Shown: positions 1 through 64,000 of the stretch, one piece after another | How positions within the stretch are numbered: position 1 is the first letter of the stretch | How the letters are laid out: every line of letters starts with the position of its first letter | Assembly (NCBI GenBank): GCA_041497135.1 | Contig: JBGQFX010000014.1 | Coordinates: 62 to 64,061 of the forward strand | Direction of reading: 5' to 3' | Length of the DNA: 64,000 nucleotides | Source: Gemmatimonadota bacterium | GTDB lineage: Bacteria; Gemmatimonadota; Gemmatimonadetes; Gemmatimonadales; GWC2-71-9 | Position numbers and translations under genes: made by a program | The notes under the pieces: model-generated | What the model was told of the DNA's origin: nothing | The model's input: the letters and a program-made list of their open reading frames with translations, nothing else | Databases searched by the model: none

Positions 1-80
1 CCAACATGATCCGCTAAACGTGGCAAAAGCGGCGTGGGCGGTCCGCCACCCGGTCCGGGTTTCCGATGATTTGGCGGCAG

Positions 81-96
81 TAGTTGGAACGGCACT
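81..96. repeat. terminal-repeat copy TAGTTGGAACGGCACT (3' end type)
   Basis: 16 nt identical to 49221-49236. The upstream GGCGGCAG resembles the sub-terminal GGCGCACG of the 83-bp element. It overlaps the first base of the haloperoxidase-like gene's stop codon. Confidence 0.7.
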
Positions 97-1523
97 CATC
101 GAGCCGGCATCGCCCGGGTGTGGAGCCGCTCCAGCACCATCCGGCCGACACAGCGCCCGAGCGCCTTGCCGTTCTCGTTCCCCATGGGGAAATGGATGCC
201 GCCGTACAGGCGGGACTGGGCGGCCTCATCGGCCGCTTCCTGGAACGACCCGAACCGGCGGACGGGGTGCCCGAACGCCAGGTTGGTGCTGTCCTCGAAG
301 GCCACTGGCCCGAGTAGCGCGGTGAGCACCGTGGCGGCCGCGGCGGACTGGCCCGAGTGGCCCGCCGGATACTCCGGGAACGGCGGGGTGACGATCGCGG
401 GCGTCCAGGTTGGATCGATGTAGCGCCGGATGTAGGTTACCGGCCGGATCGAGCTCAACCGGTACTTCTCGTGCCAGATCGCGATGAAGGCGTCGGCCTG
501 GGCGAGCGTCACGAGCACGAACGTCTCGGCGGCCTGGTCCGCGGAGAGCCGGCGCTGGGTCACGAGCTGGCTCCCGATGGCCAGCCAGTGGCCCACCGGT
601 GTGCCGGTCTGCCCAGGGTTGTCCGCCCAGTAAAGCACGGTTTGGCGCTGCTCCTCGGTCAGGGCGCGACCCACGTCGTACACCCGCTTCGCCTCGGCGT
701 AGAACGCTGACCCCGGGGACGTAGACCAGGGGGCTGGGGGTGGCGTCGGGCACTCGTCCGCGGACCGGAGTGCGAAGGGGCGCAGCGTGCCCCACCACGG
801 CTCCGTGGCCCCGGTGGGGTTGACCGCCTTCAGGGTGCGGGTATCCGCGGGCTTGGGACGGGTGAGCGCCAGGGCCCGCTCGCTAGCCTCGCCGCCCCGG
901 AGCGTCGCCGCGGGGTTGCCGAGCGCCACGTAGTCACGGACCGCGGAGAGGTTTTGGGCCGTGTATTCGTTCACCCGGGAGTCGTTGATCCAAAACTGAG
1001 GCCCAGCGGGGGGGTGAAAGGGTTTCGTGCGGGTCTCGTTGAAGCCGTCACGAGCGGCCCAGGCCAGGATGGCGGTCCCGATGCGCTTGCCCAGGTCCCG
1101 TGAGTCGGCCGGCACCGCGTCGGGGATCCCGCTGGCGAGGCGAGCGGCCTCCAGGGAATCCGACAGAGCGGCCAGTGCGGCTCGTGTGGCCGGCAGTCCC
1201 TCGACGAAGACAGAGTCAAGCACGGCGCGCTCAGCGGCCAGGGCTACGAGGATCGGATCGTAGCGCTTGTCCGGGTCCGGGCGGGGAAGCGAATCGAGCC
1301 CGTTCAGCTGGCCGGCGAGCGAAACGAGTTTCGGCGATCCGATGGCCAGGCCCTCATAGAGTCCAACGGCCGCGTAGGCAAGGACGCGCGAGGCCACCGG
1401 GGGAGAAATCCGCTCGGCGCGAATGAGGCCGTAGTAGTTCCGCATCCACTCCGCCACGAACTGCGGATCGGCTGGGGGGATGGGTCGCGCGCAGGCGGCC
1501 GAAGCGAGGAGCGCCGCGGCCAT
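96..1523 (-). CDS. PAP2-superfamily / vanadium-haloperoxidase-like protein, probably exported
   Basis: 475-aa ORF with ATG at 1523. N-terminal MAAALLASAACA looks like a signal/lipobox. C-terminal PEYPAGHSG ... SRLYGGIHF motifs resemble the PAP2/haloperoxidase active site. Antisense ORFs are Arg/Pro-rich shadows. Confidence 0.6.
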   Translation of the reverse strand: MAAALLASAACARPIPPADPQFVAEWMRNYYGLIRAERISPPVASRVLAYAAVGLYEGLAIGSPKLVSLAGQLNGLDSLPRPDPDKRYDPILVALAAERAVLDSVFVEGLPATRAALAALSDSLEAARLASGIPDAVPADSRDLGKRIGTAILAWAARDGFNETRTKPFHPPAGPQFWINDSRVNEYTAQNLSAVRDYVALGNPAATLRGGEASERALALTRPKPADTRTLKAVNPTGATEPWWGTLRPFALRSADECPTPPPAPWSTSPGSAFYAEAKRVYDVGRALTEEQRQTVLYWADNPGQTGTPVGHWLAIGSQLVTQRRLSADQAAETFVLVTLAQADAFIAIWHEKYRLSSIRPVTYIRRYIDPTWTPAIVTPPFPEYPAGHSGQSAAAATVLTALLGPVAFEDSTNLAFGHPVRRFGSFQEAADEAAQSRLYGGIHFPMGNENGKALGRCVGRMVLERLHTRAMPAR

Positions 1524-1685
1524 GAGGGCGCGTGCGTGACGGCGTATAATGAGGGTTTCCTTTGTTCAGGAGTCAATCAGGTCTCAGCTCGACGGTGCTC
1601 GCCTCGCGGCCTCTCATATAAGGGCTCGACGGGATGCTCGTCAAGCGAACCCGCGACCGGCGAATCCGTGTAACTTTCCGCTCCG

Positions 1686-2483
1686 ATGGCGCCCCTCATT
1701 GCGACTCTGCTGCTCGCCCAGATTTCCGGGCTGCAGATTCCGCCACCCCGCGGGTACGTCAACGATTTCGCTGGAGTGATCGACGCGGCGGCCGCCGTGC
1801 GGATGGACTCGCTGATTCAACGGGTGCGGACGCTGACCCGGGGCGACATCGCCGTCGTCACGCTGTCCGACCTCGAGGGTCGCGAGGCCGGCGATGTCGC
1901 GCTGCAAATCGGGCGGCAATGGAGGGTGGGCGGCACGGGGGAGGCCGGAGATCCGACGCGGAATCTGGGCGTGGTGATTCTGGTGGTCCCGCGCAAGAAC
2001 CACCAGCCCGGCAGCGGCGCCGTGTTCATCGCCACGGGGAAGGGCGCCGAGGGGTTTCTGCCCGACGCGCGCGTGGGACGGATCCGCGATGCGATGATCC
2101 CCGCGCTGGCCCGTGAGGACTATGGCGAGGCGTTGGAGACGGGCGTCGGGCTGATTGCGCAGGCGTTCGCTGACGAATTCCACGTGTCGCTGGGCGTGCC
2201 CGTGGCTCAGCCTGCCCCGGAGATGCCCACCGTCCGGATCCCGGGGATCGCCAAATTCATCGTCTTCATCCTGATCCTGATCCTGTTCAGCGCCATCAGA
2301 CGAGCGGCCCGCGGCGGACGGCGACGTGGTGGTGGCTGGTGGTGGCCGGGCGGGGGTGGCGGATGGACGTCGGGCGGGTTCGGTGGGTGGGGGGGCCGTG
2401 GTGGTGGAGGTTTCGGCGGCGGGTTCGGCGGATTTGGCGGCGGCGGCGGATTTTCCGGTGGTGGAGCCGGGGGGCGTTTCTAA
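1686..2483 (+). CDS. TPM-domain protein (YgcG-like) with Gly/Trp-rich C-terminal tail
   Basis: 265-aa ORF. Signal-like N-terminus, then PPPRGYVNDFAGVID (typical TPM-domain opening), a central TM segment FIVFILILILF and a GGGGWWWPGGGG...GFGG tail. Confidence 0.75.
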   Translation: MAPLIATLLLAQISGLQIPPPRGYVNDFAGVIDAAAAVRMDSLIQRVRTLTRGDIAVVTLSDLEGREAGDVALQIGRQWRVGGTGEAGDPTRNLGVVILVVPRKNHQPGSGAVFIATGKGAEGFLPDARVGRIRDAMIPALAREDYGEALETGVGLIAQAFADEFHVSLGVPVAQPAPEMPTVRIPGIAKFIVFILILILFSAIRRAARGGRRRGGGWWWPGGGGGWTSGGFGGWGGRGGGGFGGGFGGFGGGGGFSGGGAGGRF

Positions 2484-3193
2484 TGGCCGCGATTCAATCG
2501 GCGGACGCATTCGGACAGCAGGTGGCGGCGGCGCTGGGTGGCCGTCTCGTCTCGCTGCTCGTCTACGGCTCCGCAGCGCGTGCGGGTCCGGAGCCCCTTC
2601 GGGCGTCGATCAATACGCTGCTTATCGCCGATGGTGTGGACGAACGCCTGTTCACGGCGCTCGCGCCGGTGGTCGCGGACTGGGAGCGCGGCGGGCATCC
2701 GCCGCCGATCATCCTGTCCGAGTCCGAGTGGCACGCGTCGGCGGACGCATTCGCGATCGAATATGAGGACATTCGCGCAGCGCACCGTGTGGTCGCCGGC
2801 CGCAATCCCTGGGGTGGGGTCACGGTCGCCCGGGAGGACGTCCAGCGCCAGCTCGAGCACGAGCTCGTCGGGAAGCTGGTGCGGCTGCGGCAGGGGTACG
2901 TCGGCTTGCTCGAAGACGGCAAAGGACTGACACAGCTGGTGACGGCGAGCGCGTCCGGTTTCCTGACCATGCTGCGGACCACGCTGCGGCTCGCGGGCAC
3001 GCCGGTCCCCGATGCCCCGGCTGAGGTCGTGCTCGCGGCCGCCGCCGTGATCGGCTTTCCGGCGCGCGACCTGGCCGACGTGGTGGCCCACGTCGAGGGA
3101 CGGGCGGCGTTGCAGCTGCAGCGCCACGACCCCCGGGCGGCGGCCTACCTGGAAGCGGTCGCGCGAACGGCCGACTACGTGAACCGATCCTAA
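2483..3193 (+). CDS. hypothetical protein with nucleotidyltransferase-fold-like N-terminus
   Basis: ATG at 2483 overlaps the TPM stop (TAATG). LLVYGSAARAG resembles the hhGSxxxG loop of Pol-beta-fold nucleotidyltransferases; the remainder is helical. The 2339-2482 part of the tracked ORF is a shadow of the Gly-rich tail. Confidence 0.45.
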   Translation: MAAIQSADAFGQQVAAALGGRLVSLLVYGSAARAGPEPLRASINTLLIADGVDERLFTALAPVVADWERGGHPPPIILSESEWHASADAFAIEYEDIRAAHRVVAGRNPWGGVTVAREDVQRQLEHELVGKLVRLRQGYVGLLEDGKGLTQLVTASASGFLTMLRTTLRLAGTPVPDAPAEVVLAAAAVIGFPARDLADVVAHVEGRAALQLQRHDPRAAAYLEAVARTADYVNRS

Positions 3194-3265
3194 CTCATCC
3201 CCAGACCCCGTCTCCGGTTTCACGGAGAGGGGGAACTCCAAGCGATCGAAAGGAGCTCGAGTTCT

Positions 3266-3823
3266 GTGCGTGCAAGGCGAAGCTGGATCCCGGCGCTGGT
3301 GCTGGTCGCGGCCGGCTGCGGCTACAACACCATTCAGACCTACGACGAGCAGGTGAACGCGGCCTTTTCCCAGATCAAGGTGCAGCTGCAGCGCCGCGCC
3401 GATCTGATTCCCAACCTGGTCGCGACGGTGCAGGGCTACGCCAAGCAGGAGCGGGACATTTTCACGGCGGTGGCCGACGCCCGCGCCCGGCTCAACGGGG
3501 CGATCCAGGCGGGCGATCCCCAGCAGATGGCCGACGCCAACCAGGCCCTGAACGCGCCGCTCGGCCGGCTGCTCGCCATCGTGGAGAACTACCCGCAGCT
3601 CAAGTCGAGTGAGAACTTCCGCGCGTTGCAGGACGAGCTGGCGGGCACGGAGAATCGCATCGCGGTTTCGCGGCAGGATTACAACGATGCGGTGAACCGC
3701 TACAACGCCTACATCCGGCGGTTTCCCCAGGTGCTGACGGCCAAGGTGATCGGGGCGAAAGCGCGAACCTACTTCCAGGAGCGGGCGGGGGCGGATACGG
3801 CGCCGACGGTCAAATTCAACTAA
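3266..3823 (+). CDS. LemA family protein
   Basis: 185 aa with GTG start. Lipoprotein-like LVAAGCGY. YDEQVNAAFSQIKVQLQRRADLIPNLV and ENFRALQDELAGTENRIAVSRQDYNDAV are LemA-family signatures. Confidence 0.85.
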   Translation: MRARRSWIPALVLVAAGCGYNTIQTYDEQVNAAFSQIKVQLQRRADLIPNLVATVQGYAKQERDIFTAVADARARLNGAIQAGDPQQMADANQALNAPLGRLLAIVENYPQLKSSENFRALQDELAGTENRIAVSRQDYNDAVNRYNAYIRRFPQVLTAKVIGAKARTYFQERAGADTAPTVKFN

Positions 3824-3835
3824 TGGAAGAAATAA

Positions 3836-3866
3836 AGAGCGGGACCCGGGATCCGGGTCCCGCTCT
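3836..3866. terminator. bidirectional intrinsic terminator hairpin between LemA and the M23 peptidase gene
   Basis: Perfect 14-bp stem AGAGCGGGACCCGG / CCGGGTCCCGCTCT with a 3-nt loop. On the minus strand it is followed by TTTATTTCTTCC. It lies between convergent gene ends. Confidence 0.6.
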
Positions 3867-3878
3867 CCTTCCCTTTCG

Positions 3879-4859
3879 CTAGTCTACGATCGCGTCCGGC
3901 ATCACGTAGCGAATCGGGTTGACCGGCTTCCCGTTCACCCACACTTCGTAGTGGAGATGCGGTCCCGTGGATAGCCCGGTCGAGCCGACCAGCGCGATCT
4001 TCTGCCCGCGTTTCACCCGCGCGCCGCGCCCCACCATGATCTTGGAGCAGTGCGCGAAGCGCGTGACGACGCCGAAGCCGTGGTCGATGGTGAGCGTGTT
4101 CCCGTACCCGTCCTCCCAGCGGACTTCGGTCACGATACCGGCGGCGGGGGCTTCGATTTCCGCGCCCATGGGCGCGGACACGTCGATGCCCTCGTGTGGC
4201 CGGGCCATGTGCAGAATCGGGTGCACACGCTCCGCGGCGAAGGCGCTCGTGAGCCAGCCCTTGGTGGGCATGATGGAGGGCGTCGCGGCCATGCGCGCCT
4301 GATGCGAGGACATCGAGTCGAAGGCTTCGTTGACCGAGCGGACCAGGATATTGGCGCGGCGGATCAGCCCGTCGACATCGGTGCGCGCGGCCAACGCCAG
4401 CGCGCCGGCCCGTCCCGATGTTGAGAGACTGTCGCGCTCGGACCACGCTCCGGCCGGCCCACCGATGCCCGCCTGCGCGACGCCGGAATCGGTCGCGGCG
4501 AGACCGGCGAGCACCTGCAGCTCCTGCGCCCGGGTGCTGAACGCCGACAGCGTGTCGTGCAATCCGGCGAGCCGTGAGCGCATGCGCTGAATCTCGTCGG
4601 CGAGCAGTCGGTTCTCGCGCTCGAGCATGCGGCTGCGGGTAATCGTGACGCCGCGCGACAATGCCGCGCCACCCAACACGAGCAGCAGCAGCACCAGCAC
4701 GCTCCCGATTCCCACGAACGTCTTGAGAACGGCCTGCGACACCTCCACGGCCCGGGACGAGCCAGAGCCATGGGGCACCACCATGACAGTCCACTTGCGA
4801 TCCGAACTACGCCGCATCCCGTTATTCCGCCCGAACATCAGGCCGTTGAGGGATGCCAA
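3879..4859 (-). CDS. M23 family metallopeptidase (EnvC/NlpD-like, membrane anchored, coiled-coil N-terminal half)
   Basis: 326 aa. TM segment FVGIGSVLVLLLLVLGG, a coiled-coil region, then HEGIDVSAP ... GSTGLSTGPHLHYEV, the HxxxD / HxH LytM-type zinc motifs. Confidence 0.85.
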   Translation of the reverse strand: MASLNGLMFGRNNGMRRSSDRKWTVMVVPHGSGSSRAVEVSQAVLKTFVGIGSVLVLLLLVLGGAALSRGVTITRSRMLERENRLLADEIQRMRSRLAGLHDTLSAFSTRAQELQVLAGLAATDSGVAQAGIGGPAGAWSERDSLSTSGRAGALALAARTDVDGLIRRANILVRSVNEAFDSMSSHQARMAATPSIMPTKGWLTSAFAAERVHPILHMARPHEGIDVSAPMGAEIEAPAAGIVTEVRWEDGYGNTLTIDHGFGVVTRFAHCSKIMVGRGARVKRGQKIALVGSTGLSTGPHLHYEVWVNGKPVNPIRYVMPDAIVD

Positions 4860-4954
4860 ACATAGGCCTCGACCCCCATAGCGTCAACGCGCCAGCGCGT
4901 GAGCCATGTCACAGGAGTCCAGGTCGCATGCGTAGCTCGGCCTGGAGGGCGGCT

Positions 4955-6526
4955 TTAGGTCTTAGGAAAAAGGGGGGGCGGTTTCTGGACGACCCATCCG
5001 GCGGGGTCCAGGTCCGTCACATTGGCGAATCGGATCGCGCCGAGCGCCCGCCCGGTGCCGAGGGCGTCCCACAGCAGATTCGCCTTTTCCGGCATGAACG
5101 GCGCCGCGATCACGGCGAGGCGAGCGACCGTCCGGGTCAGGTTGGCCAGCACGGTGTCGAGTTCCGCGGGGCGGCCTTCCTTGGACAATGTCCACGGCGT
5201 CGTTTCCTGGACGTAGCGGTTGGCTCGGGCCGCGAGCGTCACGATGGCGGCGGCCCCGTCCTCGAGCGCCAGCGCGTCCATCGCCCGCGCGTACGCCTCC
5301 ACCGCGCTCCGGGCGTCGTTCTCGAGCGGGCCCGCGAAATTGCCGGGGTCGCGGGGGACGACCCCGTCACGGTACCGCTGCACCATGGCCAACACCCGCG
5401 ACGCCAGGTTGCCGAAGGTGTCGGCCAGATCGGCGGTGTAGCGCGCGTCGAAGCGTTCCCAGGTGAAATTGCCGTCGTTCTCAAAGCCGATTTCCCGCAG
5501 CAGGAAGTAGCGCAGCGCATCGGCGCCGTGCCGCTCGATGGCGCCGTCCAGGCTCACCGCGGTCCCGGCGGTCTTGCTCATCTTCGCACCGCCCCATTGT
5601 ACGTACCCGTGTGCCCAGACGCGGCGCGGCAGCGGCACGTCGGCGGCCATCAGCATCGCCGGCCAGATCACACAATGAAATCGCGTGATCCCCTTGCCGA
5701 TGATGTGGACGTCGGCCGGCCACAGGCGTTCGTAGCCCGCCTCGGGGAAACCGGTTGCGGAGAGGTAGTTGATCAAGGCGTCGATCCAGACGTACACGGT
5801 CTGTTGGGAATCGCCGGGATAAGGGATGCCCCACGACTGACGCTGGCGGGAGATCGAGATGTCCTGCAACCCGCTCTCGAGCAAACGCACCACTTCGTTC
5901 CGGCGGATGGCCGGCTCGACGGCAAAGCGGCCGCTTGTCAGGAGCTCGAGCAGCCGGTCGCGGTAGGTGCTCAACCGGAAGAAATGATTCTTCTCCCGCG
6001 TCGGCACCAGCGTGAGGGTGGGATGCTCGATGCAGTGTCCATCCGCGATCTGGGACTCCTGCTTGAATTCCTCACAGCCGGTGCAGTACAGGCCCTCGTA
6101 TTCCGCTTCGAACAGATCATCGGGGCGGCGTCGCTGAATGCATTCGAGCAGTGCGGTGACGGCGCGCGCGTGTCGAGGCTCGGTGGTACGGATCCAGTCG
6201 TCGTGGCTGCAGTTCAGCCGGCGCCAGAACGTGGCGAACGTGTCGGCCATCCGGTCCACCCACCCCTGCGGAGTGACCCCCGTGTTGGCGGCGGCCTGGA
6301 TGACGGATTGCGCGTGCTCGTCCATGCCCATGAGGAAATGGACGTCGTCGCCGCGCAGGCGCCGCCAGCGCGCCAGACAGTCGGCGCCGACCTTTTCGAG
6401 CGCGTGGCCCAGGTGCGGATCACCGTTGGAATAGTCAATCGCCGTCGTGAGGTAGAACTTAGGCACCGGCGGGCGGTCCCCCGTCGCGCGGGCGCTTGCG
6501 CCGGCGTCGACCGCGCCGCCCGCCAC
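4955..6526 (-). CDS. metG: methionine--tRNA ligase
   Basis: KFYLTTAIDYSNGDPHLGH (HIGH motif), KMSKT (KMSKS motif) and class I fold similarity throughout. Start uncertain: ATG at 6526 overlaps the upstream gene by 68 nt, and an alternative GTG at 6466 lies just before VPKFYL. Confidence 0.9.
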   Translation of the reverse strand: MAGGAVDAGASARATGDRPPVPKFYLTTAIDYSNGDPHLGHALEKVGADCLARWRRLRGDDVHFLMGMDEHAQSVIQAAANTGVTPQGWVDRMADTFATFWRRLNCSHDDWIRTTEPRHARAVTALLECIQRRRPDDLFEAEYEGLYCTGCEEFKQESQIADGHCIEHPTLTLVPTREKNHFFRLSTYRDRLLELLTSGRFAVEPAIRRNEVVRLLESGLQDISISRQRQSWGIPYPGDSQQTVYVWIDALINYLSATGFPEAGYERLWPADVHIIGKGITRFHCVIWPAMLMAADVPLPRRVWAHGYVQWGGAKMSKTAGTAVSLDGAIERHGADALRYFLLREIGFENDGNFTWERFDARYTADLADTFGNLASRVLAMVQRYRDGVVPRDPGNFAGPLENDARSAVEAYARAMDALALEDGAAAIVTLAARANRYVQETTPWTLSKEGRPAELDTVLANLTRTVARLAVIAAPFMPEKANLLWDALGTGRALGAIRFANVTDLDPAGWVVQKPPPLFPKT

Positions 6527-7448
6527 TGGTCGCGGGAGCCGCTGTGGTCGACGGCGCCGGGCTGGGCGGCGAAGGCGGTGGGGCGGGTGCGGCTGGCTCG
6601 CTGCCCGACCCCTGGAGCTCCTGCTCCAGATGGGCGAGCTCCACCACCCGCGTACCGTGCTCTTCGGAGCGCAGTGTGACGCGGTCCCGGAAGATGTCGA
6701 TCGCCAGCACCTGCTCCTGACCCACCGACGTCTGTAGCACCTTGCCTTCCTTGGGGAAGCGCCGGCGGCTCTGGACGTAGAAGTCGTGCTCGTAGTGCAG
6801 GCAGCAGAGCAGTCGGCCGCACGGTCCCGAGATCTGCGACGGGTTGAGCGACAGGTGCTGATCCTTGGCGACCGACAGATTCACCGGACGCAGCTCGGGG
6901 AGCCAGCTCGCGCTGCAATACTCTCGGCCGCAGCGGCCGATGCCGGAGAGGCGGCGCGCTTCGTCACGCGCACCGATCTGTCGCAGCTCGATGCGGGTAC
7001 GGAACACCGCCGCGAGATCACGTACCAGAGCGCGAAAATCGACACGCTGCTCCGCCGTGAAATAGAGGGTGAGCTTGCGGCGGTCCCACTGCCACTCCGC
7101 GTCGGTGATTTTCATGGCGAGCTGATGCGACCGGACCCGATCGCGGGCCGTGCGTCGTGCCTCTTCTTCATCGCGGCGCAGGCGCTCGGCCTGCCGCACG
7201 TCGTCGCCCGTGGCGCGGCGCAGCACCCGCCGCTCCACGGTCTTCCCCGCCTCGGCCACGGCGCAGCCCCCGCAGCCCCGCGCGCACTTCTTGAGCGCGG
7301 GGTCGCCCACGGCCGAGACGCGGCCCAGGTCCTGGCCGCGCTCCACCTCTACGATGACCGGGTCGCGGAGCGTGAGCGGCTCGGCGGACGACCAGTTGAA
7401 ATACTCCAGCCGGTTGCCTTTGAAGCGAACCTCGACGACCGCCGTCAC
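6459..7448 (-). CDS. PSP1 domain protein (RicT/YaaT-like) with Pro/Ala/Ser/Arg-rich C-terminal tail
   Basis: 329 aa. VVEVRFKGNRLEYF ... VIVEVERGQDLG ... the Cys-rich part CGREYCSASWL..CGRLLCCLHYE is typical of PSP1 C-terminal domain proteins. Lies downstream of accA, with a 1-nt gap between the accA stop (7450) and its start (7448). Confidence 0.8.
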   Translation of the reverse strand: MTAVVEVRFKGNRLEYFNWSSAEPLTLRDPVIVEVERGQDLGRVSAVGDPALKKCARGCGGCAVAEAGKTVERRVLRRATGDDVRQAERLRRDEEEARRTARDRVRSHQLAMKITDAEWQWDRRKLTLYFTAEQRVDFRALVRDLAAVFRTRIELRQIGARDEARRLSGIGRCGREYCSASWLPELRPVNLSVAKDQHLSLNPSQISGPCGRLLCCLHYEHDFYVQSRRRFPKEGKVLQTSVGQEQVLAIDIFRDRVTLRSEEHGTRVVELAHLEQELQGSGSEPAAPAPPPSPPSPAPSTTAAPATSGGRRGRRRRKRPRDGGPPAGA

Positions 7449-7449
7449 A

Positions 7450-8397
7450 TCAGCGCTCGCTCAACGCGCCCATCGAGAGGTACTTCTCCTCCCGACGTTT
7501 CAGCAGCTTGTCGATCTTCACTCGACGCAGCTCGCGCAGATGACGGCGCAGGGCTTCTCCTAGCGCTGCGGCGCACGCTTCGGGGTCGGCGTGAGCGCCG
7601 CCTGCCGGCTCGGGGATGATCTCGTCGATGATCTTCAAACGCAGCAGGTCCTGGGCGGTCAGCTTCAGCGCCTCGGCGGCCCGTTCGCGTTGACTGGCGT
7701 CCCGCCACAGGATCGCGGCGCACCCCTCGGGCGTGATCACCGAGTACACCGAGTTCTCCAGCATCAACACCCGGTCGGCCAGGCCGACCGCGAGCGCCCC
7801 GCCGGATCCCCCTTCGCCGATGACCGCGGCGATCGTCGGCGTGCGCAGCGACGCCATGACCAGCAAGTTGCGCGCGATCGCCTCGGCCTGGCCGCGCTCT
7901 TCGGCCTCGAGCCCCGGGTAGGCGCCGGGCGTGTCGACGAGCGTGATCACAGGGGCGTGGAATTTCGCGGCCAGCTCCATCAGCCGAAGGGCTTTGCGGT
8001 ACCCCTCGGGGTGCGCCATCCCGAAGTTGCGCTTCAGGTTTTCCTTCGTATCGCGGCCCTTCTGGTGTCCGATCACCATCACCGAGGCGCCGGCGAGCCG
8101 CGCCCAGCCCCCGACGATCGCCGGGTCGTCACGGAACAAGCGGTCGCCATGCAGCTCGACGAAATCGGAGAAGACGGTGCGGAGGTAGTCCAGGGTGTAG
8201 GGCCGGCGCGGATGCCGGGCGACCTGCACCCGCTGCATCGGCGTCAGGTTCCGATAAATTTCGGCGCGTAGCTCCGCCAGCTGCCGTTCGAGCGGACCCG
8301 TGTCGGCCGCTTGATCCCCGGCGCCGCGTTTCAGCTCCTCGATCTGCTTCTCGATCTCGAGCAAGGGCCGCTCGAAATCGAGCGTATGGGTCGCCAT
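7450..8397 (-). CDS. accA: acetyl-CoA carboxylase carboxyltransferase subunit alpha
   Basis: 315 aa with full-length resemblance: [17 protein letters not shown] ... [12 protein letters not shown] ... [31 protein letters not shown] ... [10 protein letters not shown]. Confidence 0.95.
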
Positions 8398-8400
8398 CCG

Positions 8401-11400
8401 CTAAACCGCCTTCACGAGATGAACGCTGTCGGCACCCAGGATGCCGCGCAACGCGCCCAGCAGCTCATCGTCCGGGTCCACGCGCAGGCTCCGGCTCACC
8501 AGTCGCGCCGCGCCGCCGCCATTGGACCCCTCACCTTCCCACTCAACCAGTACCGGCGCCGGGCCGGGGTGCGCCGCACACAGGGCGGCGGCGGCCCGGG
8601 CCGCATCAGCCTCGGGCGGCGTGGCCGCGTGCCAGCGCAGCGCGAGGCCGATCTGGCCACTCGCTTTCAGCTCGTCGAGCGGTCGGGCCGCCTCCACGAT
8701 GAACGGCGCCTGCTCCTCGCCCCGGTCCCGCTGGCTGTAGCTCCCGGTGAGCAGCAGGGCGCAATCGGGCGCGATCACCGTGTTGAGACGCGACCACGCA
8801 TCCGGAAACACGAGCGCCTCCGCCGTGCCGTGGAAATCCTCGAGCACGAGGCGCGCGTACTCGGCGCCGGATTTCTTCGAAACCTGCCGCTTCACGATCG
8901 ACATCACCGCGGCGATCGTCACCTTCTGGTCGCTCCACGCGCCCAGGGTCGCCGTGGTCCGGGTCCCGAAAAGCTCCACCTCCGCGCGATACTTGGCGAG
9001 GGGGTGCCCGGAAATGAAGAAGCCGAGCACGGCTTTCTCCCGCACCAGGCGGTCGTGCTCGGGCCACGGCGGCACTTCGGGCAGCGGCGCGGTCGGCCGG
9101 GCGACGGGCGCCGTCTCACCGAACAGCGCGTGCTGGCCGACCTGGCGCTCCTGCTGGCGGACCTGGGCTTCCCCGAACGCGTGCTCGAGGGCGGCGACGA
9201 GCTGCGCGCGGTGGCCGCCGAGCGAGTCACAGGCACCGGCGTCGATGAGCGCCTCCAGGACGCGCTTGTTGCACAGCCGGAGATCGATGCGGTCGCACAG
9301 CTCGACCAGCGATCGATAGGGGCTCGCCTCGCGGCCGGCGATGATCGAGGCGATCGCGCCGTGGCCGACGTTTTTCACGGCGCCCAGGCCGAAGCGGATA
9401 CGCGTGTCGCCCACGACCGTGAACTTGAAGCGCGACTCGTTGACGTCGGGCGGGAGGACCTCGAGCCCGAGCTCCCGTGCCTCGTTGATGTACTCGACGA
9501 CGTTGTCGGTGTTGCCGATCTCGCTCGACAGCAGCGCGGCGAGGAATTCCGCGGGATAATACGCCTTGAGCCAGGCGGTCTGATAGGACAGCAGCGAATA
9601 CGCGACCGCGTGGGACTTGTTGAACCCGTAGCGGCCGAACGTCTCGATCTGGGCGGCGATGTCCTCCACCACGCGCCGGTCGTGCCCGCGCCCCACCGCG
9701 CGCTCGACGAACCGCGCCAGCTCTTCCTGGATCAGCTCCTTGATCTTCTTGCCCACCGCCTTGCGCAGCACGTCGGCTTCGGCGAGCGAGTAGCCCCCCA
9801 GGATGTTGGCGATGCGCATCACCTGCTCCTGATAGGTGATGACGCCGTACGTGGGCTGCAACACCTCCTGCAGCGCCGGGTGCGGATAGCGAACCGGATC
9901 GCGGCCCAGTTTCCGGTTGATGAACACGAGATGCATGCCCGTGTCGAGCGGGCCGGGCCGGAGCAAGGCATTGGCGGCGACCAGATCGTCGAAGCGGTCG
10001 CATTTCATCTGGCGCAGGCAGTCCGTGGCCAACGGCGACTCGAACTGGAACACCCCTGCCGTGCGGCCGCTGCGCAGCTGCTCGTAGACCGTGGGATCCG
10101 CAAGGTCCAGCTGGTCCATATCGAGTGTGACGCCGTGCCGCTCCTGGACCATGGCCACGGTGTCGTGGATGACCGTGAGCGTCCGCAGGCCCAGCAGGTC
10201 GATCTTCAACATGCCGACCTTTTCGAGCGCCACCATGTCGTACTGCGTGATGATCGCGTCGTCGTCCTGGGGAGAGAGGCACACCGGGACATAGTCCGAG
10301 AGCGGGCCCGGCGCGATCACCACCCCCGCCGCGTGCACCGAGGCGTGGCGGGCCAGGCCCTCGATCCGGCTCCCTAGGTCCAGCACTTTGCGCACCCGCT
10401 CGTCCTGCTCAGCGAGGCTCTTCAGCTCGGGGACCTTGGTCGCCGCTTCCGCGAGGGTGAGCGAGAACCCGGGGCCCGCGGGGATGAACTTCGTGGCGCG
10501 GTCCACTTCGCCGATCTCGAGGCGCAGCGTCCGGGCTACGTCGCGGAACGCCGCGCGTGCCTTCATGGTCCCGAAGGTGATGATCTGACCCACCGACTCC
10601 CGGCCGTAGCGCGCGCGCACGTACTCGATCACCTCGCCGCGGCGCTCGAAGCAGAAGTCGAGGTCGATGTCCGGCATCGAGATCCGTTCGGGATTCAGGA
10701 ACCGCTCGAACAGCAGATCGAAGCGCAGCGGGTCGACGTTGGTGATGTGCAACGCATACGCCACCAGCGAGCCGGCCGCCGAGCCGCGCCCCGGGCCCAC
10801 CGGGATGCCGCGGTCGCGCGCCGCCTTGACCAGGTCATAAACGATCAGGAAGTAGCCGGCGTAGCCGGTGCGCTGGATGACATCCAGCTCGTAGTCGACC
10901 CGCTCGGCCACGGGGGCCGGCAGCGGATCGCCGTAGCGCTCACGGGCGCCCTGCCGCGCCAGGTGCACCAGCAGGTCGTTGTCGCTCGCGAACTCCGGCG
11001 GGCGCGGGTACTGCGGCAGAAAGTAGCGCTTTTCGAAGTCGAACTCGCACAGGTTCGCGACCCGCGCGGTCTCGGCCAGCACGTCCGGGCGGCCCGGGAA
11101 GAGCGGTTTCATCTCCTTCTCGGACTTGACGTAGCTCTCCTGCCCGAAAAACCGGAACCGTTTTGGATCATCGAGATCCTTGCCGGTGCCGATCGCGAGC
11201 AGGACGTCGTGTGCCTCGGCGTCTTCCTTCATGAGGTAGTGGGCGTCGTTCGTCGCCAGCACCGGGATCCCGAGCTCCTGCGACAGGCGGAACATGCCCT
11301 CGGTGACGAGTTTCTCTTCTTCCATTCCGTGGTTCTGGACCTCGAGCCAGAAGCCCTCCGGTCCGAACACCCCGGCGAAGTACTGGGCGCTGGCCTTGGC

Positions 11401-11865
11401 CGCCTCGTATTGCCCCTGGCGCAGGTAAAGGGCCACCTCGCCCGACAGGCAGGCGGCGAGACAGACCAGCCCTTCCTTGTGTGCTTCGAGCGACTCCCGA
11501 TCGATCCGTGGCCGCCGGTAGAACCCCTCCAGAAACCCGATCGAGGACAGTTTGACGAGGTTGTGGTAGCCCACGCGGTTCTTGGCCAACAACACGAGGT
11601 GGGAGTAGGGGCCGGGGGCGTCGGCCGGTTTCTCACGCGCATGGCGGCTCCCGAACGCCATGTAGGCCTCGAAGCCCAGGATCGGTCGGATCCGGCGGGC
11701 CTTCGCCTCCTCGTAGAAGGTCCAGGCGCCGTGCAGGTTGCCGTGATCGGTGATGGCGAGCGAATCCATGCCGAGCGCCGCGACCCGATCCAGGAGCTCC
11801 GGGATCCGGTTCGCGCCATCGAGCAGGGAGTATTCGCTGTGCGTGTGGAGATGGACGAACGTCAT
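8401..11865 (-). CDS. dnaE: DNA polymerase III subunit alpha
   Basis: PHP domain opening MTFVHLHTHSEYSLLDG, then polymerase core, HhH and OB-fold regions. Start placed at the ATG at 11865, since the 29 upstream codons of the tracked ORF look non-coding. Confidence 0.95.
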   Translation of the reverse strand: MTFVHLHTHSEYSLLDGANRIPELLDRVAALGMDSLAITDHGNLHGAWTFYEEAKARRIRPILGFEAYMAFGSRHAREKPADAPGPYSHLVLLAKNRVGYHNLVKLSSIGFLEGFYRRPRIDRESLEAHKEGLVCLAACLSGEVALYLRQGQYEAAKASAQYFAGVFGPEGFWLEVQNHGMEEEKLVTEGMFRLSQELGIPVLATNDAHYLMKEDAEAHDVLLAIGTGKDLDDPKRFRFFGQESYVKSEKEMKPLFPGRPDVLAETARVANLCEFDFEKRYFLPQYPRPPEFASDNDLLVHLARQGARERYGDPLPAPVAERVDYELDVIQRTGYAGYFLIVYDLVKAARDRGIPVGPGRGSAAGSLVAYALHITNVDPLRFDLLFERFLNPERISMPDIDLDFCFERRGEVIEYVRARYGRESVGQIITFGTMKARAAFRDVARTLRLEIGEVDRATKFIPAGPGFSLTLAEAATKVPELKSLAEQDERVRKVLDLGSRIEGLARHASVHAAGVVIAPGPLSDYVPVCLSPQDDDAIITQYDMVALEKVGMLKIDLLGLRTLTVIHDTVAMVQERHGVTLDMDQLDLADPTVYEQLRSGRTAGVFQFESPLATDCLRQMKCDRFDDLVAANALLRPGPLDTGMHLVFINRKLGRDPVRYPHPALQEVLQPTYGVITYQEQVMRIANILGGYSLAEADVLRKAVGKKIKELIQEELARFVERAVGRGHDRRVVEDIAAQIETFGRYGFNKSHAVAYSLLSYQTAWLKAYYPAEFLAALLSSEIGNTDNVVEYINEARELGLEVLPPDVNESRFKFTVVGDTRIRFGLGAVKNVGHGAIASIIAGREASPYRSLVELCDRIDLRLCNKRVLEALIDAGACDSLGGHRAQLVAALEHAFGEAQVRQQERQVGQHALFGETAPVARPTAPLPEVPPWPEHDRLVREKAVLGFFISGHPLAKYRAEVELFGTRTTATLGAWSDQKVTIAAVMSIVKRQVSKKSGAEYARLVLEDFHGTAEALVFPDAWSRLNTVIAPDCALLLTGSYSQRDRGEEQAPFIVEAARPLDELKASGQIGLALRWHAATPPEADAARAAAALCAAHPGPAPVLVEWEGEGSNGGGAARLVSRSLRVDPDDELLGALRGILGADSVHLVKAV

Positions 11866-11912
11866 CTGGTAGACCACAAGGTCCGAACGGAAGATACGGG
11901 CGCGGATTTGCA

Positions 11913-11941
11913 TTGTCAAAACCCGTTGCGGGGTCGAGATT
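11913..11941 (+). promoter_or_regulatory. candidate sigma70-like promoter giving a leaderless or near-leaderless transcript of the antiporter gene
   Basis: TTGTCA (11913-11918), exact 17-nt spacer, GAGATT (11936-11941); ATG at 11951. Pattern match only. Confidence 0.25.
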
Positions 11942-11950
11942 CTGCAGATC

Positions 11951-13237
11951 ATGCGAACGCTCGGCGCCTTGCTGCTGCTCGCGGTCGCGCTCGCGCTGCT
12001 GCATTACGCCAGCGCCGGCGCGCCACTTGCCGCGAGCGCGACACTCGCGTTGGGCGTCCTCGTGGTGACGGCCGAGCTCGCGGGTCGTCTGGTGACGCGT
12101 TGGGGATGGCCGCGGGTCTCCGGGTATCTCACCGCCGGCATCATCCTGGGGCCCTCGGGGGTCGGGCTGGTCGGGGCAGCCGAGGCGGAGTCGCTGCGCG
12201 TGATCGGCGATGCGGCGCTCGCCCTGTTCGCGCTGCGGGCGGGCCTGGCGCTGCGCGGGCGATCGGCGACGCCCACGGGTCTGGGTCGGTATCTGACGAC
12301 CTCGATCGGCGTGCCGTTCGCCTTCACCGCCGGCGCCGTTTACGCCCTCCATTCGTGGTTTCCGCTCACCATCCACCAGCCCCCAGGCGACGCCCTGGCG
12401 GTCGCGCTGACGCTCGGTGCCCTGACGGCCGTCGCGGCTCCAGCGTTGACCTGGTTCACACTGCAGGACGCTCCGGATGCCACGTCGGGAGCGGACCTGC
12501 TGTGGCTCAACGTGACGAGGGACTTCGCGGCGATCCCGCTGTTCGCCGTCGTTCTGGTCGTGGCGCGATTCCTCACCAGCGCGGGCGCGCTGCACCCGTC
12601 GGCGTTCTGGCTCCCGCTCGTCGCCCTGGGGGCATCAGTCCTGGCTGGGGCACTGCTGGCGTGGCTGGTGAGCCGGTTCGGGCGGTTTTTGGAGGTCCCT
12701 CCGGGTGCCATCTTGTTGGGGATAGCATTCAGCGCCGCCGTCGCTGGTGCCCTTGGACCGGCCGAGGTGACGCTGTCCGCCCTGGTCGTGGGTCTCGTCC
12801 TGGCCCGCTGGGACGATGTCTCGGCCGAGGCGTTGCGGCGTCATTTCGATGCGCGCGGGGTCGCCCTGGCGGCGGCGGCATTCGCGCTCGTCGGTGTCGG
12901 GTTCGACATGTCCGCTCTGGGCGAGCTCTGGCCCTGGATCCTTCTCCTCGTGGGGGTGCGGGCGGCGGGCTTGTACTGGGGTGGACGCTGGGCAGCACGG
13001 GACTCCCTGGTGACAAGAGTCCTTGCGCGGCGGGGCTGGTTGGGCCTTATCTCGCAGGCGGGCGTTGGTCTGCTGCTCGCGGCCGTGGGCCGACGGGCCT
13101 TCCCCGAATGGGGGGTATCATTCGAGGCACTGGCGGTCGCGCTGGTGGCGGTACACGCGACGATCGGCCCCATCTGTCTGCGCTGGGGGCTCGCCCGGCG
13201 CCCGAATCCTATGGAAGGAGTCACCGGTGCGGCGTAG
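11951..13237 (+). CDS. cation:proton antiporter (Na+/H+ exchanger family) membrane protein
   Basis: 428 aa, about 11-12 hydrophobic helices. Motifs such as GYLTAGIILGPSGVGLV are typical of the CPA family. Confidence 0.7.
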   Translation: MRTLGALLLLAVALALLHYASAGAPLAASATLALGVLVVTAELAGRLVTRWGWPRVSGYLTAGIILGPSGVGLVGAAEAESLRVIGDAALALFALRAGLALRGRSATPTGLGRYLTTSIGVPFAFTAGAVYALHSWFPLTIHQPPGDALAVALTLGALTAVAAPALTWFTLQDAPDATSGADLLWLNVTRDFAAIPLFAVVLVVARFLTSAGALHPSAFWLPLVALGASVLAGALLAWLVSRFGRFLEVPPGAILLGIAFSAAVAGALGPAEVTLSALVVGLVLARWDDVSAEALRRHFDARGVALAAAAFALVGVGFDMSALGELWPWILLLVGVRAAGLYWGGRWAARDSLVTRVLARRGWLGLISQAGVGLLLAAVGRRAFPEWGVSFEALAVALVAVHATIGPICLRWGLARRPNPMEGVTGAA

Positions 13238-14930
13238 CCCCAGGACCGTGAAGAGTCTCGCGCTCGCGATGTGCGGCGCCCTCGCAGCGTGCGACGGTGG
13301 TGGTGGCGGCGGCACGACTGTGGTGCCCCAGTGCCGCACCGCGGGTGGCCAGCCGGTGACGCTTGCGGTGGGCGCGTATCAGGCGATCTCACCGATCGCG
13401 AACGCCGGCTGCCTGACCTTCCCGGGCAACGCATCGACCATTGACTCGGCGGTCTACCTTGTCGTGCCCCAGCTCGCTACCGATTCCCAAGGGGCCACGG
13501 CTGCTTTCATCTTGGACGGAGACACTCTCCACGCGGTAGCCGCGGTGGCGGCGACTACGGCACCCACCGCCGTGCTCGACCTGGGATTGCGTTTTCACGA
13601 TTTTCTGCGGCGTGAGGAACGTGAGGGATGGCGCAGCCTCCCCGTGGCGCCGTCGGTCATGCGGGCGCCGAGCGCCGCACGGATGCCGCCTCCGACCGTC
13701 GGAGATATGCACACCTTCAGCGTGTGTGCCAACCTGACCTGCTCGACGTTTCAGTCGGTGAACGCGACCGCCAAGGCGGTGAGCGGGCATCTCGCTATAT
13801 ACGTTGATAACGCGGCTCCCGCGGGCGGGCTCGACTCAGCGGACTATGACACCTTGGGCGTGTTGTTCGACACGCGGTTATACGCGCTCGACACGGCAGC
13901 GTACGGCCGCGAGTCTGACATCGATAACAACACGGTTGTCGCCGTGCTGATGACGAACGTGGTGAACAAGCTGGTCACCAAAGCGCAGTGCACCCAGTCG
14001 GGTTTCGTCGCCGGGTTTTTCTTCGGGGCCGATATTGACCCGTTCTTCATTGGGGATCCGCGATTCAATCACGGCGAGGTGTTCTATTCGATTGTCGCCG
14101 ACTCGACCGGCACGCTGTCCTGCGCCCACAAGGTGAGCCAGTTGAAGCGCCTCGTGCCGGTGACGTTCGTCCACGAGTTCCAGCACATGATCAGCTACAA
14201 CCAGCACGTGCTGGTGCGCGGTGGGGAGCCGCAGCATACCTGGCTCGACGAGGGCCTGTCGCACTTCGCCGAGGAGCTCGGTGGTCGCAGTTTCTTGCCC
14301 GGGGATCAGGCCAGCTTCTCCAACTTTGTGATCGGTGACCTGGCTAATGCCTATCTCTATCTCGACTCGTCCGGGGCTCATTTCCTGGCGTACTCGAGCG
14401 GGATCGGATCGCTGGCGGAGCGGGGGGCGGCGTGGCTGTTCGTGCGCTATCTGGCGGACCAGTTTGCCGCGGACACGACCTTCTCAGCCACTGCGGCGTT
14501 CATGCGCACGCTCGAGCAGACCAGTCTGCTTGGCGGGTTGGACGTGGCCGCCGCGACGGGTCAGCCGTTCGCGACGGTGGTCGAGCAGTGGGCGCTGGCG
14601 AATTACGTGTCGGACCTGCCCGGATTCACCCCGCCGCCGGAGTTGCAGTACCGCTCTTGGAGATTCCGGGTGACATACCCCGCGCTGAACGCGCAGTGCG
14701 GCAACTTCACGCCACCGTGCCCGTTTCCCAAGCCGTTTCCGCTCACGCCGCCCGCGACGCTCGCCACGGCGGTGCCGCTCGCCGGGACGCTGCGCGCCGG
14801 CTCGGGGTGGTACGCGTTGGCGCTGCAGCCGCCGTCAGCGCCCGGATTCACGCTGTTGTTTTCCGGGCCGAACGGCGCGGCGTTGCCGGCGGCGTTGGTA
14901 CCGAGGCTGAATGTGATTCGGATTCGCTAA
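13227..14930 (+). CDS. secreted lipoprotein, gluzincin (MA clan) metallopeptidase-like
   Basis: GTG at 13227 preceded by GGAAGGAG; overlaps the antiporter stop. Signal plus lipobox LALAMCGALAAC. HEFQHM (HExxH) followed by WLDEGLSHFAEE, resembling the M1-type WLNEGFA third-ligand motif. Confidence 0.6.
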   Translation: MRRSPRTVKSLALAMCGALAACDGGGGGGTTVVPQCRTAGGQPVTLAVGAYQAISPIANAGCLTFPGNASTIDSAVYLVVPQLATDSQGATAAFILDGDTLHAVAAVAATTAPTAVLDLGLRFHDFLRREEREGWRSLPVAPSVMRAPSAARMPPPTVGDMHTFSVCANLTCSTFQSVNATAKAVSGHLAIYVDNAAPAGGLDSADYDTLGVLFDTRLYALDTAAYGRESDIDNNTVVAVLMTNVVNKLVTKAQCTQSGFVAGFFFGADIDPFFIGDPRFNHGEVFYSIVADSTGTLSCAHKVSQLKRLVPVTFVHEFQHMISYNQHVLVRGGEPQHTWLDEGLSHFAEELGGRSFLPGDQASFSNFVIGDLANAYLYLDSSGAHFLAYSSGIGSLAERGAAWLFVRYLADQFAADTTFSATAAFMRTLEQTSLLGGLDVAAATGQPFATVVEQWALANYVSDLPGFTPPPELQYRSWRFRVTYPALNAQCGNFTPPCPFPKPFPLTPPATLATAVPLAGTLRAGSGWYALALQPPSAPGFTLLFSGPNGAALPAALVPRLNVIRIR

Positions 14931-14934
14931 GCGC

Positions 14935-15891
14935 ATGCAACGTCGAGTCGGTCGCCCCGGCTTCTTTCGACGCCTTCTCTTGACGTCTTTCCTTGACGCC
15001 TTTCTGGTGGCGGGGCTTGTCGCCCAGTCCGAAGGCAGCGTGGTTGCTTCACTCCCCGGCTCAACCCGATCGGCGGCGATGGGCGGGGCCGGTGCGGCGC
15101 TGATCGGCGACGCGGGGGCGCTGTTCTCCAATCCCGCGGGGATCGCTGCGGTGCACCGGGTCGCGGTCGAGGGCTCGTTTGAGCCCTACCTCGCCGGCAC
15201 GACCTACAGCGCCGGGGCGCTGGCGGTGCGTGCGGGACGGATCGCCTGGGGACTCGGGGTGCAGGCGCTCGACTATGGCTCGGAGGCGATCATCGTTCCC
15301 GACCCCGCGAGCGGCAACCGCCGCGGCATGCCAACAGGCGGCAGCTTCACCGCCGGTGACCTGCTCGCCACGACAACCCTCGTGTATCGGCGCGGACTCA
15401 TCGCGGCCGGGGCATCGGCGAAGTACGCGCGGGAGCAGATCGGCGCCTGGTCGGCGGACGCCTGGGCCGGAGACCTGGGCGTCGCCATCGCGGTGTTCGA
15501 CATCCTGGCGCTCGGTGCCAGCGTTCAGAACCTGGGCGGTGCTTTCGGAACGCCGGACGGCGCCCGCCTGCAACGTCGCACGCGTGTCGGGTTCACGACG
15601 AACTACGTGGACCCGGAAGGCACCTACCGACTGCTCACCACGATCGAGGGCCTGTGGCCCGCGGGTGATCCGGCGCAGGTGGTGCTCGGGGCGGAAGGGG
15701 GCATGGTGGCGCGAGGGGTCGGCGTTCTTGGGCGACTGGGATTCGCGACGCGATCACCCACCAGCGCCGCATCCCGCTGGACCTTCGGCGCCGGCGTGGA
15801 GCTGCGGCGGCTCCATGTCGACTATGCCTACCAGTCGTTCGCGCTCCTGGGCGGGGGGACGCACCGGTTGGGCCTGCGGTGGGCGCCCTGA
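14935..15891 (+). CDS. outer-membrane beta-barrel protein, PorV/PorQ/UPF0164-like
   Basis: 318 aa. Signal peptide, then RSAAMGGAGAALIGDAGALFSNPAGIA, the typical N-terminal motif of PorV/FadL-like barrels. Alternating beta-strand pattern to the C-terminal HRLGLRW. Confidence 0.5.
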   Translation: MQRRVGRPGFFRRLLLTSFLDAFLVAGLVAQSEGSVVASLPGSTRSAAMGGAGAALIGDAGALFSNPAGIAAVHRVAVEGSFEPYLAGTTYSAGALAVRAGRIAWGLGVQALDYGSEAIIVPDPASGNRRGMPTGGSFTAGDLLATTTLVYRRGLIAAGASAKYAREQIGAWSADAWAGDLGVAIAVFDILALGASVQNLGGAFGTPDGARLQRRTRVGFTTNYVDPEGTYRLLTTIEGLWPAGDPAQVVLGAEGGMVARGVGVLGRLGFATRSPTSAASRWTFGAGVELRRLHVDYAYQSFALLGGGTHRLGLRWAP

Positions 15892-17000
15892 TGGAGCAGC
15901 GTCACCGCCCCCGCTGGGGCCGGATTCTGCGCCGCCTCGCGGCCGGCGTCGCGCTCGGGATTCCCGCGGTGCTCGGCGTCGCGCTGATCGCGTCGGCCGA
16001 TGCCCGCTATCTCGCCCGCGCCGGCGTGGAAGAAGCCCGCATCCTGCTCAAGCGACGGGCGATCGCGAAGCTGGTAGCGGATTCGAGCCTCCCGGCGGGG
16101 CTGCGTCAGCGTCTCCGACTGGTCCTGGCCGCGAGGGTATACGCTGCGGATACGTTGCATCTCGCAGTGGGGGAGACGTACACGACATACGCCGATGTGG
16201 GCCGGGACACCCTGCTGCTGGTCCTCTCGGGCGCGCGGCGCGACCGGCTGCGGGCCTACACCTGGACCTACCCCATTGTCGGTGTGGTGCCCTACAAGGG
16301 GTTCTTCAACGCCACCCGCGCGCGCGAAGCCGGGGCGGACCTGGAACGGAACGGCTACGACGCCTATCTGCGCCCGGCGGGCGCGTTCTCGACGCTCGGC
16401 TACTTCTCGGATCCCCTGTTTTCCACGGCGGTGGATCGGGACACGATGGAGCTCGTCGCCACGGTGATCCACGAGCTGGCCCACAACACCCTGTATGTGA
16501 AGAGCCAAACCCCGTTCAACGAGAGCTTCGCCAGTTTCGTGGGGTACCGCGGCGCTGAGGCATTCTTCCGGTCGCGGGGCGACACGGCGGACAGCCGGCG
16601 GGCAGCGGCGCGCTGGGGCGACGAGCGGACGCTCGATGTGTTCTGGGCCGAGTTGGCGCGCCGGCTCGATTCGGCTTACGCCGAGGTGTCTTCGGCGCGG
16701 GCGGTCGAAGCGGCGCGAGGCACCCTGTTCGGCTGGGCGCGGGAGCAGTTGACGGGTCCCGTGGGGCAATCGCTCGAGACCTACGACTGGCGCTGGTTTG
16801 CCCAGGCCCCGCTCAACAACGCGGTCGTCATCGCGCAGCGGATTTACCGGCAGAACCTCAATCTCTTCGATGAGCTCTACGCGGAAAACGCCGGCAGCAT
16901 GCCCGAAACGATCCGCGCGATCCAGCTGCGGGTGTTCACCCAGCCGGACGGGGATGCCTACCGGGCGTTGTACTCGCGGGCAGGGGGTCCGGCGAACTAG
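15891..17000 (+). CDS. putative aminopeptidase (DUF2265 / COG4324-like zinc peptidase)
   Basis: ATG at 15891 overlaps the upstream TGA (TGATG). N-terminal anchor LAAGVALGIPAVLGVALIA. VIHELAHNTLY HExxH-type motif and YLRPAGAFSTLGYFSDPL, characteristic of this family. Confidence 0.7.
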   Translation: MEQRHRPRWGRILRRLAAGVALGIPAVLGVALIASADARYLARAGVEEARILLKRRAIAKLVADSSLPAGLRQRLRLVLAARVYAADTLHLAVGETYTTYADVGRDTLLLVLSGARRDRLRAYTWTYPIVGVVPYKGFFNATRAREAGADLERNGYDAYLRPAGAFSTLGYFSDPLFSTAVDRDTMELVATVIHELAHNTLYVKSQTPFNESFASFVGYRGAEAFFRSRGDTADSRRAAARWGDERTLDVFWAELARRLDSAYAEVSSARAVEAARGTLFGWAREQLTGPVGQSLETYDWRWFAQAPLNNAVVIAQRIYRQNLNLFDELYAENAGSMPETIRAIQLRVFTQPDGDAYRALYSRAGGPAN

Positions 17001-18199
17001 TCGAAGCGCAGCCGGCGCCGGGCCGTGCGTGACGCAGGGTGCTGCACCTCGGCCAGGGCGTGGGCGACGCCGGGGATGGCGCTGACGCGCGTGCCCCGAT
17101 CCGTCAGCGCTCCGACGACGTCCGCCTGAACCCCGGCGCCTGCGGTTTCGATGGGATGCTCCAGGGTGAACACGATGCCGGTTCCCTGGGCGACGCTCGC
17201 CGCGAGCTCGCTCCAGCCGGTGTCGGCGGGCAACGGGCGCAGTGCCACGAGTAACGGCACCGCTGCCGGATCGAACGCCGCCCGCGTGACTAGCGGCGCG
17301 TCGACGAGATCCGCGAGCGTGTTCCAGATCGGCAGCGTGGGTCCCACCGGGACCACCTGGCCGAAGCGCCAACCACGGTCTTGGGCCAGCTCGGCGAACG
17401 CCCGGATCAGCGCCTCGTCGCCTGGAGCGACCGGCCCGCGGTGCGGGGCCAGCACCGTGCTCCCGGTCTCGGCAAACCAGCGCTCGGCCGGTAACATCTC
17501 ATCCGGCTTGCGCGGCGCATAGGACGCGTAGCGGCGCGTGGCCTCGATCTCACGCTCGGCCTCGGCGCGCTGCTCGTCATGCTCGGCGGCCTGGGCCGCA
17601 CCTTCGAACGCCACTTCCGCCGCCACGTACCGACCGGCATCGCGCAGAATCCGGCCGCGCAGCCTGAGCGTCTCGGTGTGGGGCTCGAGGGCAAACGCGC
17701 GATCCAGCGCGAGCAGCGCGCGATTCCCATCTCCCAATCGGTACGCGGCGACGCCGAGCTCGTGCCAGACGAGGCCAAGGTCGGGGTCGCTTTCGACGGC
17801 GCGCTCCAGCACCGTCAGCGCTTCGTGATAGCGCGCCATCTCGATCAGGGCCGCGCCGGTGAGGGCCAACGCGAACGCCGAATCGGGGAACTGCGCCTGC
17901 GCCGCCTGCGCGACGCGCAGGGCCTCATCGGCGCGACCGGCGCTGCGCAGCAGCTCGAAATATTCCGCCCAGCACGGTTTCAGGTCGGGGTGGAGCGTCA
18001 GGACTTCACGGTAGGCGGCCTCCGCGTCGTCCGTGCGTCCCTCGCGCGCCAGGTAGCGCGCTCGTGCCATCGCGCGTTCGCTCGGCGCGTCGGGAAACAG
18101 ATCGAACGAGGCCGTTGTCCGCATGGTCGCAAATGTACCGCCTGCCCACAAGCTGGCTAGCCGCACCATGAGGGCACTAGATTGTCGCGCATGGATCAC
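16997..18199 (-). CDS. tetratricopeptide repeat protein
   Basis: The N-terminal half shows repeated TPR-like A..Y......P....A helices (AEAAYREVLTLHPD, ALRVAQAAQAQFPDS, ALTVLERAVESDPD, ALLALDRAFALEPH). Start uncertain: GTG 18199, ATG 18169 or ATG 18124. Confidence 0.6.
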   Translation of the reverse strand: MIHARQSSALMVRLASLWAGGTFATMRTTASFDLFPDAPSERAMARARYLAREGRTDDAEAAYREVLTLHPDLKPCWAEYFELLRSAGRADEALRVAQAAQAQFPDSAFALALTGAALIEMARYHEALTVLERAVESDPDLGLVWHELGVAAYRLGDGNRALLALDRAFALEPHTETLRLRGRILRDAGRYVAAEVAFEGAAQAAEHDEQRAEAEREIEATRRYASYAPRKPDEMLPAERWFAETGSTVLAPHRGPVAPGDEALIRAFAELAQDRGWRFGQVVPVGPTLPIWNTLADLVDAPLVTRAAFDPAAVPLLVALRPLPADTGWSELAASVAQGTGIVFTLEHPIETAGAGVQADVVGALTDRGTRVSAIPGVAHALAEVQHPASRTARRRLRFD

Positions 18200-19540
18200 G
18201 CCCGATTATTGAACGAGCTGTCCGACTTCCTCCGCATTCCCTCCATTTCGACGTTGCCGGCGCACGACGCGGACTGCCGCCGTGCCGCGGACTGGGTCGC
18301 GCGCGATTTGCGCCGGCTCGGGTGCTCGGACGTCCGATTCCTGGGCAGCGATACGCATCCCGTCGTATGGGGAGTCGGACCGGAGGTCCCCGGCGCACCG
18401 ACGCTGCTCTTGTACGGCCACTACGACGTGCAGCCGCCCGATCCGGTCAACGAATGGACCACACCGCCGTTCGAGCTGACCGTCCGCGATGGTCGCCTCT
18501 ATGCACGCGGCGCCGCCGACGACAAGGGGCAGGTGTTTTGTCTGCTGCGGGCCATCGAGGCGGCCGGCCGTCCGTCGGTCAACTATCGCTTCCTCATCGA
18601 AGGCGAAGAGGAATTCGGCAGCAAGACGCTGTTCGACGTGCTGCGCCGCGAGCCGGAGCGCACCAAAGTCGATGTCGCCCTCGTCGCCGACATGTCCTAC
18701 CTGGCACCCGGATGGCCCGCCGTCTACACGACGCTGCGCGGTATGTGCTACGTCGAGCTCACGGTCCGGACGGCGAAATCGGACCTGCACTCGGGGGAAT
18801 TCGGCGGCGCGGCGCCCAACGCGCATGAGGAGCTGGTCCGGCTGCTGTACCGGCTCAAGACCCCGGACGGCAGGATCCGGGTGCCGGGACTGTACGGGGC
18901 GGTGAAGCCGCCCTCCAAGGCCGAACGGGCTGCCTGGAAGAAGCTCCCGTTCCGGGAACGGGATTTCCTCGAGCGGCGCGTGCAGGCCAAAGCCCTCACC
19001 GGCTTAAAGAACCGCCCGGTCCTGGAGCGCCTGTGGGCGCTCCCCACCTTCGAAATTCACGGTATTACTGGGGGTTTCACGGGGGTAGGGGCCAAGACCG
19101 TGATCCCCGCGGAGGCGACGGCCAAGGTGAGCCTGCGGCTCGTCCCCAACCAGAAGATGCGGACGGTCGAACGCCAGCTCGCCGCCGCCGTGAAACGGCT
19201 GGCGCCCAAGTACGTGACGGCCACGGTGCGTTTCCTGCACGGCGCCGATCCGGCGAAGATTCGTATCGACCATCCTGCGTTCAAGCTGCTCGATCGCGCC
19301 TTTCACGAGGTGGTGGGGCGGGGGACCGTCCCGGCGCGCGCCGGCGGCTCGATTCCGGTGGTGCCGGCGCTGGGTGCGAACGGCGCCCCGGTCATCCTGA
19401 CCGGGATCGGACTGCCGGACGATCGCCTGCATGCCCCCGATGAAAAGCTCGATCTGAAACAGCTGTGGGATGGGATCGAGGTGTTCAAACGGTTCGGTGA
19501 ACTCCTCGGTGAGGCGAAAGACGTAAGGAGGACTTCGTAA
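18191..19540 (+). CDS. M20 family dipeptidase/peptidase
   Basis: LLLYGHYDVQP, ARGAADDKGQ and IEGEEEFGS are the metal-binding motifs of M20/ArgE/DapE-type enzymes. ATG at 18191 preferred over TTG at 18182. Confidence 0.85.
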   Translation: MDHARLLNELSDFLRIPSISTLPAHDADCRRAADWVARDLRRLGCSDVRFLGSDTHPVVWGVGPEVPGAPTLLLYGHYDVQPPDPVNEWTTPPFELTVRDGRLYARGAADDKGQVFCLLRAIEAAGRPSVNYRFLIEGEEEFGSKTLFDVLRREPERTKVDVALVADMSYLAPGWPAVYTTLRGMCYVELTVRTAKSDLHSGEFGGAAPNAHEELVRLLYRLKTPDGRIRVPGLYGAVKPPSKAERAAWKKLPFRERDFLERRVQAKALTGLKNRPVLERLWALPTFEIHGITGGFTGVGAKTVIPAEATAKVSLRLVPNQKMRTVERQLAAAVKRLAPKYVTATVRFLHGADPAKIRIDHPAFKLLDRAFHEVVGRGTVPARAGGSIPVVPALGANGAPVILTGIGLPDDRLHAPDEKLDLKQLWDGIEVFKRFGELLGEAKDVRRTS

Positions 19541-19615
19541 GGGGGAACGACGTAAGGAGAAGTCGTTTACGCTCTTATCCTTACGATCCTCCCCCTCATA
19601 CCGTTCTCCTGACGT
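19522..19615. repeat. ~94-bp imperfect palindrome built from three CGTAAGGRG(R) units per arm
   Basis: Plus-strand units at 19522, 19536 and 19551. Inverted partners at 19577-19586, 19591-19601 and 19606-19615. All three pairs are symmetric about position ~19568.5. The M20 stop TAA (19538-19540) lies inside the middle unit. Confidence 0.7.
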
Positions 19616-19675
19616 CTCTCACTAGTGACACAGTGCACATCTGTTGATCCTGAGCGTCTTTCATATTGAACCCCT

Positions 19676-20251
19676 ATGCACCGCCCCCTGTACTTCGCCG
19701 GTATCGGATACCTGGCCGTCTGTGTCGCCGTGGTGGCCCGGCACGAGCGCTCGCCGAAGCCGGCTCCGCCACCTCCACCGGCGGCCATGCTACGGTTTGA
19801 CGGCAGCGCCGAGCAGTGGTACGCGGCGGTCAAACCGTTCTGCAATGCGGTGGAGGTCGTCGTCTCGCAGCGCCAGCACCCGGCACCCCAGACCGTCGAG
19901 GGACAGGGCTACAGCGCCGCGTGTTTTGCACTCGGCGGCCGGATCGATTCGGCGCGAGCGGTGATCGCACGGCTGGAACCCGAGGATCGCTATCGAGCGG
20001 CCGGGATCGTGTTCGACGTCGGGCACCCGGTGGCCGATGCCGGGGACGATCGTTCCGCGGGGCCCCTCATGGAGCTGGTGCTCGAGTACTGGCCCAATCA
20101 GTACATGGCGCTCTATCACGCGGGGATGTCCGAGTACGCCCTGGGGCAGCTCTCCCTGGCGCGCTCCCACCTCGAATCGTTCCTCAAGAACTACTCCCAG
20201 GATGACGGCTGGACCCGGAACGCGCGCGAGGTGCTCGCGCGCCTCCGGTAA
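19676..20251 (+). CDS. hypothetical membrane-anchored protein with TPR-like C-terminus
   Basis: 191 aa. One N-terminal TM (LYFAGIGYLAVCVAVVA), a Pro-rich linker and a helical domain. The kinase gene follows 14 nt downstream. Confidence 0.5.
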   Translation: MHRPLYFAGIGYLAVCVAVVARHERSPKPAPPPPPAAMLRFDGSAEQWYAAVKPFCNAVEVVVSQRQHPAPQTVEGQGYSAACFALGGRIDSARAVIARLEPEDRYRAAGIVFDVGHPVADAGDDRSAGPLMELVLEYWPNQYMALYHAGMSEYALGQLSLARSHLESFLKNYSQDDGWTRNAREVLARLR

Positions 20252-20265
20252 CCCGCGCCGGTCTG

Positions 20266-22071
20266 ATGGCCGAGTCGACCTATCTCACCCCTGGGACGGT
20301 GCTCCAGGATCGCTACGAAATTGCCGGGGAGATCGGGCGGGGCGGGTACTCGGTCGTCTACCGCGCGCGCGATCGGCGCGTCAATGCCGACGTGGCCATC
20401 AAGCTGCTCGTGCCGCCACCCGCCGCCGCGCGGGTGGCACATGAGCGCCTCCGGCGCGAAGTCCAGGCGGTGCGGCAGCTCAGTCATGCGAATATCGCCA
20501 TTGTGTTCGACGTCGCCGATGACGGGCCATGGAGTTTCGTGGTCATGGAGTACATCGACGGCCCGGATCTCGCCGTGCGCGTTCGCGACCGCGGGCCGCT
20601 CGACCCGGAGGCGGTGGCGCGGATCGGCCGGGACGTGGCCGCAGCCCTCGAGGCCGCGCATCGGCGCGGCATCTTGCACCGCGACGTCAAGCCGCAGAAC
20701 ATCTTGCTCGCTCCCGATGGGCGCGCCCGCCTGACCGATTTCGGCTCTGCGCGGCTGTCGGGGCAGGTGACGCTCACGCAGACGGGCGGAATGGTCGGTA
20801 CGCTGGACTATGCCGCGCCGGAGGTCCTGGCCGGAGCGCGCGGCGATGCCCGCGCCGAAGCGTACGCGTTGGGGTTGACGCTGTATTTCGCACTGACCGG
20901 CACGCTGCCGCCGCGGAGCGCTCCGCGCGCCGGTCCCGCGTCCCTCGTGGGCGGCCACCACCCGCGCGGCAGTCGTCCCGAGGTGCCCGCCTGGCTCGAC
21001 GCGGCGGTGGCGCGGGCCACGGCGGCGGATCCCCACGATCGCTTTCCGTCCATGGCGCTACTTTCGGCTGCGCTCGCTCCGGACGCCGAGCAGGAGATGG
21101 CGCCGCCGCCCAGGTTCACGTGTGTGATCTGCCGGGCCTCGGACCCGTTCGGTCTCGGGGTCTGCCCGCGCTGCGCGCGAAGGGCCGGCGGGACGGACGA
21201 TGTCCTCGTGTTCGTCGAACGTACGTCGGACGGGACACCGCGCCGCGCGATGCTCGAAACCCTGGAAGCGCGGATGACCGGCGCGTCCCGCGCCGGTCAT
21301 CATTCAGCGGCGGAGGGTCAGCGACCGCTGTTGCGGATCCCGGCAGCGGCCGGAGGACGGGTCGTCGAATTGCTTGCGGAGCAGGGGATCCCGGCGCGGA
21401 CCGAATCGCTCTCGACCATGTGGCGGACCGATGTCCCGACACCCATGGTCGCGCTGGCGGGCGTCGTCACCGCGGGTGGTCTGGTGGCCGGTGTGCTGGC
21501 GGCGGCCCCGGTGCTGTTTGTCACCACGCCGATCGTCGCGATGGGCCTGGTGAGCGCCGCGACCGTGGGGCGACGGACGCCGGTGTGGAATCCGGCACCG
21601 GCCGGCCGCAGTACGCTGCCACCAGAAGCGGAGCGGGAGGCCGTGGGCGCGTTGGCGGAGCTTCCCACTGGCGCGGCGCGCGCGATCTTGATCGACCTCC
21701 TGCGGCGGGCAGCGTCGGCGCCGGTCGGGGCGGAGCTCGTCGGGGCGCTGGTCGTGGCCGCCTGCGCGGCGGCGCGTGAGCTCGCCGCGCTCGAGCGGCA
21801 CCTCGATGCGTTCGACGCCCAATCGGACCGGCTCACCGCCACTCCCACGGGGCTCGATGCGCTGGCGCGTTGCGAGCAGGGCCGGGATGCTCTGGTGCAG
21901 CGGTTGCTTGAAGCGACCGCCACCGTGAGCCGGCTATCGGGGGATGCGGCGCTCCGGTCGGGCGCGCCGGAATCGGCGCTCGCCGCCGCCGCGCGCGATC
22001 TCGAAACGGAGGGGAGGGTTCAGGCCGAAGCGGCGCGAGAAGTGGATGCGCTGCTTACGCCTTCTTGCTGA
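20266..22071 (+). CDS. serine/threonine protein kinase with zinc-ribbon, TM segments and helical C-terminal domain
   Basis: Hanks kinase motifs GRGGYSVVY, AIK, HRDVKPQNILL, DFG, APE. Then CVICR..CPRCAR (CxxC..CxxC), two hydrophobic segments (VALAGVVTAGGLVAGVLAAAPVLFV..) and an Ala/Leu-rich helical tail. Confidence 0.9.
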   Translation: MAESTYLTPGTVLQDRYEIAGEIGRGGYSVVYRARDRRVNADVAIKLLVPPPAAARVAHERLRREVQAVRQLSHANIAIVFDVADDGPWSFVVMEYIDGPDLAVRVRDRGPLDPEAVARIGRDVAAALEAAHRRGILHRDVKPQNILLAPDGRARLTDFGSARLSGQVTLTQTGGMVGTLDYAAPEVLAGARGDARAEAYALGLTLYFALTGTLPPRSAPRAGPASLVGGHHPRGSRPEVPAWLDAAVARATAADPHDRFPSMALLSAALAPDAEQEMAPPPRFTCVICRASDPFGLGVCPRCARRAGGTDDVLVFVERTSDGTPRRAMLETLEARMTGASRAGHHSAAEGQRPLLRIPAAAGGRVVELLAEQGIPARTESLSTMWRTDVPTPMVALAGVVTAGGLVAGVLAAAPVLFVTTPIVAMGLVSAATVGRRTPVWNPAPAGRSTLPPEAEREAVGALAELPTGAARAILIDLLRRAASAPVGAELVGALVVAACAAARELAALERHLDAFDAQSDRLTATPTGLDALARCEQGRDALVQRLLEATATVSRLSGDAALRSGAPESALAAAARDLETEGRVQAEAAREVDALLTPSC

Positions 22072-22669
22072 GGTTTCTGATCCGGTTGATGTCGTGCTGG
22101 GTCAGCCCCCGGCCACCATAGCGCTCCTCGGTACAGGGGTCCCCGTGCATGTGGTACCCGTTCTGTTCCCAGAATCCGGGCACGTCCTGGTCGAGCAGCG
22201 TCAGCCCACGCACCCATTTAGCGCTCTTCCACAGGTAGAGATGCGGCACCAGCAGCCGCGCCGGACCGCCATGCTCCGGCGTGAGCCACTCCCCGTCGTG
22301 CTTCAGGGCGAGGAGGTTGTCGGGCCGGTCGAGGTCAGTGAGGGGCAGATTGGTCGTGAATTCCTGCTCGGCGGACACCAAGGCGAAGCGCGCTTCCGGC
22401 TTCACCCCCGCGCGCTCCAGGAGCAGCTGCAGCGGTACGCCTTCGAAGCTGTTGTCGAACCGGCTCCAGGTGGTCACGCAGTGGATGTCGCACTGCACCG
22501 TCTTCTGCGGAAGCGCGAGCAATTCATCCCAGTTGAGCGTGAACGGGTGCTCCACGAACCCCGAGATCTCGAAGGTCCACGTCTTGAGGTCCACGCTCGG
22601 CACGAGGCCATAGTGGAGGACAGGCCACTTGGTGGTCAGCACCTGGCCTGGGGGCAAACGGTCGTTCAC
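22055..22669 (-). CDS. sulfite-oxidase-like molybdopterin oxidoreductase (short YuiH-type)
   Basis: 204 aa. LPPGQ ... WTFEISG ... FTLNWDELLALP ... CDIHCVTTWSRFDNSFEGV ... PEHGGPARLLVP.LY.WKSAKW are oxidoreductase molybdopterin-binding domain hallmarks. The GTG start overlaps the lipB stop (GTGA). Confidence 0.75.
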   Translation of the reverse strand: MNDRLPPGQVLTTKWPVLHYGLVPSVDLKTWTFEISGFVEHPFTLNWDELLALPQKTVQCDIHCVTTWSRFDNSFEGVPLQLLLERAGVKPEARFALVSAEQEFTTNLPLTDLDRPDNLLALKHDGEWLTPEHGGPARLLVPHLYLWKSAKWVRGLTLLDQDVPGFWEQNGYHMHGDPCTEERYGGRGLTQHDINRIRNLSKKA

Positions 22670-23331
22670 GGGTTCTGGGCCGCGGCCATGGACGCGGTGA
22701 CGTCGAACGCCGATTCGAAACCCTCAATGACGGCGGCCACTGTTTGATCCCATAGCGACCCTTCCCCCTTCCCGCGTCCGGCTTCCCGTTCCACCGAGGT
22801 CATCTCGACCCCTGCGATGCCGCACGGCACGATGCGGTCGAACGCCTGGAGGTCGGTCGAGACGTTGAGCGCGAACCCGTGCCAGGTCACCCACTGTTTC
22901 ACGTGCACCCCGATGCTCGCGATCTTGCGCCCACCGGTCCACACGCCGGTGAACCCGGCATGACGTTGTGCGCCGATGCCGAGCGTGGCCAACGCGTCGA
23001 TCAAGGCCTGCTCCAGTGTGCGCAGGTACCAATGCAGGTCTTGACGGAAGCCGGTGAGATTCAGAATCGGATATCCCACCAGCTGGCCCGGACCGTGGTA
23101 GGTGACGTCGCCGCCGCGCTCCACTTCGAATACGTCGAGGCCGTCCGATCGCAATAGGTGAGCTGCCTGCGACGTGCGTCCCATCGTCACCACGGGCGGG
23201 TGCTCGAGCAGCAGCAGCCGATCCTGGCTCAATCGGCCGGCGATCCGGTCCAGGGCGAGGCGGCGCTGCAGCTCGAGCGCCTCCCCGTAGGGCACGCGAC
23301 CCAGCCACACGACGTCCAGCACCCGGCTCAT
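22666..23331 (-). CDS. lipB: lipoyl(octanoyl) transferase
   Basis: Start at ATG 23331 (MSRVLDVVWLGRVPYGEALELQ). RGGDVTYHGPGQLVGYP and GRKIASIGV (catalytic Lys region) are LipB motifs. Confidence 0.9.
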   Translation of the reverse strand: MSRVLDVVWLGRVPYGEALELQRRLALDRIAGRLSQDRLLLLEHPPVVTMGRTSQAAHLLRSDGLDVFEVERGGDVTYHGPGQLVGYPILNLTGFRQDLHWYLRTLEQALIDALATLGIGAQRHAGFTGVWTGGRKIASIGVHVKQWVTWHGFALNVSTDLQAFDRIVPCGIAGVEMTSVEREAGRGKGEGSLWDQTVAAVIEGFESAFDVTASMAAAQNP

Positions 23332-23708
23332 TGCCCCGCTCCGGATACCGACCAGCGGCTGCCCGACACGCCAAGAGCCAGGCACGCCACGAAGAGCAGG
23401 ATCAGGCCGGAGAATTGCAGGAAATGCCAGATGGGGGCGGCGAGGATGGCGAGGAACAGGGCGCCGAACACCGACAGCGTACTGATCACGCCGCGTTGCC
23501 ACGGACTCTCGAGCGGCATGCTCCGGCGCCAGCCGAAAAAGGCTCCGACCACGATCGCTACGAGGAGCGCCCAGGTGGGGTCGATGGCACTCACGCTCTC
23601 GCCGTAGCGTCCGACTTCCATTCGTTGCAGCAGTCTGATCAGGATCAGCACGAGCGCAACGGCGGCGCCGCCCAGTCCCACGCCGGTGGCCAGGGCGCCG
23701 AGGCCCAC
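23328..23708 (-). CDS. small integral membrane protein, unknown function
   Basis: 126 aa with four hydrophobic helices. ATGA overlap with lipB; sits between lpd and lipB. Confidence 0.5.
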   Translation of the reverse strand: MGLGALATGVGLGGAAVALVLILIRLLQRMEVGRYGESVSAIDPTWALLVAIVVGAFFGWRRSMPLESPWQRGVISTLSVFGALFLAILAAPIWHFLQFSGLILLFVACLALGVSGSRWSVSGAGQ

Positions 23709-23734
23709 CGCCAGAGGATCTTTTTGCGCCTCGC

Positions 23735-25126
23735 TCAGATATGAATCACCCGGCCGAGCGAGTCGAGCGCGGCCTCGGAGATGGCCTCGGACATCGTCGG
23801 GTGCGCGTGGATCGCCAGCTCGACTTCCTCCACCGTGTACTCGTTTTCTCGCGCGACCGTAAGCTCATGGATCATCTCGGAGGCGTGGCTGCCCACGATG
23901 TGGGCGCCCAGAATCTCGCCGTACTTCTTGTCGCGCAGGATCTTCACGAAGCCTTCGGTCTCACCGGTACCACGCGCCCGGCCATTGGCGGAGAAGGGGA
24001 ACTTGCCGGCGATGTAGTCGAGCTTCTTCTCCTTGCACTGGTCCTCGGTCAGGCCGATGCTCGCGACTTCCGGGTGGCAGTACGTAACGCTCGGGACGTT
24101 ATCGTACCGGATCGCGTGTGGCTTCTGCCCGGCGAGTGTTTCCGCCACGACGATGCCCTCCCGGCTGCCCTTGTGCGCCAACATGGGCGGGCCGGCGACA
24201 TCGCCAATGGCGTAATAGCCCGGCGCCGTGGTTTGGAGACTCGCGTCGACCTTGATGAAGCCGCGCGGATCGAGTTGGACGCCGCACTCCTTGAGCCCGA
24301 TGTCTTCGGTGTTCACGGCCCGACCCGCGGCCATCAGCACTGCAGCCGCCTCCACTTGTTGGGATGCGCCGCTGGCTTCCACGTCCAGCGTCACCTTGTC
24401 CTTGGCGACCGTCGCCTTGGTGACCTTGGCGCCGGCGATGACCGTAATGCCCCGTTTGCGATAACTCTTGGCGAGCTCGGCCGACGCGTCCGCGTCCTCG
24501 ATCGGCAGGATGCGCGGCAGCGCCTCGATGAGGGTGACGGGGACGCCGAACGCATTGAAGATGTCGGCGAACTCCATGCCCACGGCCCCGGCCCCGATGA
24601 TGGCGAGCGACGCCGGAACCTTCTCCATCAGCAGCGCCTCGTCCGACGAGATCACCGTGGTCTTGTTGATCTCGAGCCCGATCTGCGGGATGCCCTTGAC
24701 CCGCGAGCCGGTCGCGATGACCACGGCCTTTTTCGCCTCGAGTACGTCGTTCCCGACTTTCACCTTCCTGCCGGGCTGCAGCACCCCGCTGCCCTTGAAT
24801 ACGGCGATCTTGTGCTTCTTCATCAGGAAGTCGACGCCGCGGGAGTTCTGGTCGGCGACCTTGCGGCTGCGCTGCATCGCCGTTCCGTAGCTGGTTTTGA
24901 CGCTCCCCGCCTCGACGCCGAACTCCGCGGACGTCTTGAGCAGGTGGACGATGTAGGCCGAGTGGAGCAGCGCCTTGGTGGGGATGCAGCCGATGTTGAC
25001 GCACACGCCGCCGAGCTTCTCGCGCTCCACGACGGCGGTCGCGAGTCCCAGCTGGGCGGCGCGGATGGCGCACACGTAGCCGGCAGGCCCACCACCGAGC
25101 ACGACGACGTCGAATTGATTCGCCAC
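23735..25126 (-). CDS. lpd: dihydrolipoyl dehydrogenase (E3)
   Basis: VVLGGGPAGY FAD motif, redox-active disulfide GGVCVNIGCIPTK, second Rossmann motif IIGAGAVGMEF, and C-terminal HAHPTMSE interface motif. Confidence 0.95.
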   Translation of the reverse strand: MANQFDVVVLGGGPAGYVCAIRAAQLGLATAVVEREKLGGVCVNIGCIPTKALLHSAYIVHLLKTSAEFGVEAGSVKTSYGTAMQRSRKVADQNSRGVDFLMKKHKIAVFKGSGVLQPGRKVKVGNDVLEAKKAVVIATGSRVKGIPQIGLEINKTTVISSDEALLMEKVPASLAIIGAGAVGMEFADIFNAFGVPVTLIEALPRILPIEDADASAELAKSYRKRGITVIAGAKVTKATVAKDKVTLDVEASGASQQVEAAAVLMAAGRAVNTEDIGLKECGVQLDPRGFIKVDASLQTTAPGYYAIGDVAGPPMLAHKGSREGIVVAETLAGQKPHAIRYDNVPSVTYCHPEVASIGLTEDQCKEKKLDYIAGKFPFSANGRARGTGETEGFVKILRDKKYGEILGAHIVGSHASEMIHELTVARENEYTVEEVELAIHAHPTMSEAISEAALDSLGRVIHI

Positions 25127-25151
25127 GAATGATCCTCCGTTGGGGCTCGGC

Positions 25152-26387
25152 TTAGAGTACCATGGCCAGCGGATTCTCCAGCATCTGCTTCAAGGTCTGC
25201 ATGAACGCGGCTCCCGTCGCCCCGTCGATCACGCGGTGATCGCAGCTCATGGTGAGCCGCAGCCGGCGCCGCACCGTTACCTGGCCGTCCTGGACGACGG
25301 GCTTCGGCACGATCGAGCCCACCGCCACGATGCCCGCCTCGGGCGGGTTGATCACGGCGGTGAACTGGTCGATGTCGAACATGCCCAGATTCGAGACCGA
25401 GAACGTGGACCCGGTGTATTCCTCGGGCTTGAGCTTCCGCTCGCGCGCCCGCTGCGCCAATGCCCGCGCTTCTGAGCCGATCGCCGACAGTGGCTTCCGG
25501 TCGGCATTCCGGATCACGGGGGTGATCAAGCCGTCCTCGATCGCCACCGCCATGCCGAGGTGGACTTCATTCCAGTAGCGGATGTGATCGTCCTGCCACC
25601 AGGCGTTGCACGCGCGGTGCTTGACCAGCGCCAGCGCCACGCCCTTCAGGATGATGTCGTTGAAGCCGATCTTTCCGGTCTCGCCGAGCTGGCGGTTCAA
25701 GGCCTCGCGAGCCTCGGCCGCTCGCTCCATGTCGACCTCGGACGTGAGGAAGAAATGCGGCACCGGACCCAGCGAAGCCCCCAACCGCTTGGCGATGGTC
25801 TTGCGGATCTGGGAGAGGGGGACGTCCTCGTAGGCAGCGCCGCTCGGTGCTGGGACGGGGGACCCTAAAGGACTCGGGCGGAGAGCGGGGAGTGGTGCCG
25901 TCTCCACATCACGAGCCACTACCCGACCGCCGGGCCCCGAGCCACGGAGGAGCTTGAGATCGACACCGGCTTCCTTGGCGATGCGCTTTGCGAGTGGCGA
26001 CGCCCTGACCCGTGTCGCATCGGTCGCCACGACCGCGACCGCCGGCAGAGCCGGAGACGCCGGGGCAGGTGCGACCACGACTGCGACTGCTCCCCGCCCG
26101 TGTCCTTTAGGGTCGCCGCTCTCCGCGGGCGGCGCCGCGACGGTTTCCCCCGGCGCACCGACGTACGCTACCACATCGCCCACCGGCACTGTCGCACCTT
26201 CAGCGACCAGTTGCTGCAGCAGCTGTCCGTCGGCCCGGGCCACGAGCTCCATCACAGCCTTGTCGGTCTCGACCTCGGCCAGCGTGTCCCCCGTCTTCAC
26301 CGCCTCGCCCACCGCCTTGGTCCACTTGACCAGGCGGCCTTCCTCCATCGTGGGCGAAAGCGCTTCCATGACGACTTTGGTGGGCAT
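25152..26387 (-). CDS. dihydrolipoyllysine-residue acetyltransferase (E2) of a 2-oxoacid dehydrogenase complex
   Basis: Start at MPTKVVMEALSPTMEEG (26387). Single lipoyl domain with ETDKAVME, Ala/Pro linker, subunit-binding domain (SPLAKRIAKEAGVDL) and catalytic MSCDHRVIDG motif. Confidence 0.9.
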   Translation of the reverse strand: MPTKVVMEALSPTMEEGRLVKWTKAVGEAVKTGDTLAEVETDKAVMELVARADGQLLQQLVAEGATVPVGDVVAYVGAPGETVAAPPAESGDPKGHGRGAVAVVVAPAPASPALPAVAVVATDATRVRASPLAKRIAKEAGVDLKLLRGSGPGGRVVARDVETAPLPALRPSPLGSPVPAPSGAAYEDVPLSQIRKTIAKRLGASLGPVPHFFLTSEVDMERAAEAREALNRQLGETGKIGFNDIILKGVALALVKHRACNAWWQDDHIRYWNEVHLGMAVAIEDGLITPVIRNADRKPLSAIGSEARALAQRARERKLKPEEYTGSTFSVSNLGMFDIDQFTAVINPPEAGIVAVGSIVPKPVVQDGQVTVRRRLRLTMSCDHRVIDGATGAAFMQTLKQMLENPLAMVL

Positions 26388-26389
26388 GG

Positions 26390-27370
26390 TCAGTCGAGGT
26401 ACAGCACGCGGCGCGCGGCCGCGACGACTTTCTCGGGAGACGGCTTGGCCAGACGCTCGAGCTGCTTGTTGTACGGCATTGGCACGTCGGCCTGGGTGAC
26501 GCGCAGCACCGGTGCGTCCAGCTGGTCGAACGCGTCGCGCTGGATGATGTCGACCACCTGGGCGCCCACGCCGCAATGCGGCCAGCCCTCTTCCACGACC
26601 ACGGCCCGATGCGTCTTCGCGACCGACGCCAGGATCGCCGGCTCGTCCATCGGCCGCAGGGAGCGCAGATCGACGACCTCGGCCGAGACGTTCTGGCTGG
26701 CGAGCTGTTCCGCGGCCTTCAGGGCGACCGTCACGGTCTTGGAATGGCAGATCAGCGTCACGTCGGACCCAGCCCGCTTCACGTCCGCCTGTCCGATGGG
26801 CACCAGGAGCTCACCCTCGGGAACGTCTCCCTTGGTGTTGTAGAGCATTTCGCCTTCCAGCACCATGACGGGGTTGTTGTCCCGGATCGCCGACTTGAGC
26901 AACCCCTTGGCGTCGGCGGGGGTGGCTGGCGCCACCACTTTCAACCCGGGGATGTGCGCGAGCCACGATTCCCACGCCTGCGAATGTTGCGAGGAAAGCT
27001 GCAGCGCGGCGCCATTGGGTCCCCGGAATACAATCGGCATCCGGATCTGGCCGCCCGACATGTACAGCATCTTCGCGGCCGAGTTGACGATCTGGTCCAG
27101 CGCCAGCACGGCGAAGTTCCAGGTCATGAACTCGATCACTGGGCGCAAGCCTCCCATGGCGGCCCCGACGCCGACGCCGGCAAAGCCGAGCTCCGCAATC
27201 GGGGTATCTACCACGCGCTGCGCGCCGAACTCCTCCAGCAATCCCCGGCTCACCTTGTAGGCGCCCTGATAGAGCCCGACCTCCTCGCCCATCAGGAACA
27301 CCGTATCGTCACGCTGCATCTCTTCCCGCAGCGCCTGGTTCAATGCATCGCGATAGGTGATTGTGGGCAT
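26390..27370 (-). CDS. pdhB: pyruvate dehydrogenase E1 component subunit beta
   Basis: Start at MPTITYRDALNQALREEM (27370). Transketolase-like pyrimidine-binding and C-terminal domains (EEVGLYQGAYKVS.GL, DTPIAE.GFAG). Confidence 0.9.
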   Translation of the reverse strand: MPTITYRDALNQALREEMQRDDTVFLMGEEVGLYQGAYKVSRGLLEEFGAQRVVDTPIAELGFAGVGVGAAMGGLRPVIEFMTWNFAVLALDQIVNSAAKMLYMSGGQIRMPIVFRGPNGAALQLSSQHSQAWESWLAHIPGLKVVAPATPADAKGLLKSAIRDNNPVMVLEGEMLYNTKGDVPEGELLVPIGQADVKRAGSDVTLICHSKTVTVALKAAEQLASQNVSAEVVDLRSLRPMDEPAILASVAKTHRAVVVEEGWPHCGVGAQVVDIIQRDAFDQLDAPVLRVTQADVPMPYNKQLERLAKPSPEKVVAAARRVLYLD

Positions 27371-27374
27371 CGGA

Positions 27375-28373
27375 TCAGTCGGCCAGGACGTGGCGGCCGA
27401 GCTCCTCGGGCGCGGGATCGGGGCTCTCGTCGGCGAACCGCACGGCATCGTCCACTTCGGCGTGGATCTCGGCATCGAGCGCGTCCACACCAGGCTGATC
27501 GATCGCGCCCTCGTCTTTCAGCCGGTGCATCAGCTGGGTGATCGGGTCCTTTTTTTTCTGCTCTTCGACTTCTTCCTTGGTGCGGTACACGCCGTGCAGT
27601 GGATCCGACATCGAGTGCCCCATGAAGCGATACGTGCGCACCTCCAGCAGCGTCGGATGACCGCCCTTCCGGGCGCGCTGCACGGCGCGCTCGGTGGCCC
27701 GGTGGACCTCGAGCACATCCATGCCGTTCACGGTCTCACCCGCGATGTCGTAGCTGCAGGCATGCTCCACGACGTCGGTCACGGCGGCCACGCGCTCGAA
27801 CGCGGTGCCCATCCCGTAACGATTGTTCTCGCACAGGAAGATCACCGGCAGCTTCCACACGGAGGCCATGTTCAGCGCTTCGTGGAAGGCGCCGATGTTC
27901 ACGGCGGCCTCGCCGAAGAAGCAGATGCAGACCTCGTCACCGCCGCGGTACTTGATCGCGAAGGCTAGGCCGGTGGCGAGCGGGAGGTGGCCGCCCACGA
28001 TGCCATGGCCGCCCATGAAACGTCTCCCGGCATCGAACAGGTGCATCGATCCGCCCTTGCCGCCCGAGCACCCTGTGGCCTTCCCGAACAGCTCGGCCAT
28101 TACGGCGCGCGCGGGCACGCCCCGGACCAGCGCCTGGCCGTGCTCGCGGTAGGAGCAGATGATGTAGTCCTCGGGGCTCAGGGCGGCCGACACGCCGACC
28201 GCCACGGCCTCCTGCCCGATGTAGAGATGACAGAACCCGCCGATCTTCCCGAGTGCATAGGACTCGGCGACCTTTTCCTCGAAGCGCCGGATCAGCAGCA
28301 TCTCACGCAACATGCGGCGTTGCAGCTCGGTATTGGCCTGCGGCTTGGCGGGTGGGGTGGCCGTCGTGGTCAT
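27375..28373 (-). CDS. pdhA: pyruvate dehydrogenase E1 component subunit alpha
   Basis: 332 aa. TPP-binding GDEVCICFFGEAAVNIGAFHEALN and YRFMGHSMSDP, the PDH-type rather than BCKDH-type phospho-loop motif. Confidence 0.9.
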   Translation of the reverse strand: MTTTATPPAKPQANTELQRRMLREMLLIRRFEEKVAESYALGKIGGFCHLYIGQEAVAVGVSAALSPEDYIICSYREHGQALVRGVPARAVMAELFGKATGCSGGKGGSMHLFDAGRRFMGGHGIVGGHLPLATGLAFAIKYRGGDEVCICFFGEAAVNIGAFHEALNMASVWKLPVIFLCENNRYGMGTAFERVAAVTDVVEHACSYDIAGETVNGMDVLEVHRATERAVQRARKGGHPTLLEVRTYRFMGHSMSDPLHGVYRTKEEVEEQKKKDPITQLMHRLKDEGAIDQPGVDALDAEIHAEVDDAVRFADESPDPAPEELGRHVLAD

Positions 28374-28383
28374 GGATGATCGA

Positions 28384-29337
28384 TCACCGGGCCACGGCGG
28401 CCGTGACCTGCTCCCAGGCGTGGTAGCTCGAGCGCACCAGCGGCCCGGCCTCGACGTGGCGGAATCCCATGTTGAGCCCGTGCTGCCTCAGCTCGGCGAA
28501 TTCCGCCGGCGAATACCAGCGGGCCACGGGGAGGTGCTCGCCGGAGGGGCGCAGGTACTGCCCCAGGGTGAGGATATCGACTGCTTGGGCGCGAAGGTCG
28601 CGCATGCCCACGAGCAGCTCGTCCCATTCTTCTCCAAGCCCGCAGATGATGCTGGACTTGGTGAGCGCCTCCGGGTTCATCTCCTTGGCATGACGGAGCA
28701 GCGCCAGCGCCCTCGGGTAACGTCCGCCGGGTCGGGCGATGCGGTACAATCGCTCGATTGTCTCGAGATTGTGGTTCAGGATGTCGGGCTGCGCGTCGAC
28801 GACAATGCGAAGGGCGACGTTGCTTCCCTTGAAGTCGGGGATGAGCACTTCGATCGAGGTGTCGGGCAGTCGGCGGCGAATCTCGGTGATGCACGCGGCG
28901 AAGATTTCGGCTCCGCCGTTGGGCAGATCGTCACGATCGACGCTTGTGATGACCACGTGTCGCAATGCCATTTGCGCCACGGCATCGGCGAGGCGCGCCG
29001 GCTCTTCGAGGTCGAGCACCGTCGGGGTGCCATGCGCCACGGCGCAGTAGGCGCAGTTCCTGGTGCACACATCGCCCAGGATCATGAAGGTCGCCGCCTT
29101 GTGCTCCCAGCACTCGCCGATGTTCGGGCAGTGGGCCGCTTCACATACCGTGTGCAGGCGGAGGTCCCGCATCATGTGCTGGAGGGCGAGATAGGTTGGC
29201 CCACCGGGGGCTTTGACTTTGAGCCAGGCCGGTTTGCGCGCCGGCGCGAGCGGGGCGCGAGGCGTGATGTGGATCAGGGGTGCGGGCATGCCTCCGGGTG
29301 GCTCGTGAGGAAATGTGAAGATAGTGCTCAGAATCAC
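28384..29337 (-). CDS. lipA: lipoyl synthase
   Basis: KPAWLKVK, CEAAHCPNIGECW (auxiliary cluster) and CTRNCAYC (radical-SAM CxxxCxxC). Start uncertain: GTG 29337 or ATG 29289. Confidence 0.95.
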   Translation of the reverse strand: MILSTIFTFPHEPPGGMPAPLIHITPRAPLAPARKPAWLKVKAPGGPTYLALQHMMRDLRLHTVCEAAHCPNIGECWEHKAATFMILGDVCTRNCAYCAVAHGTPTVLDLEEPARLADAVAQMALRHVVITSVDRDDLPNGGAEIFAACITEIRRRLPDTSIEVLIPDFKGSNVALRIVVDAQPDILNHNLETIERLYRIARPGGRYPRALALLRHAKEMNPEALTKSSIICGLGEEWDELLVGMRDLRAQAVDILTLGQYLRPSGEHLPVARWYSPAEFAELRQHGLNMGFRHVEAGPLVRSSYHAWEQVTAAVAR

Positions 29338-29353
29338 ACTGGGGTAGGCTTTT

Positions 29354-30355
29354 TCAACCAGACGGTTGATCCCTAGCGCGACGCTTGAGGCGTCGTAGCT
29401 CCTCCTCCAGCGCAGGCGTAGTGCTCAGCGTTCCATCGGCGATCTCGGCCTGCTCCTCGGCGTCACGCCACTGTCGCTCCAATTCTTGCACCTCGGCCTG
29501 CTCTTCGACGGCCATCTCGAGCGCCAACTGCCGCTCGGGGCGAAGCGAGCGCAGGGTGAGCTCGCGTCGCGCCACGTCCTGAATCAGCCGATTGGGGCCG
29601 CCGGCATCGTCGACGACGCGCGCGGCGTCGTCCGCCTTGCGTCGATTCGAGCGCCGGACGTTGAGATAGGTGAGCCCCTGGCGCAGCGCCGACTGCGCAT
29701 CCGCACCGGTCAGGAGCGCGGCCTCGCGACGGCACTGGGGACAGCTCACCAGCACGCCGAGATCGTGACGAGCGTTCGGAACCACGCGAGCGTGCTGCAC
29801 GTGTCTGGCCTTGAGCTCGAGCAGCGTCCCACAGTGGTCGCAGATCGGCGGCTCGATCAGGGTGACGCGACGGCCACCGACGATGCCGACGTACACCGAG
29901 TCGGCCAGGCGACCGACGTTCCACACCACAACGCCGAGCGCCCCGCCGGCGGCGACGTTTGCGGCGATGCCGAGCCCCACGGCGGCGAGGGTCAACGGCA
30001 CGACCACCTTGGCCCGTTCACGGCTGCGCGCTCGCATTCGTTCGCCGTAGCGCCAGCCCGCGAGCTCTACCCGCGGCGGCTTTCCCACCCGAACCAGATC
30101 GTACTGCTGCCACCTGAGTAGCGAAACCTGGTCGGTGCTCGCCAACAAGCGGCCATCACGTGCCGAGCGGGCCAGCGCCTCGATGCGTTCGAGCCGGTCG
30201 TCCAATGGGGTGAGATTCCAACGCGCGCACTTGGCGCACACTACCCACAGCCGTCCCTTCCACTCGTCGAACGCCAGGCGGCGGCCGATCCCCAGGCCGG
30301 AAGGGCCGCCGTCTCCATCGAACTTGGCGCTGCAGAAGGCGCAGGTGGTATACAT
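29354..30355 (-). CDS. hypothetical protein with two CxxC...CxxC zinc-ribbon-like modules, central hydrophobic segment and acidic coiled-coil tail
   Basis: 333 aa. CAFC..(30)..CAKC near the N-terminus and CDHC..(28)..CPQC in the middle. Hydrophobic VVVPLTLAAVGLGIAANVAAGGALGVVVW. C-terminal EEQAEVQELERQWRDAEEQAE. Confidence 0.5.
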   Translation of the reverse strand: MYTTCAFCSAKFDGDGGPSGLGIGRRLAFDEWKGRLWVVCAKCARWNLTPLDDRLERIEALARSARDGRLLASTDQVSLLRWQQYDLVRVGKPPRVELAGWRYGERMRARSRERAKVVVPLTLAAVGLGIAANVAAGGALGVVVWNVGRLADSVYVGIVGGRRVTLIEPPICDHCGTLLELKARHVQHARVVPNARHDLGVLVSCPQCRREAALLTGADAQSALRQGLTYLNVRRSNRRKADDAARVVDDAGGPNRLIQDVARRELTLRSLRPERQLALEMAVEEQAEVQELERQWRDAEEQAEIADGTLSTTPALEEELRRLKRRARDQPSG

Positions 30356-30356
30356 C

Positions 30357-30384
30357 GCTATCAGCTATCAGCTATCAGCCGTCA
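30357..30384. repeat. heptamer tandem repeat GCTATCA x3 plus degenerate GCCGTCA
   Basis: Perfect units at 30357-30363, 30364-30370 and 30371-30377, and a degenerate unit at 30378-30384. Spans the 19-nt spacer between the oxidase stop and the zinc-ribbon gene start. Confidence 0.8.
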
Positions 30385-31502
30385 GCTGCCCCGGTGTTGA
30401 ATCGTCCCACGGTGAGCTGACTGATATCTACGTCGGTTTGGCCGGTGGAGAGGAGGCCGCCGATGATCTCGCCCGTGATCGCGGCCAGCAGGATGCCGTT
30501 ACGACCGTGTCCGGTGGCGTACCAGAGTCCGCCCACGTCGGGGTCGGCCCCGATGATCGGGCGCGCATCCGGTGTCACGGGCCGGAGGCCGGCCCATGCG
30601 CGATGCGCCGGCAGCGCCCTCAGGCCGGGGCAGAGTCGGGCCGTAGCCCGTCGGATCTGAGACACGCCGGCTGCCGTGGTCCGGGCGTTGAATCCCACCC
30701 GTTCCATCGTGCTACCGAGGATCGCTTCATCGCCACGCGGCAACAGGTAACCCTCACCGTGGTACACGATGGCCGCCGGTATGCCGCCCGGCCACGCCGT
30801 GGCCACAAGCTGACCCCGCACCGGCTCCACGGGGATGGGCCGCGGCAGTCCGCCGATCCGCGAGGACCAAACGCCAGCTGCGATTACGACCTGCTCGACG
30901 GGGATCCGCGTGCGTCCCACCACGAGACTGGTGACCCGTCCGGCGGTGATGGTCACGCGCCCGGCAGTGCCGGGGTGAACGGTCACGCCGAGCCGCTTCG
31001 CATCCGCGCGGAGCGCCTCGGCGAGCCGGCCCGGGTCGAGGCAGCCGTCCTCCGGGGCGAACAGCGCACCCCAGGCCCCCGGCGCGATTCCCGGCCAGCG
31101 CTCGTGCAGCTCGGCCGTGTCCAACCAGTCGCACCGCAGGCCGGCCTGGCGTTGGTGCGCCACGCGATCGAACAGAGCGGCCACTTCGGCGTCTTCATAG
31201 GCCACCGTGAGGATGCCGCAGCGCTGGAAACCGATGTCGATCCCGGTGGTATCTTTCAGCGTGGTGGCGAGGTCTTCATACAGGTCCCGTCCCCGGACCG
31301 CCAGCGGCAGCAGCGCCGCGTCGGTCGGCTTGATCTGTGCGGCCAGCATGCCCGCCGACGCGGCGGACGCGGCCGCCGGATCGGGCCCCGGCGCGAACAG
31401 GGTGACGTTGAGCCCGCGCTGCGCCGCGGCGCGGGCGCAGGCGGCCCCGATGACGCCGCCCCCGACGACGGCCAGTTGGATCGGTGAAACTCTCGCGGGC
31501 AT
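30375..31502 (-). CDS. FAD-dependent oxidoreductase, glycine oxidase (ThiO)/D-amino-acid oxidase-like
   Basis: 375 aa. N-terminal LAVVGGGVIGAACARAAAQRG dinucleotide-binding motif. DAO-family layout with C-terminal ATGHGRNGILLA. Confidence 0.75.
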   Translation of the reverse strand: MPARVSPIQLAVVGGGVIGAACARAAAQRGLNVTLFAPGPDPAAASAASAGMLAAQIKPTDAALLPLAVRGRDLYEDLATTLKDTTGIDIGFQRCGILTVAYEDAEVAALFDRVAHQRQAGLRCDWLDTAELHERWPGIAPGAWGALFAPEDGCLDPGRLAEALRADAKRLGVTVHPGTAGRVTITAGRVTSLVVGRTRIPVEQVVIAAGVWSSRIGGLPRPIPVEPVRGQLVATAWPGGIPAAIVYHGEGYLLPRGDEAILGSTMERVGFNARTTAAGVSQIRRATARLCPGLRALPAHRAWAGLRPVTPDARPIIGADPDVGGLWYATGHGRNGILLAAITGEIIGGLLSTGQTDVDISQLTVGRFNTGAADG

Positions 31503-31547
31503 CAGGGCGTAGGCAGCGCTGTCCTGCGAGGTAACCTGGGAGGCAGC

Positions 31548-31769
31548 ATGTTTCGGAGCATAATCGGTTTCGCGATCTTCGCGGTGGTGGTCTGGCTCGG
31601 CCTGAAGCTCGTGTTTGGTTTGTTCGGCTGGGTCTTTGGGCTGGCGATGTGGGTGCTCTGGATCGCCGCCATCGGGTTCTTCCTGTATCTCGTGTTGCGT
31701 CTGGTCAGCCCGCGCACGGCCGACCGGGTCCGGGACGCGATCAAGGGAAAGCGCGACTCAGCGGCCTGA
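31548..31769 (+). CDS. small membrane protein (2 TM), unknown function
   Basis: 73 aa. ATG preceded by GGGAGG. Two clear hydrophobic helices (IIGFAIFAVVVWLGLKLVFGLF, LAMWVLWIAAIGFFLYLVL). Confidence 0.55.
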   Translation: MFRSIIGFAIFAVVVWLGLKLVFGLFGWVFGLAMWVLWIAAIGFFLYLVLRLVSPRTADRVRDAIKGKRDSAA

Positions 31770-31799
31770 ACGCTCCTCGCCCGCGGGCGCACGGGGTCA

Positions 31800-32780
31800 T
31801 CATCCTCCGGATGGTGACCCCGTGGTGCGTTGGGGCAGCAAGGCGAGCGCGCCCCAGCACAGCAGCGGCAGCAGAATCTCGTGGTGCCCGGTCAACTGCA
31901 CGCCACGGCCGCCTCCCAATGTCGGACGCTCCACCACATTGACGCGGGGGCGGTAGTGGCGTTGCATGTCGCAATCGCACGCCGTGAACCCGGTCGGCCG
32001 GCCCTGGTGGAGGTTGCGGGCGATCGTCAACGCCTTGAGAAACACTTCGGGCATCACCACGGCACTCCCGAGGTTCAGCACCACGCCCCCGTCGTGCAGG
32101 TCCGGCAGGCTCGCGGCCAGCCGCTTGAAGTCGCGGTGGCTCGTGGCGCCGATCGCCGCCCCGTCGGCCGTCGGATGCTGATGGATGATCTCCGCTCCCA
32201 CCGTCGTATGCACGGTCACCGGAACGCCCCGCTCGGCGCAGGCGACGAGCAGGGAGACCGAGCGGCCGGGCAGTTCCGCCCTGGATCGCAAGGATTCCGC
32301 CAGGGCTTCTCCTGCGCCCCGCTGGGCGCCGGCCCCGGCGTTCAACGCGGCGTTCATCTCGCGGCCCGTTTCCTCCGCCATGCCGAAGCTGCCGTCGCCC
32401 AGCCCGGCCGCCACGTCCTCGCTCGTGCCGCCGAACGCGGCGAGCTCGAAATCGTGGATCGCCGCGCTACCGTTCATGGCGACGTGGGTGATCACGCCGC
32501 GCTCGATCAGCGCTACGAGTAAGGGACCCAGACCGACCTTGATGACGTGACCGCCCAACATCGCGACCACGGCGCGCCGGCCCGCGGCGCGCGCCATCTG
32601 CTCCGCGACGTAGCGCAGATCGCGCGCCGCCAGGATGTCGGGGAGCGAGCGCCAGAAAGCGGCAAAGCTCGCATCGGGGCCCGGGGGATGGGCCAGCAGG
32701 GAAGGCTCGACCTTGTTGTGGCGCTGCGCGATGGGAACCGTCTTCAGCCGGCTGAAGTCCGCCTCGCGGTAGTGAGTCAT
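31800..32780 (-). CDS. conserved hypothetical protein, possibly deoxyhypusine-synthase-like fold
   Basis: 326 aa with protein-like composition. GGHVIKVGLGPLLVALIERGVITHVAMNGSAAIHDFE loosely resembles the DHS-family core. Overlaps the downstream glycosyltransferase gene by 4 nt. The family call is weak. Confidence 0.35.
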   Translation of the reverse strand: MTHYREADFSRLKTVPIAQRHNKVEPSLLAHPPGPDASFAAFWRSLPDILAARDLRYVAEQMARAAGRRAVVAMLGGHVIKVGLGPLLVALIERGVITHVAMNGSAAIHDFELAAFGGTSEDVAAGLGDGSFGMAEETGREMNAALNAGAGAQRGAGEALAESLRSRAELPGRSVSLLVACAERGVPVTVHTTVGAEIIHQHPTADGAAIGATSHRDFKRLAASLPDLHDGGVVLNLGSAVVMPEVFLKALTIARNLHQGRPTGFTACDCDMQRHYRPRVNVVERPTLGGGRGVQLTGHHEILLPLLCWGALALLPQRTTGSPSGG

Positions 32781-34273
32781 GGCTGCCCCGGAACGACGAA
32801 CTCCTTCAGCTTCAGGGTGACGGTGCCGAACGAGAAGTTCGATTGCAGCGCCAGCATCAGGCGGCGCGGATCGTCCGACAGCCAGATGTGAGCCTCGGCC
32901 TGCTCGGCGAAAATGCCGCGTCCCTTCGGGATGATGGGGCGCACCACGATCGCGTTGAACTTCCGCCCTGCGACGCTGATCCGCTCCCGCTTTTCCACCA
33001 CGATGATCACCGGGTTGCGGTCCGGGCGGAAATAGCGCCGGTATTCGTAGCGCTTACCCACCTCCAGCGGGACGGTCCGGATCCAATACATGAAGGCGGC
33101 GTCGTCCAGCGGGTCTGCCACCGTCGCGCGCGTCGTGTCTACGCCTTCTTCCCGGTAGAACCCCGAGTCGGGAAAAATCTCCCACCGGTTGTGCCGCTTG
33201 CGGCCGCGCTCTTCCGTCTCGTTGACGTAGCGGCGCGAGCGGAAATCGGCGCGCCCCACCCACGACTCGAGCAGCTGGTCGAGGTGGTACCACAGGGCGC
33301 CGCCCTTGATGTGAAACCGCAACCGCACGGTCTCGACCCCGCGCACGGTGTCGAACCCGGCGACCTCCATGGTCGCTTCCCCGACGCTGAACGGTCCATA
33401 GCGCGCCGAGTAGCGCATCCGCTCACCGACCGGGAACGGCACCGCGTTGGTCGTGCTCGACACCTCCGGTGACACCGCGCCGACGGGGTGCGTCGAGTCC
33501 TGTCCCGCGCTCGGCCGGCCCAGCAGCAGCAGCGCCGCCGTGGCGATACCGACGCCGCGGATCAGCGGCCGCGCGCGCCAGGCGTCCACGAGCGCGTGCC
33601 AGGGACGCACGCGCGAGGGTCGCTGCCGCAAGTCGTAGCGTCCGGTCACCGGCAGCGTCTCCACCCGGCGGGCATGGGGCACCAGTCGGGCGAGCAGCTC
33701 GGCGTTGGCGCACCAGCCGTCGGTTTGCAGCAGGGCTTGCGGCTTGTCCCCTTCCTGACGCAGCGCCTGGCGCAGGGTGATGAGCCTCAAGGCCATGAAC
33801 CCCGACACGGTGTCGCGCACGCCACGCACGCGCAGCAGACGCGGCGTCCAGCGACGCGCCCAGCGTTGCGCGCGCGAAGGCATGCCGACCGAGGCCACTT
33901 CTTCAGCCGCCACCAGATCGGCACCCGACTCGATGCGTTTCACCATGTCGTCCATCGCTTCCGGTGAGTACACGAAGTCGGCGGGGAGAGTGATGGCGCA
34001 ATCGCGTTTGGGACGATCGGTGCGTTGCAGGGCCAGCCGCAGCAGCTCCTCCACGCTGCGGGAATAGCCGATCCGCTCGCGATGCGAGAGGACCGTCATC
34101 GGGAGCACCCGGTCGTAGCGCCCCAGGACTTCACCGGTACCGTCGGTCGATCCGTCGTCGCACACCAGCAGCTGGTACTCGCGCTGAAAGGCGGTGAATA
34201 CCTGACGCACTTTCCAGAGCACGAGACCGGCGGTCTTCGCCTCGTTATGAACCGGTACGCAGACGTAGATCAT
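32777..34273 (-). CDS. family 2 glycosyltransferase fused to a DUF3108-like C-terminal domain
   Basis: N-terminus IYVCVPVHNEAKTAG..VCDDGSTDGT (GT-A/GT2). Hydrophobic segment GVGIATAALLLLG. C-terminal half GERMRYSARYGPFSVGEATMEV ... AHIWLSDDPRRLMLALQSNFSFGTVTLKL resembles DUF3108. Confidence 0.65.
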   Translation of the reverse strand: MIYVCVPVHNEAKTAGLVLWKVRQVFTAFQREYQLLVCDDGSTDGTGEVLGRYDRVLPMTVLSHRERIGYSRSVEELLRLALQRTDRPKRDCAITLPADFVYSPEAMDDMVKRIESGADLVAAEEVASVGMPSRAQRWARRWTPRLLRVRGVRDTVSGFMALRLITLRQALRQEGDKPQALLQTDGWCANAELLARLVPHARRVETLPVTGRYDLRQRPSRVRPWHALVDAWRARPLIRGVGIATAALLLLGRPSAGQDSTHPVGAVSPEVSSTTNAVPFPVGERMRYSARYGPFSVGEATMEVAGFDTVRGVETVRLRFHIKGGALWYHLDQLLESWVGRADFRSRRYVNETEERGRKRHNRWEIFPDSGFYREEGVDTTRATVADPLDDAAFMYWIRTVPLEVGKRYEYRRYFRPDRNPVIIVVEKRERISVAGRKFNAIVVRPIIPKGRGIFAEQAEAHIWLSDDPRRLMLALQSNFSFGTVTLKLKEFVVPGQP

Positions 34274-34284
34274 GGCTCTGCAAT

Positions 34285-35334
34285 CTAGACGAGTGACTGA
34301 TACAGGGCCAACGTGGCCTGGGCCATTGACTTGGCAGTGAATTGCGGGGGAAGCGGGATGGGGGAAGGGTGGTCCAGGGCGACCATCACGCGTCGGGCCA
34401 GTGCGTCGGCATCGCGCACCGGCACCAGGCAGTCGGCGCGGAGCACTTCGGGAATGCCGCCGGCCGCCGTGGCAACGACCGGTGTGCCGAGCGCCAGCGC
34501 GTGCAGAATCACGCTGCCGAGGCCTTCTTGCTTGGAGGACATCACGAGCACGTTCGCCTCTCGAATCAATGCATCTACGTCAGGGACATACCCCAGTAGA
34601 TGGACGATGTCGTCGAGACGTTGTTCCGTGATCTCGCGCTCCAGCGTGTGACGTAGCTCACCCTCTCCGGCGATCGCCCAATGCAGGGCCGGCCGGAGCG
34701 TTCGGCCGAGGGCGGCTGCCCGAATCAGGGTGTGATGGTCCTTGTGGTCCACGAGTGCCGCGACGTTGACCGCCAACGGTGTTTCGGGGGCGAGGTGGAG
34801 ACGGGTACGAATGTCGAGGCTGCGAGCCGCGTTGGCGCGGACTTCCTCGGGGTCGATGCCGTCGGGGATCACGGAGATGGCGGTCTCGGTGAGGCCGTCG
34901 GCGATCAACACCTGTTGCACGGCCCGCGATACGGCAATCACGCGGTCGGCGTGGAACCAGCCACTGCGCCGTCGTACGTGAAAATCGACCCGTCGCGAAG
35001 CCACGAGGGGCGGCGTGTCCCTCGCCCAGCCGACCAGGCCCAATGCCCATCGCACGAGCCGGAGGGCGTGACTGTCGTGCGCGTGCACGACGTCCGGCGA
35101 GAACCGCACCAGCTCCACGAGGAGGTCCAACGTCGTGCCCGGGTCGAGCGACACGCGCCAGCGCACCCCGGCCGTCGGAATGCCTTCGACCGCGGCGCGA
35201 CGCGCCAGCGGTCCGTCGCGCTTAGTGGCGAGCCGGACGTCGATGCCGGCGCGCAGCAGCTCCCGGCACAGCAGCCGAACCTGATTTTGTCCTCCGCGCC
35301 ACTCCCGGCCCGCGTCCACCTGCAGGACGCGCAC
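34285..35334 (-). CDS. family 4 (GT-B, group 1) glycosyltransferase
   Basis: 349 aa. GGQNQV near the N-terminus and C-terminal SSKQEGLGSVILHALALGTPVVATAAGGIPE (E-x7-E region). Confidence 0.8.
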   Translation of the reverse strand: MRVLQVDAGREWRGGQNQVRLLCRELLRAGIDVRLATKRDGPLARRAAVEGIPTAGVRWRVSLDPGTTLDLLVELVRFSPDVVHAHDSHALRLVRWALGLVGWARDTPPLVASRRVDFHVRRRSGWFHADRVIAVSRAVQQVLIADGLTETAISVIPDGIDPEEVRANAARSLDIRTRLHLAPETPLAVNVAALVDHKDHHTLIRAAALGRTLRPALHWAIAGEGELRHTLEREITEQRLDDIVHLLGYVPDVDALIREANVLVMSSKQEGLGSVILHALALGTPVVATAAGGIPEVLRADCLVPVRDADALARRVMVALDHPSPIPLPPQFTAKSMAQATLALYQSLV

Positions 35335-35337
35335 GGA

Positions 35338-37296
35338 TTAGTGCTGGTCGCCGGTGGCGACGGTGCTCAGGACGGTGCGCAGCTCGCCCAGGGTGAAGGG
35401 CTTGTGCAGAAAGGGGCGGCCGAGCGCCTCGAGGAACTGGAGCGTATCGCCGCGCACGGTGTCGCCGGTGGCGAAGATGACCTTGCGGGCGATGTGGGGG
35501 TGAGCGCGCGCGAGATTGTTGTACATCTCCCGGCCGCCCAGCCGCGGCATGCGCAAGTCGCAGATGATGACGTCGAAGGGCACGACCAGCGCGCGCTCCA
35601 CCGCTTCGGTGCCGTCGCTCGCCACCTCGACCTGGTGGCCCCAGCTCTCCAGTGTGGCGCGCATGTAGTGGAGGATGTGCGGCTCGTCGTCTACCACGAG
35701 GATCCGCAGTGCGCCGGGCGTTTCCGGCGCGGGGGTGGGCTGAGCCGGGCGCGAGGGCCGACCGCCGCGCAGCAGCTCCACGGTGAACATCGCCCCGGAC
35801 CCGGGGCTCGATTCCAGGGTGATGCGCCCCCCGTGCTCCTTCACAATGCCCTGGCAGATGGACAGCCCCAGTCCCGTGCCCTCTCCCTGCGCCTTGGTCG
35901 TGAAGAAGGGTTCGAACACGCGCGGCAGCAGCTCTTCGGGTATGCCTGGGCCGTCGTCCGCCACGCTCACGGCCACGCCGTCGAGCCAGCGCTTCGCGGA
36001 CACCGTGATGTTTCCGGGTCTGCCGGTGCTCGCGATCGCCTGGGCGGCATTGGACAACAGGTTGACGAACACTTGTTTGATCTGATTGGGGTTGATCTCG
36101 ATGTCGGGGATGCCGGGTTCCACCGACAGCATCGCCTCGACGTTGAACGCCATCATCTCGTTGCGCAGCAGTGCCAGCACCGATTCGAGCACCGGCTGGA
36201 TCGGCTGGGCGAGGCGTTCGCCCTCCTGGCGGCGGGCGAACGACAGCAAGTTCCTGACAATCGTGGCCGCCCGCTCGGCCTCTTGCCGGATCACCCGCAG
36301 CGGTTCGGCCAGGGCCGGCGGCACATCCCCGGACTCGGCGAGGAAGTCGGCGAAGCCGACCACCGAGGCGAGCGGGTTGTTCAAGTCGTGCGCGATGCCG
36401 GCGATCAGTTGACCAATCGCCGACATCTTCTCAGACTGTATCAACTGGTCCTGGAGGCGACGCTTCTCCGTATGGTCCTCGAACGACAGCACCGCCGCTT
36501 CGTCGTCGCTGCCTTCCATGCGCACGGCGCTGACATTGTAAACGCGATCGCCCGAGCGTATCTCATGCGCGCCGGGCTCGATCAGGGCCCGGGACACGAC
36601 CTCGGCCCACGCCGGTGGGAGCAAGCCGATCCACGGGCGCCCGGGGATCCCGGTTACCGGCAGCTGCACCAGATTGGCGAATACGCGGTTGGCGCGGCGC
36701 ACCACACCCTGGTCGTCGATGATGCAAATCGCCTGATTGATGGCATCGACCGTGGACTCCCACTGGCGCTTCCCGGACGACAGCAGCTGGAGCAGCCGGG
36801 CGTTTTCGAGCGCGATGGCGGCCTGGGCCACGACGGCGGTGAGCACGGCGAGGTCGTTCGGGCCGTAGGCGTCCGCCCGCTCGGAGGCGACCGCCACGAC
36901 GCCGATGCTGCGCCCCACGGCGACGATCGGGGCACCCATCCAGGCCGCGACGTCCTGCGTCACCGTAATGCCGTGGCGCGCGGCCTCCTCGGGCACGTGA
37001 CGGCTGAACACCATCGGTCCATGGCGCAGCGGCAGCTGCAGCAGGGGATCCTCGATGTGCGGTTGATCACCACCACGGTGGTACGCGATCTGCAGCCGGT
37101 TGGTCTCGACGTCCTGGGCGACGATGGTCAGACGGTCGGGCGCGAGCAGCTCATTGAGGGCGCCCGCCAACCGATCGATGACGGTCGCGGGGCGGTAGGC
37201 GCCGGCCAGCTCCCGCGACAGATCGGTGAGCCGGGCCAGGACGTCGGGTGGCTCGGAACGGGTTGGAGGTGTAGAAGGCGATGAGACTGGTCGCAT
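35338..37296 (-). CDS. hybrid sensor histidine kinase (GAF-PAS-HisKA-HATPase-REC)
   Basis: H-box IAGIAHDLNNPLASV, N box LLSNAAQA, DDGPGIP, GTGLGLSI. C-terminal receiver ILVVDDEPHIL...DVIICDLRMP. Start uncertain: ATG 37296, or the upstream start of the tracked ORF at 37392. Confidence 0.85.
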   Translation of the reverse strand: MRPVSSPSTPPTRSEPPDVLARLTDLSRELAGAYRPATVIDRLAGALNELLAPDRLTIVAQDVETNRLQIAYHRGGDQPHIEDPLLQLPLRHGPMVFSRHVPEEAARHGITVTQDVAAWMGAPIVAVGRSIGVVAVASERADAYGPNDLAVLTAVVAQAAIALENARLLQLLSSGKRQWESTVDAINQAICIIDDQGVVRRANRVFANLVQLPVTGIPGRPWIGLLPPAWAEVVSRALIEPGAHEIRSGDRVYNVSAVRMEGSDDEAAVLSFEDHTEKRRLQDQLIQSEKMSAIGQLIAGIAHDLNNPLASVVGFADFLAESGDVPPALAEPLRVIRQEAERAATIVRNLLSFARRQEGERLAQPIQPVLESVLALLRNEMMAFNVEAMLSVEPGIPDIEINPNQIKQVFVNLLSNAAQAIASTGRPGNITVSAKRWLDGVAVSVADDGPGIPEELLPRVFEPFFTTKAQGEGTGLGLSICQGIVKEHGGRITLESSPGSGAMFTVELLRGGRPSRPAQPTPAPETPGALRILVVDDEPHILHYMRATLESWGHQVEVASDGTEAVERALVVPFDVIICDLRMPRLGGREMYNNLARAHPHIARKVIFATGDTVRGDTLQFLEALGRPFLHKPFTLGELRTVLSTVATGDQH

Positions 37297-38002
37297 GATC
37301 CTCGCGAACGTTCGTGCCCGCTTGCGCGGGTCCGATTGCCGTCTGGTCCTGGTCGCCCTCGCGCGCCGGGATCCAGGAGCGCGGGCGCGCATCGAGCGGC
37401 GACTCGCTCAGGAAGGTCCGGACGCGGTGCTGGACGAACCCGGACTGCTCGACGCCCTGCTGGCGATCCGCTCCCTCGCGGTGCCGTCGGCGGTACTGTT
37501 CGCCTACGTCGCCGTGCGGCATGCGCTGCTCGCCGCCGGCATTGACGACCGGCCGCTGGCCGACTACCTCGCCGCCCTGTTGCTGGAGTTCGGCCGGTCC
37601 GACCGGAGCACCCGGGCACGAGCGGTCGACGACCAAACCTACCACTATCTGGCGGAAATAGTGAACGATTTGGCCCGGGAGGAGGGCACGGCCGAGCGGC
37701 GGTTCCATCTCCAGGTGCATTTGGGCAACTACAGTTTGTGGCTCGCCGGGCTGTTTCCGGATTGCATCGCGGTGCGGCGGCGCCGCCGGGGCGGGCCGGA
37801 CCTGCCTTACTACGATGCGCTGGGGCGGCGGGGCTTTGGCGCCGCGGCGCAGCACTCGATGGCGGAGCGCTATGGCGTGGCGGGGATCTACCGGATTGCG
37901 GCCGAGCGGTTCCCGGCGGTGCGCCACGCGCTGAATCGGTTGTCCGATCGCGTGCTGTTCCCGAACGTCGTCACCGAGGACCGACTGCTGCGGGCAGTCT
38001 AG
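37295..38002 (+). CDS. conserved hypothetical protein
   Basis: Balanced composition (Y, F, D, E, L), in contrast to the Arg/Pro-rich antisense ORF. No family motif recognised. Start uncertain: ATG 37295 or GTG 37226. Confidence 0.5.
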   Translation: MILANVRARLRGSDCRLVLVALARRDPGARARIERRLAQEGPDAVLDEPGLLDALLAIRSLAVPSAVLFAYVAVRHALLAAGIDDRPLADYLAALLLEFGRSDRSTRARAVDDQTYHYLAEIVNDLAREEGTAERRFHLQVHLGNYSLWLAGLFPDCIAVRRRRRGGPDLPYYDALGRRGFGAAAQHSMAERYGVAGIYRIAAERFPAVRHALNRLSDRVLFPNVVTEDRLLRAV

Positions 38003-38696
38003 CATTTTCGTTGCGTGCCACCGCACGCGCGAACGCCTGGAACAGTCCGGCTTCAACGTCGTCCTCCGGATGCCACTGCACGGCCAGCAACCACGATCCG
38101 TCGCCGTTCGCCGGTTCCGCGCCTTCGATCACGCCGTCGTCCGCCCACGCCACGGCCCGCAGGCCATCGGCGAGTCGCTTCACGGCCTGATGATGGCGAC
38201 TGTTGACGCTCGCCGGGTCGCCGACGGCGCGATGCAGCAGCGACGCCGCTTCCACACGCAGCGTGTGGCGCCCCTTGGGGTCCACATGATTGATCGGCGA
38301 CGGATGCTCGCTCGGCAGGTCCTGGTACAGGGTGCCGCCCATGGCGACGTTGACCACCTGGATGCCGCGACAGATCGCGAGCACCGGAAGCCGCCGCTCG
38401 CGGGCGGCGCGATACAGGGCCATCTCGACCGCGTCGCGGGCCTGGTCGGTCTCTTCGAGCTTGGCGTGCGGCGCCTCGCCGTAGCTTGCGGGATGCATGT
38501 CCTCGCCGCCCGTCAGCACCAGGCCTGCCGCGGCGTCGAGCACCTCTCCCACGCGCGCCGGATCGAGCAGCGGCGGAACGAGCAGTGGCGTGAGTCCGGC
38601 GGCGATCAGCGCGCGCACGTAGCTCGAGTTGAGCGCCACGCGCTCCCGCCCGAGATCCGTGCGGCGGGTGGCGGAGACGGCGACCCAGCGGCTCAT
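37971..38696 (-). CDS. gamma-glutamyl-gamma-aminobutyrate hydrolase family protein (peptidase C26, class I glutamine amidotransferase-like)
   Basis: 241 aa starting at MSRWVAV (ATG 38696). LTGGEDMHP, nucleophile motif LAICRGIQVVN, SRHHQAV, and VQWHPE near the C-terminus. The rest of the tracked 574-aa ORF is shadow. Confidence 0.85.
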   Translation of the reverse strand: MSRWVAVSATRRTDLGRERVALNSSYVRALIAAGLTPLLVPPLLDPARVGEVLDAAAGLVLTGGEDMHPASYGEAPHAKLEETDQARDAVEMALYRAARERRLPVLAICRGIQVVNVAMGGTLYQDLPSEHPSPINHVDPKGRHTLRVEAASLLHRAVGDPASVNSRHHQAVKRLADGLRAVAWADDGVIEGAEPANGDGSWLLAVQWHPEDDVEAGLFQAFARAVARNENARLPAAVGPR

Positions 38697-39193
38697 GACG
38701 GGGCGCTCCCCAGCAATGGACAGCGAGGGTTGTAGATGCTCGCCCAATTGACCCGGACACCGAATAGCGGGACGGTGACCGCGTCGTGCGCGACCACGCC
38801 GATGCGCGGGTATTGCTTCGGGGGCGACAGCCCCTCGTACACCAGCAGGCCGATCACCCGCTCGGACGAATCGTCCACCACCAGCAGGCCGTACACGGTC
38901 GAGTCGCTGATCCCGGGCGGGAAGTAGGCTCCCTCGTAGACCAGCGCGAGCTGTCCCTGGGCCGTGCCCCGAATGGCGTGCGCCGTGTCGGCCCGGCCCG
39001 CGACGCGAGCCGGGAGCACGTCGGGAAGCCCACGCGGCGCGTCGGTCAGGAGCGCGCGCGCGTCGTTCAACCGGTCCTGGATCAAGCGCGGGCCGGCCAG
39101 CAGCTCGAACCCACACACCGGGGACCGGCGGGGGTCGAAGCTGCACGCGGCGAGGGTGAGGGCGAGTGCCGCCCCGAGCCGGTAGGACCTCAT
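38693..39193 (-). CDS. hypothetical lipoprotein
   Basis: 166 aa. Signal plus lipobox LALTLAAC. ATGA overlap with the downstream C26 gene. Confidence 0.55.
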   Translation of the reverse strand: MRSYRLGAALALTLAACSFDPRRSPVCGFELLAGPRLIQDRLNDARALLTDAPRGLPDVLPARVAGRADTAHAIRGTAQGQLALVYEGAYFPPGISDSTVYGLLVVDDSSERVIGLLVYEGLSPPKQYPRIGVVAHDAVTVPLFGVRVNWASIYNPRCPLLGSAPS

Positions 39194-39202
39194 GACAGAA
39201 AT

Positions 39203-41488
39203 CTAACGGGTGTAGGTGGCGACGAGCGTCAGGGTGCGCACGGGCTCGAGCGTGCGGGGTGCCAGGTTGAATATGTAGTTCGACACGTTGCTCAGCTTGA
39301 GCCGAAGGTCCATTGGCCCGGCCGACCAGCCGGCGCGCAGGTCGAGCACACGGGCGTTGTATCGCTTGTCCTGGGGATAGAGGGGATCCCCCCGCTCGTA
39401 GCGGCTGGAAAAGCGGAAGTCCGCCCCGACCCCGAGTCGACCGATCGCGTAGTCGGCGGAAAGCGTTAGCAGGTGCCGGGGGCGGAACAGCAACGCCTGT
39501 TGCGGCGTGAAGTCTGTCGCGAGTTGCCGAGCGTAGAGGTACTGGTAGGCCACGGTCGTCGATAGGCGCGACGAAGAGGGAGTCGCGCTGATCGACAGAT
39601 CGATCCCCATGAGCCGGGCTCGATTCAGGTTTTGGAACTGGATCTGGAATTGCGAGTTGAACACCGGCTCGATCAGGTTGCGTGCCTCGGTCCAAAACAC
39701 CGCGGCGTCGCCACGCAGCCAGGACAAGCCGGTCCAGGAGCGGCCCAGCTCACTCGACCAGCCGTCTTCGGGAATCAGGCCCGGATTGGGGATCACGGGG
39801 CGGCCCAACGCACGGGTCGTGACAAATCGCTCTGCGAGGCTCGCCGCGCGGAACGCGCGGCCGATCGATGCGCGCCAGCTGCCGGTCCCCGTGGGCCACA
39901 CGGCTCCGACGCGCGGACTCACGAATGAGCTGATCCCGCCGCCGTCCACGACCAGAAAATCGCTTCGCGCGCCGATGGTGATGCGGGTGGGCCCGAGCGC
40001 CTGCTCCGCTTCGGCGTAGGCGGCGTATTCCCCCTGGGTGTGGGTTCCGGTTTCCCCCGGTGGCTTTCCGGAAAAGATGTTGCTCCACACCTCGGCGATC
40101 GCTCCCTCGAGTCCGACCGTGACCGTGCGCGAGGAATCGCGCTGGCTCACGAGTCGTCCTTCGGCGCCGTAGCGATTGGCGATGGAATAGTCCGCTGTCC
40201 CGAAAACCCCTTGGCGTTCGGGGTAGTCGTCGGTGAAGCGTGTGCGCAGCCAGCTGCCGCGCGCCAGCCACGTGAGCGTGGACGACGGTGTGCGGGTGAT
40301 GATCGCGCTCAGGTAGCCCTTGTCGGAGCGCGTGCGATTGCCGACGTTCCCGGTGTCGATTCGGAACGGCTGAATCACTTCTCCCCGATAGTCGCACAGG
40401 GTGGGAAAGGGGGGGACGGCCGAGCACCAGGGCTCCGGAACGCCATACTGGTCGCTGGCCCAGGCTCCGGAGATGTGGATTTGGGTGGCCGGGGCGGGTC
40501 GCCACTCGGTCTTGCCCGTTGCTTGCCAGTGGTCGGCGCGACTCTGCTCGCGATATCCGTCGGAATGTCGGGCGCCAACCGAGAAGGCGGCGCGCACCGC
40601 GTCGCGACCGTAGGAGCCGGCGACATCGAGTCCGTCCTGGATGCCGGTGAAATCGCGGAACTTCAAAGAGTCGTTTGAGGGATTGGCGAATGCTCCAGCC
40701 GTCATGCGCACGCGCCCATGCCACCCTTCGGGTAACTCTCGCGTGATCACGTTGACGACGCCGCCGAAGGCGGACGACCCGTACAAGGCCGAGCCCGACC
40801 CTTTGACGACCTCCACGCGATCCACCCGGTCGACCGGAATGACGTCCCAGTTGATGCCGCCGCGGTCGCCCTGATTGGCGGGCACGCCGTCCACGAGCAG
40901 CAGCACGCGGCTGCCCAACCCTTCGGCGAAGCCGGACGAGCCACGGATGTTCACCTGGCCGCTGATGAACTGCACGCCCGGCGCCCGGTCGACCGCTTCG
41001 TCGATCGTATTGACGGCGTGCTGGGCGATCTGCACCTGGTCGACCAGGGCGACGCTCGTCACCGCCTGATCGAGCAGCTGAGAGCGTTTCGCCGCCGTGA
41101 CGATCATCGGCGTGAGGATGAGCGGGTGTTGCGTAAGCGGAAAATCGAGCTGGACCGAGGCGCCGGCCGCGAGCTGCACGGAATCGCGTCTCGACCGATA
41201 TCCGATGCGTCCGGCCTCGATGCCGAGCCACCCGGCCGGCAGGGCCTCGAACCGGTAGCGGCCGGCGCTGTCGCTGTACACGACCGCGATCGCGCGGCCA
41301 CCGCTCCGGCTCATCGCGCGGACGAACGCGTGACTCAACCCGGCGCCGGCGGTGTCGGTCACGGACCCGTACACGACGCCCGATCCCTGAGCGGCGAGCC
41401 GTGTCGCGAGGAGGAGGGCAGCGGTGACTAGAGTCGGCCGAGTGGCGCTCATACGCTCCCAATCTGCCGCCATGCCGACCGCCGTCAA
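39203..41488 (-). CDS. TonB-dependent receptor with carboxypeptidase-regulatory-like N-terminal domain
   Basis: Signal peptide. VVYGSVTDTAGAGLSHAFVRA..RYRFEALPAG (CarbopepD_reg-like). Plug domain (VNIRGSSGF, LVDGVP) and a long beta-barrel. The start may be ATG 41452. Confidence 0.85.
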   Translation of the reverse strand: MTAVGMAADWERMSATRPTLVTAALLLATRLAAQGSGVVYGSVTDTAGAGLSHAFVRAMSRSGGRAIAVVYSDSAGRYRFEALPAGWLGIEAGRIGYRSRRDSVQLAAGASVQLDFPLTQHPLILTPMIVTAAKRSQLLDQAVTSVALVDQVQIAQHAVNTIDEAVDRAPGVQFISGQVNIRGSSGFAEGLGSRVLLLVDGVPANQGDRGGINWDVIPVDRVDRVEVVKGSGSALYGSSAFGGVVNVITRELPEGWHGRVRMTAGAFANPSNDSLKFRDFTGIQDGLDVAGSYGRDAVRAAFSVGARHSDGYREQSRADHWQATGKTEWRPAPATQIHISGAWASDQYGVPEPWCSAVPPFPTLCDYRGEVIQPFRIDTGNVGNRTRSDKGYLSAIITRTPSSTLTWLARGSWLRTRFTDDYPERQGVFGTADYSIANRYGAEGRLVSQRDSSRTVTVGLEGAIAEVWSNIFSGKPPGETGTHTQGEYAAYAEAEQALGPTRITIGARSDFLVVDGGGISSFVSPRVGAVWPTGTGSWRASIGRAFRAASLAERFVTTRALGRPVIPNPGLIPEDGWSSELGRSWTGLSWLRGDAAVFWTEARNLIEPVFNSQFQIQFQNLNRARLMGIDLSISATPSSSRLSTTVAYQYLYARQLATDFTPQQALLFRPRHLLTLSADYAIGRLGVGADFRFSSRYERGDPLYPQDKRYNARVLDLRAGWSAGPMDLRLKLSNVSNYIFNLAPRTLEPVRTLTLVATYTR

Positions 41489-41528
41489 CTTGACCTCCCC
41501 AGGACCCCGGAATAGCGTAGACTACGCC

Positions 41529-41693
41529 ATGCCGATCTACGAATTCCGCTGCACTCGGTGCCGCCGGCACTTCAGCCATTCCATGCCGATCAGCGAGCAC
41601 GGCCGCAAGCGGCCGGCCTGCCCCAAGTGCGGCTCCCGCTCGGTCCAGTCGGTGCTCTCCACGTTCTTCGCCAAGACGATCCGGAAGAGCTGA
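41529..41693 (+). CDS. FmdB-family zinc-ribbon protein
   Basis: MPIYEFRCTRC ... CPKCGS matches the canonical FmdB/CxxC_CxxC_SSSS opening. 54 aa. Confidence 0.8.
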   Translation: MPIYEFRCTRCRRHFSHSMPISEHGRKRPACPKCGSRSVQSVLSTFFAKTIRKS

Positions 41694-41697
41694 GCGA

Positions 41698-42264
41698 GTG
41701 TTCGAGCGCTTGCGGGACGCGTTGCGGGCCGCGCTGGCGGCGGCGACGCCACCGGGGGATCTGCGCGACCTCGCCCGGCAGATGCGCGAGGCGGTGGTCG
41801 ACTCCAAGGTCGCGGTGCAGGAGATGCGCAACGCCCTGGCGCGGACCGAGGTGGAGCTCGGCGCGGAGCGGCAGCGGTTGGCGGACGCTGAACGCCGCGG
41901 CCGCCTGGCGGCGGAGATCCAGGACCAGGAGACGGTTCAGGTCGCCGAGCGCTTCACGGCGCGGCATCGCGAACGGGTCGGCGTGCTGGAGCGGAAACTC
42001 GGGGCACAGAAGGAAGAGCTGGCCCTCGCCGAGCGCGACCTGGGTGAGATGCACGCCCAGCTGAAATCGGCGGAAGGACCGGCGGCCGGCGTCTCGGACA
42101 GCGCGGAGCGGGCCTGGCGTGAGGTCCAGGCCGCCGGTGGTGCCCGTCCCGGCGTGGACGTGCAGGACGAGCTGCTCAAAGCCGACATGGATCGCGTAGC
42201 CCGCGAGCGTCAGGCGGACGAGCAGCTCGATCTCCTGAAAAAAAAGCTCGGCAAGAAGGAGTAA
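41698..42264 (+). CDS. coiled-coil protein, PspA/IM30-like
   Basis: 188 aa with GTG start 4 nt after the FmdB stop. Heptad-rich Glu/Arg/Leu sequence resembling the PspA/IM30 family. The family call is tentative. Confidence 0.45.
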   Translation: MFERLRDALRAALAAATPPGDLRDLARQMREAVVDSKVAVQEMRNALARTEVELGAERQRLADAERRGRLAAEIQDQETVQVAERFTARHRERVGVLERKLGAQKEELALAERDLGEMHAQLKSAEGPAAGVSDSAERAWREVQAAGGARPGVDVQDELLKADMDRVARERQADEQLDLLKKKLGKKE

Positions 42265-42268
42265 CACG

Positions 42269-43261
42269 ATGCTCGGTCTGATCGTCGCTCTGCAGCAGCC
42301 CATGGCCGCACCGGCCGACCTCACCAAGCGCGCCCACACCTACAGCATCGTCGCCTACGACTCCGCCACCGGCGATCTCGGCGTGGCGGTGCAGTCCAAG
42401 TTCCCCAACGTGGGCGGGATCGTACCGTGGGCCAAGGCCGGGGTGGGCGCCGTCGCGACGCAATCGCTCGGCAACACGGCGTACGGCGACCACGGACTCC
42501 GCCTCATGGCGATGGGCGCGACCGCCCCCGAGGCGATGCGCATCGTGATGCGCGCGGACACGCGGTCGTCCCAGCGTCAGGTGGGCATGGTGGACGCGCG
42601 AGGGCTAGCCGCCAGCTGGACCGGCGATTCGTGCTTCGACTGGGCGGGCGGCCGCACCGTGGGGGCGGACGGTCAGATCGTGTTGGGCGGCAAGGGGGCG
42701 ATGATAACGGGCCGCGGTTTTGCCGCGCAGGCGAACATCATGGTGAGCGATCAGACGGTGAAGAACATGGCCGACGCGTTCGTGCGGGCCACGGGCTCGC
42801 TCGCCGACCGTCTGATGGCCGCTCTCGTGGCGGGGCAGGCGGGCGGCGGTGACAAGCGCGGCATGGAGTCGGCGGCGCTGCTCGTGGTGCGCGCCAACGG
42901 CGGCTACCTGGGCGGCAACGATCGCTACATCGACATCCGCGTCTACGACGACACCAACCCGATCCGCGAGCTGCAGCGGCTGTATCGCTTGCACCAGTTG
43001 TACTTCTTCCAGAGTCGCACTGAAGACCTCGTACCGATTACCGCCGACGTAGTACGGCAGCTGGAGCCTATTCTCCTGGCCGAGCCGGTGAACCAGCGCG
43101 AGAAGTGGCTCGATGCGTCGCAGGGGACGGCGACGCCCAAGTTCCTGCAGGCGCTCGAGAACTTCATGTATTGGGAGAACTACGACGTGCGGGTACGGAA
43201 CGACGGCAAGATCGATCGCGTGGCGCTCGAGGATATTCTGGCGAAACGGAAACGGCACTAG
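42269..43261 (+). CDS. DUF1028 family (Ntn-hydrolase-like) protein
   Basis: TYSIVAYDSATGDLGVAVQSKF..GAVATQS ... AGGDKRGMESAALLV follows the DUF1028 pattern, with Thr after a short propeptide as the putative N-terminal nucleophile. Confidence 0.8.
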   Translation: MLGLIVALQQPMAAPADLTKRAHTYSIVAYDSATGDLGVAVQSKFPNVGGIVPWAKAGVGAVATQSLGNTAYGDHGLRLMAMGATAPEAMRIVMRADTRSSQRQVGMVDARGLAASWTGDSCFDWAGGRTVGADGQIVLGGKGAMITGRGFAAQANIMVSDQTVKNMADAFVRATGSLADRLMAALVAGQAGGGDKRGMESAALLVVRANGGYLGGNDRYIDIRVYDDTNPIRELQRLYRLHQLYFFQSRTEDLVPITADVVRQLEPILLAEPVNQREKWLDASQGTATPKFLQALENFMYWENYDVRVRNDGKIDRVALEDILAKRKRH

Positions 43262-43272
43262 AGAGGCTATCC

Positions 43273-44571
43273 ATGACCACCTGGTTCGGCCATCCCCGCG
43301 GCCTCTCGACGCTCTTCTTCACGGAGATGTGGGAGCGGTTCAGCTACTACGGGATGCGGGCGTTTCTCATCCTGTACATGACCGCCTCGGTGGCCAACGG
43401 CGGTCTGGGATTCGACGACCGCCACGCCGCCTCCGTGTACGGCAACTACGTCGGCAGCGTGTGGTTGACGCCGATCATCGGTGGTCTCATTGCCGACCGG
43501 TTCCTGGGCCAATACCGCAGCGTGCTTCTGGGCGGCACGATCATCGCGCTGGGCCACTTCACCCTGGCCTTCAACACACTGTCTACGTTCTACACGGGAT
43601 TGGTGCTGATCGTCATCGGCACGGGACTGCTCAAGCCCAACGTCTCGACCATTGTCGGATCGCTGTACGACGAAGGCGACGCCCGGCGCGACGCCGGCTT
43701 CTCGGTCTTCTACATGGGGATCAATCTGGGCGCCTTCATCGGTCCGCTCATCGCGGGTGGGCTGGCGCAGAAAGTCGATTGGCACCTGGGCTTCGCGATC
43801 GCCGGCATCGGCATGGTACTGGGACTGATTCAGTACGTCATCGGGAAACGACACATCGAGACGGGACTCGAGCGTTTGGCGTCGCGGCCGAAGGCGGCCG
43901 CCGCTGGCGCGGGTGGTGGATTCACACCGGAAGAATGGAAACGGATCGCCGTGATCTTCGTGCTGTTCGTGTTCGCGTCAATCTTTTGGGGCGCCTACGA
44001 ACAGGCCGGGTCGACGCTCAACCTGTTCGGCGATCGCTACAGCAACAATGTCGTGTTCGGCTTCGCCTTCCCGTCATCCTGGTACATCTCGGTCCAGGCG
44101 TTGTTCGTGATTCTGCTGGCACCGGTGATCGCGTGGGTGTGGGTGAAGCTCGGTCCCCGCCAGCCGTCGGTCCCCGCCAAGTTCGCACTCGCCCTGTTGT
44201 TCGTCGGGTTGGCGTTCCTGTTGCTCGTTCCCGCGGGGCGGATCGCACAGGGTGGCGCGGGGCTCAGAGTGAGTCCGCTCTGGCTGGTAGGCGCGTACTT
44301 CATCGAAGAGTGGGGGGAGCTCTGCCTCAGTCCGGTGGGGCTGTCGGCGGTCACTAAGCTCGCGCCGACTCGGATCGTCAGCCTCATGATGGGAGTGTTC
44401 TTCCTCGCGAACGCCCTCGGCAACAAGCTGGCGGGATGGACCGCCGGCTTTTTCAGCTCGATGCCCTTGTCGCAGCTGTTCAGCGCGGTCGCCGCTGTGA
44501 GCTTGGTGGCGGCGCTGATCATGTTCGCGCTGGTCCGGCCGGTGAAGAAGCTGATGGGGGGAGTGAGCTAG
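43273..44571 (+). CDS. proton-dependent oligopeptide transporter (POT/PTR2 family, MFS)
   Basis: ATG 43273. LSTLFFTEMWERFSYYGMRAFLILY is the PTR2 signature region. About 12-14 TM helices. Confidence 0.9.
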   Translation: MTTWFGHPRGLSTLFFTEMWERFSYYGMRAFLILYMTASVANGGLGFDDRHAASVYGNYVGSVWLTPIIGGLIADRFLGQYRSVLLGGTIIALGHFTLAFNTLSTFYTGLVLIVIGTGLLKPNVSTIVGSLYDEGDARRDAGFSVFYMGINLGAFIGPLIAGGLAQKVDWHLGFAIAGIGMVLGLIQYVIGKRHIETGLERLASRPKAAAAGAGGGFTPEEWKRIAVIFVLFVFASIFWGAYEQAGSTLNLFGDRYSNNVVFGFAFPSSWYISVQALFVILLAPVIAWVWVKLGPRQPSVPAKFALALLFVGLAFLLLVPAGRIAQGGAGLRVSPLWLVGAYFIEEWGELCLSPVGLSAVTKLAPTRIVSLMMGVFFLANALGNKLAGWTAGFFSSMPLSQLFSAVAAVSLVAALIMFALVRPVKKLMGGVS

Positions 44572-44573
44572 GG

Positions 44574-45113
44574 ATGCTCAAGAAGCTGGCGGCACTGATC
44601 CTCGCAGTCGGCCTGTGCCTCCCCTACAGCTGTGATGTCCGGCCGATCACCGGTGTCTGGACGACGATCCCGTCGATCCTGTTCGTCGGCGTCCCGGTGC
44701 TCGCCGTCGTCGCGTATGTGCTGCACAACCTGATTCCGCCGTTGGCGGCCTTCCACGAACGCCACGGGCAGCGATTGTACGCCATTCTCCGCCTGGTGTA
44801 TCTCGGGCTGGCGATTGTCTACCTCGCCTACGCCGTGACCAAGAACACCGACTGGCCGGGATTGCTGCCGGTGGCGGCCGCGCTCGTCGTCACGGGGGTC
44901 ATCTTGGTCTGGCAGCAGGGGCGTGGCACCAAGGCCACTCGCGTTCCGCTGGTGCTCTTGCTGTGCGGCGGTGTGCCGGCGATCGCGTATGCGGTGGAGC
45001 TCCACACGGACTTGAAGATCGGGGCGTGGGTAGTTCTGGCGGGATGGGTGCTCGGGGTGTTCGCCGAGCTGCAGGTGCTGAGGGTGCAACCGACGATCGC
45101 GCACGGGGGGTGA
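44574..45113 (+). CDS. integral membrane protein, unknown function
   Basis: 179 aa with ATG 3 nt after the POT stop. About 5 hydrophobic helices. Confidence 0.5.
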   Translation: MLKKLAALILAVGLCLPYSCDVRPITGVWTTIPSILFVGVPVLAVVAYVLHNLIPPLAAFHERHGQRLYAILRLVYLGLAIVYLAYAVTKNTDWPGLLPVAAALVVTGVILVWQQGRGTKATRVPLVLLLCGGVPAIAYAVELHTDLKIGAWVVLAGWVLGVFAELQVLRVQPTIAHGG

Positions 45114-45243
45114 CGTCCCGGCCCGTATTGTTGACGGCCTTCGAACACCCCCGCCCAGCCGGGGGCTGGTGTCGATACTCTCGGCCGGGTCCGCGCCGCC
45201 CTCCATGCGCGCTACGTAATCGAGCGTGAGCTCGGTCGTGGAG

Positions 45244-46229
45244 CTACTGCATCGGCTCTTCGGCAAAATGGCATGCCACGACCTGCCCAGGCGTCACCTC
45301 GCGCAAGGCGGGGACCTCGCTGCGGCAACGCTCGTTCTTCCTGGGATGTGGGCAGCGCGGGTGAAATGCACACCCCGGCGGTGGATTAGCCGGAGAGGGC
45401 ACGTCGCCCTGGAGCACGATGCGCTGCTTCTGCGCCTGGGGATCGGGGACCGGGACCGCCGATAGCAGGGACCGCGTGTAGGGATGACGGGGCAGACTGT
45501 AGACTGTCGCCGCCGCGGCGCGCTCGACGATGCGCCCCAGGTACATCACTGCGACGTCGTCGGCGATGTGCTTCACGACCGCCAGATCGTGGGCGATGAA
45601 CAGATAGGTCAGCCCGCGCTTGCGCTGGAGATCGGCCAGGAGGTTCAACACCTGCGCCTGGACCGAGACGTCAAGCGACGAGACCGGCTCGTCGCACACC
45701 AAAAACTGGGGCTCGACCGAGAGCGCCCGCGCGATGCCCACCCGTTGCCGCTGGCCGCCCGACAGCTCGTGGGGATAGCGATCGGTGAGCCCGGCATCCA
45801 ACCCGACCTCCTCCAGCAGCGCCGCCACCCGCCCGGCGCGCTCCGGCTTGGGCACGAGCTGGTGGATGATGAGCGGCTCGACCAGCGTTTGCCGTACCGT
45901 CATGCGGGGGTTGAGCGAGCTGTAAGGATCCTGGAACACGATCTGCATCCGGCGGCGCAGCCGGCGCAGCGGCGCGGGCGCCAGCGCGAACACGGCGTCA
46001 TCGCCCAGATGGAACGTGCCGGCGGTCGGCTCCGTGAGCCGCAGCAGCGTGCGGACGACCGTGGTCTTGCCCGAGCCGGATTCTCCCACCAGGCCGAGCG
46101 TCTTGCCGGCCGGAATGTCGAACGAGATCCCGTCGACGGCCCGCACCAGGCCACGCGGCTTCCCCAACCCGAGCCACGCGCGTGCCCCGGGATAGTGTTT
46201 CACCAGCTCGTCCACGCGCACCAACGCCG

Positions 46230-46233
<4 letters not shown>
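45244..46233 (-). CDS. oligopeptide/dipeptide ABC transporter ATP-binding protein (OppF/DppF-like)
   Basis: The GTG start overlaps the upstream TGA (GTGA). Walker A GESGSGKT, signature LSGGQRQR, Walker [13 protein letters not shown] and a C-terminal oligopeptide-type Cys-rich extension. Confidence 0.9.
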
Positions 46234-47245
<1,012 letters not shown>

Positions 47246-47249
<4 letters not shown>

Positions 47250-48187
47250 GGCTCGAAAAGATAGTCGGCGCGGGGATCGAGAGCGTCCCGCGCGGCGTCA
47301 CCGATCGCGTTCAGCGCCATGACGGTGATCGCGATCGCGAGACCCGGGAACAGCGACGTCCAGAGCGCCGTGGTGAGCTGATCGCGGCCGTCGGCGATCA
47401 TGTTTCCCCAGCTCGGCATCGGTGGCTGGACGCCGACCCCCAGGAAGGACAACCCGGCCTCGAGCAGCATCATGTGGCCGATGCCCAGGGCGGCGGAGAC
47501 GATCAACGGCGCGGCCGCGTTGGGCAGCACGTGACGGATGATGATCCGCCAGGGACGCGCGCCGGCGGTGCGCGCGGCGTCGGTGAACGGGCGTTCACGC
47601 AACGACAGCACCTCAGCGCGTACGAGCCGGCTCGTGGCGAACCACCCCGTGAAACCGAGCAACAGGATCAGGGGACCGGTGCCCAGCCGATCCCACAGAG
47701 CGATGGCGAGCAGCACCAGGAAGATGCGCGGCACCGAGAGCCCCACGTCCACGAGTCGCATCAGCACGGCGTCGGTCCAGCCGCGAAAGTAGCCCGCCAC
47801 CGTGCCCACGAGTCCACCCAGCATGACGGCCACCGCCATGCCGAGCGTGCCGATGCCGAGCGACACCTGCGCGCCGTACAGGAGGCGGCTCCACACGTCC
47901 CGGCTGTAGAGATCGGTGCCGAGCGGATGCAGCCAGCTCGGGGGTCGGTTCTGCAGCGCCACGATGTCGAGCTGCTGGGACGGCCGGTATGGCGCGAGCA
48001 GCGGCGCGCACACGGCCACCGTCGCGAAGAACACCAGCACCGCGATCCCGGCGGTCGCCGTCGGATGCCGGAAGAACCGTCGCCAGGCCTCGCCGTGCGG
48101 GCCGCGCGCGGCGCGCCGGCTCCAGGCGACGGCCACGGCCGTCCACAGGAGGGTGGCGAGCAGTCCGAGCCAGGAAGCGACGGTCAC
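47246..48187 (-). CDS. ABC transporter permease (OppC/DppC-like)
   Basis: The GTG start overlaps the upstream TGA. N-terminal OppC-type region and the EAA-loop region [16 protein letters not shown]. Confidence 0.85.
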
Positions 48188-49155
48188 GTGACCATTCGCA
48201 CTCTCGGGTCTGCGAGCACGGCCAACAGATCGGCCAGCAGACTTCCCATGACGACCGCGACACTGGCGAGCAGAGTGGTGGCGAGCACCAGCGGATAGTC
48301 GCGCGCCGCGATGGCATCGGCGGCGAGTTTGCCGAGCCCGGGCCAGGCGAACACCGCCTCGACGAGCACCGCGCCGGTGAGCAGGAACGGCAGCGCGAGC
48401 CCCAGCAGGGTGATCACGGGGAGCAGGGCATCGCGCAGCGCGTGGCGCACCAGCACCGCGGACTCCCGCAGTCCTTTGGCACGGGCGGTGCGCACGTAGT
48501 CCTGACCCAGCGCTTCGAGCAGGGCGGCGCGCTGGAACCGAGCGGTCCCGGCGGCGCCCACGAGACCCATCGTGAGGGCCGGTAATGCGAGGTGGCGCAG
48601 GCGATCGAGCACCTTCCCCCACAGGGGGAGGTTGGGGTACAGCACGGGGTCCGTGACGCCGCCGACCGGGAACCAGTGCAGCCACTGACCGAACACGAGC
48701 AGCAGCACGAGGCCGAGCCAGAAGATCGGAAGGGAATACAGGAAGAGGGTGGCGTTGGTGAGCGCCACGTCCGAGCTCCGCCGTGCGCGGGCAGCCTGGA
48801 ACACGCCGATGGCGATGCCCAGGAGGAAGTCGATCAGCAGCGCCGCGCCCGCGAGCACCGCCGTGTTGGGCAATGCGGTTGCGATCGCCTCGGCGACGGG
48901 GCGGCGCTGGCTGAAGGATTCCCCCAGGTGCCCCCGGGCCAGCGCGCCGAGGTACCGGACGTATTGCTCCGGCAGCGGCCGGCCGAGCCCGAACTCGTCA
49001 CGCAGGCGCGCCACGGCGGCCGGGTTGATGGGCCGCCCCTGCTCGGGCAGGAACGGCGTGCCAGGGGCCAGGTGAATGGCGACGAAGGAGAAGGAAACGA
49101 CGGCGAAGACGATGGCGAGGGCGGCGCCGAGCCGCCGCAGCAGCCAGGCCGTCAC
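48184..49155 (-). CDS. ABC transporter permease (OppB/DppB-like)
   Basis: 323 aa with GTG start at 49155. LLRRLGAALAIVFAVVSFSF opening and YVRTARAKGL EAA motif. Confidence 0.9.
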   Translation of the reverse strand: MTAWLLRRLGAALAIVFAVVSFSFVAIHLAPGTPFLPEQGRPINPAAVARLRDEFGLGRPLPEQYVRYLGALARGHLGESFSQRRPVAEAIATALPNTAVLAGAALLIDFLLGIAIGVFQAARARRSSDVALTNATLFLYSLPIFWLGLVLLLVFGQWLHWFPVGGVTDPVLYPNLPLWGKVLDRLRHLALPALTMGLVGAAGTARFQRAALLEALGQDYVRTARAKGLRESAVLVRHALRDALLPVITLLGLALPFLLTGAVLVEAVFAWPGLGKLAADAIAARDYPLVLATTLLASVAVVMGSLLADLLAVLADPRVRMVT

Positions 49156-49238
49156 CTAGTGCCGTTCCAACTCGTGCGCCGAAGTACCAGAGCCCATTTC
49201 GGGACTCTTCTCGGCGTGAATAGTTGGAACGGCACTAG
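49156..49238. mobile_element. 83-bp MITE-like element with perfect 17-bp terminal inverted repeats
   Basis: CTAGTGCCGTTCCAACT (49156-49172) and its exact reverse complement (49222-49238). The arms continue as an imperfect inverted repeat. Flanks read C-TA-[element]-TA-G. The same terminal sequence recurs at 81-96 and 63849-63865. Confidence 0.7.
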
Positions 49239-50905
49239 TGCCCGACGCGGTCACGCTCGTTGAGCCGGTCGGGAGGGATGCGCCAGTTCCGGACCAGGGC
49301 CATCCAGGAATCCGGCCGGAGCTGGACATCGGTGACTCGGCTGTCGACCGCCGCCACGTTATCGAGAGCATAGAGCATGATCGCGGGCGCATCCTGCGCG
49401 AGTGTCGTGAACGCGGCGACCCACGCCGCACGAGCGGCGCTCAGCGTCTGGGCGTTGGCGGCCGTGGCCACGGCTCGATCGAAGGCAGGGTTGGCGTAGC
49501 CGCCGTAGTTCGCCCCGCCACCTTTGCTCCAGATCTGGGGGACCCCTGAGGTGGGCGTGGGATCGGTCTGCCACGATTCCAGCGCCGCGTCGAATGTGCC
49601 GGCGCTCAACCGCTCGGCCATAGCGGGGTCGTCCATCTCGTCGATGACCAGCTCGACACCCACGGCGCGCAGTTGCTCCTGCAGCAGACGGGCGTATTGC
49701 CGTCGCAAGGGGCTGGTGGGGACCGCGACATGGAAACTCAATCGGCGGCCGGCGCGGTCGCGGATCCCGTCCCTGTTCGAGTCGCGCCAGCCGCGGGCGG
49801 TCAACAGTCCCGCGGCCTGGGTCGTGTCGTACGGTGGTGGCGCGAGCTCGGGAACCCACAGCCAGCTCCACTGCTGCGGCATCGGTCCCGGCGGCACCTT
49901 GGCGTGTCCCGCCGTAGCGCTCTGCAGCATGCGTTCCCGGTCGGTGGCCATGACCAGCGCGCGCCGCACGGCGGCGTCGGCGAACAGCGGGTTTGGGCGC
50001 AGCGAATCGCCGTTGGCCCGCAGATTGAACCGCAGGAAGGTGTACGTCACGCCTGGATAGGGGTACAGCTTCAGGTGCGCTGCGGCCTGAGCGCGGCCGA
50101 TGTTGGCCGGGCCCACCAGCACTTCGATCGCATCCGCCTCGCCCGCGACGAGCTGGGTTATGGCGACGTTCACGTCCGATGCGAAGCGCCAGATGAGGCG
50201 CTGCAGATGTGGCCGCCCCAGATAGAAGGTGGAATCCGCCGTGAGCTCCACGGACTCTCCCGGAGTCCATCGCAAAAAACGATACGGCCCGTCGCCGATC
50301 GGCGCCCGTCCGAACGCGGCGGTTCGCCACTCGCCGCGCGGCACGTCGCGCAAGAGATGCGCCGGCAGGATGCGCAGGTGGAACGTCGCGTCGAAAAACG
50401 CCTCGGGGTAGCTGTGGCGGAACTTGAATACGGCCGTGAGGGAATCCGTGGCCGTGACCGAGGCGATATGCGCCAGCGCCGTCAGATCTCCCGCTGCGAC
50501 GGCGGTATCGGTATAGGACTCGAACGTGAATTGCACGTCGGCGGCGGTGACCGGGGGGCCATCCTGCCAGTGCGCGCGGGGGTCGAGGTGGAACGTGAGG
50601 GTCAACGGGTCGTTCCACTCCCACGACCGGGCCAGCTGCGGCACAAACCCGGAATCGCCGATGGTACTGCCGCCCACCGTGAAGTCCGCCAGCCGCAGGA
50701 AGATCTGGTCGAAGATGTCGCGCTCCACCGCGGCTTCGCTCAGCGGGGGGAGGAGCGTCGTGGCGCTTCGGGTGGCCGCGATGACCAGTGAGCCGCAGTA
50801 CTCGTCGCGGCAGCTGCCGCGCCGGCTACAGGCCGCCGCCGTCAGCAGGGCAAGGGCAAGGACGGCCGGGGTACGTGGGAGGTGGATCATGCCCAAAGAT
50901 TCCAT
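49235..50905 (-). CDS. ABC transporter substrate-binding protein, family 5 (OppA/DppA-like), lipoprotein
   Basis: Start at ATG 50905 or 50890. Signal plus lipobox LALLTAAAC. SBP_bac_5-type body (WQDGPPVTAADV, DPYRFLRW.). The stop TAG lies inside the repeat element. Confidence 0.85.
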   Translation of the reverse strand: MESLGMIHLPRTPAVLALALLTAAACSRRGSCRDEYCGSLVIAATRSATTLLPPLSEAAVERDIFDQIFLRLADFTVGGSTIGDSGFVPQLARSWEWNDPLTLTFHLDPRAHWQDGPPVTAADVQFTFESYTDTAVAAGDLTALAHIASVTATDSLTAVFKFRHSYPEAFFDATFHLRILPAHLLRDVPRGEWRTAAFGRAPIGDGPYRFLRWTPGESVELTADSTFYLGRPHLQRLIWRFASDVNVAITQLVAGEADAIEVLVGPANIGRAQAAAHLKLYPYPGVTYTFLRFNLRANGDSLRPNPLFADAAVRRALVMATDRERMLQSATAGHAKVPPGPMPQQWSWLWVPELAPPPYDTTQAAGLLTARGWRDSNRDGIRDRAGRRLSFHVAVPTSPLRRQYARLLQEQLRAVGVELVIDEMDDPAMAERLSAGTFDAALESWQTDPTPTSGVPQIWSKGGGANYGGYANPAFDRAVATAANAQTLSAARAAWVAAFTTLAQDAPAIMLYALDNVAAVDSRVTDVQLRPDSWMALVRNWRIPPDRLNERDRVGH

Positions 50906-50912
50906 GAGGCTT

Positions 50913-51650
50913 CTACCGGCGCCAGGTCCAGGTCGGGTCGATGAAGGCTGATAGCCGGACGGCCGGATGGGCGGATGGGACGAGTGGACCGTCCCACGCT
51001 GCCGCGATGGCCGACGCGACCTCATCGAAGCCGACGGGGCGACCCAAGATGGCAGCGAGGGTCGTGCCGGACCCATTCGGCGAGGGTCGACGACTGACGG
51101 TTTCGACTGTCTGTTGGGACCCGTCGAGCAGTATCGACCCATGTTGCAGAAACGCGGTGCCGCGTCGCACTTGTGCCGAGCCGATGACTTTCTTCCCATC
51201 GACCAAAACCTCGCCGCCGACCGGCGATGCGAAGCAGGCCCCATCGCCGAGACCTGCCCCAGCGGCGTACCTGGGCGCGAGCATAGCGTGGATGCCGAGG
51301 CGGCCCAACGCTCGCGCGAGCCGCTCGTGGATCGTGTGATAGCTCTCGCGCAATGATCCGAACGCCGCGATCGGGGCGGCGACGGCGTAGGTCAGCTCGT
51401 GCTCGTGCCAGACGGCCCGTCCACCGGTTGGGCGGCGCACTACATCGAGGCCGAGCCGCTCGATGCGGCCGCGATCGTAGCGCGCGAGCGCCGGCTCGTT
51501 GCGGCCGAACGAGAGGCAGGGCGGGGCGAAGCGGTACAACCGAAGGAACGCGGCGCCCGATCGGTCGGCCGCGACGAGCAACGACTCGTCGATCGCCATG
51601 TTCCGGGCGCCCGGGCGGCCCGCGGGATCGAGAATCAGGTGCCAGTCCAT
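50913..51650 (-). CDS. lipoate-protein ligase / octanoyltransferase family protein (BPL_LplA_LipB catalytic domain only)
   Basis: Start at MDWHLIL (51650). NMAIDESLL, RRPTGGRAVWH, and GKKVIGSAQVRR with the catalytic Lys. No LplA C-terminal accessory domain. Confidence 0.8.
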   Translation of the reverse strand: MDWHLILDPAGRPGARNMAIDESLLVAADRSGAAFLRLYRFAPPCLSFGRNEPALARYDRGRIERLGLDVVRRPTGGRAVWHEHELTYAVAAPIAAFGSLRESYHTIHERLARALGRLGIHAMLAPRYAAGAGLGDGACFASPVGGEVLVDGKKVIGSAQVRRGTAFLQHGSILLDGSQQTVETVSRRPSPNGSGTTLAAILGRPVGFDEVASAIAAAWDGPLVPSAHPAVRLSAFIDPTWTWRR

Positions 51651-51731
51651 GCTCCTCGGAATATGCAGGGGACCGCGGCCACCCGGCGCTCTGGCATCGC
51701 TCCGCTTCATTCCCTAACGTAGCTGCGGCGT

Positions 51732-52466
51732 ATGCAGGCCCCCGACCTCTCGCTCGTCATTCCCGCCTATAACGAGGCGCGTTATCTGCCGCGACTGCTG
51801 GCGTCCCTGGCCGTAGCCCGGGAGCGCTTCGCCGCCGCGGGCGGTTTGATGGAGGTCGTTGTCGCCGACAACATGTCCACCGATGCCACCGCGCGGGTGG
51901 CGGAAGCGGGCGGGGCGCGGGTGGTGCGTGTCGCGCAGCGTCGCATTGCGGCCGCTCGCAATGGAGGGGCCGCTGCGGCGCGCGGCCGGCTGCTCGCGTT
52001 CCTCGACGCCGACACCGTGCGGGTCCATCCAGAGACGTTCGCCGCGATCACGACCGCCCTGGCCGATCCCCGGGTCATCGGCGGGGCGACCGGGTGCACG
52101 CTCGAGCGCTGGTCGGTGGGACTGGGGCTGACCTACGCGATGATGATGCCCTTGGTTTGGGCCACCGGGTTCGACACCGGTGTGGTGTTCTGCCGCAGCG
52201 AGGACTTCGAACAGGCCGGTGGCTACCCTGAGGATCTGCGGCTTGCCGAGGACGTCGCGTTCCTCGCCAGGCTGTGGCGGCTCGGCCGCCGTCGTAACCA
52301 ACGGCTGCGCCGTCTGCGCGGCCACAAGGTCGTGGCATCCACCCGCAAGTTCGACGAGCACGGAGACTGGCACTACTTCGGGTTCTTTTGGCGCGCCCCG
52401 GCGTTGCTGTTCGGGGCCCGGTTCGATGAGTTGGCTGACCGCTACTGGTACCGTCCCAACCGGTAA
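51732..52466 (+). CDS. family 2 glycosyltransferase
   Basis: LSLVIPAYNEARYLPRLL, VVADNMSTDAT and a DAD motif (FLDADT). Confidence 0.75.
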   Translation: MQAPDLSLVIPAYNEARYLPRLLASLAVARERFAAAGGLMEVVVADNMSTDATARVAEAGGARVVRVAQRRIAAARNGGAAAARGRLLAFLDADTVRVHPETFAAITTALADPRVIGGATGCTLERWSVGLGLTYAMMMPLVWATGFDTGVVFCRSEDFEQAGGYPEDLRLAEDVAFLARLWRLGRRRNQRLRRLRGHKVVASTRKFDEHGDWHYFGFFWRAPALLFGARFDELADRYWYRPNR

Positions 52467-52470
52467 TTCG

Positions 52471-55353
<2,883 letters not shown>

Positions 55354-55370
55354 GCGTCTGGGTTCGGGGC

Positions 55371-56051
55371 TCAGGAAAAAGTGTGCGACTCGCCTGGATT
55401 CAGGATCACAACCTCGGCCCGGTCGCCGACCAAACGCCGGAATTCCTGCGGGTCGGCGGCGATCAGGTCCCAGGTATTGTAATGCATCGGGATCACGGCG
55501 CGCGGCTGCGCGAACTCCACCGCCCGCACGGCGTCTTCGATGCCCATCGTGTAGTTGTCGCCGATGGGAACGCACATGACGTCCACGCGTCCGGCCAGGA
55601 GCTGCATCTCCATGGTCAGCGCCGTGTCGCCCGTGTGATAGACCGTCTTTCCACCGAGCGTGAGCGCGAGGCCGCACGGATTGGTGGTGTGCGAGCCGTC
55701 GTCGCCTTCCACCGCGCCGCCGTGAAAGGCCGGCACCAGTTTCACCGTGCCGAACGGGAAGCGGTGGCTGCCGCCGATATGCATCGCGTGGACGCTCGCC
55801 CCGCGCTCCTGGCAAAACTGCGCCAGCTCGTAGGTGGCGACGATGGTGGCGCCATGCTGCTTGGCGAGCGGAATGGCGTCGCCCAGATGATCCCCGTGGC
55901 CGTGAGAGAGGAGGATGGCATCCAGCTTGGGGATCCGGTCGGCGGGGATGTCGGCCTTCGGGTTACCGGTGAAGAAGGGGTCGATGACGATCCGCTTTCC
56001 GTCGCCCGCGATTTCGAAGCAAGCGTGGCCGTGGAACGTCAGCGTCACCAT
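55371..56051 (-). CDS. metallo-beta-lactamase-fold hydrolase (UPF0173-like)
   Basis: 226 aa. [11 protein letters not shown] opening, [12 protein letters not shown] (HxHxDH) and later His ligands. Confidence 0.8.
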
Positions 56052-56069
56052 CGCAGATTGCCTACGGCG

Positions 56070-56462
56070 TCACTTGCCGCCGATATGCTTCTCGTACGCC
56101 CCCGCATCCAACAGGCCGGTCACGTCGGCTGGGTTCTTGAGCTTGAGTTTGATCATCCAGCCGCCGCCATAGGGATCCCGGTTCACCAGGGCGGGATCGC
56201 CTTCCAGCCCGCCGTTGGCTTCGAGGATCGTCCCGGCCACCGGGCAATAGAGCTCGGAGACGGCCTTGACCGCTTCGATCGTGCCGAACACCTGCATCTT
56301 GTCGAACGTCGCCCCGGACTTGGGGAGCTCCACGAACACCACGTCGCCGAGCTCACCTTGCGCGTAGTCGGTGATGCCGATCTGGACCACCCCGGCGTCG
56401 GCGGTCGGCTTGACGTATTCGTGTTCGGCGGTGTAGCGCAGATCTTTGGGAACGTTGGACAT
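56070..56462 (-). CDS. gcvH: glycine cleavage system H protein
   Basis: 130 aa from MSNVPKDLRYTAEHEYV. Lipoyl-lysine motif TIEAVKAVSELY. Confidence 0.95.
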   Translation of the reverse strand: MSNVPKDLRYTAEHEYVKPTADAGVVQIGITDYAQGELGDVVFVELPKSGATFDKMQVFGTIEAVKAVSELYCPVAGTILEANGGLEGDPALVNRDPYGGGWMIKLKLKNPADVTGLLDAGAYEKHIGGK

Positions 56463-56499
56463 GCGACGGTCGCTCTCGAGGGGATCCGGGGTCGGCGGA

Positions 56500-56528
56500 A
56501 CGCTAGAGGCGCCGAAAATCCTTGTCAA
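56500..56528 (-). promoter_or_regulatory. candidate sigma70-type promoter for gcvH
   Basis: On the minus strand: perfect TTGACA (56528-56523, overlapping the coaE stop), exact 17-nt spacer, TAGCGT (56505-56500). About 35 nt upstream of the gcvH ATG. Pattern match only. Confidence 0.35.
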
Positions 56529-57142
56529 GCTTGCGGCTTCGTGCTGGCGCGCCGCTCCAGCTCGTCGTAGACGGCGCGGGCGCGCCGCGTCAGCTCTTCC
56601 AGATCTGCGTCGTTGTCGATCACGAAGTCGCTCCCCTTCCGTTTCTTGGCCGCGGGCAGCTGGGCGGCGAGCATCTGGTCCGCCTCCTGGGCGGAGAGCC
56701 CGCGCATCGCGCGCAGGCGCGCGTGCCGCAGCGGGACCGGAGCGTCCACCAGCACGACGGCGTCGAATTGCCTGGGGTCCAGGACCTCGAACAACAGCGG
56801 GATGTCACTCACGACGATGCGGTCGCCGCGCTTCCAGGCTTCGTCGAGCAGCGCCTCGCGCCGGCGTTGCACGGCGGGATGGACCAGCGCGTTCAGTTTG
56901 GCGAGCGCCGCCTCATCGCCCATCACTTTGGCGCGCAGTGCGGCGCGATCGAGCGTGCCATCGCGCTTTATGACGTCGGCGCCAAACCGCCTGGCGATGG
57001 CCGCGAGCACGGGCGATCCGGGCGCCTGAACCTCGCGCACCAGCTCGTCGGCGTCGATGACGGTGGCGCCCCAATGGCGAAACAGCTCGGCGACCGTGGA
57101 CTTGCCGGCGGCGATGTTGCCGGTGAGGGCGACGTTGAGCAT
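56525..57142 (-). CDS. coaE: dephospho-CoA kinase
   Basis: Start at [17 protein letters not shown] (P-loop). The ATG overlaps the tdk stop by 1 nt (TAATG). Confidence 0.9.
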   Translation of the reverse strand: MLNVALTGNIAAGKSTVAELFRHWGATVIDADELVREVQAPGSPVLAAIARRFGADVIKRDGTLDRAALRAKVMGDEAALAKLNALVHPAVQRRREALLDEAWKRGDRIVVSDIPLLFEVLDPRQFDAVVLVDAPVPLRHARLRAMRGLSAQEADQMLAAQLPAAKKRKGSDFVIDNDADLEELTRRARAVYDELERRASTKPQA

Positions 57143-57747
57143 TAGAGTAGCGCGGTTTGGTCTTCGTCCGCCTTCGGAACCCGATGACAATGCCGGCACC
57201 TCGCCTCATAACTCTCCCGGCCACCTACCATGATCGTCGGGCTGTCCCAGGGCGCCGGACGACCGTCCACCAGGCGCTGGTTACGGCTCGCCGGGCCGCC
57301 GCACACGACGCAGATGGCGTGGAGCTTGTCGATCACCTCGGCGGCGCACATGAGCGGGGGCATCGGACCGAACGGGAGGCCGCGGAAGTCGACGTCGGTG
57401 CCCGCCAGGATCACCCGGACGCCGCCGTCGGCCAGGCTGCCCGCCACTGCGACGATGCCTTCGTCCAGGAACTGGGCTTCGTCGACCGCCACGACTTCCG
57501 TGCCGCGGCGCACGCCGCGCGCGACCTGCTCCGACGCATCGATCGGCTCAGCTTCCACGGTGCGCCCGTCGTGAGTGGTGACGGAATAGAGTCCGGCGTA
57601 GCGGGCGTCGAGATGGGACTTGAACACCTGGACCTGCTTCTTGGCGATCACCGCCCGCCGCACGCGGCGGATCAGCTCCTCGCTCTTGCCGGAGAACATC
57701 ACGCCGGTGATGACCTCGATCCAGCCGGGACGGGTACCGTGGAACAT
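57142..57747 (-). CDS. tdk: thymidine kinase
   Basis: [17 protein letters not shown]-loop, VAVDEAQF, and C-terminal zinc motif CVVCG...CRHCH. Confidence 0.95.
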
Positions 57748-57799
57748 GGGGGGGAAAGGCTAGCCGTGGCTCGGATGGGGGTCAAGAAGTGCCGGTATC

Positions 57800-57830
57800 T
57801 TGCGGATTTCCGGGGTGGGTCCCCATATTG
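57800..57830 (+). promoter_or_regulatory. candidate promoter for the HU gene
   Basis: TTGCGG (57800-57805), 18-nt spacer, CATATT (57824-57829). Would give a ~85-nt leader containing two TCAAGGGTTTTC repeats. Pattern match only. Confidence 0.25.
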
Positions 57831-57919
57831 TCGAGGGATTTCAAGGGTTTTCGGGAGCCCCCCCGTGAAAGGGGCGGAATCTCAAGGGTTTTCTTTTCCC
57901 TCACACGGAGGACGACACC

Positions 57920-58207
57920 GTGAACAAAGCCGAGCTGATCGCGGGGCTGGCCATGCGGACGAAGATGTCCAAGGCCGATGCCGGCCGTGCGGTGGAGGCC
58001 CTGTTCGACGACAAGGGCATCATCGCGGGCGAGCTGAAGAAGGGCACGAAGGTCCAGATCACCGGGTTCGGAAATTTTGAAGCCCGCAAGCGCGCCGCCC
58101 GCATGGGGCGCAATCCAAAGACCGGCGCCGAGATCCAGATCAAGGCGACGATCGCCCCGGCGTTTCGGGCCGGCAAACAGCTCAAGATGGCTGTCAACAA
58201 GAAGTAA
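57920..58207 (+). CDS. hup: HU family DNA-binding protein
   Basis: 95 aa with GTG start after GGAGGA. MNKAELI ... GFGNFEARKRAARMGRNPKTGAEIQI is the canonical HU/IHF arm region. Confidence 0.95.
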   Translation: MNKAELIAGLAMRTKMSKADAGRAVEALFDDKGIIAGELKKGTKVQITGFGNFEARKRAARMGRNPKTGAEIQIKATIAPAFRAGKQLKMAVNKK

Positions 58208-58234
58208 TCAGCGAAGCGAAGCGACGCTGAATAC

Positions 58235-58256
58235 GGGCCGCCCCGCTGGGCGGCCC
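58235..58256. terminator. GC-rich hairpin between convergent HU and CoA-transferase genes
   Basis: GGGCCGCCC-cgct-GGGCGGCCC, a perfect 9-bp stem followed on the plus strand by GTCGGCGTTTC (weak T tract). Confidence 0.45.
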
Positions 58257-58266
58257 GTCGGCGTTT

Positions 58267-59490
58267 CTAGACCACTCCGCGCTGTCGCAGCTCGAGGATC
58301 TGTTCGAGCGACATCCCCAGGCGCTCGCGCAGAATCTCGTCGGTGTGCTGGCCCAGAAGCGGGGGTGGCAGATCGTAGCGCGGCGGTGTCGCTGAGAGCC
58401 GGATCGGATTCGCCACCAGCGGCGCTGCGACGCCTGCGGGATGGGGAACGTCCAGCCGCATGTCCCGGTGTCGCACCTGCGGGTCGGCGAACACCTGCGC
58501 GAGATCGTTGATCGGCGCGCACGGCACCGCGGCGGGCTCGAGCGCCGCGAGCCAGGCCGCGGCCGAACGGGTGCGCAGCACGGTCTCCAGCTCACGCGTC
58601 AGCGCGTCGCAGTTCGTGACCCGGGCATCGTTGGTGGCGAAACGCGGATCGGCGGCGATCCCGGGAGTCCCCGCCACCTCGCAGAACTTCCTGAATTGGG
58701 CATCGTTGCCGACGGCGAGCACGATCAGGCGGTCGGCGGTCTGGAGCACCTGATAGGGCGCGATGTTCGCGTGCGCATTGCCCCAGCGTTGCGGCACGAC
58801 GCCCGACACCAGGTAGTTGAGAGCGACGTTCGCGAGCGTCGCCACCTGCACGTCGAGCAGTGCGAGGTCGATGTGCTGCGCCATGCCCGACACCTCACGG
58901 TGGGCCAGCGCCGCGAGGATCCCGATCGTGGCATACAGGCCCGCCATGACGTCCGTCACGGCAACCCCGACCTTCTGCGGCCCACCGCCGGGACGGTCGT
59001 CGCGCTCACCGGTCACGCTCATCAAGCCGCCCATGGCCTGGATCGCGAAGTCGTATCCGGCGCGTCCGGCATACGGCCCCGATTGACCGAACCCGGTGAT
59101 CGAACAGTAGATGAGTCGGGAGTTCACGATCCGGAGATCGTCCCAGCCCAGCCCGAAGCGGGCCAGATCGCCCAATTTGTGGTTCTCGAGCAGGACGTCC
59201 GACTGCTCGGCCAGGCGGCGCACGATGTCACGTCCTTCGGGGCGCGTGAAATCGACGGTGAGGGACCGTTTGCCGCGGTTGGCGCTCAGATAGTACGCCG
59301 CCTCCCCGGTGGCCCGACCGGCGGCATCCTTCAGGAACGGCGGCCCCCAATGGCGGGTGTCGTCACCCGTGCCGGGCCGCTCGACCTTGACGACATCCGC
59401 GCCCAGATCGGCGAGGATCTGACTGGCCCAGGGACCCGCGAGCACGCGGGACAGATCGAGCACGCGCAGATGCGCGAGCGCCCCGCTCAT
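58267..59490 (-). CDS. family III CoA-transferase (CaiB/BaiF-like)
   Basis: LRVLDLSRVLAGPWASQILADLGADVVKVERP opening, central GYDF.IQAMGG and catalytic Asp region. Confidence 0.85.
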   Translation of the reverse strand: MSGALAHLRVLDLSRVLAGPWASQILADLGADVVKVERPGTGDDTRHWGPPFLKDAAGRATGEAAYYLSANRGKRSLTVDFTRPEGRDIVRRLAEQSDVLLENHKLGDLARFGLGWDDLRIVNSRLIYCSITGFGQSGPYAGRAGYDFAIQAMGGLMSVTGERDDRPGGGPQKVGVAVTDVMAGLYATIGILAALAHREVSGMAQHIDLALLDVQVATLANVALNYLVSGVVPQRWGNAHANIAPYQVLQTADRLIVLAVGNDAQFRKFCEVAGTPGIAADPRFATNDARVTNCDALTRELETVLRTRSAAAWLAALEPAAVPCAPINDLAQVFADPQVRHRDMRLDVPHPAGVAAPLVANPIRLSATPPRYDLPPPLLGQHTDEILRERLGMSLEQILELRQRGVV

Positions 59491-60785
59491 CCGGCCCGGA
59501 CGTCGCGATCGCGGCGGGCAGTGGGTCGCCGTCCGCGGATGCTCACGCGTCCGAGTCCCGCGATCGCCTGGTCCGCCACGGGCGGCGCGATCTCCAGCAG
59601 ACTGAAGCCCTCCCGCAGCTCGATGCGACCGATGTCGGTGCGGGCCAAACCGACCTCACGGGTCAGGGCGCCGACGAAATCCTTCGCGCTGGCGCGGTCT
59701 TTCTTGCTGACGTTGACGAAGACCTTCACCCATTCTTCGGCGGGCTTCGGCTGATCGGCTGCGGCCGCCGGCTCGCGGTTGATCGCCAACAGCGCTGCCG
59801 CGACCTCGGCGGCGTCGTAGCGCTGCAACAAGAGCTCGAGGAACCCCAGCTCCGGCTCGAGGCCACCCGCATCGAGCCGTGCCGCGACCCGCGCGCGGAG
59901 AGCATCGGCGGCGGATACGGCGCGATCGCGGGCGGTGGGCAGCGGCAGCGCCGTGAGCGGAGCGGCGATCGAGCGGGCGTAGGGAAGCTGGGCGGGCGCG
60001 ACCAGCAGGATCGGCTCGCCGCGACCCGCGATCTGGACCAGCTCGGCGCGTGTGGGCAGGTCGAGACAGAGGATCGCGTCGGCCGTCTCGGAAACGGTTT
60101 CCCCGTGCCGCCACTGGGGGACGCGCGGCCGGTTCAGGGCATCGAGCGCTTCACGCGCCACCGCACCGCGCCGGGAGCGGGGGACCACCGCGTAGCGCGC
60201 TGCCGCCACCGGTGGAAGCGGACGGGCGTCTTCGCCGAGCGGCAGGTCGCCGACGACGTGCGGGCGCCTGGCATAACGCTCGAGCAAGTCTTCGAGGGCC
60301 GGCGGATTCCAGGCCAGGACGATGCGGCGTGCTTCGCGCAGCTCGCCCAACAATTGCTCCAAGGCCGCCAACCTGTTGCCGGCGAGCAGCCACTCGGGCC
60401 AGGCCAGGACGAGCGTTGTGACGGCGTCGAGCTTCAGGGCCGAGCGAGTGGCGAGGGCTTGCAGGTCTTCGGGCGTGCCGGCGAGGACATCGACCGCGCC
60501 TTCCTTGAGGAGGCGCGTGCTTCGGTCGAGACCGGTGGCGGCGTGGACTCGCAGGGCGGGGGGAGCGGCATCGGCCCAGGCCTCCGCCGAGTCGCTATCA
60601 CTACATACGATCACGGTCGATCCGCCGGAGAGCAGACCCCAAAGGGCTTCCGCCTGCTCCACCGCCGGTGGCGTCACCAGCAGGACGGCCCGGCCGCGCT
60701 CCAGCGCGGCCGCCGCTTCACTCTCACGCGTCACCTGAGCCTCGATTGTCAAAGGGCAGACTGCAGTGAGGGATGGTAGTTTCAT
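59487..60785 (-). CDS. DEAD-box-helicase-like protein with degenerate ATPase motifs and a C-terminal DbpA RNA-binding domain
   Basis: C-terminus WVKVFVNVSKKDRASAKDFVGALTREVGLARTDIGRIELREGFSLLEI matches the DbpA-type domain. Upstream are relics of helicase motifs (AGTPEDL for GTPGR, LVLAWPEWLL for VLDEADxML, IAGRGE for GRTGR). No Walker A motif. Confidence 0.6.
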   Translation of the reverse strand: MKLPSLTAVCPLTIEAQVTRESEAAAALERGRAVLLVTPPAVEQAEALWGLLSGGSTVIVCSDSDSAEAWADAAPPALRVHAATGLDRSTRLLKEGAVDVLAGTPEDLQALATRSALKLDAVTTLVLAWPEWLLAGNRLAALEQLLGELREARRIVLAWNPPALEDLLERYARRPHVVGDLPLGEDARPLPPVAAARYAVVPRSRRGAVAREALDALNRPRVPQWRHGETVSETADAILCLDLPTRAELVQIAGRGEPILLVAPAQLPYARSIAAPLTALPLPTARDRAVSAADALRARVAARLDAGGLEPELGFLELLLQRYDAAEVAAALLAINREPAAAADQPKPAEEWVKVFVNVSKKDRASAKDFVGALTREVGLARTDIGRIELREGFSLLEIAPPVADQAIAGLGRVSIRGRRPTARRDRDVRAG

Positions 60786-60800
60786 GGTGAGGAAACGGCA

Positions 60801-62021
60801 ATGTCCAAGCCCACTGTCCCTGATCGGAGCCTGTCATCCATGAGCGACGTGCTGTCGCCCAATCTCGCGCACCTCGAGACCTCCGCCACGATCGCCATCT
60901 CGCAGGAGGCCAAGCGCCGCAAGGCATCGGGCGAGGACGTGATCGACCTGGGTGCAGGCGAGCCCGACTTCCCGACTCCTTCCATTCCGTCCGATGCCGG
61001 CGTGCGGGCCATCAAGGAGGGGAAGACCCGCTACCCCGCCAACGAAGGGATCCTCGAGCTGCGGGCGGCTGCCGCCAAGCACCTGGCGCTATTGTCGGGG
61101 GGCCGGCCGGTGAACGCCGATCACATCGTGGTGTCCAACGGGTCGAAGCAGTCGTTGTTCAACGTGTGCTTCTCGCTGTTCGGCCAGGGCGACGTAGTCG
61201 CCATCCCGGCCCCGGCCTGGGTGTCCTATCCCCAGATCGTGCACTTGACCCGCGCGCGGCCGGTGCTGATCACCGGGCACCCCGAATGGGGGTTGAAGGT
61301 GAGCGTGCGCGAGCTGGAGCGCATTCTCCCGGCGCCCAAGGGGCTGATCCTCTGCTCCCCCTGCAATCCGACGGGCTCGGTTTACACGCTGGCCGAGCTC
61401 CGGTCGATCGCTCAGTGGGCGTCCGACCGCAAGGTGTGGGTGATCGCCGACGAGATCTATCGCCGCATTCATTACGGGACGGGGCCGGCGCCGTCGTTCC
61501 TCGATCTGTCGGATGAGATACTGGATCGCGTCGTGATCGTGACCGGCGTCAGCAAGACGTACGCGATGACCGGCTGGCGCGTGGGCCTGGCCCTGGCGCC
61601 GGGCCCGGTGGCCAAGGCCATGGCGGCGCTGCAGTCCCACACGACCTCCGGCGCGAATCACATGGCGCAATACGCTGCCGCGGCGGCGTACGGCGATGAC
61701 CGCGTGGAGCAGGATGTGCAGCGCATGGTAGGCGAGTTCCGCAAGCGGCGGGATCTCATGGTGTCGACCTTCCGGCGGGACTTGCTCGGCGTGGAGTTCG
61801 TCGAGCCGCACGGCGCGTTCTACTTCTTCTTTCGCGTCGATTCGTTCGGCGAGATCTCGGGGACGGACTTCTGCACCCGGCTGATCACCGAAACGGGGGT
61901 CGCGCTGGTGCCGGGGGCGGCGTTCGGCGACGATCGCTGGGTGAGATTGTCCTATGCGGCCGCGACCTCGGACATCGAGAAGGCGCTGGGCCGCATCGTC
62001 GGCTTCGCCAAGCAGCTCTAG
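60801..62021 (+). CDS. pyridoxal-phosphate-dependent aminotransferase, class I (aspartate aminotransferase-like)
   Basis: ATG after GAGGAAA. GEPDFPTP, NPTGSVY, and SKTYAMTGWRVG (PLP lysine). Confidence 0.9.
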   Translation: MSKPTVPDRSLSSMSDVLSPNLAHLETSATIAISQEAKRRKASGEDVIDLGAGEPDFPTPSIPSDAGVRAIKEGKTRYPANEGILELRAAAAKHLALLSGGRPVNADHIVVSNGSKQSLFNVCFSLFGQGDVVAIPAPAWVSYPQIVHLTRARPVLITGHPEWGLKVSVRELERILPAPKGLILCSPCNPTGSVYTLAELRSIAQWASDRKVWVIADEIYRRIHYGTGPAPSFLDLSDEILDRVVIVTGVSKTYAMTGWRVGLALAPGPVAKAMAALQSHTTSGANHMAQYAAAAAYGDDRVEQDVQRMVGEFRKRRDLMVSTFRRDLLGVEFVEPHGAFYFFFRVDSFGEISGTDFCTRLITETGVALVPGAAFGDDRWVRLSYAAATSDIEKALGRIVGFAKQL

Positions 62022-63268
62022 AGCTTCCCCGGCCGCTGGCTCAGCACCTCGATGCCGTTGTCGGTGACGAGATTGTCGTCCTCGATCCGTACGCCGAACT
62101 TCTCGGGTTGGTAGATCCCCGGCTCGATCGTGAACACCATTCCCGGCTCGAGCGGCGTGTCGTTGCCTTCCACCATGTAGGGCGGCTCGTGGCCGTCCAT
62201 GCCCATGCCGTGCCCCAGGCGGTGGGTGAAGTACTGCCCGTAGCCGCCGTCGGTGATCACTTTGCGTGCCGCGCGGTCCATCTCCTGGCAGCGCACCGTG
62301 AACGGTTTGCCCAGGTTCATCGCCGCGGTTTGGGCGTCGTGCACGAGGTTGAACACCTTCTTGAACTCGTCGGAGGGCGCATCACCGTACCAGATGGTGC
62401 GCGTGATGTCGGAGGTATAGCCCGCGACTTCGCAGCCGCAGTCGATCAGGACCACCATCTCCCTGGCGAGCTGTCCACCGCCCGGTCCGCCGTGCGGCAA
62501 GGCGCTCGACGGGCCGAATTGCACCAGGCCGCCGCCCGGAGCCCCGCGCGTGCGCATCTCCTCGGACAATTTGCCGGCCACGTCGCGCTCGGTGACGCCC
62601 GGGACCAGTCCGGCGAACGTCGCCGCAATGGACGCCTCCGTAATGGCGACGGCCCGGCGGATGAGCGCGACCTCTTCCGGATACTTGATCATGCGCAGCC
62701 GCTCGGTGACGGGGGCGCCCGTCTGCCAGCGCCAGGCGCTGCCGCCGGCATCGCTCATGCGCAGGAACGACGCGTAATCGAGCGTGGCTTCGATCGCTCC
62801 CTGACCGGGACGGCCCTGCGGCTTGGCCGCCCGGAGCGCTGTTTTCACGAGCTTCCAGGGATCGTCCTGCTCCTCCCAGCCCCGCACGTCGCGCACGGCG
62901 CTGCGCCGCTTCACGCGCTCGACCTCGAAGGAGGGGCAGATGATGGCGGGATCGCCCTTGGTGGGTACGAGCAGCAGGATCAGGCGCTCGCTGCGCCCAG
63001 GATTGGTTCCCGTGAAGTACTCGAAGTTCGTAGCCGGAGCCGCGGCGAACAGGTCGAGCTTGCGCCTGGCGAGCTCGGTGCGCAGCCGGTCGAGCCGTTG
63101 CGCGAACACTTCCGGGCCCAGGGTGGGCTCCTGGGAGGCGTTGGATGGAGGGAAGGTTGGAAGCTTGGAATGTTCCCCCTTCCAACTTTCCAACATTCCA
63201 ACGTTCTGACCGATCGCCCCACCGAACAATCCTGCCCCCACGACCCCCACAAACTCCCGCCGCTCCAT
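62018..63268 (-). CDS. M24 family Xaa-Pro aminopeptidase/dipeptidase, possibly Tat-exported
   Basis: Creatinase-like N-domain plus pita-bread domain (VLIDCGCEVAGYTSDITRT, HRLGHGMGMDGHE, EPG.Y, IRIEDD). MERREFVGVVGAGLF resembles a twin-arginine signal. Alternative start at ATG 63195. Confidence 0.85.
   Translation of the reverse strand: MERREFVGVVGAGLFGGAIGQNVGMLESWKGEHSKLPTFPPSNASQEPTLGPEVFAQRLDRLRTELARRKLDLFAAAPATNFEYFTGTNPGRSERLILLLVPTKGDPAIICPSFEVERVKRRSAVRDVRGWEEQDDPWKLVKTALRAAKPQGRPGQGAIEATLDYASFLRMSDAGGSAWRWQTGAPVTERLRMIKYPEEVALIRRAVAITEASIAATFAGLVPGVTERDVAGKLSEEMRTRGAPGGGLVQFGPSSALPHGGPGGGQLAREMVVLIDCGCEVAGYTSDITRTIWYGDAPSDEFKKVFNLVHDAQTAAMNLGKPFTVRCQEMDRAARKVITDGGYGQYFTHRLGHGMGMDGHEPPYMVEGNDTPLEPGMVFTIEPGIYQPEKFGVRIEDDNLVTDNGIEVLSQRPGKL
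63150..63205. repeat. imperfect palindrome built from TTGGAA / TTCCAA octamer units
   Basis: GGAAGGTTGGAAGCTTGGAATGTTCC | CCCTTCCAACTTTCCAACATTCCAACGTTC, with three units per arm and about 18 of 22 core positions complementary. Confidence 0.7.
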
Positions 63269-63336
63269 CGCTGGCTCCTCCTCGTGTCCGCGCTATATTA
63301 CCCGCCCCCGGCGATCGCTGGAAGGCGCTATCCCGC

Positions 63337-63852
63337 ATGCACTACGAAGCCAAGATCGAGCCTCTCGACGGCAAGCTCCCCAAGGTGAGCTACCGCTGGG
63401 ATCCCGAGACCGACATCCTCTCCGCCGTCTGCAAGGGCGCCCCGAAGACCACGGGGATGGACGGCACCGTGGATCTTGAGGGCAGTGACGGATCCTTTGT
63501 CCTGCTCGACGTTGCCGGCGGCACCCTGAGGGGCCTCGATGTGGTCACGTGGCCCGACGATATCCGCACGGTGGATGCGCTCGCGGTCCCGGCGACCTCG
63601 AAAGCGGCCCGCGTGCTGTTTCCATCGCGCCGCTCGCAGCCCGCGGTGGCGGCGGTGGAAGTGGAGACGGCGCTGACGGTAGAAAAGAACGCCGCGGAAT
63701 CGGTGTTCCATATCCGGGTCGGCCGGACACGACCGGTGGACGTGGTCCGCATTGCCGACAGCCTGCTGGTGGAATTGGACAAGCAGTCCCGCCTCGCCGG
63801 GCTGTGGCTCCTGGAAGTGCCGCCGTTCCCGAACGTCGAGGGGAACGCCTAG
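63337..63852 (+). CDS. hypothetical protein
   Basis: 171 aa from MHYEAKIEPLDGKL, with protein-like composition. The stop TAG lies within the CTAG of the terminal repeat at 63849. Confidence 0.5.
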   Translation: MHYEAKIEPLDGKLPKVSYRWDPETDILSAVCKGAPKTTGMDGTVDLEGSDGSFVLLDVAGGTLRGLDVVTWPDDIRTVDALAVPATSKAARVLFPSRRSQPAVAAVEVETALTVEKNAAESVFHIRVGRTRPVDVVRIADSLLVELDKQSRLAGLWLLEVPPFPNVEGNA

Positions 63853-63865
63853 TGCCGTTCCAACT
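63849..63865. repeat. terminal-repeat copy CTAGTGCCGTTCCAACT (5' end type) preceding the GIY-YIG gene
   Basis: Together with the following 11 nt, it forms 28 consecutive nt (CTAGTGCCGTTCCAACTATTCACGCCGA) identical to the reverse complement of 49211-49238. Confidence 0.8.
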
Positions 63866-63889
63866 ATTCACGCCGAAGAGAGCCCCGGT

Positions 63890-64000
63890 ATGGATTACAC
63901 CTACGTCCTACTCAGCGAACGAGACGGGCGGTTCTACACGGGTTCGACCGGCGATCTGCGAACGCGGTTCCGAGACCACAACGTTGGCCGCGTCCACTCC
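63890..64000 (+). CDS. GIY-YIG nuclease family protein (UPF0213-like), 5' partial at window end
   Basis: MDYTYVLLSERDGRFYTGSTGDLRTRFRDHNVGRVHS fits the GIY-YIG opening (YvYiL...dgr.YiG.T.dL..R...HN.G). Truncated by the window. Confidence 0.8.
   Translation, partial: MDYTYVLLSERDGRFYTGSTGDLRTRFRDHNVGRVHS

Follow-up and report, generated by a model that had tools for sequence, protein, structure and literature searches.

The GIY-YIG nuclease gene located at the 3′ edge of the window (the whole 64,000-nucleotide stretch of DNA that was analysed) is probably the only gene of a 315-bp mobile element, which integrates at CTAG with duplication of this tetranucleotide and whose ends are acted upon by the 93-aa nuclease that it encodes. 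The structure of the element and its mobility are supported by comparison between sequences, which provided inverted ends, target duplications, precise empty sites, dispersed copies and evidence of constraint. We infer that the GIY-YIG nuclease is the mobility enzyme.

An inverted-repeat unit at the edge of the window

The part of the element found in the window consists of its left end and the first 37 codons of its gene, arranged as follows.

63337 to 63852, plus strand: host gene of 171 aa with no Pfam family, the stop codon of which (TAG, 63850-63852) is the insertion target
63849 to 63852, plus strand: left copy of the 4-bp target-site duplication, CTAG, found as a single CTAG at empty orthologous sites
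63853 to 63865, plus strand: left terminal inverted repeat of 13 bp, TGCCGTTCCAACT, which is also found at the borders of about 44 GIY-YIG units from other genomes
63866 to 63889, plus strand: purine-rich leader of 24 nt (GAAGAGAG) from the left end to the ATG, common to the 83-bp element described below
63890 to 64000, plus strand: GIY-YIG nuclease ORF, matching PF01541, codons 1-37 of 93, cut by the window end

The 28-mer CTAGTGCCGTTCCAACTATTCACGCCGA is present at just two places in the window, 63849-63876 on the plus strand and 49211-49238 on the minus strand, and no match was obtained with any of 100 dinucleotide shuffles. The sequence-only reading of this DNA had reported this 28-nt identity with the reverse complement of one end of an 83-bp element, as well as the location of the repeat 24 nt upstream of the GIY-YIG start codon, and both observations are exact: the 17-nt repeat at 63849-63865 is followed by 24 nt and then by the ATG at 63890. 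In relatives, the stop codon of the 171-aa host gene shares bases with the GTG at which an O-methyltransferase gene begins (TAGTG). The leader is too short for a promoter, and transcription and translation of the GIY-YIG ORF presumably depend on read-through from the host operon. No match to Rfam at gathering thresholds was obtained in the whole window.

The remainder of the element is present on L003, a near-identical metagenome contig (2 mismatches in 10,664 overlapping bases) which extends the window. The GIY-YIG ORF of L003 (10554-10835, 93 aa) ends with ...GTTGGAACGGCA directly followed by CTAG, and its last five codons are formed by the right inverted end, with TTG GAA CGG CA/C as the final codons. 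The stop codon TAG is provided by the right copy of the CTAG duplication, and the 3′ terminus of the ORF, ...cacGTTGGAACGGCACTAG, is overlapped by the GTG of the next gene. In window numbering, right end and stop TAG would fall at about 64155-64171. The full unit measures 315 bp, with 13-bp terminal inverted repeats TGCCGTTCCAACT and AGTTGGAACGGCA and a 4-bp direct repeat of CTAG. The nuclease gene is the only ORF in these 315 bp, the size of which leaves no space for a second gene, and no transposase of a recognised class (DDE, DEDD, HUH, serine or tyrosine) is encoded within them. The matching inverted end predicted to lie downstream of the ORF thus exists, and the unit is bounded by terminal inverted repeats as envisaged; the proposed layout of repeat, leader, gene, tail and repeat over about 0.4 kb requires correction to 0.32 kb and to the lack of a tail, the right end being located inside the ORF. 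The left copy of CTAG preserves the host stop codon, and the right copy gives the ORF its own stop codon and rebuilds the start context of the next gene, so that the element is silent within the operon.

The sequence of the ends and their position relative to the ORF also bear on a possible origin as an integron-type gene cassette, with ends resembling attC core sites and an integron integrase moving the unit. By our own reading, TTCCAAC and GTTGGAA agree with RYYYAAC and GTTRRRY, respectively, at 6 of 7 bases each, and a single ORF without promoter would be typical of a cassette. However, the ORF is inside the inverted repeat and not beside an attC hairpin, the units are simple insertions with a 4-bp duplication in ordinary operons, and no intI gene or cassette array was found nearby. 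We consider such an origin extremely improbable.

A gene-less derivative and other copies of the ends

The second copy of the 28-mer is part of an insertion between two genes of an ABC transporter, and a third copy of an end, absent from the sequence-only reading, was found at the left edge of the window.

48184 to 49155, minus strand: host ABC-transporter permease gene, with its GTG start (49153-49155) immediately after the 83-bp element
49156 to 49238, minus strand: 83-bp non-autonomous derivative (MITE), CTAG + 75 bp + CTAG, recognised by its ends, its duplication and its homology to the GIY-YIG unit
49235 to 51244, minus strand: host ABC-transporter substrate-binding-protein gene, with its TAG stop (49235-49237) inside the duplicated CTAG
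82 to 98, plus strand: third end copy, right-end AGTTGGAACGGCA (82-94) followed by CTCA (95-98)

The substrate-binding-protein gene probably starts downstream of the listed start, and SBP_bac_5 orthologues terminate directly ahead of the permease gene. Host genes ending with their TAG inside CTAG, also remarked upon in the sequence-only reading, are thus seen at both insertions. The 83-bp element is a near-perfect palindrome, predicted to fold as single-stranded DNA at -29.8 and -30.3 kcal/mol on its two strands (z = -7.7 and -7.1). Its 75 bp align with both extremities of the GIY-YIG unit, over about 55 nt on the 5′ side and about 35 nt on the 3′ side, and the likeness runs beyond the 28-mer to a common ATGG. 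This ATG opens an in-frame mini-ORF of 13 codons, MGSGTSAHELERH, which ends at the duplicated TAG just before the GTG of the permease gene. Judging from the alignment, the 83-bp element is a derivative of the GIY-YIG unit that arose by internal deletion and consists of its 5′ and 3′ parts. This origin, the extended likeness up to ATGG and the 13-codon remnant had all been put forward before, and stand. The element is short, does not code for an enzyme, shares ends and duplication with its parent and is homologous to it in its subterminal parts, as is characteristic of MITEs.

At the left edge of the window, the CTCA at 95-98 contains, on the minus strand, the TGA stop codon of a 475-aa gene at 96-1523. 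The tail of the matching left end may be represented by CCAAC, bases 1-5 of the window; this copy would then belong to a second MITE, about 103 bp long and truncated by the window edge. Gene-less copies were thus found at 49156-49238 and 82-94 of the window, and also on contigs L029 and L036. Copies of the repeat are few: the 64 kb contain 2-3 of them, and about 0.5 Mb yielded no more than 3 complete MITE-like pairs. Apparent ‘solo’ ends with one mismatch, in the loci and at window positions 46631 and 43258, were rejected as chance matches within coding sequence.

Target-site duplication and empty sites

Identical 4-nt flanks, as a direct repeat, are present at 40 of 46 end pairs. Where these flanks differ from CTAG, they match directly in 8 cases (6 independent: TTAG, CCAG, CTAA, CGTA, CTTG and CTGG) and in inverted orientation in none, and such non-palindromic flanks matching only directly identify the repeat as a true target-site duplication. 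In this GC-rich genome, CTAG is about 8-fold under-represented, with 24 copies in the window as against 188 expected. In 30 of 46 units, the left duplication contributes the stop codon of an ORF on the same strand that is 80 codons long or more; the two control frames gave 5 and 11.

Precise empty sites were found for both insertions of the window, confirming the presence/absence polymorphism that was expected for a mobile unit. The GIY-YIG unit is missing at 80 of 80 orthologous loci (71-89% amino acid identity), which feature a single CTAG in a TAGTG stop/start overlap, most of them continuing straight into the methyltransferase gene. The closest empty locus (L086) reads GAGGGAAACGCCTAGTGGTGGAGC, where the window has gaggggaacgcCTAG, the 315 bp of the unit, and CTAGtgttggagc. 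The 83-bp element is missing at all four orthologous loci, with empty sites reading ...gtcgggcaCTAG/GTGACGGCC (...gggcaCTAG/GTGACGG). Terminal inverted repeats, target-site duplication, precise empty sites and dispersed identical copies (see below) are all features of a transposon. An explanation of the unit by chance or by assembly artefact was ruled out by the empty sites and the evidence from the flanks.

The insertion sites were also considered with regard to a free-standing GIY-YIG homing endonuclease gene, the product of which cuts one long specific target into which the gene is then copied by homologous repair. GIY-YIG is the classical fold for such enzymes, and I-TevI is a weak structural match to the protein encoded here. 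Nevertheless, the 43 distinct insertion sites have no common motif other than CTAG, copies are located at non-homologous loci, inverted ends and target duplication are present, and the 93-aa protein lacks a DNA-binding domain. We therefore give hardly any credence to homing as the mode of spread.

Relatives, dispersed copies and constraint

Among the best 80 relatives of the nuclease from GTDB genomes, most have inverted ends at the ORF borders, in units of 265-335 bp. The ends are of the same type as in the window in about 44 relatives, which belong to clade a and are distributed over five or more phyla. Essentially all close GIY-YIG relatives are accompanied by these flanking repeats, an outcome in favour of the sequence-only reading. 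Four end types were distinguished, which follow the protein clades. The sister clade, b, has TCCCGTTAGACC ends and direct duplications TGAA, TGAG or TGGA, with both start and stop codon of the ORF (90-91 codons) inside the duplication. In clade c (Bacteroidota/Cloacimonadota, ends CCCnGTGAAATAA), no duplication was detected in the register tried, and clade d features NTS-like arrays of fused ends. A tblastn search of a plasmid collection with the nuclease yielded one weak, unrelated match.

Several genomes contain more than one copy of the unit. Two contigs of the same MAG, L056 and L060, carry units that are 100% identical over 309 bp in unrelated flanks, and another MAG has four copies of 89-94% identity, which points to recent movement. 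Genomes with many units include OY970359.1 and CAWEOJ010000004.1, and units are also present in CAWJHO01 and GCA_041478375.1. Some insertions are old and fixed, such as P0026, for which about 18 contigs, from different samples, all show one and the same locus; its interpretation as a burst of identical copies was rejected, as it represents one fixed insertion across many samples. The terminal codons of the ORF are TTG in 37 of 38 cases, GAA in 38 of 38 and CGG in 37 of 38, the same amino acids being encoded by these codons in 29%, 50% and 28% of cases, respectively, elsewhere in the ORF. By this measure, the right end inside the ORF is constrained as DNA. The C-terminus ...KLERH is kept in about 100 of 120 homologues.

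Dispersed copies of this kind could also result from mobilisation in trans, with ends belonging to DDE transposons (IS5/IS701-like, with CTAG as target and a 4-bp duplication), the unit and the 83-bp element both being non-autonomous, and the nuclease a passenger kept for its benefit to host or element. A 4-bp duplication at CTAG or YTAR is also typical of IS5-type DDE transposases, and the CTAG duplication and YTAR-like variants observed here would suit such behaviour. Many DDE substrates begin with TG and end with CA, and so do clade-a ends. In addition, GIY-YIG enzymes are hydrolytic nucleases for which, to our knowledge, no strand-transfer activity has been described. However, the window, 80 GIY-YIG loci, 80 orthologous loci and viral contigs yielded neither a transposase nor any longer element with these ends, and the DDE transposase with which the repeat might mainly have been associated elsewhere did not appear in about 0.9 Mb of related sequence. 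All end pairs more than 600 bp apart are chance matches. Moreover, it is from the GIY-YIG unit that the 83-bp element has its subterminal sequence. Each of at least four protein clades has an end sequence of its own, located exactly at the ORF borders; as part of the ends lies within the ORF, any linked cargo would show such joint variation of end type and clade. The target of clade b is different and non-palindromic (TGAA), and each clade would thus need its own co-diverging transposase. Finally, the stop codon of the ORF, and in clade b also its start codon, are taken from the duplication, i.e. the gene is adapted to the insertion mechanism. On balance, mobilisation in trans appears unlikely. 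The scan of viral contigs for TAGTGCCGTTCCAAC gave 89 single matches, which by our own estimate is roughly chance level for a 15-mer, and the only widely spaced end pair that was inspected, on viral contig L168, is located within phage structural genes.

The GIY-YIG protein

The 93-aa protein matches PF01541 (GIY-YIG) at E = 1.2e-12 over residues 3-71 and contains no other domain. An AF2 model predicts a beta-beta-alpha-beta-alpha core followed by one C-terminal helix, closest in fold to UPF0213 and to Slx1, a branched-DNA nuclease. Conservation of the catalytic residues is complete for Y5, R26 and E62 and at least 90% for Y16. The family profile matches UPF0213 structures only weakly and partially (E = 5e-7), so that the nuclease is not assigned to UPF0213/cd10456, and NCBIfam has no family for it. 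With a median dN/dS of 0.18, the ORF is, by sequence comparison, under purifying selection and the protein functional. Single-domain GIY-YIG ‘Ssn’ nucleases of 94 aa have been described recently (SsnA of Neisseria meningitidis, CAX49033.1; CDD cd10448), which bind and cut single-stranded DNA beside hairpin repeats flanking their own genes (Chenal et al. 2025, PMC11893778). Residues Y5, Y16 and E62 match those mutated in SsnA (Y6, Y17 and E64) with the same spacing within 1-2 residues, a spacing which is also found in UPF0213 proteins and does not discriminate Ssn membership.

Selection on the protein may equally reflect a service to the host. In an Ssn/NTS-type system, the nuclease would cut incoming or recombining single-stranded DNA at repeats, as in Neisseria, and the insertion features would be relics of an element which this protein no longer moves. 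SsnA modulates natural transformation via NTS repeats, and its domestication has been proposed (PMC11893778). The fixation of P0026 at one locus in many samples and the purifying selection on the ORF are in line with such a role, which is at odds with the lack of both window insertions in all close relatives examined, with the 100% identity between units in unrelated surroundings of one MAG and with the small number of repeat copies in 64 kb, as compared to hundreds in Neisseria. Host function and selfish mobility can also coexist. We regard a host-serving system of this kind as quite improbable.

A possible mechanism and its implications

The reading we prefer, that of a mobile element with a nuclease acting on its ends, may be envisaged as follows. 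The nuclease would recognise both ends, which would pair, as single-stranded DNA or as a cruciform, into a stem rooted at the element boundary. The ends and the 83-bp element are predicted to fold into a strong single-strand stem. Cleavage would take place at the base of the stem, just as the related SsnA makes its cut a few nucleotides to the 5′ side of the hairpin repeat (PMC11893778). This cut would initiate excision or copying, followed by insertion at CTAG sites, with host functions, more likely than the enzyme, taking care of joining and gap repair. Retaining the same stem, the 83-bp derivative would be moved in trans.

Two observations speak against a nuclease-driven model: SsnA cleaved single-stranded DNA only (PMC11893778), and a 4-bp duplication normally reflects a staggered double-strand cut of the target.

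Bacterial genomes are rich in short palindromic repeats, the origin and spread of which are mostly unknown. Work on Ssn tied one such repeat to a tiny GIY-YIG nuclease, leaving open the mobility of the unit of gene plus repeat (PMC11893778). The comparative evidence obtained here consists of classical signatures of transposition: the target is duplicated, empty sites are precise, identical copies are dispersed and a deletion derivative exists. We put forward only tentatively that the nuclease itself mobilises the element, that units of this kind, at 265-320 bp, are the smallest autonomous DNA transposons known, that GIY-YIG nucleases constitute a new class of transposition enzymes, and that NTS/SRM and other REP-like repeats are their MITEs. 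If the nuclease drives movement, DNA transposition would gain a new enzyme class, the lower size limit of autonomous elements would be about 0.3 kb, and the 315-bp unit could be the smallest self-mobilising element known. The multiplication of NTS/SRM-type hairpin repeats would also be explained, and the NTS/SRM hairpins of Neisseria, Wolbachia and Rickettsia, together with other REP-like repeats, would then be MITEs. The accommodation of the element by its host is unusual, insertion occurring exactly on the stop/start codons of operon junctions with signals rebuilt from the duplication. Enzymes of this type may also serve as sequence-specific single-stranded DNA tools or as structure-specific ones.

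Comparison with known systems

In the literature on bacterial GIY-YIG transposons, target duplications or MITEs, only the report on Ssn nucleases (Chenal et al. 2025) and an accessory nuclease of the Tsy transposon were found to be relevant. By analogy in size and layout, Ssn nuclease/repeat systems are the closest known to the unit described here. Both feature a single-domain GIY-YIG protein of 93-94 aa, a gene flanked on both sides by a cognate inverted repeat, gene-less hairpin copies elsewhere in the genome and a cognate sequence that varies with protein lineage. The authors of the Ssn study state that the layout of inverted-repeat motifs on either side of the gene ‘is identical to’ that of insertion sequences, and point out the analogy with RAYT/REP (PMC11893778). 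They report no target duplications, empty sites or mobility, and the word ‘duplication’ is used 0 times in their text (PMC11893778). The sequence-only reading had taken the unit for an undescribed class of element; this holds for the duplication, the empty sites and the mobility, whereas the arrangement of gene and repeat and its likeness to insertion sequences were already published for Ssn (PMC11893778). Differences between the two systems are apparent in structure as well. The ends of the present unit are halves of one inverted repeat, the right one inside the ORF, whereas Ssn genes have two complete hairpins, and movement by 4-bp duplication, empty sites and identical dispersed copies is evident for the present unit only, none having been reported for Ssn. 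Around the 80 genes, the published SRM consensus HGTCWYN(0-2)YYVSBRHN(0-5)WNVSBRGN(0-2)RNCYNB has 0 matches up to a distance of 500 bp, and its matches total 2 in 433 kb; as a positive control, the NTS consensus fits the pattern.

REPtrons (RAYT, Y1 HUH) and IS200/IS605 elements resemble the unit in having a small gene between inverted hairpin-forming repeats that are also scattered in the genome and in an enzyme proposed to recognise hairpins in single-stranded DNA. Unlike the hydrolytic GIY-YIG nuclease found here, however, their enzyme is a HUH tyrosine transposase with a covalent intermediate. IS200/IS605 elements have subterminal hairpins and lack the terminal inverted repeats and duplication which the present unit has, and RAYTs are usually single-copy, whereas the present units are associated with a 4-bp duplication and exist as several gene-bearing copies per genome. 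With IS5/IS701, the unit shares terminal inverted repeats, a 4-bp duplication at CTAG/YTAR-like targets and short gene-less deletion derivatives, but not a DDE transposase, and at 315 bp it is about a quarter of the size of IS5-type elements.

A selfish element encoding a GIY-YIG nuclease is also known in the form of GIY-YIG homing endonucleases (I-TevI, Seg proteins) and of Penelope-like retroelements. These carry additional DNA-binding or reverse-transcriptase domains, in contrast to the single-domain protein found here, and rely on one long homing site or on target-primed reverse transcription, with neither inverted ends nor insertion at a tetranucleotide. The Tsy transposon provides a case of a GIY-YIG nuclease encoded inside a bacterial DNA transposon, and removal of this accessory nuclease impairs transposition (Faure et al. 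2023, PMC10293859). The unit described here encodes no protein besides its nuclease, whereas Tsy is a multi-gene element which targets comM and has two tyrosine recombinases, to which the nuclease is a dispensable accessory.

Structure of the GIY-YIG unit

The 28-nt repeat CTAGTGCCGTTCCAACTATTCACGCCGA noticed in the sequence-only reading is real: its two exact copies are the only ones in the whole window, and 100 shuffles returned no match. One copy opens the GIY-YIG unit and the other bounds an 83-bp gene-less element; the TAG of the flanking CTAG is the stop codon of the upstream host gene in both cases.

82-94: right-end copy AGTTGGAACGGCA; the CTCA after it includes the stop codon TGA of the gene 96-1523 on the minus strand
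48184-49155, minus strand: permease gene beside the 83-bp element
49156-49238, minus strand: 83-bp element
49211-49238, minus strand: exact 28-nt copy
63337-63852, plus strand: host gene for a 171-aa protein
63849-63876, plus strand: exact 28-nt copy, starting the unit that the window end cuts
63890, plus strand: ATG of the GIY-YIG ORF (PF01541, E = 1.2e-12)

The window sequence is contained in contig JBGOWA010000011.1 (GCA_041478375.1), which ends inside the GIY-YIG ORF, and the right side of the unit was read on JGI contig Ga0534155_0000901 (L003), with 2 differences from the window in 10,664 overlapping bases. On L003 the ORF has 93 codons, ending ...AAC ACG TTG GAA CGG CAC TAG, and its 3' terminus is the left end inverted with 1 mismatch in 15, so that the matching inverted end predicted downstream of the gene is indeed present. 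The proposed tail between gene and right end does not exist, as the last five codons of the ORF are themselves the right end. The ORF does not carry its own stop: its last codon is CA+C, and the right copy of the 4-bp duplication supplies the TAG. An O-methyltransferase gene (PF01596) comes next, its GTG start overlapping this TAG. The boundaries of the element proper are set by this duplication and the inverted ends, giving a length of 315 bp in the genome of the window. A left end pairing with 82-94 may have its tail in window bases 1-5 (CCAAC); the window edge would then cut a second gene-less element of ~103 bp with a different interior.

Other repeats occur nearby. At 63180-63206, 3.4 copies of an 8-nt TTCCAACA-type repeat, preceded by complement copies (ggttggaag, cttggaatg; region 63150-63210), sit between the divergently oriented genes for the M24 peptidase and the 171-aa protein, and GGAGGTTGG(T/G)G tandem repeats directly follow the 171-aa gene in the orthologous loci L128, L140, L143, L144, L146-148, L158, L163 and L164. 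The ends of the element themselves have the core TTCCAAC.

The 83-bp derivative

The 83-bp element is a near-perfect palindrome whose two strands, as single-stranded DNA, each fold at about -30 kcal/mol (z about -7). Over its first ~55 nt, as far as the ATGG, it aligns with the 5' part of the unit, and over its last ~35 nt with the 3' part (ggtaYttcggGC..ACgttggaacggcactag). These alignments bear out the earlier proposal of internal deletion: the element is a deletion derivative of the GIY-YIG unit. Similar gene-less end pairs lie at 1704-1791 of locus L029 and 1732-1810 of L036. The ATG equivalent to that of the unit opens MGSGTSAHELERH*, an in-frame mini-ORF of 13 codons. It stops at the duplicated TAG, with the permease GTG immediately after, an arrangement that may keep translation coupled across the insertion. 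The mini-ORF is less clean in the L029 and L036 copies.

Target-site duplication and empty sites

The best 80 of 153 relatives found in GTDB species-representative genomes were analysed. In ~44 of these, from Acidobacteriota, Gemmatimonadota, Nitrospirota, Methylomirabilota, Verrucomicrobiota, a 'Deltaproteobacteria' MAG and candidate phyla, TGCCGTTCCAACT lies 20-40 nt before the ATG and AGTTGGAACGGCA forms the ORF end. The four outer bases are the same on both sides in 40 of 46 end pairs, and are usually CTAG, a palindrome in which direct and inverted repeats are indistinguishable. The variant flanks TTAG, CCAG, CTAA, CGTA, CTTG and CTGG, however, are directly oriented on both sides at 6 independent sites, with no inverted match of variant flanks among the 46 end pairs, which makes the tetranucleotide a 4-bp target-site duplication. 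No common motif beyond it was found across 43 distinct insertion sites. In locus L024 (2911-2965), a truncated unit (CTAG TGC[deletion]...AGTTGGAACGGCA CTAG) adjoins a full one, with a single CTAG common to both; either an insertion into an existing duplication copy or a tandem with deletion could have produced this arrangement.

Empty sites exist for both window insertions. The unit is absent from all 80 metagenomic loci encoding orthologues of the 171-aa protein (71-89% identity), in most of which the methyltransferase gene follows directly; the closest reads ...GGGAAACGCCTAGTGGTGGAGC... versus ...ggggaacgcCTAG[315 bp]CTAGtgttggagc... in the window. The 83-bp element is absent from 4 loci with permease orthologues 85-92% identical (...gtcgggcaCTAG|GTGACGGCC...), compared with ...GTCGGGCA CTAG[75 bp]CTAG GTGACGGCC in the window. 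Both insertions are therefore precise and recent. Each is placed on a stop codon at an operon junction, and in 30 of 46 units the stop in the left duplication closes an upstream ORF on the same strand, at least 80 codons long (5 and 11 in the two control frames). CTAG is rare in the window's genome (24 in 64 kb versus 188 expected from base composition), and 3 of these 24 are duplication copies of the elements. Tetranucleotide specificity alone, plus selection, can explain the stop-codon location.

Variation among nuclease clades

The wider family comprises 12,081 cluster representatives at E <= 1e-3 (2,343 at E <= 1e-10). Inverted ends occur at the ORF borders in most of the 80 loci analysed, with units of 265-335 bp, and the end sequence varies with protein clade. 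Clade b (Planctomycetota, Omnitrophota and others) has ends TCCCGTTAGACC...GGTCTAACGGGA and direct duplications TGAA, TGAG or TGGA. Its ORF of 90-91 codons covers the whole unit (L044, L049, L050, L055, L069, L071, L072, L075, L079; units 265-306 bp, mostly 265-270 bp), with the A of its ATG contributed by the host flank, the TG by the left duplication and the stop TGA by the right one. Downstream, a start codon for the host ORF is rebuilt from the final A of the right end and the TG in the right duplication; this host ORF has 114-998 codons in the 10 loci whose unit-spanning ORF is intact. The element thereby appears to capture the host start codon and ribosome-binding site, and then to rebuild both.

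Clade c (Bacteroidota, Cloacimonadota; L057, L065, L066, L070, L076, L083) has ends CCCnGTGAAATAA...TTATTTCACnGGG with no matching 4-nt flanks in the register tested (left YTTG/CCTG, right TAAA); its boundary or mechanism may differ. In clade d (Desulfobacterota, Pseudomonadota), tandem arrays of fused left and right ends, ~48-bp hairpins of the form GCCCGCCCGCCTCGCCTGAGCGAGC-GTA-GGCTCGCGATGGCGGGCAGG, lie beside the gene, as upstream of it in L052 (about 2350-2500) and L074.

Activity and possible mechanism

Copies are dispersed within genomes: two units located on contigs of the same MAG (L056, L060) show 100% identity across 309 bp but have unrelated flanks, and another MAG holds four copies 89-94% identical. 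The P0026 unit (L258-L267), in contrast, lies between 2-hydroxyacid dehydrogenase and T2SSE ATPase genes at one locus in ~18 contigs from many samples. A widespread lineage has thus fixed this insertion, which means that some copies are not recent. The ORF is under purifying selection (median dN/dS 0.18 over 59 pairs) and the catalytic residues of the nuclease are conserved. At the right end, 37-38 of 38 ORFs use the codons TTG, GAA and CGG, which account for 28-50% of the same amino acids in the rest of the ORF; the constraint on this end acts on the DNA, beyond that on the protein.

Ends, duplication, empty sites and dispersed copies independently support the earlier mobile-element interpretation, and sequence comparison shows that the unit and its deletion derivative are inserted at CTAG by a process resembling transposition, which duplicates 4 bp. 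The main alternative is mobilisation in trans by an IS5-like DDE transposase, which the CTAG target and 4-bp duplication would fit; moreover, we know of no strand-transfer chemistry for GIY-YIG enzymes. Yet about 0.9 Mb examined held no IS5-like DDE element with these ends. The descent of the 83-bp element from the GIY-YIG unit, the several end types and targets each bound to one nuclease clade, and the ORF's need of the duplication for stop and start codons also speak against a DDE transposase. On the more likely reading, the 93-aa GIY-YIG nuclease itself would recognise the paired ends and cut at the stem base, initiating movement that host ligation or repair would complete, with the ORF presumably expressed by operon read-through.

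Relation to known systems

The family's profile is only weakly similar to UPF0213 structures, and the best fold matches of an AF2 model are UPF0213 and Slx1, a branched-DNA nuclease. The clade d arrays look similar to NTS/BIME arrays. The Tsy transposon also encodes a GIY-YIG nuclease, as a non-essential accessory (PMC10293859). In the literature searched, no paper beyond the Ssn study below described a GIY-YIG element from bacteria that combines inverted ends with a duplication. The Ssn family, defined by Chenal et al. 2025, consists of 94-aa single-domain GIY-YIG proteins (cd10448) that cleave only ssDNA, a few nucleotides 5' of a cognate hairpin repeat (NTS/SRM), and 42% of their genes have the repeat on both flanks; no duplication, empty site or movement is reported (PMC11893778). 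By description, rather than sequence comparison, the present family agrees with Ssn in its protein and its gene-plus-repeat logic. It differs in that the published SRM consensus has no match near the 80 GIY-YIG genes, whereas the NTS positive control does fit the pattern. The 2025 Ssn paper (PMC11893778) thus tempers the earlier claim of an undescribed element class, while the comparative evidence for mobility is both strong and new.
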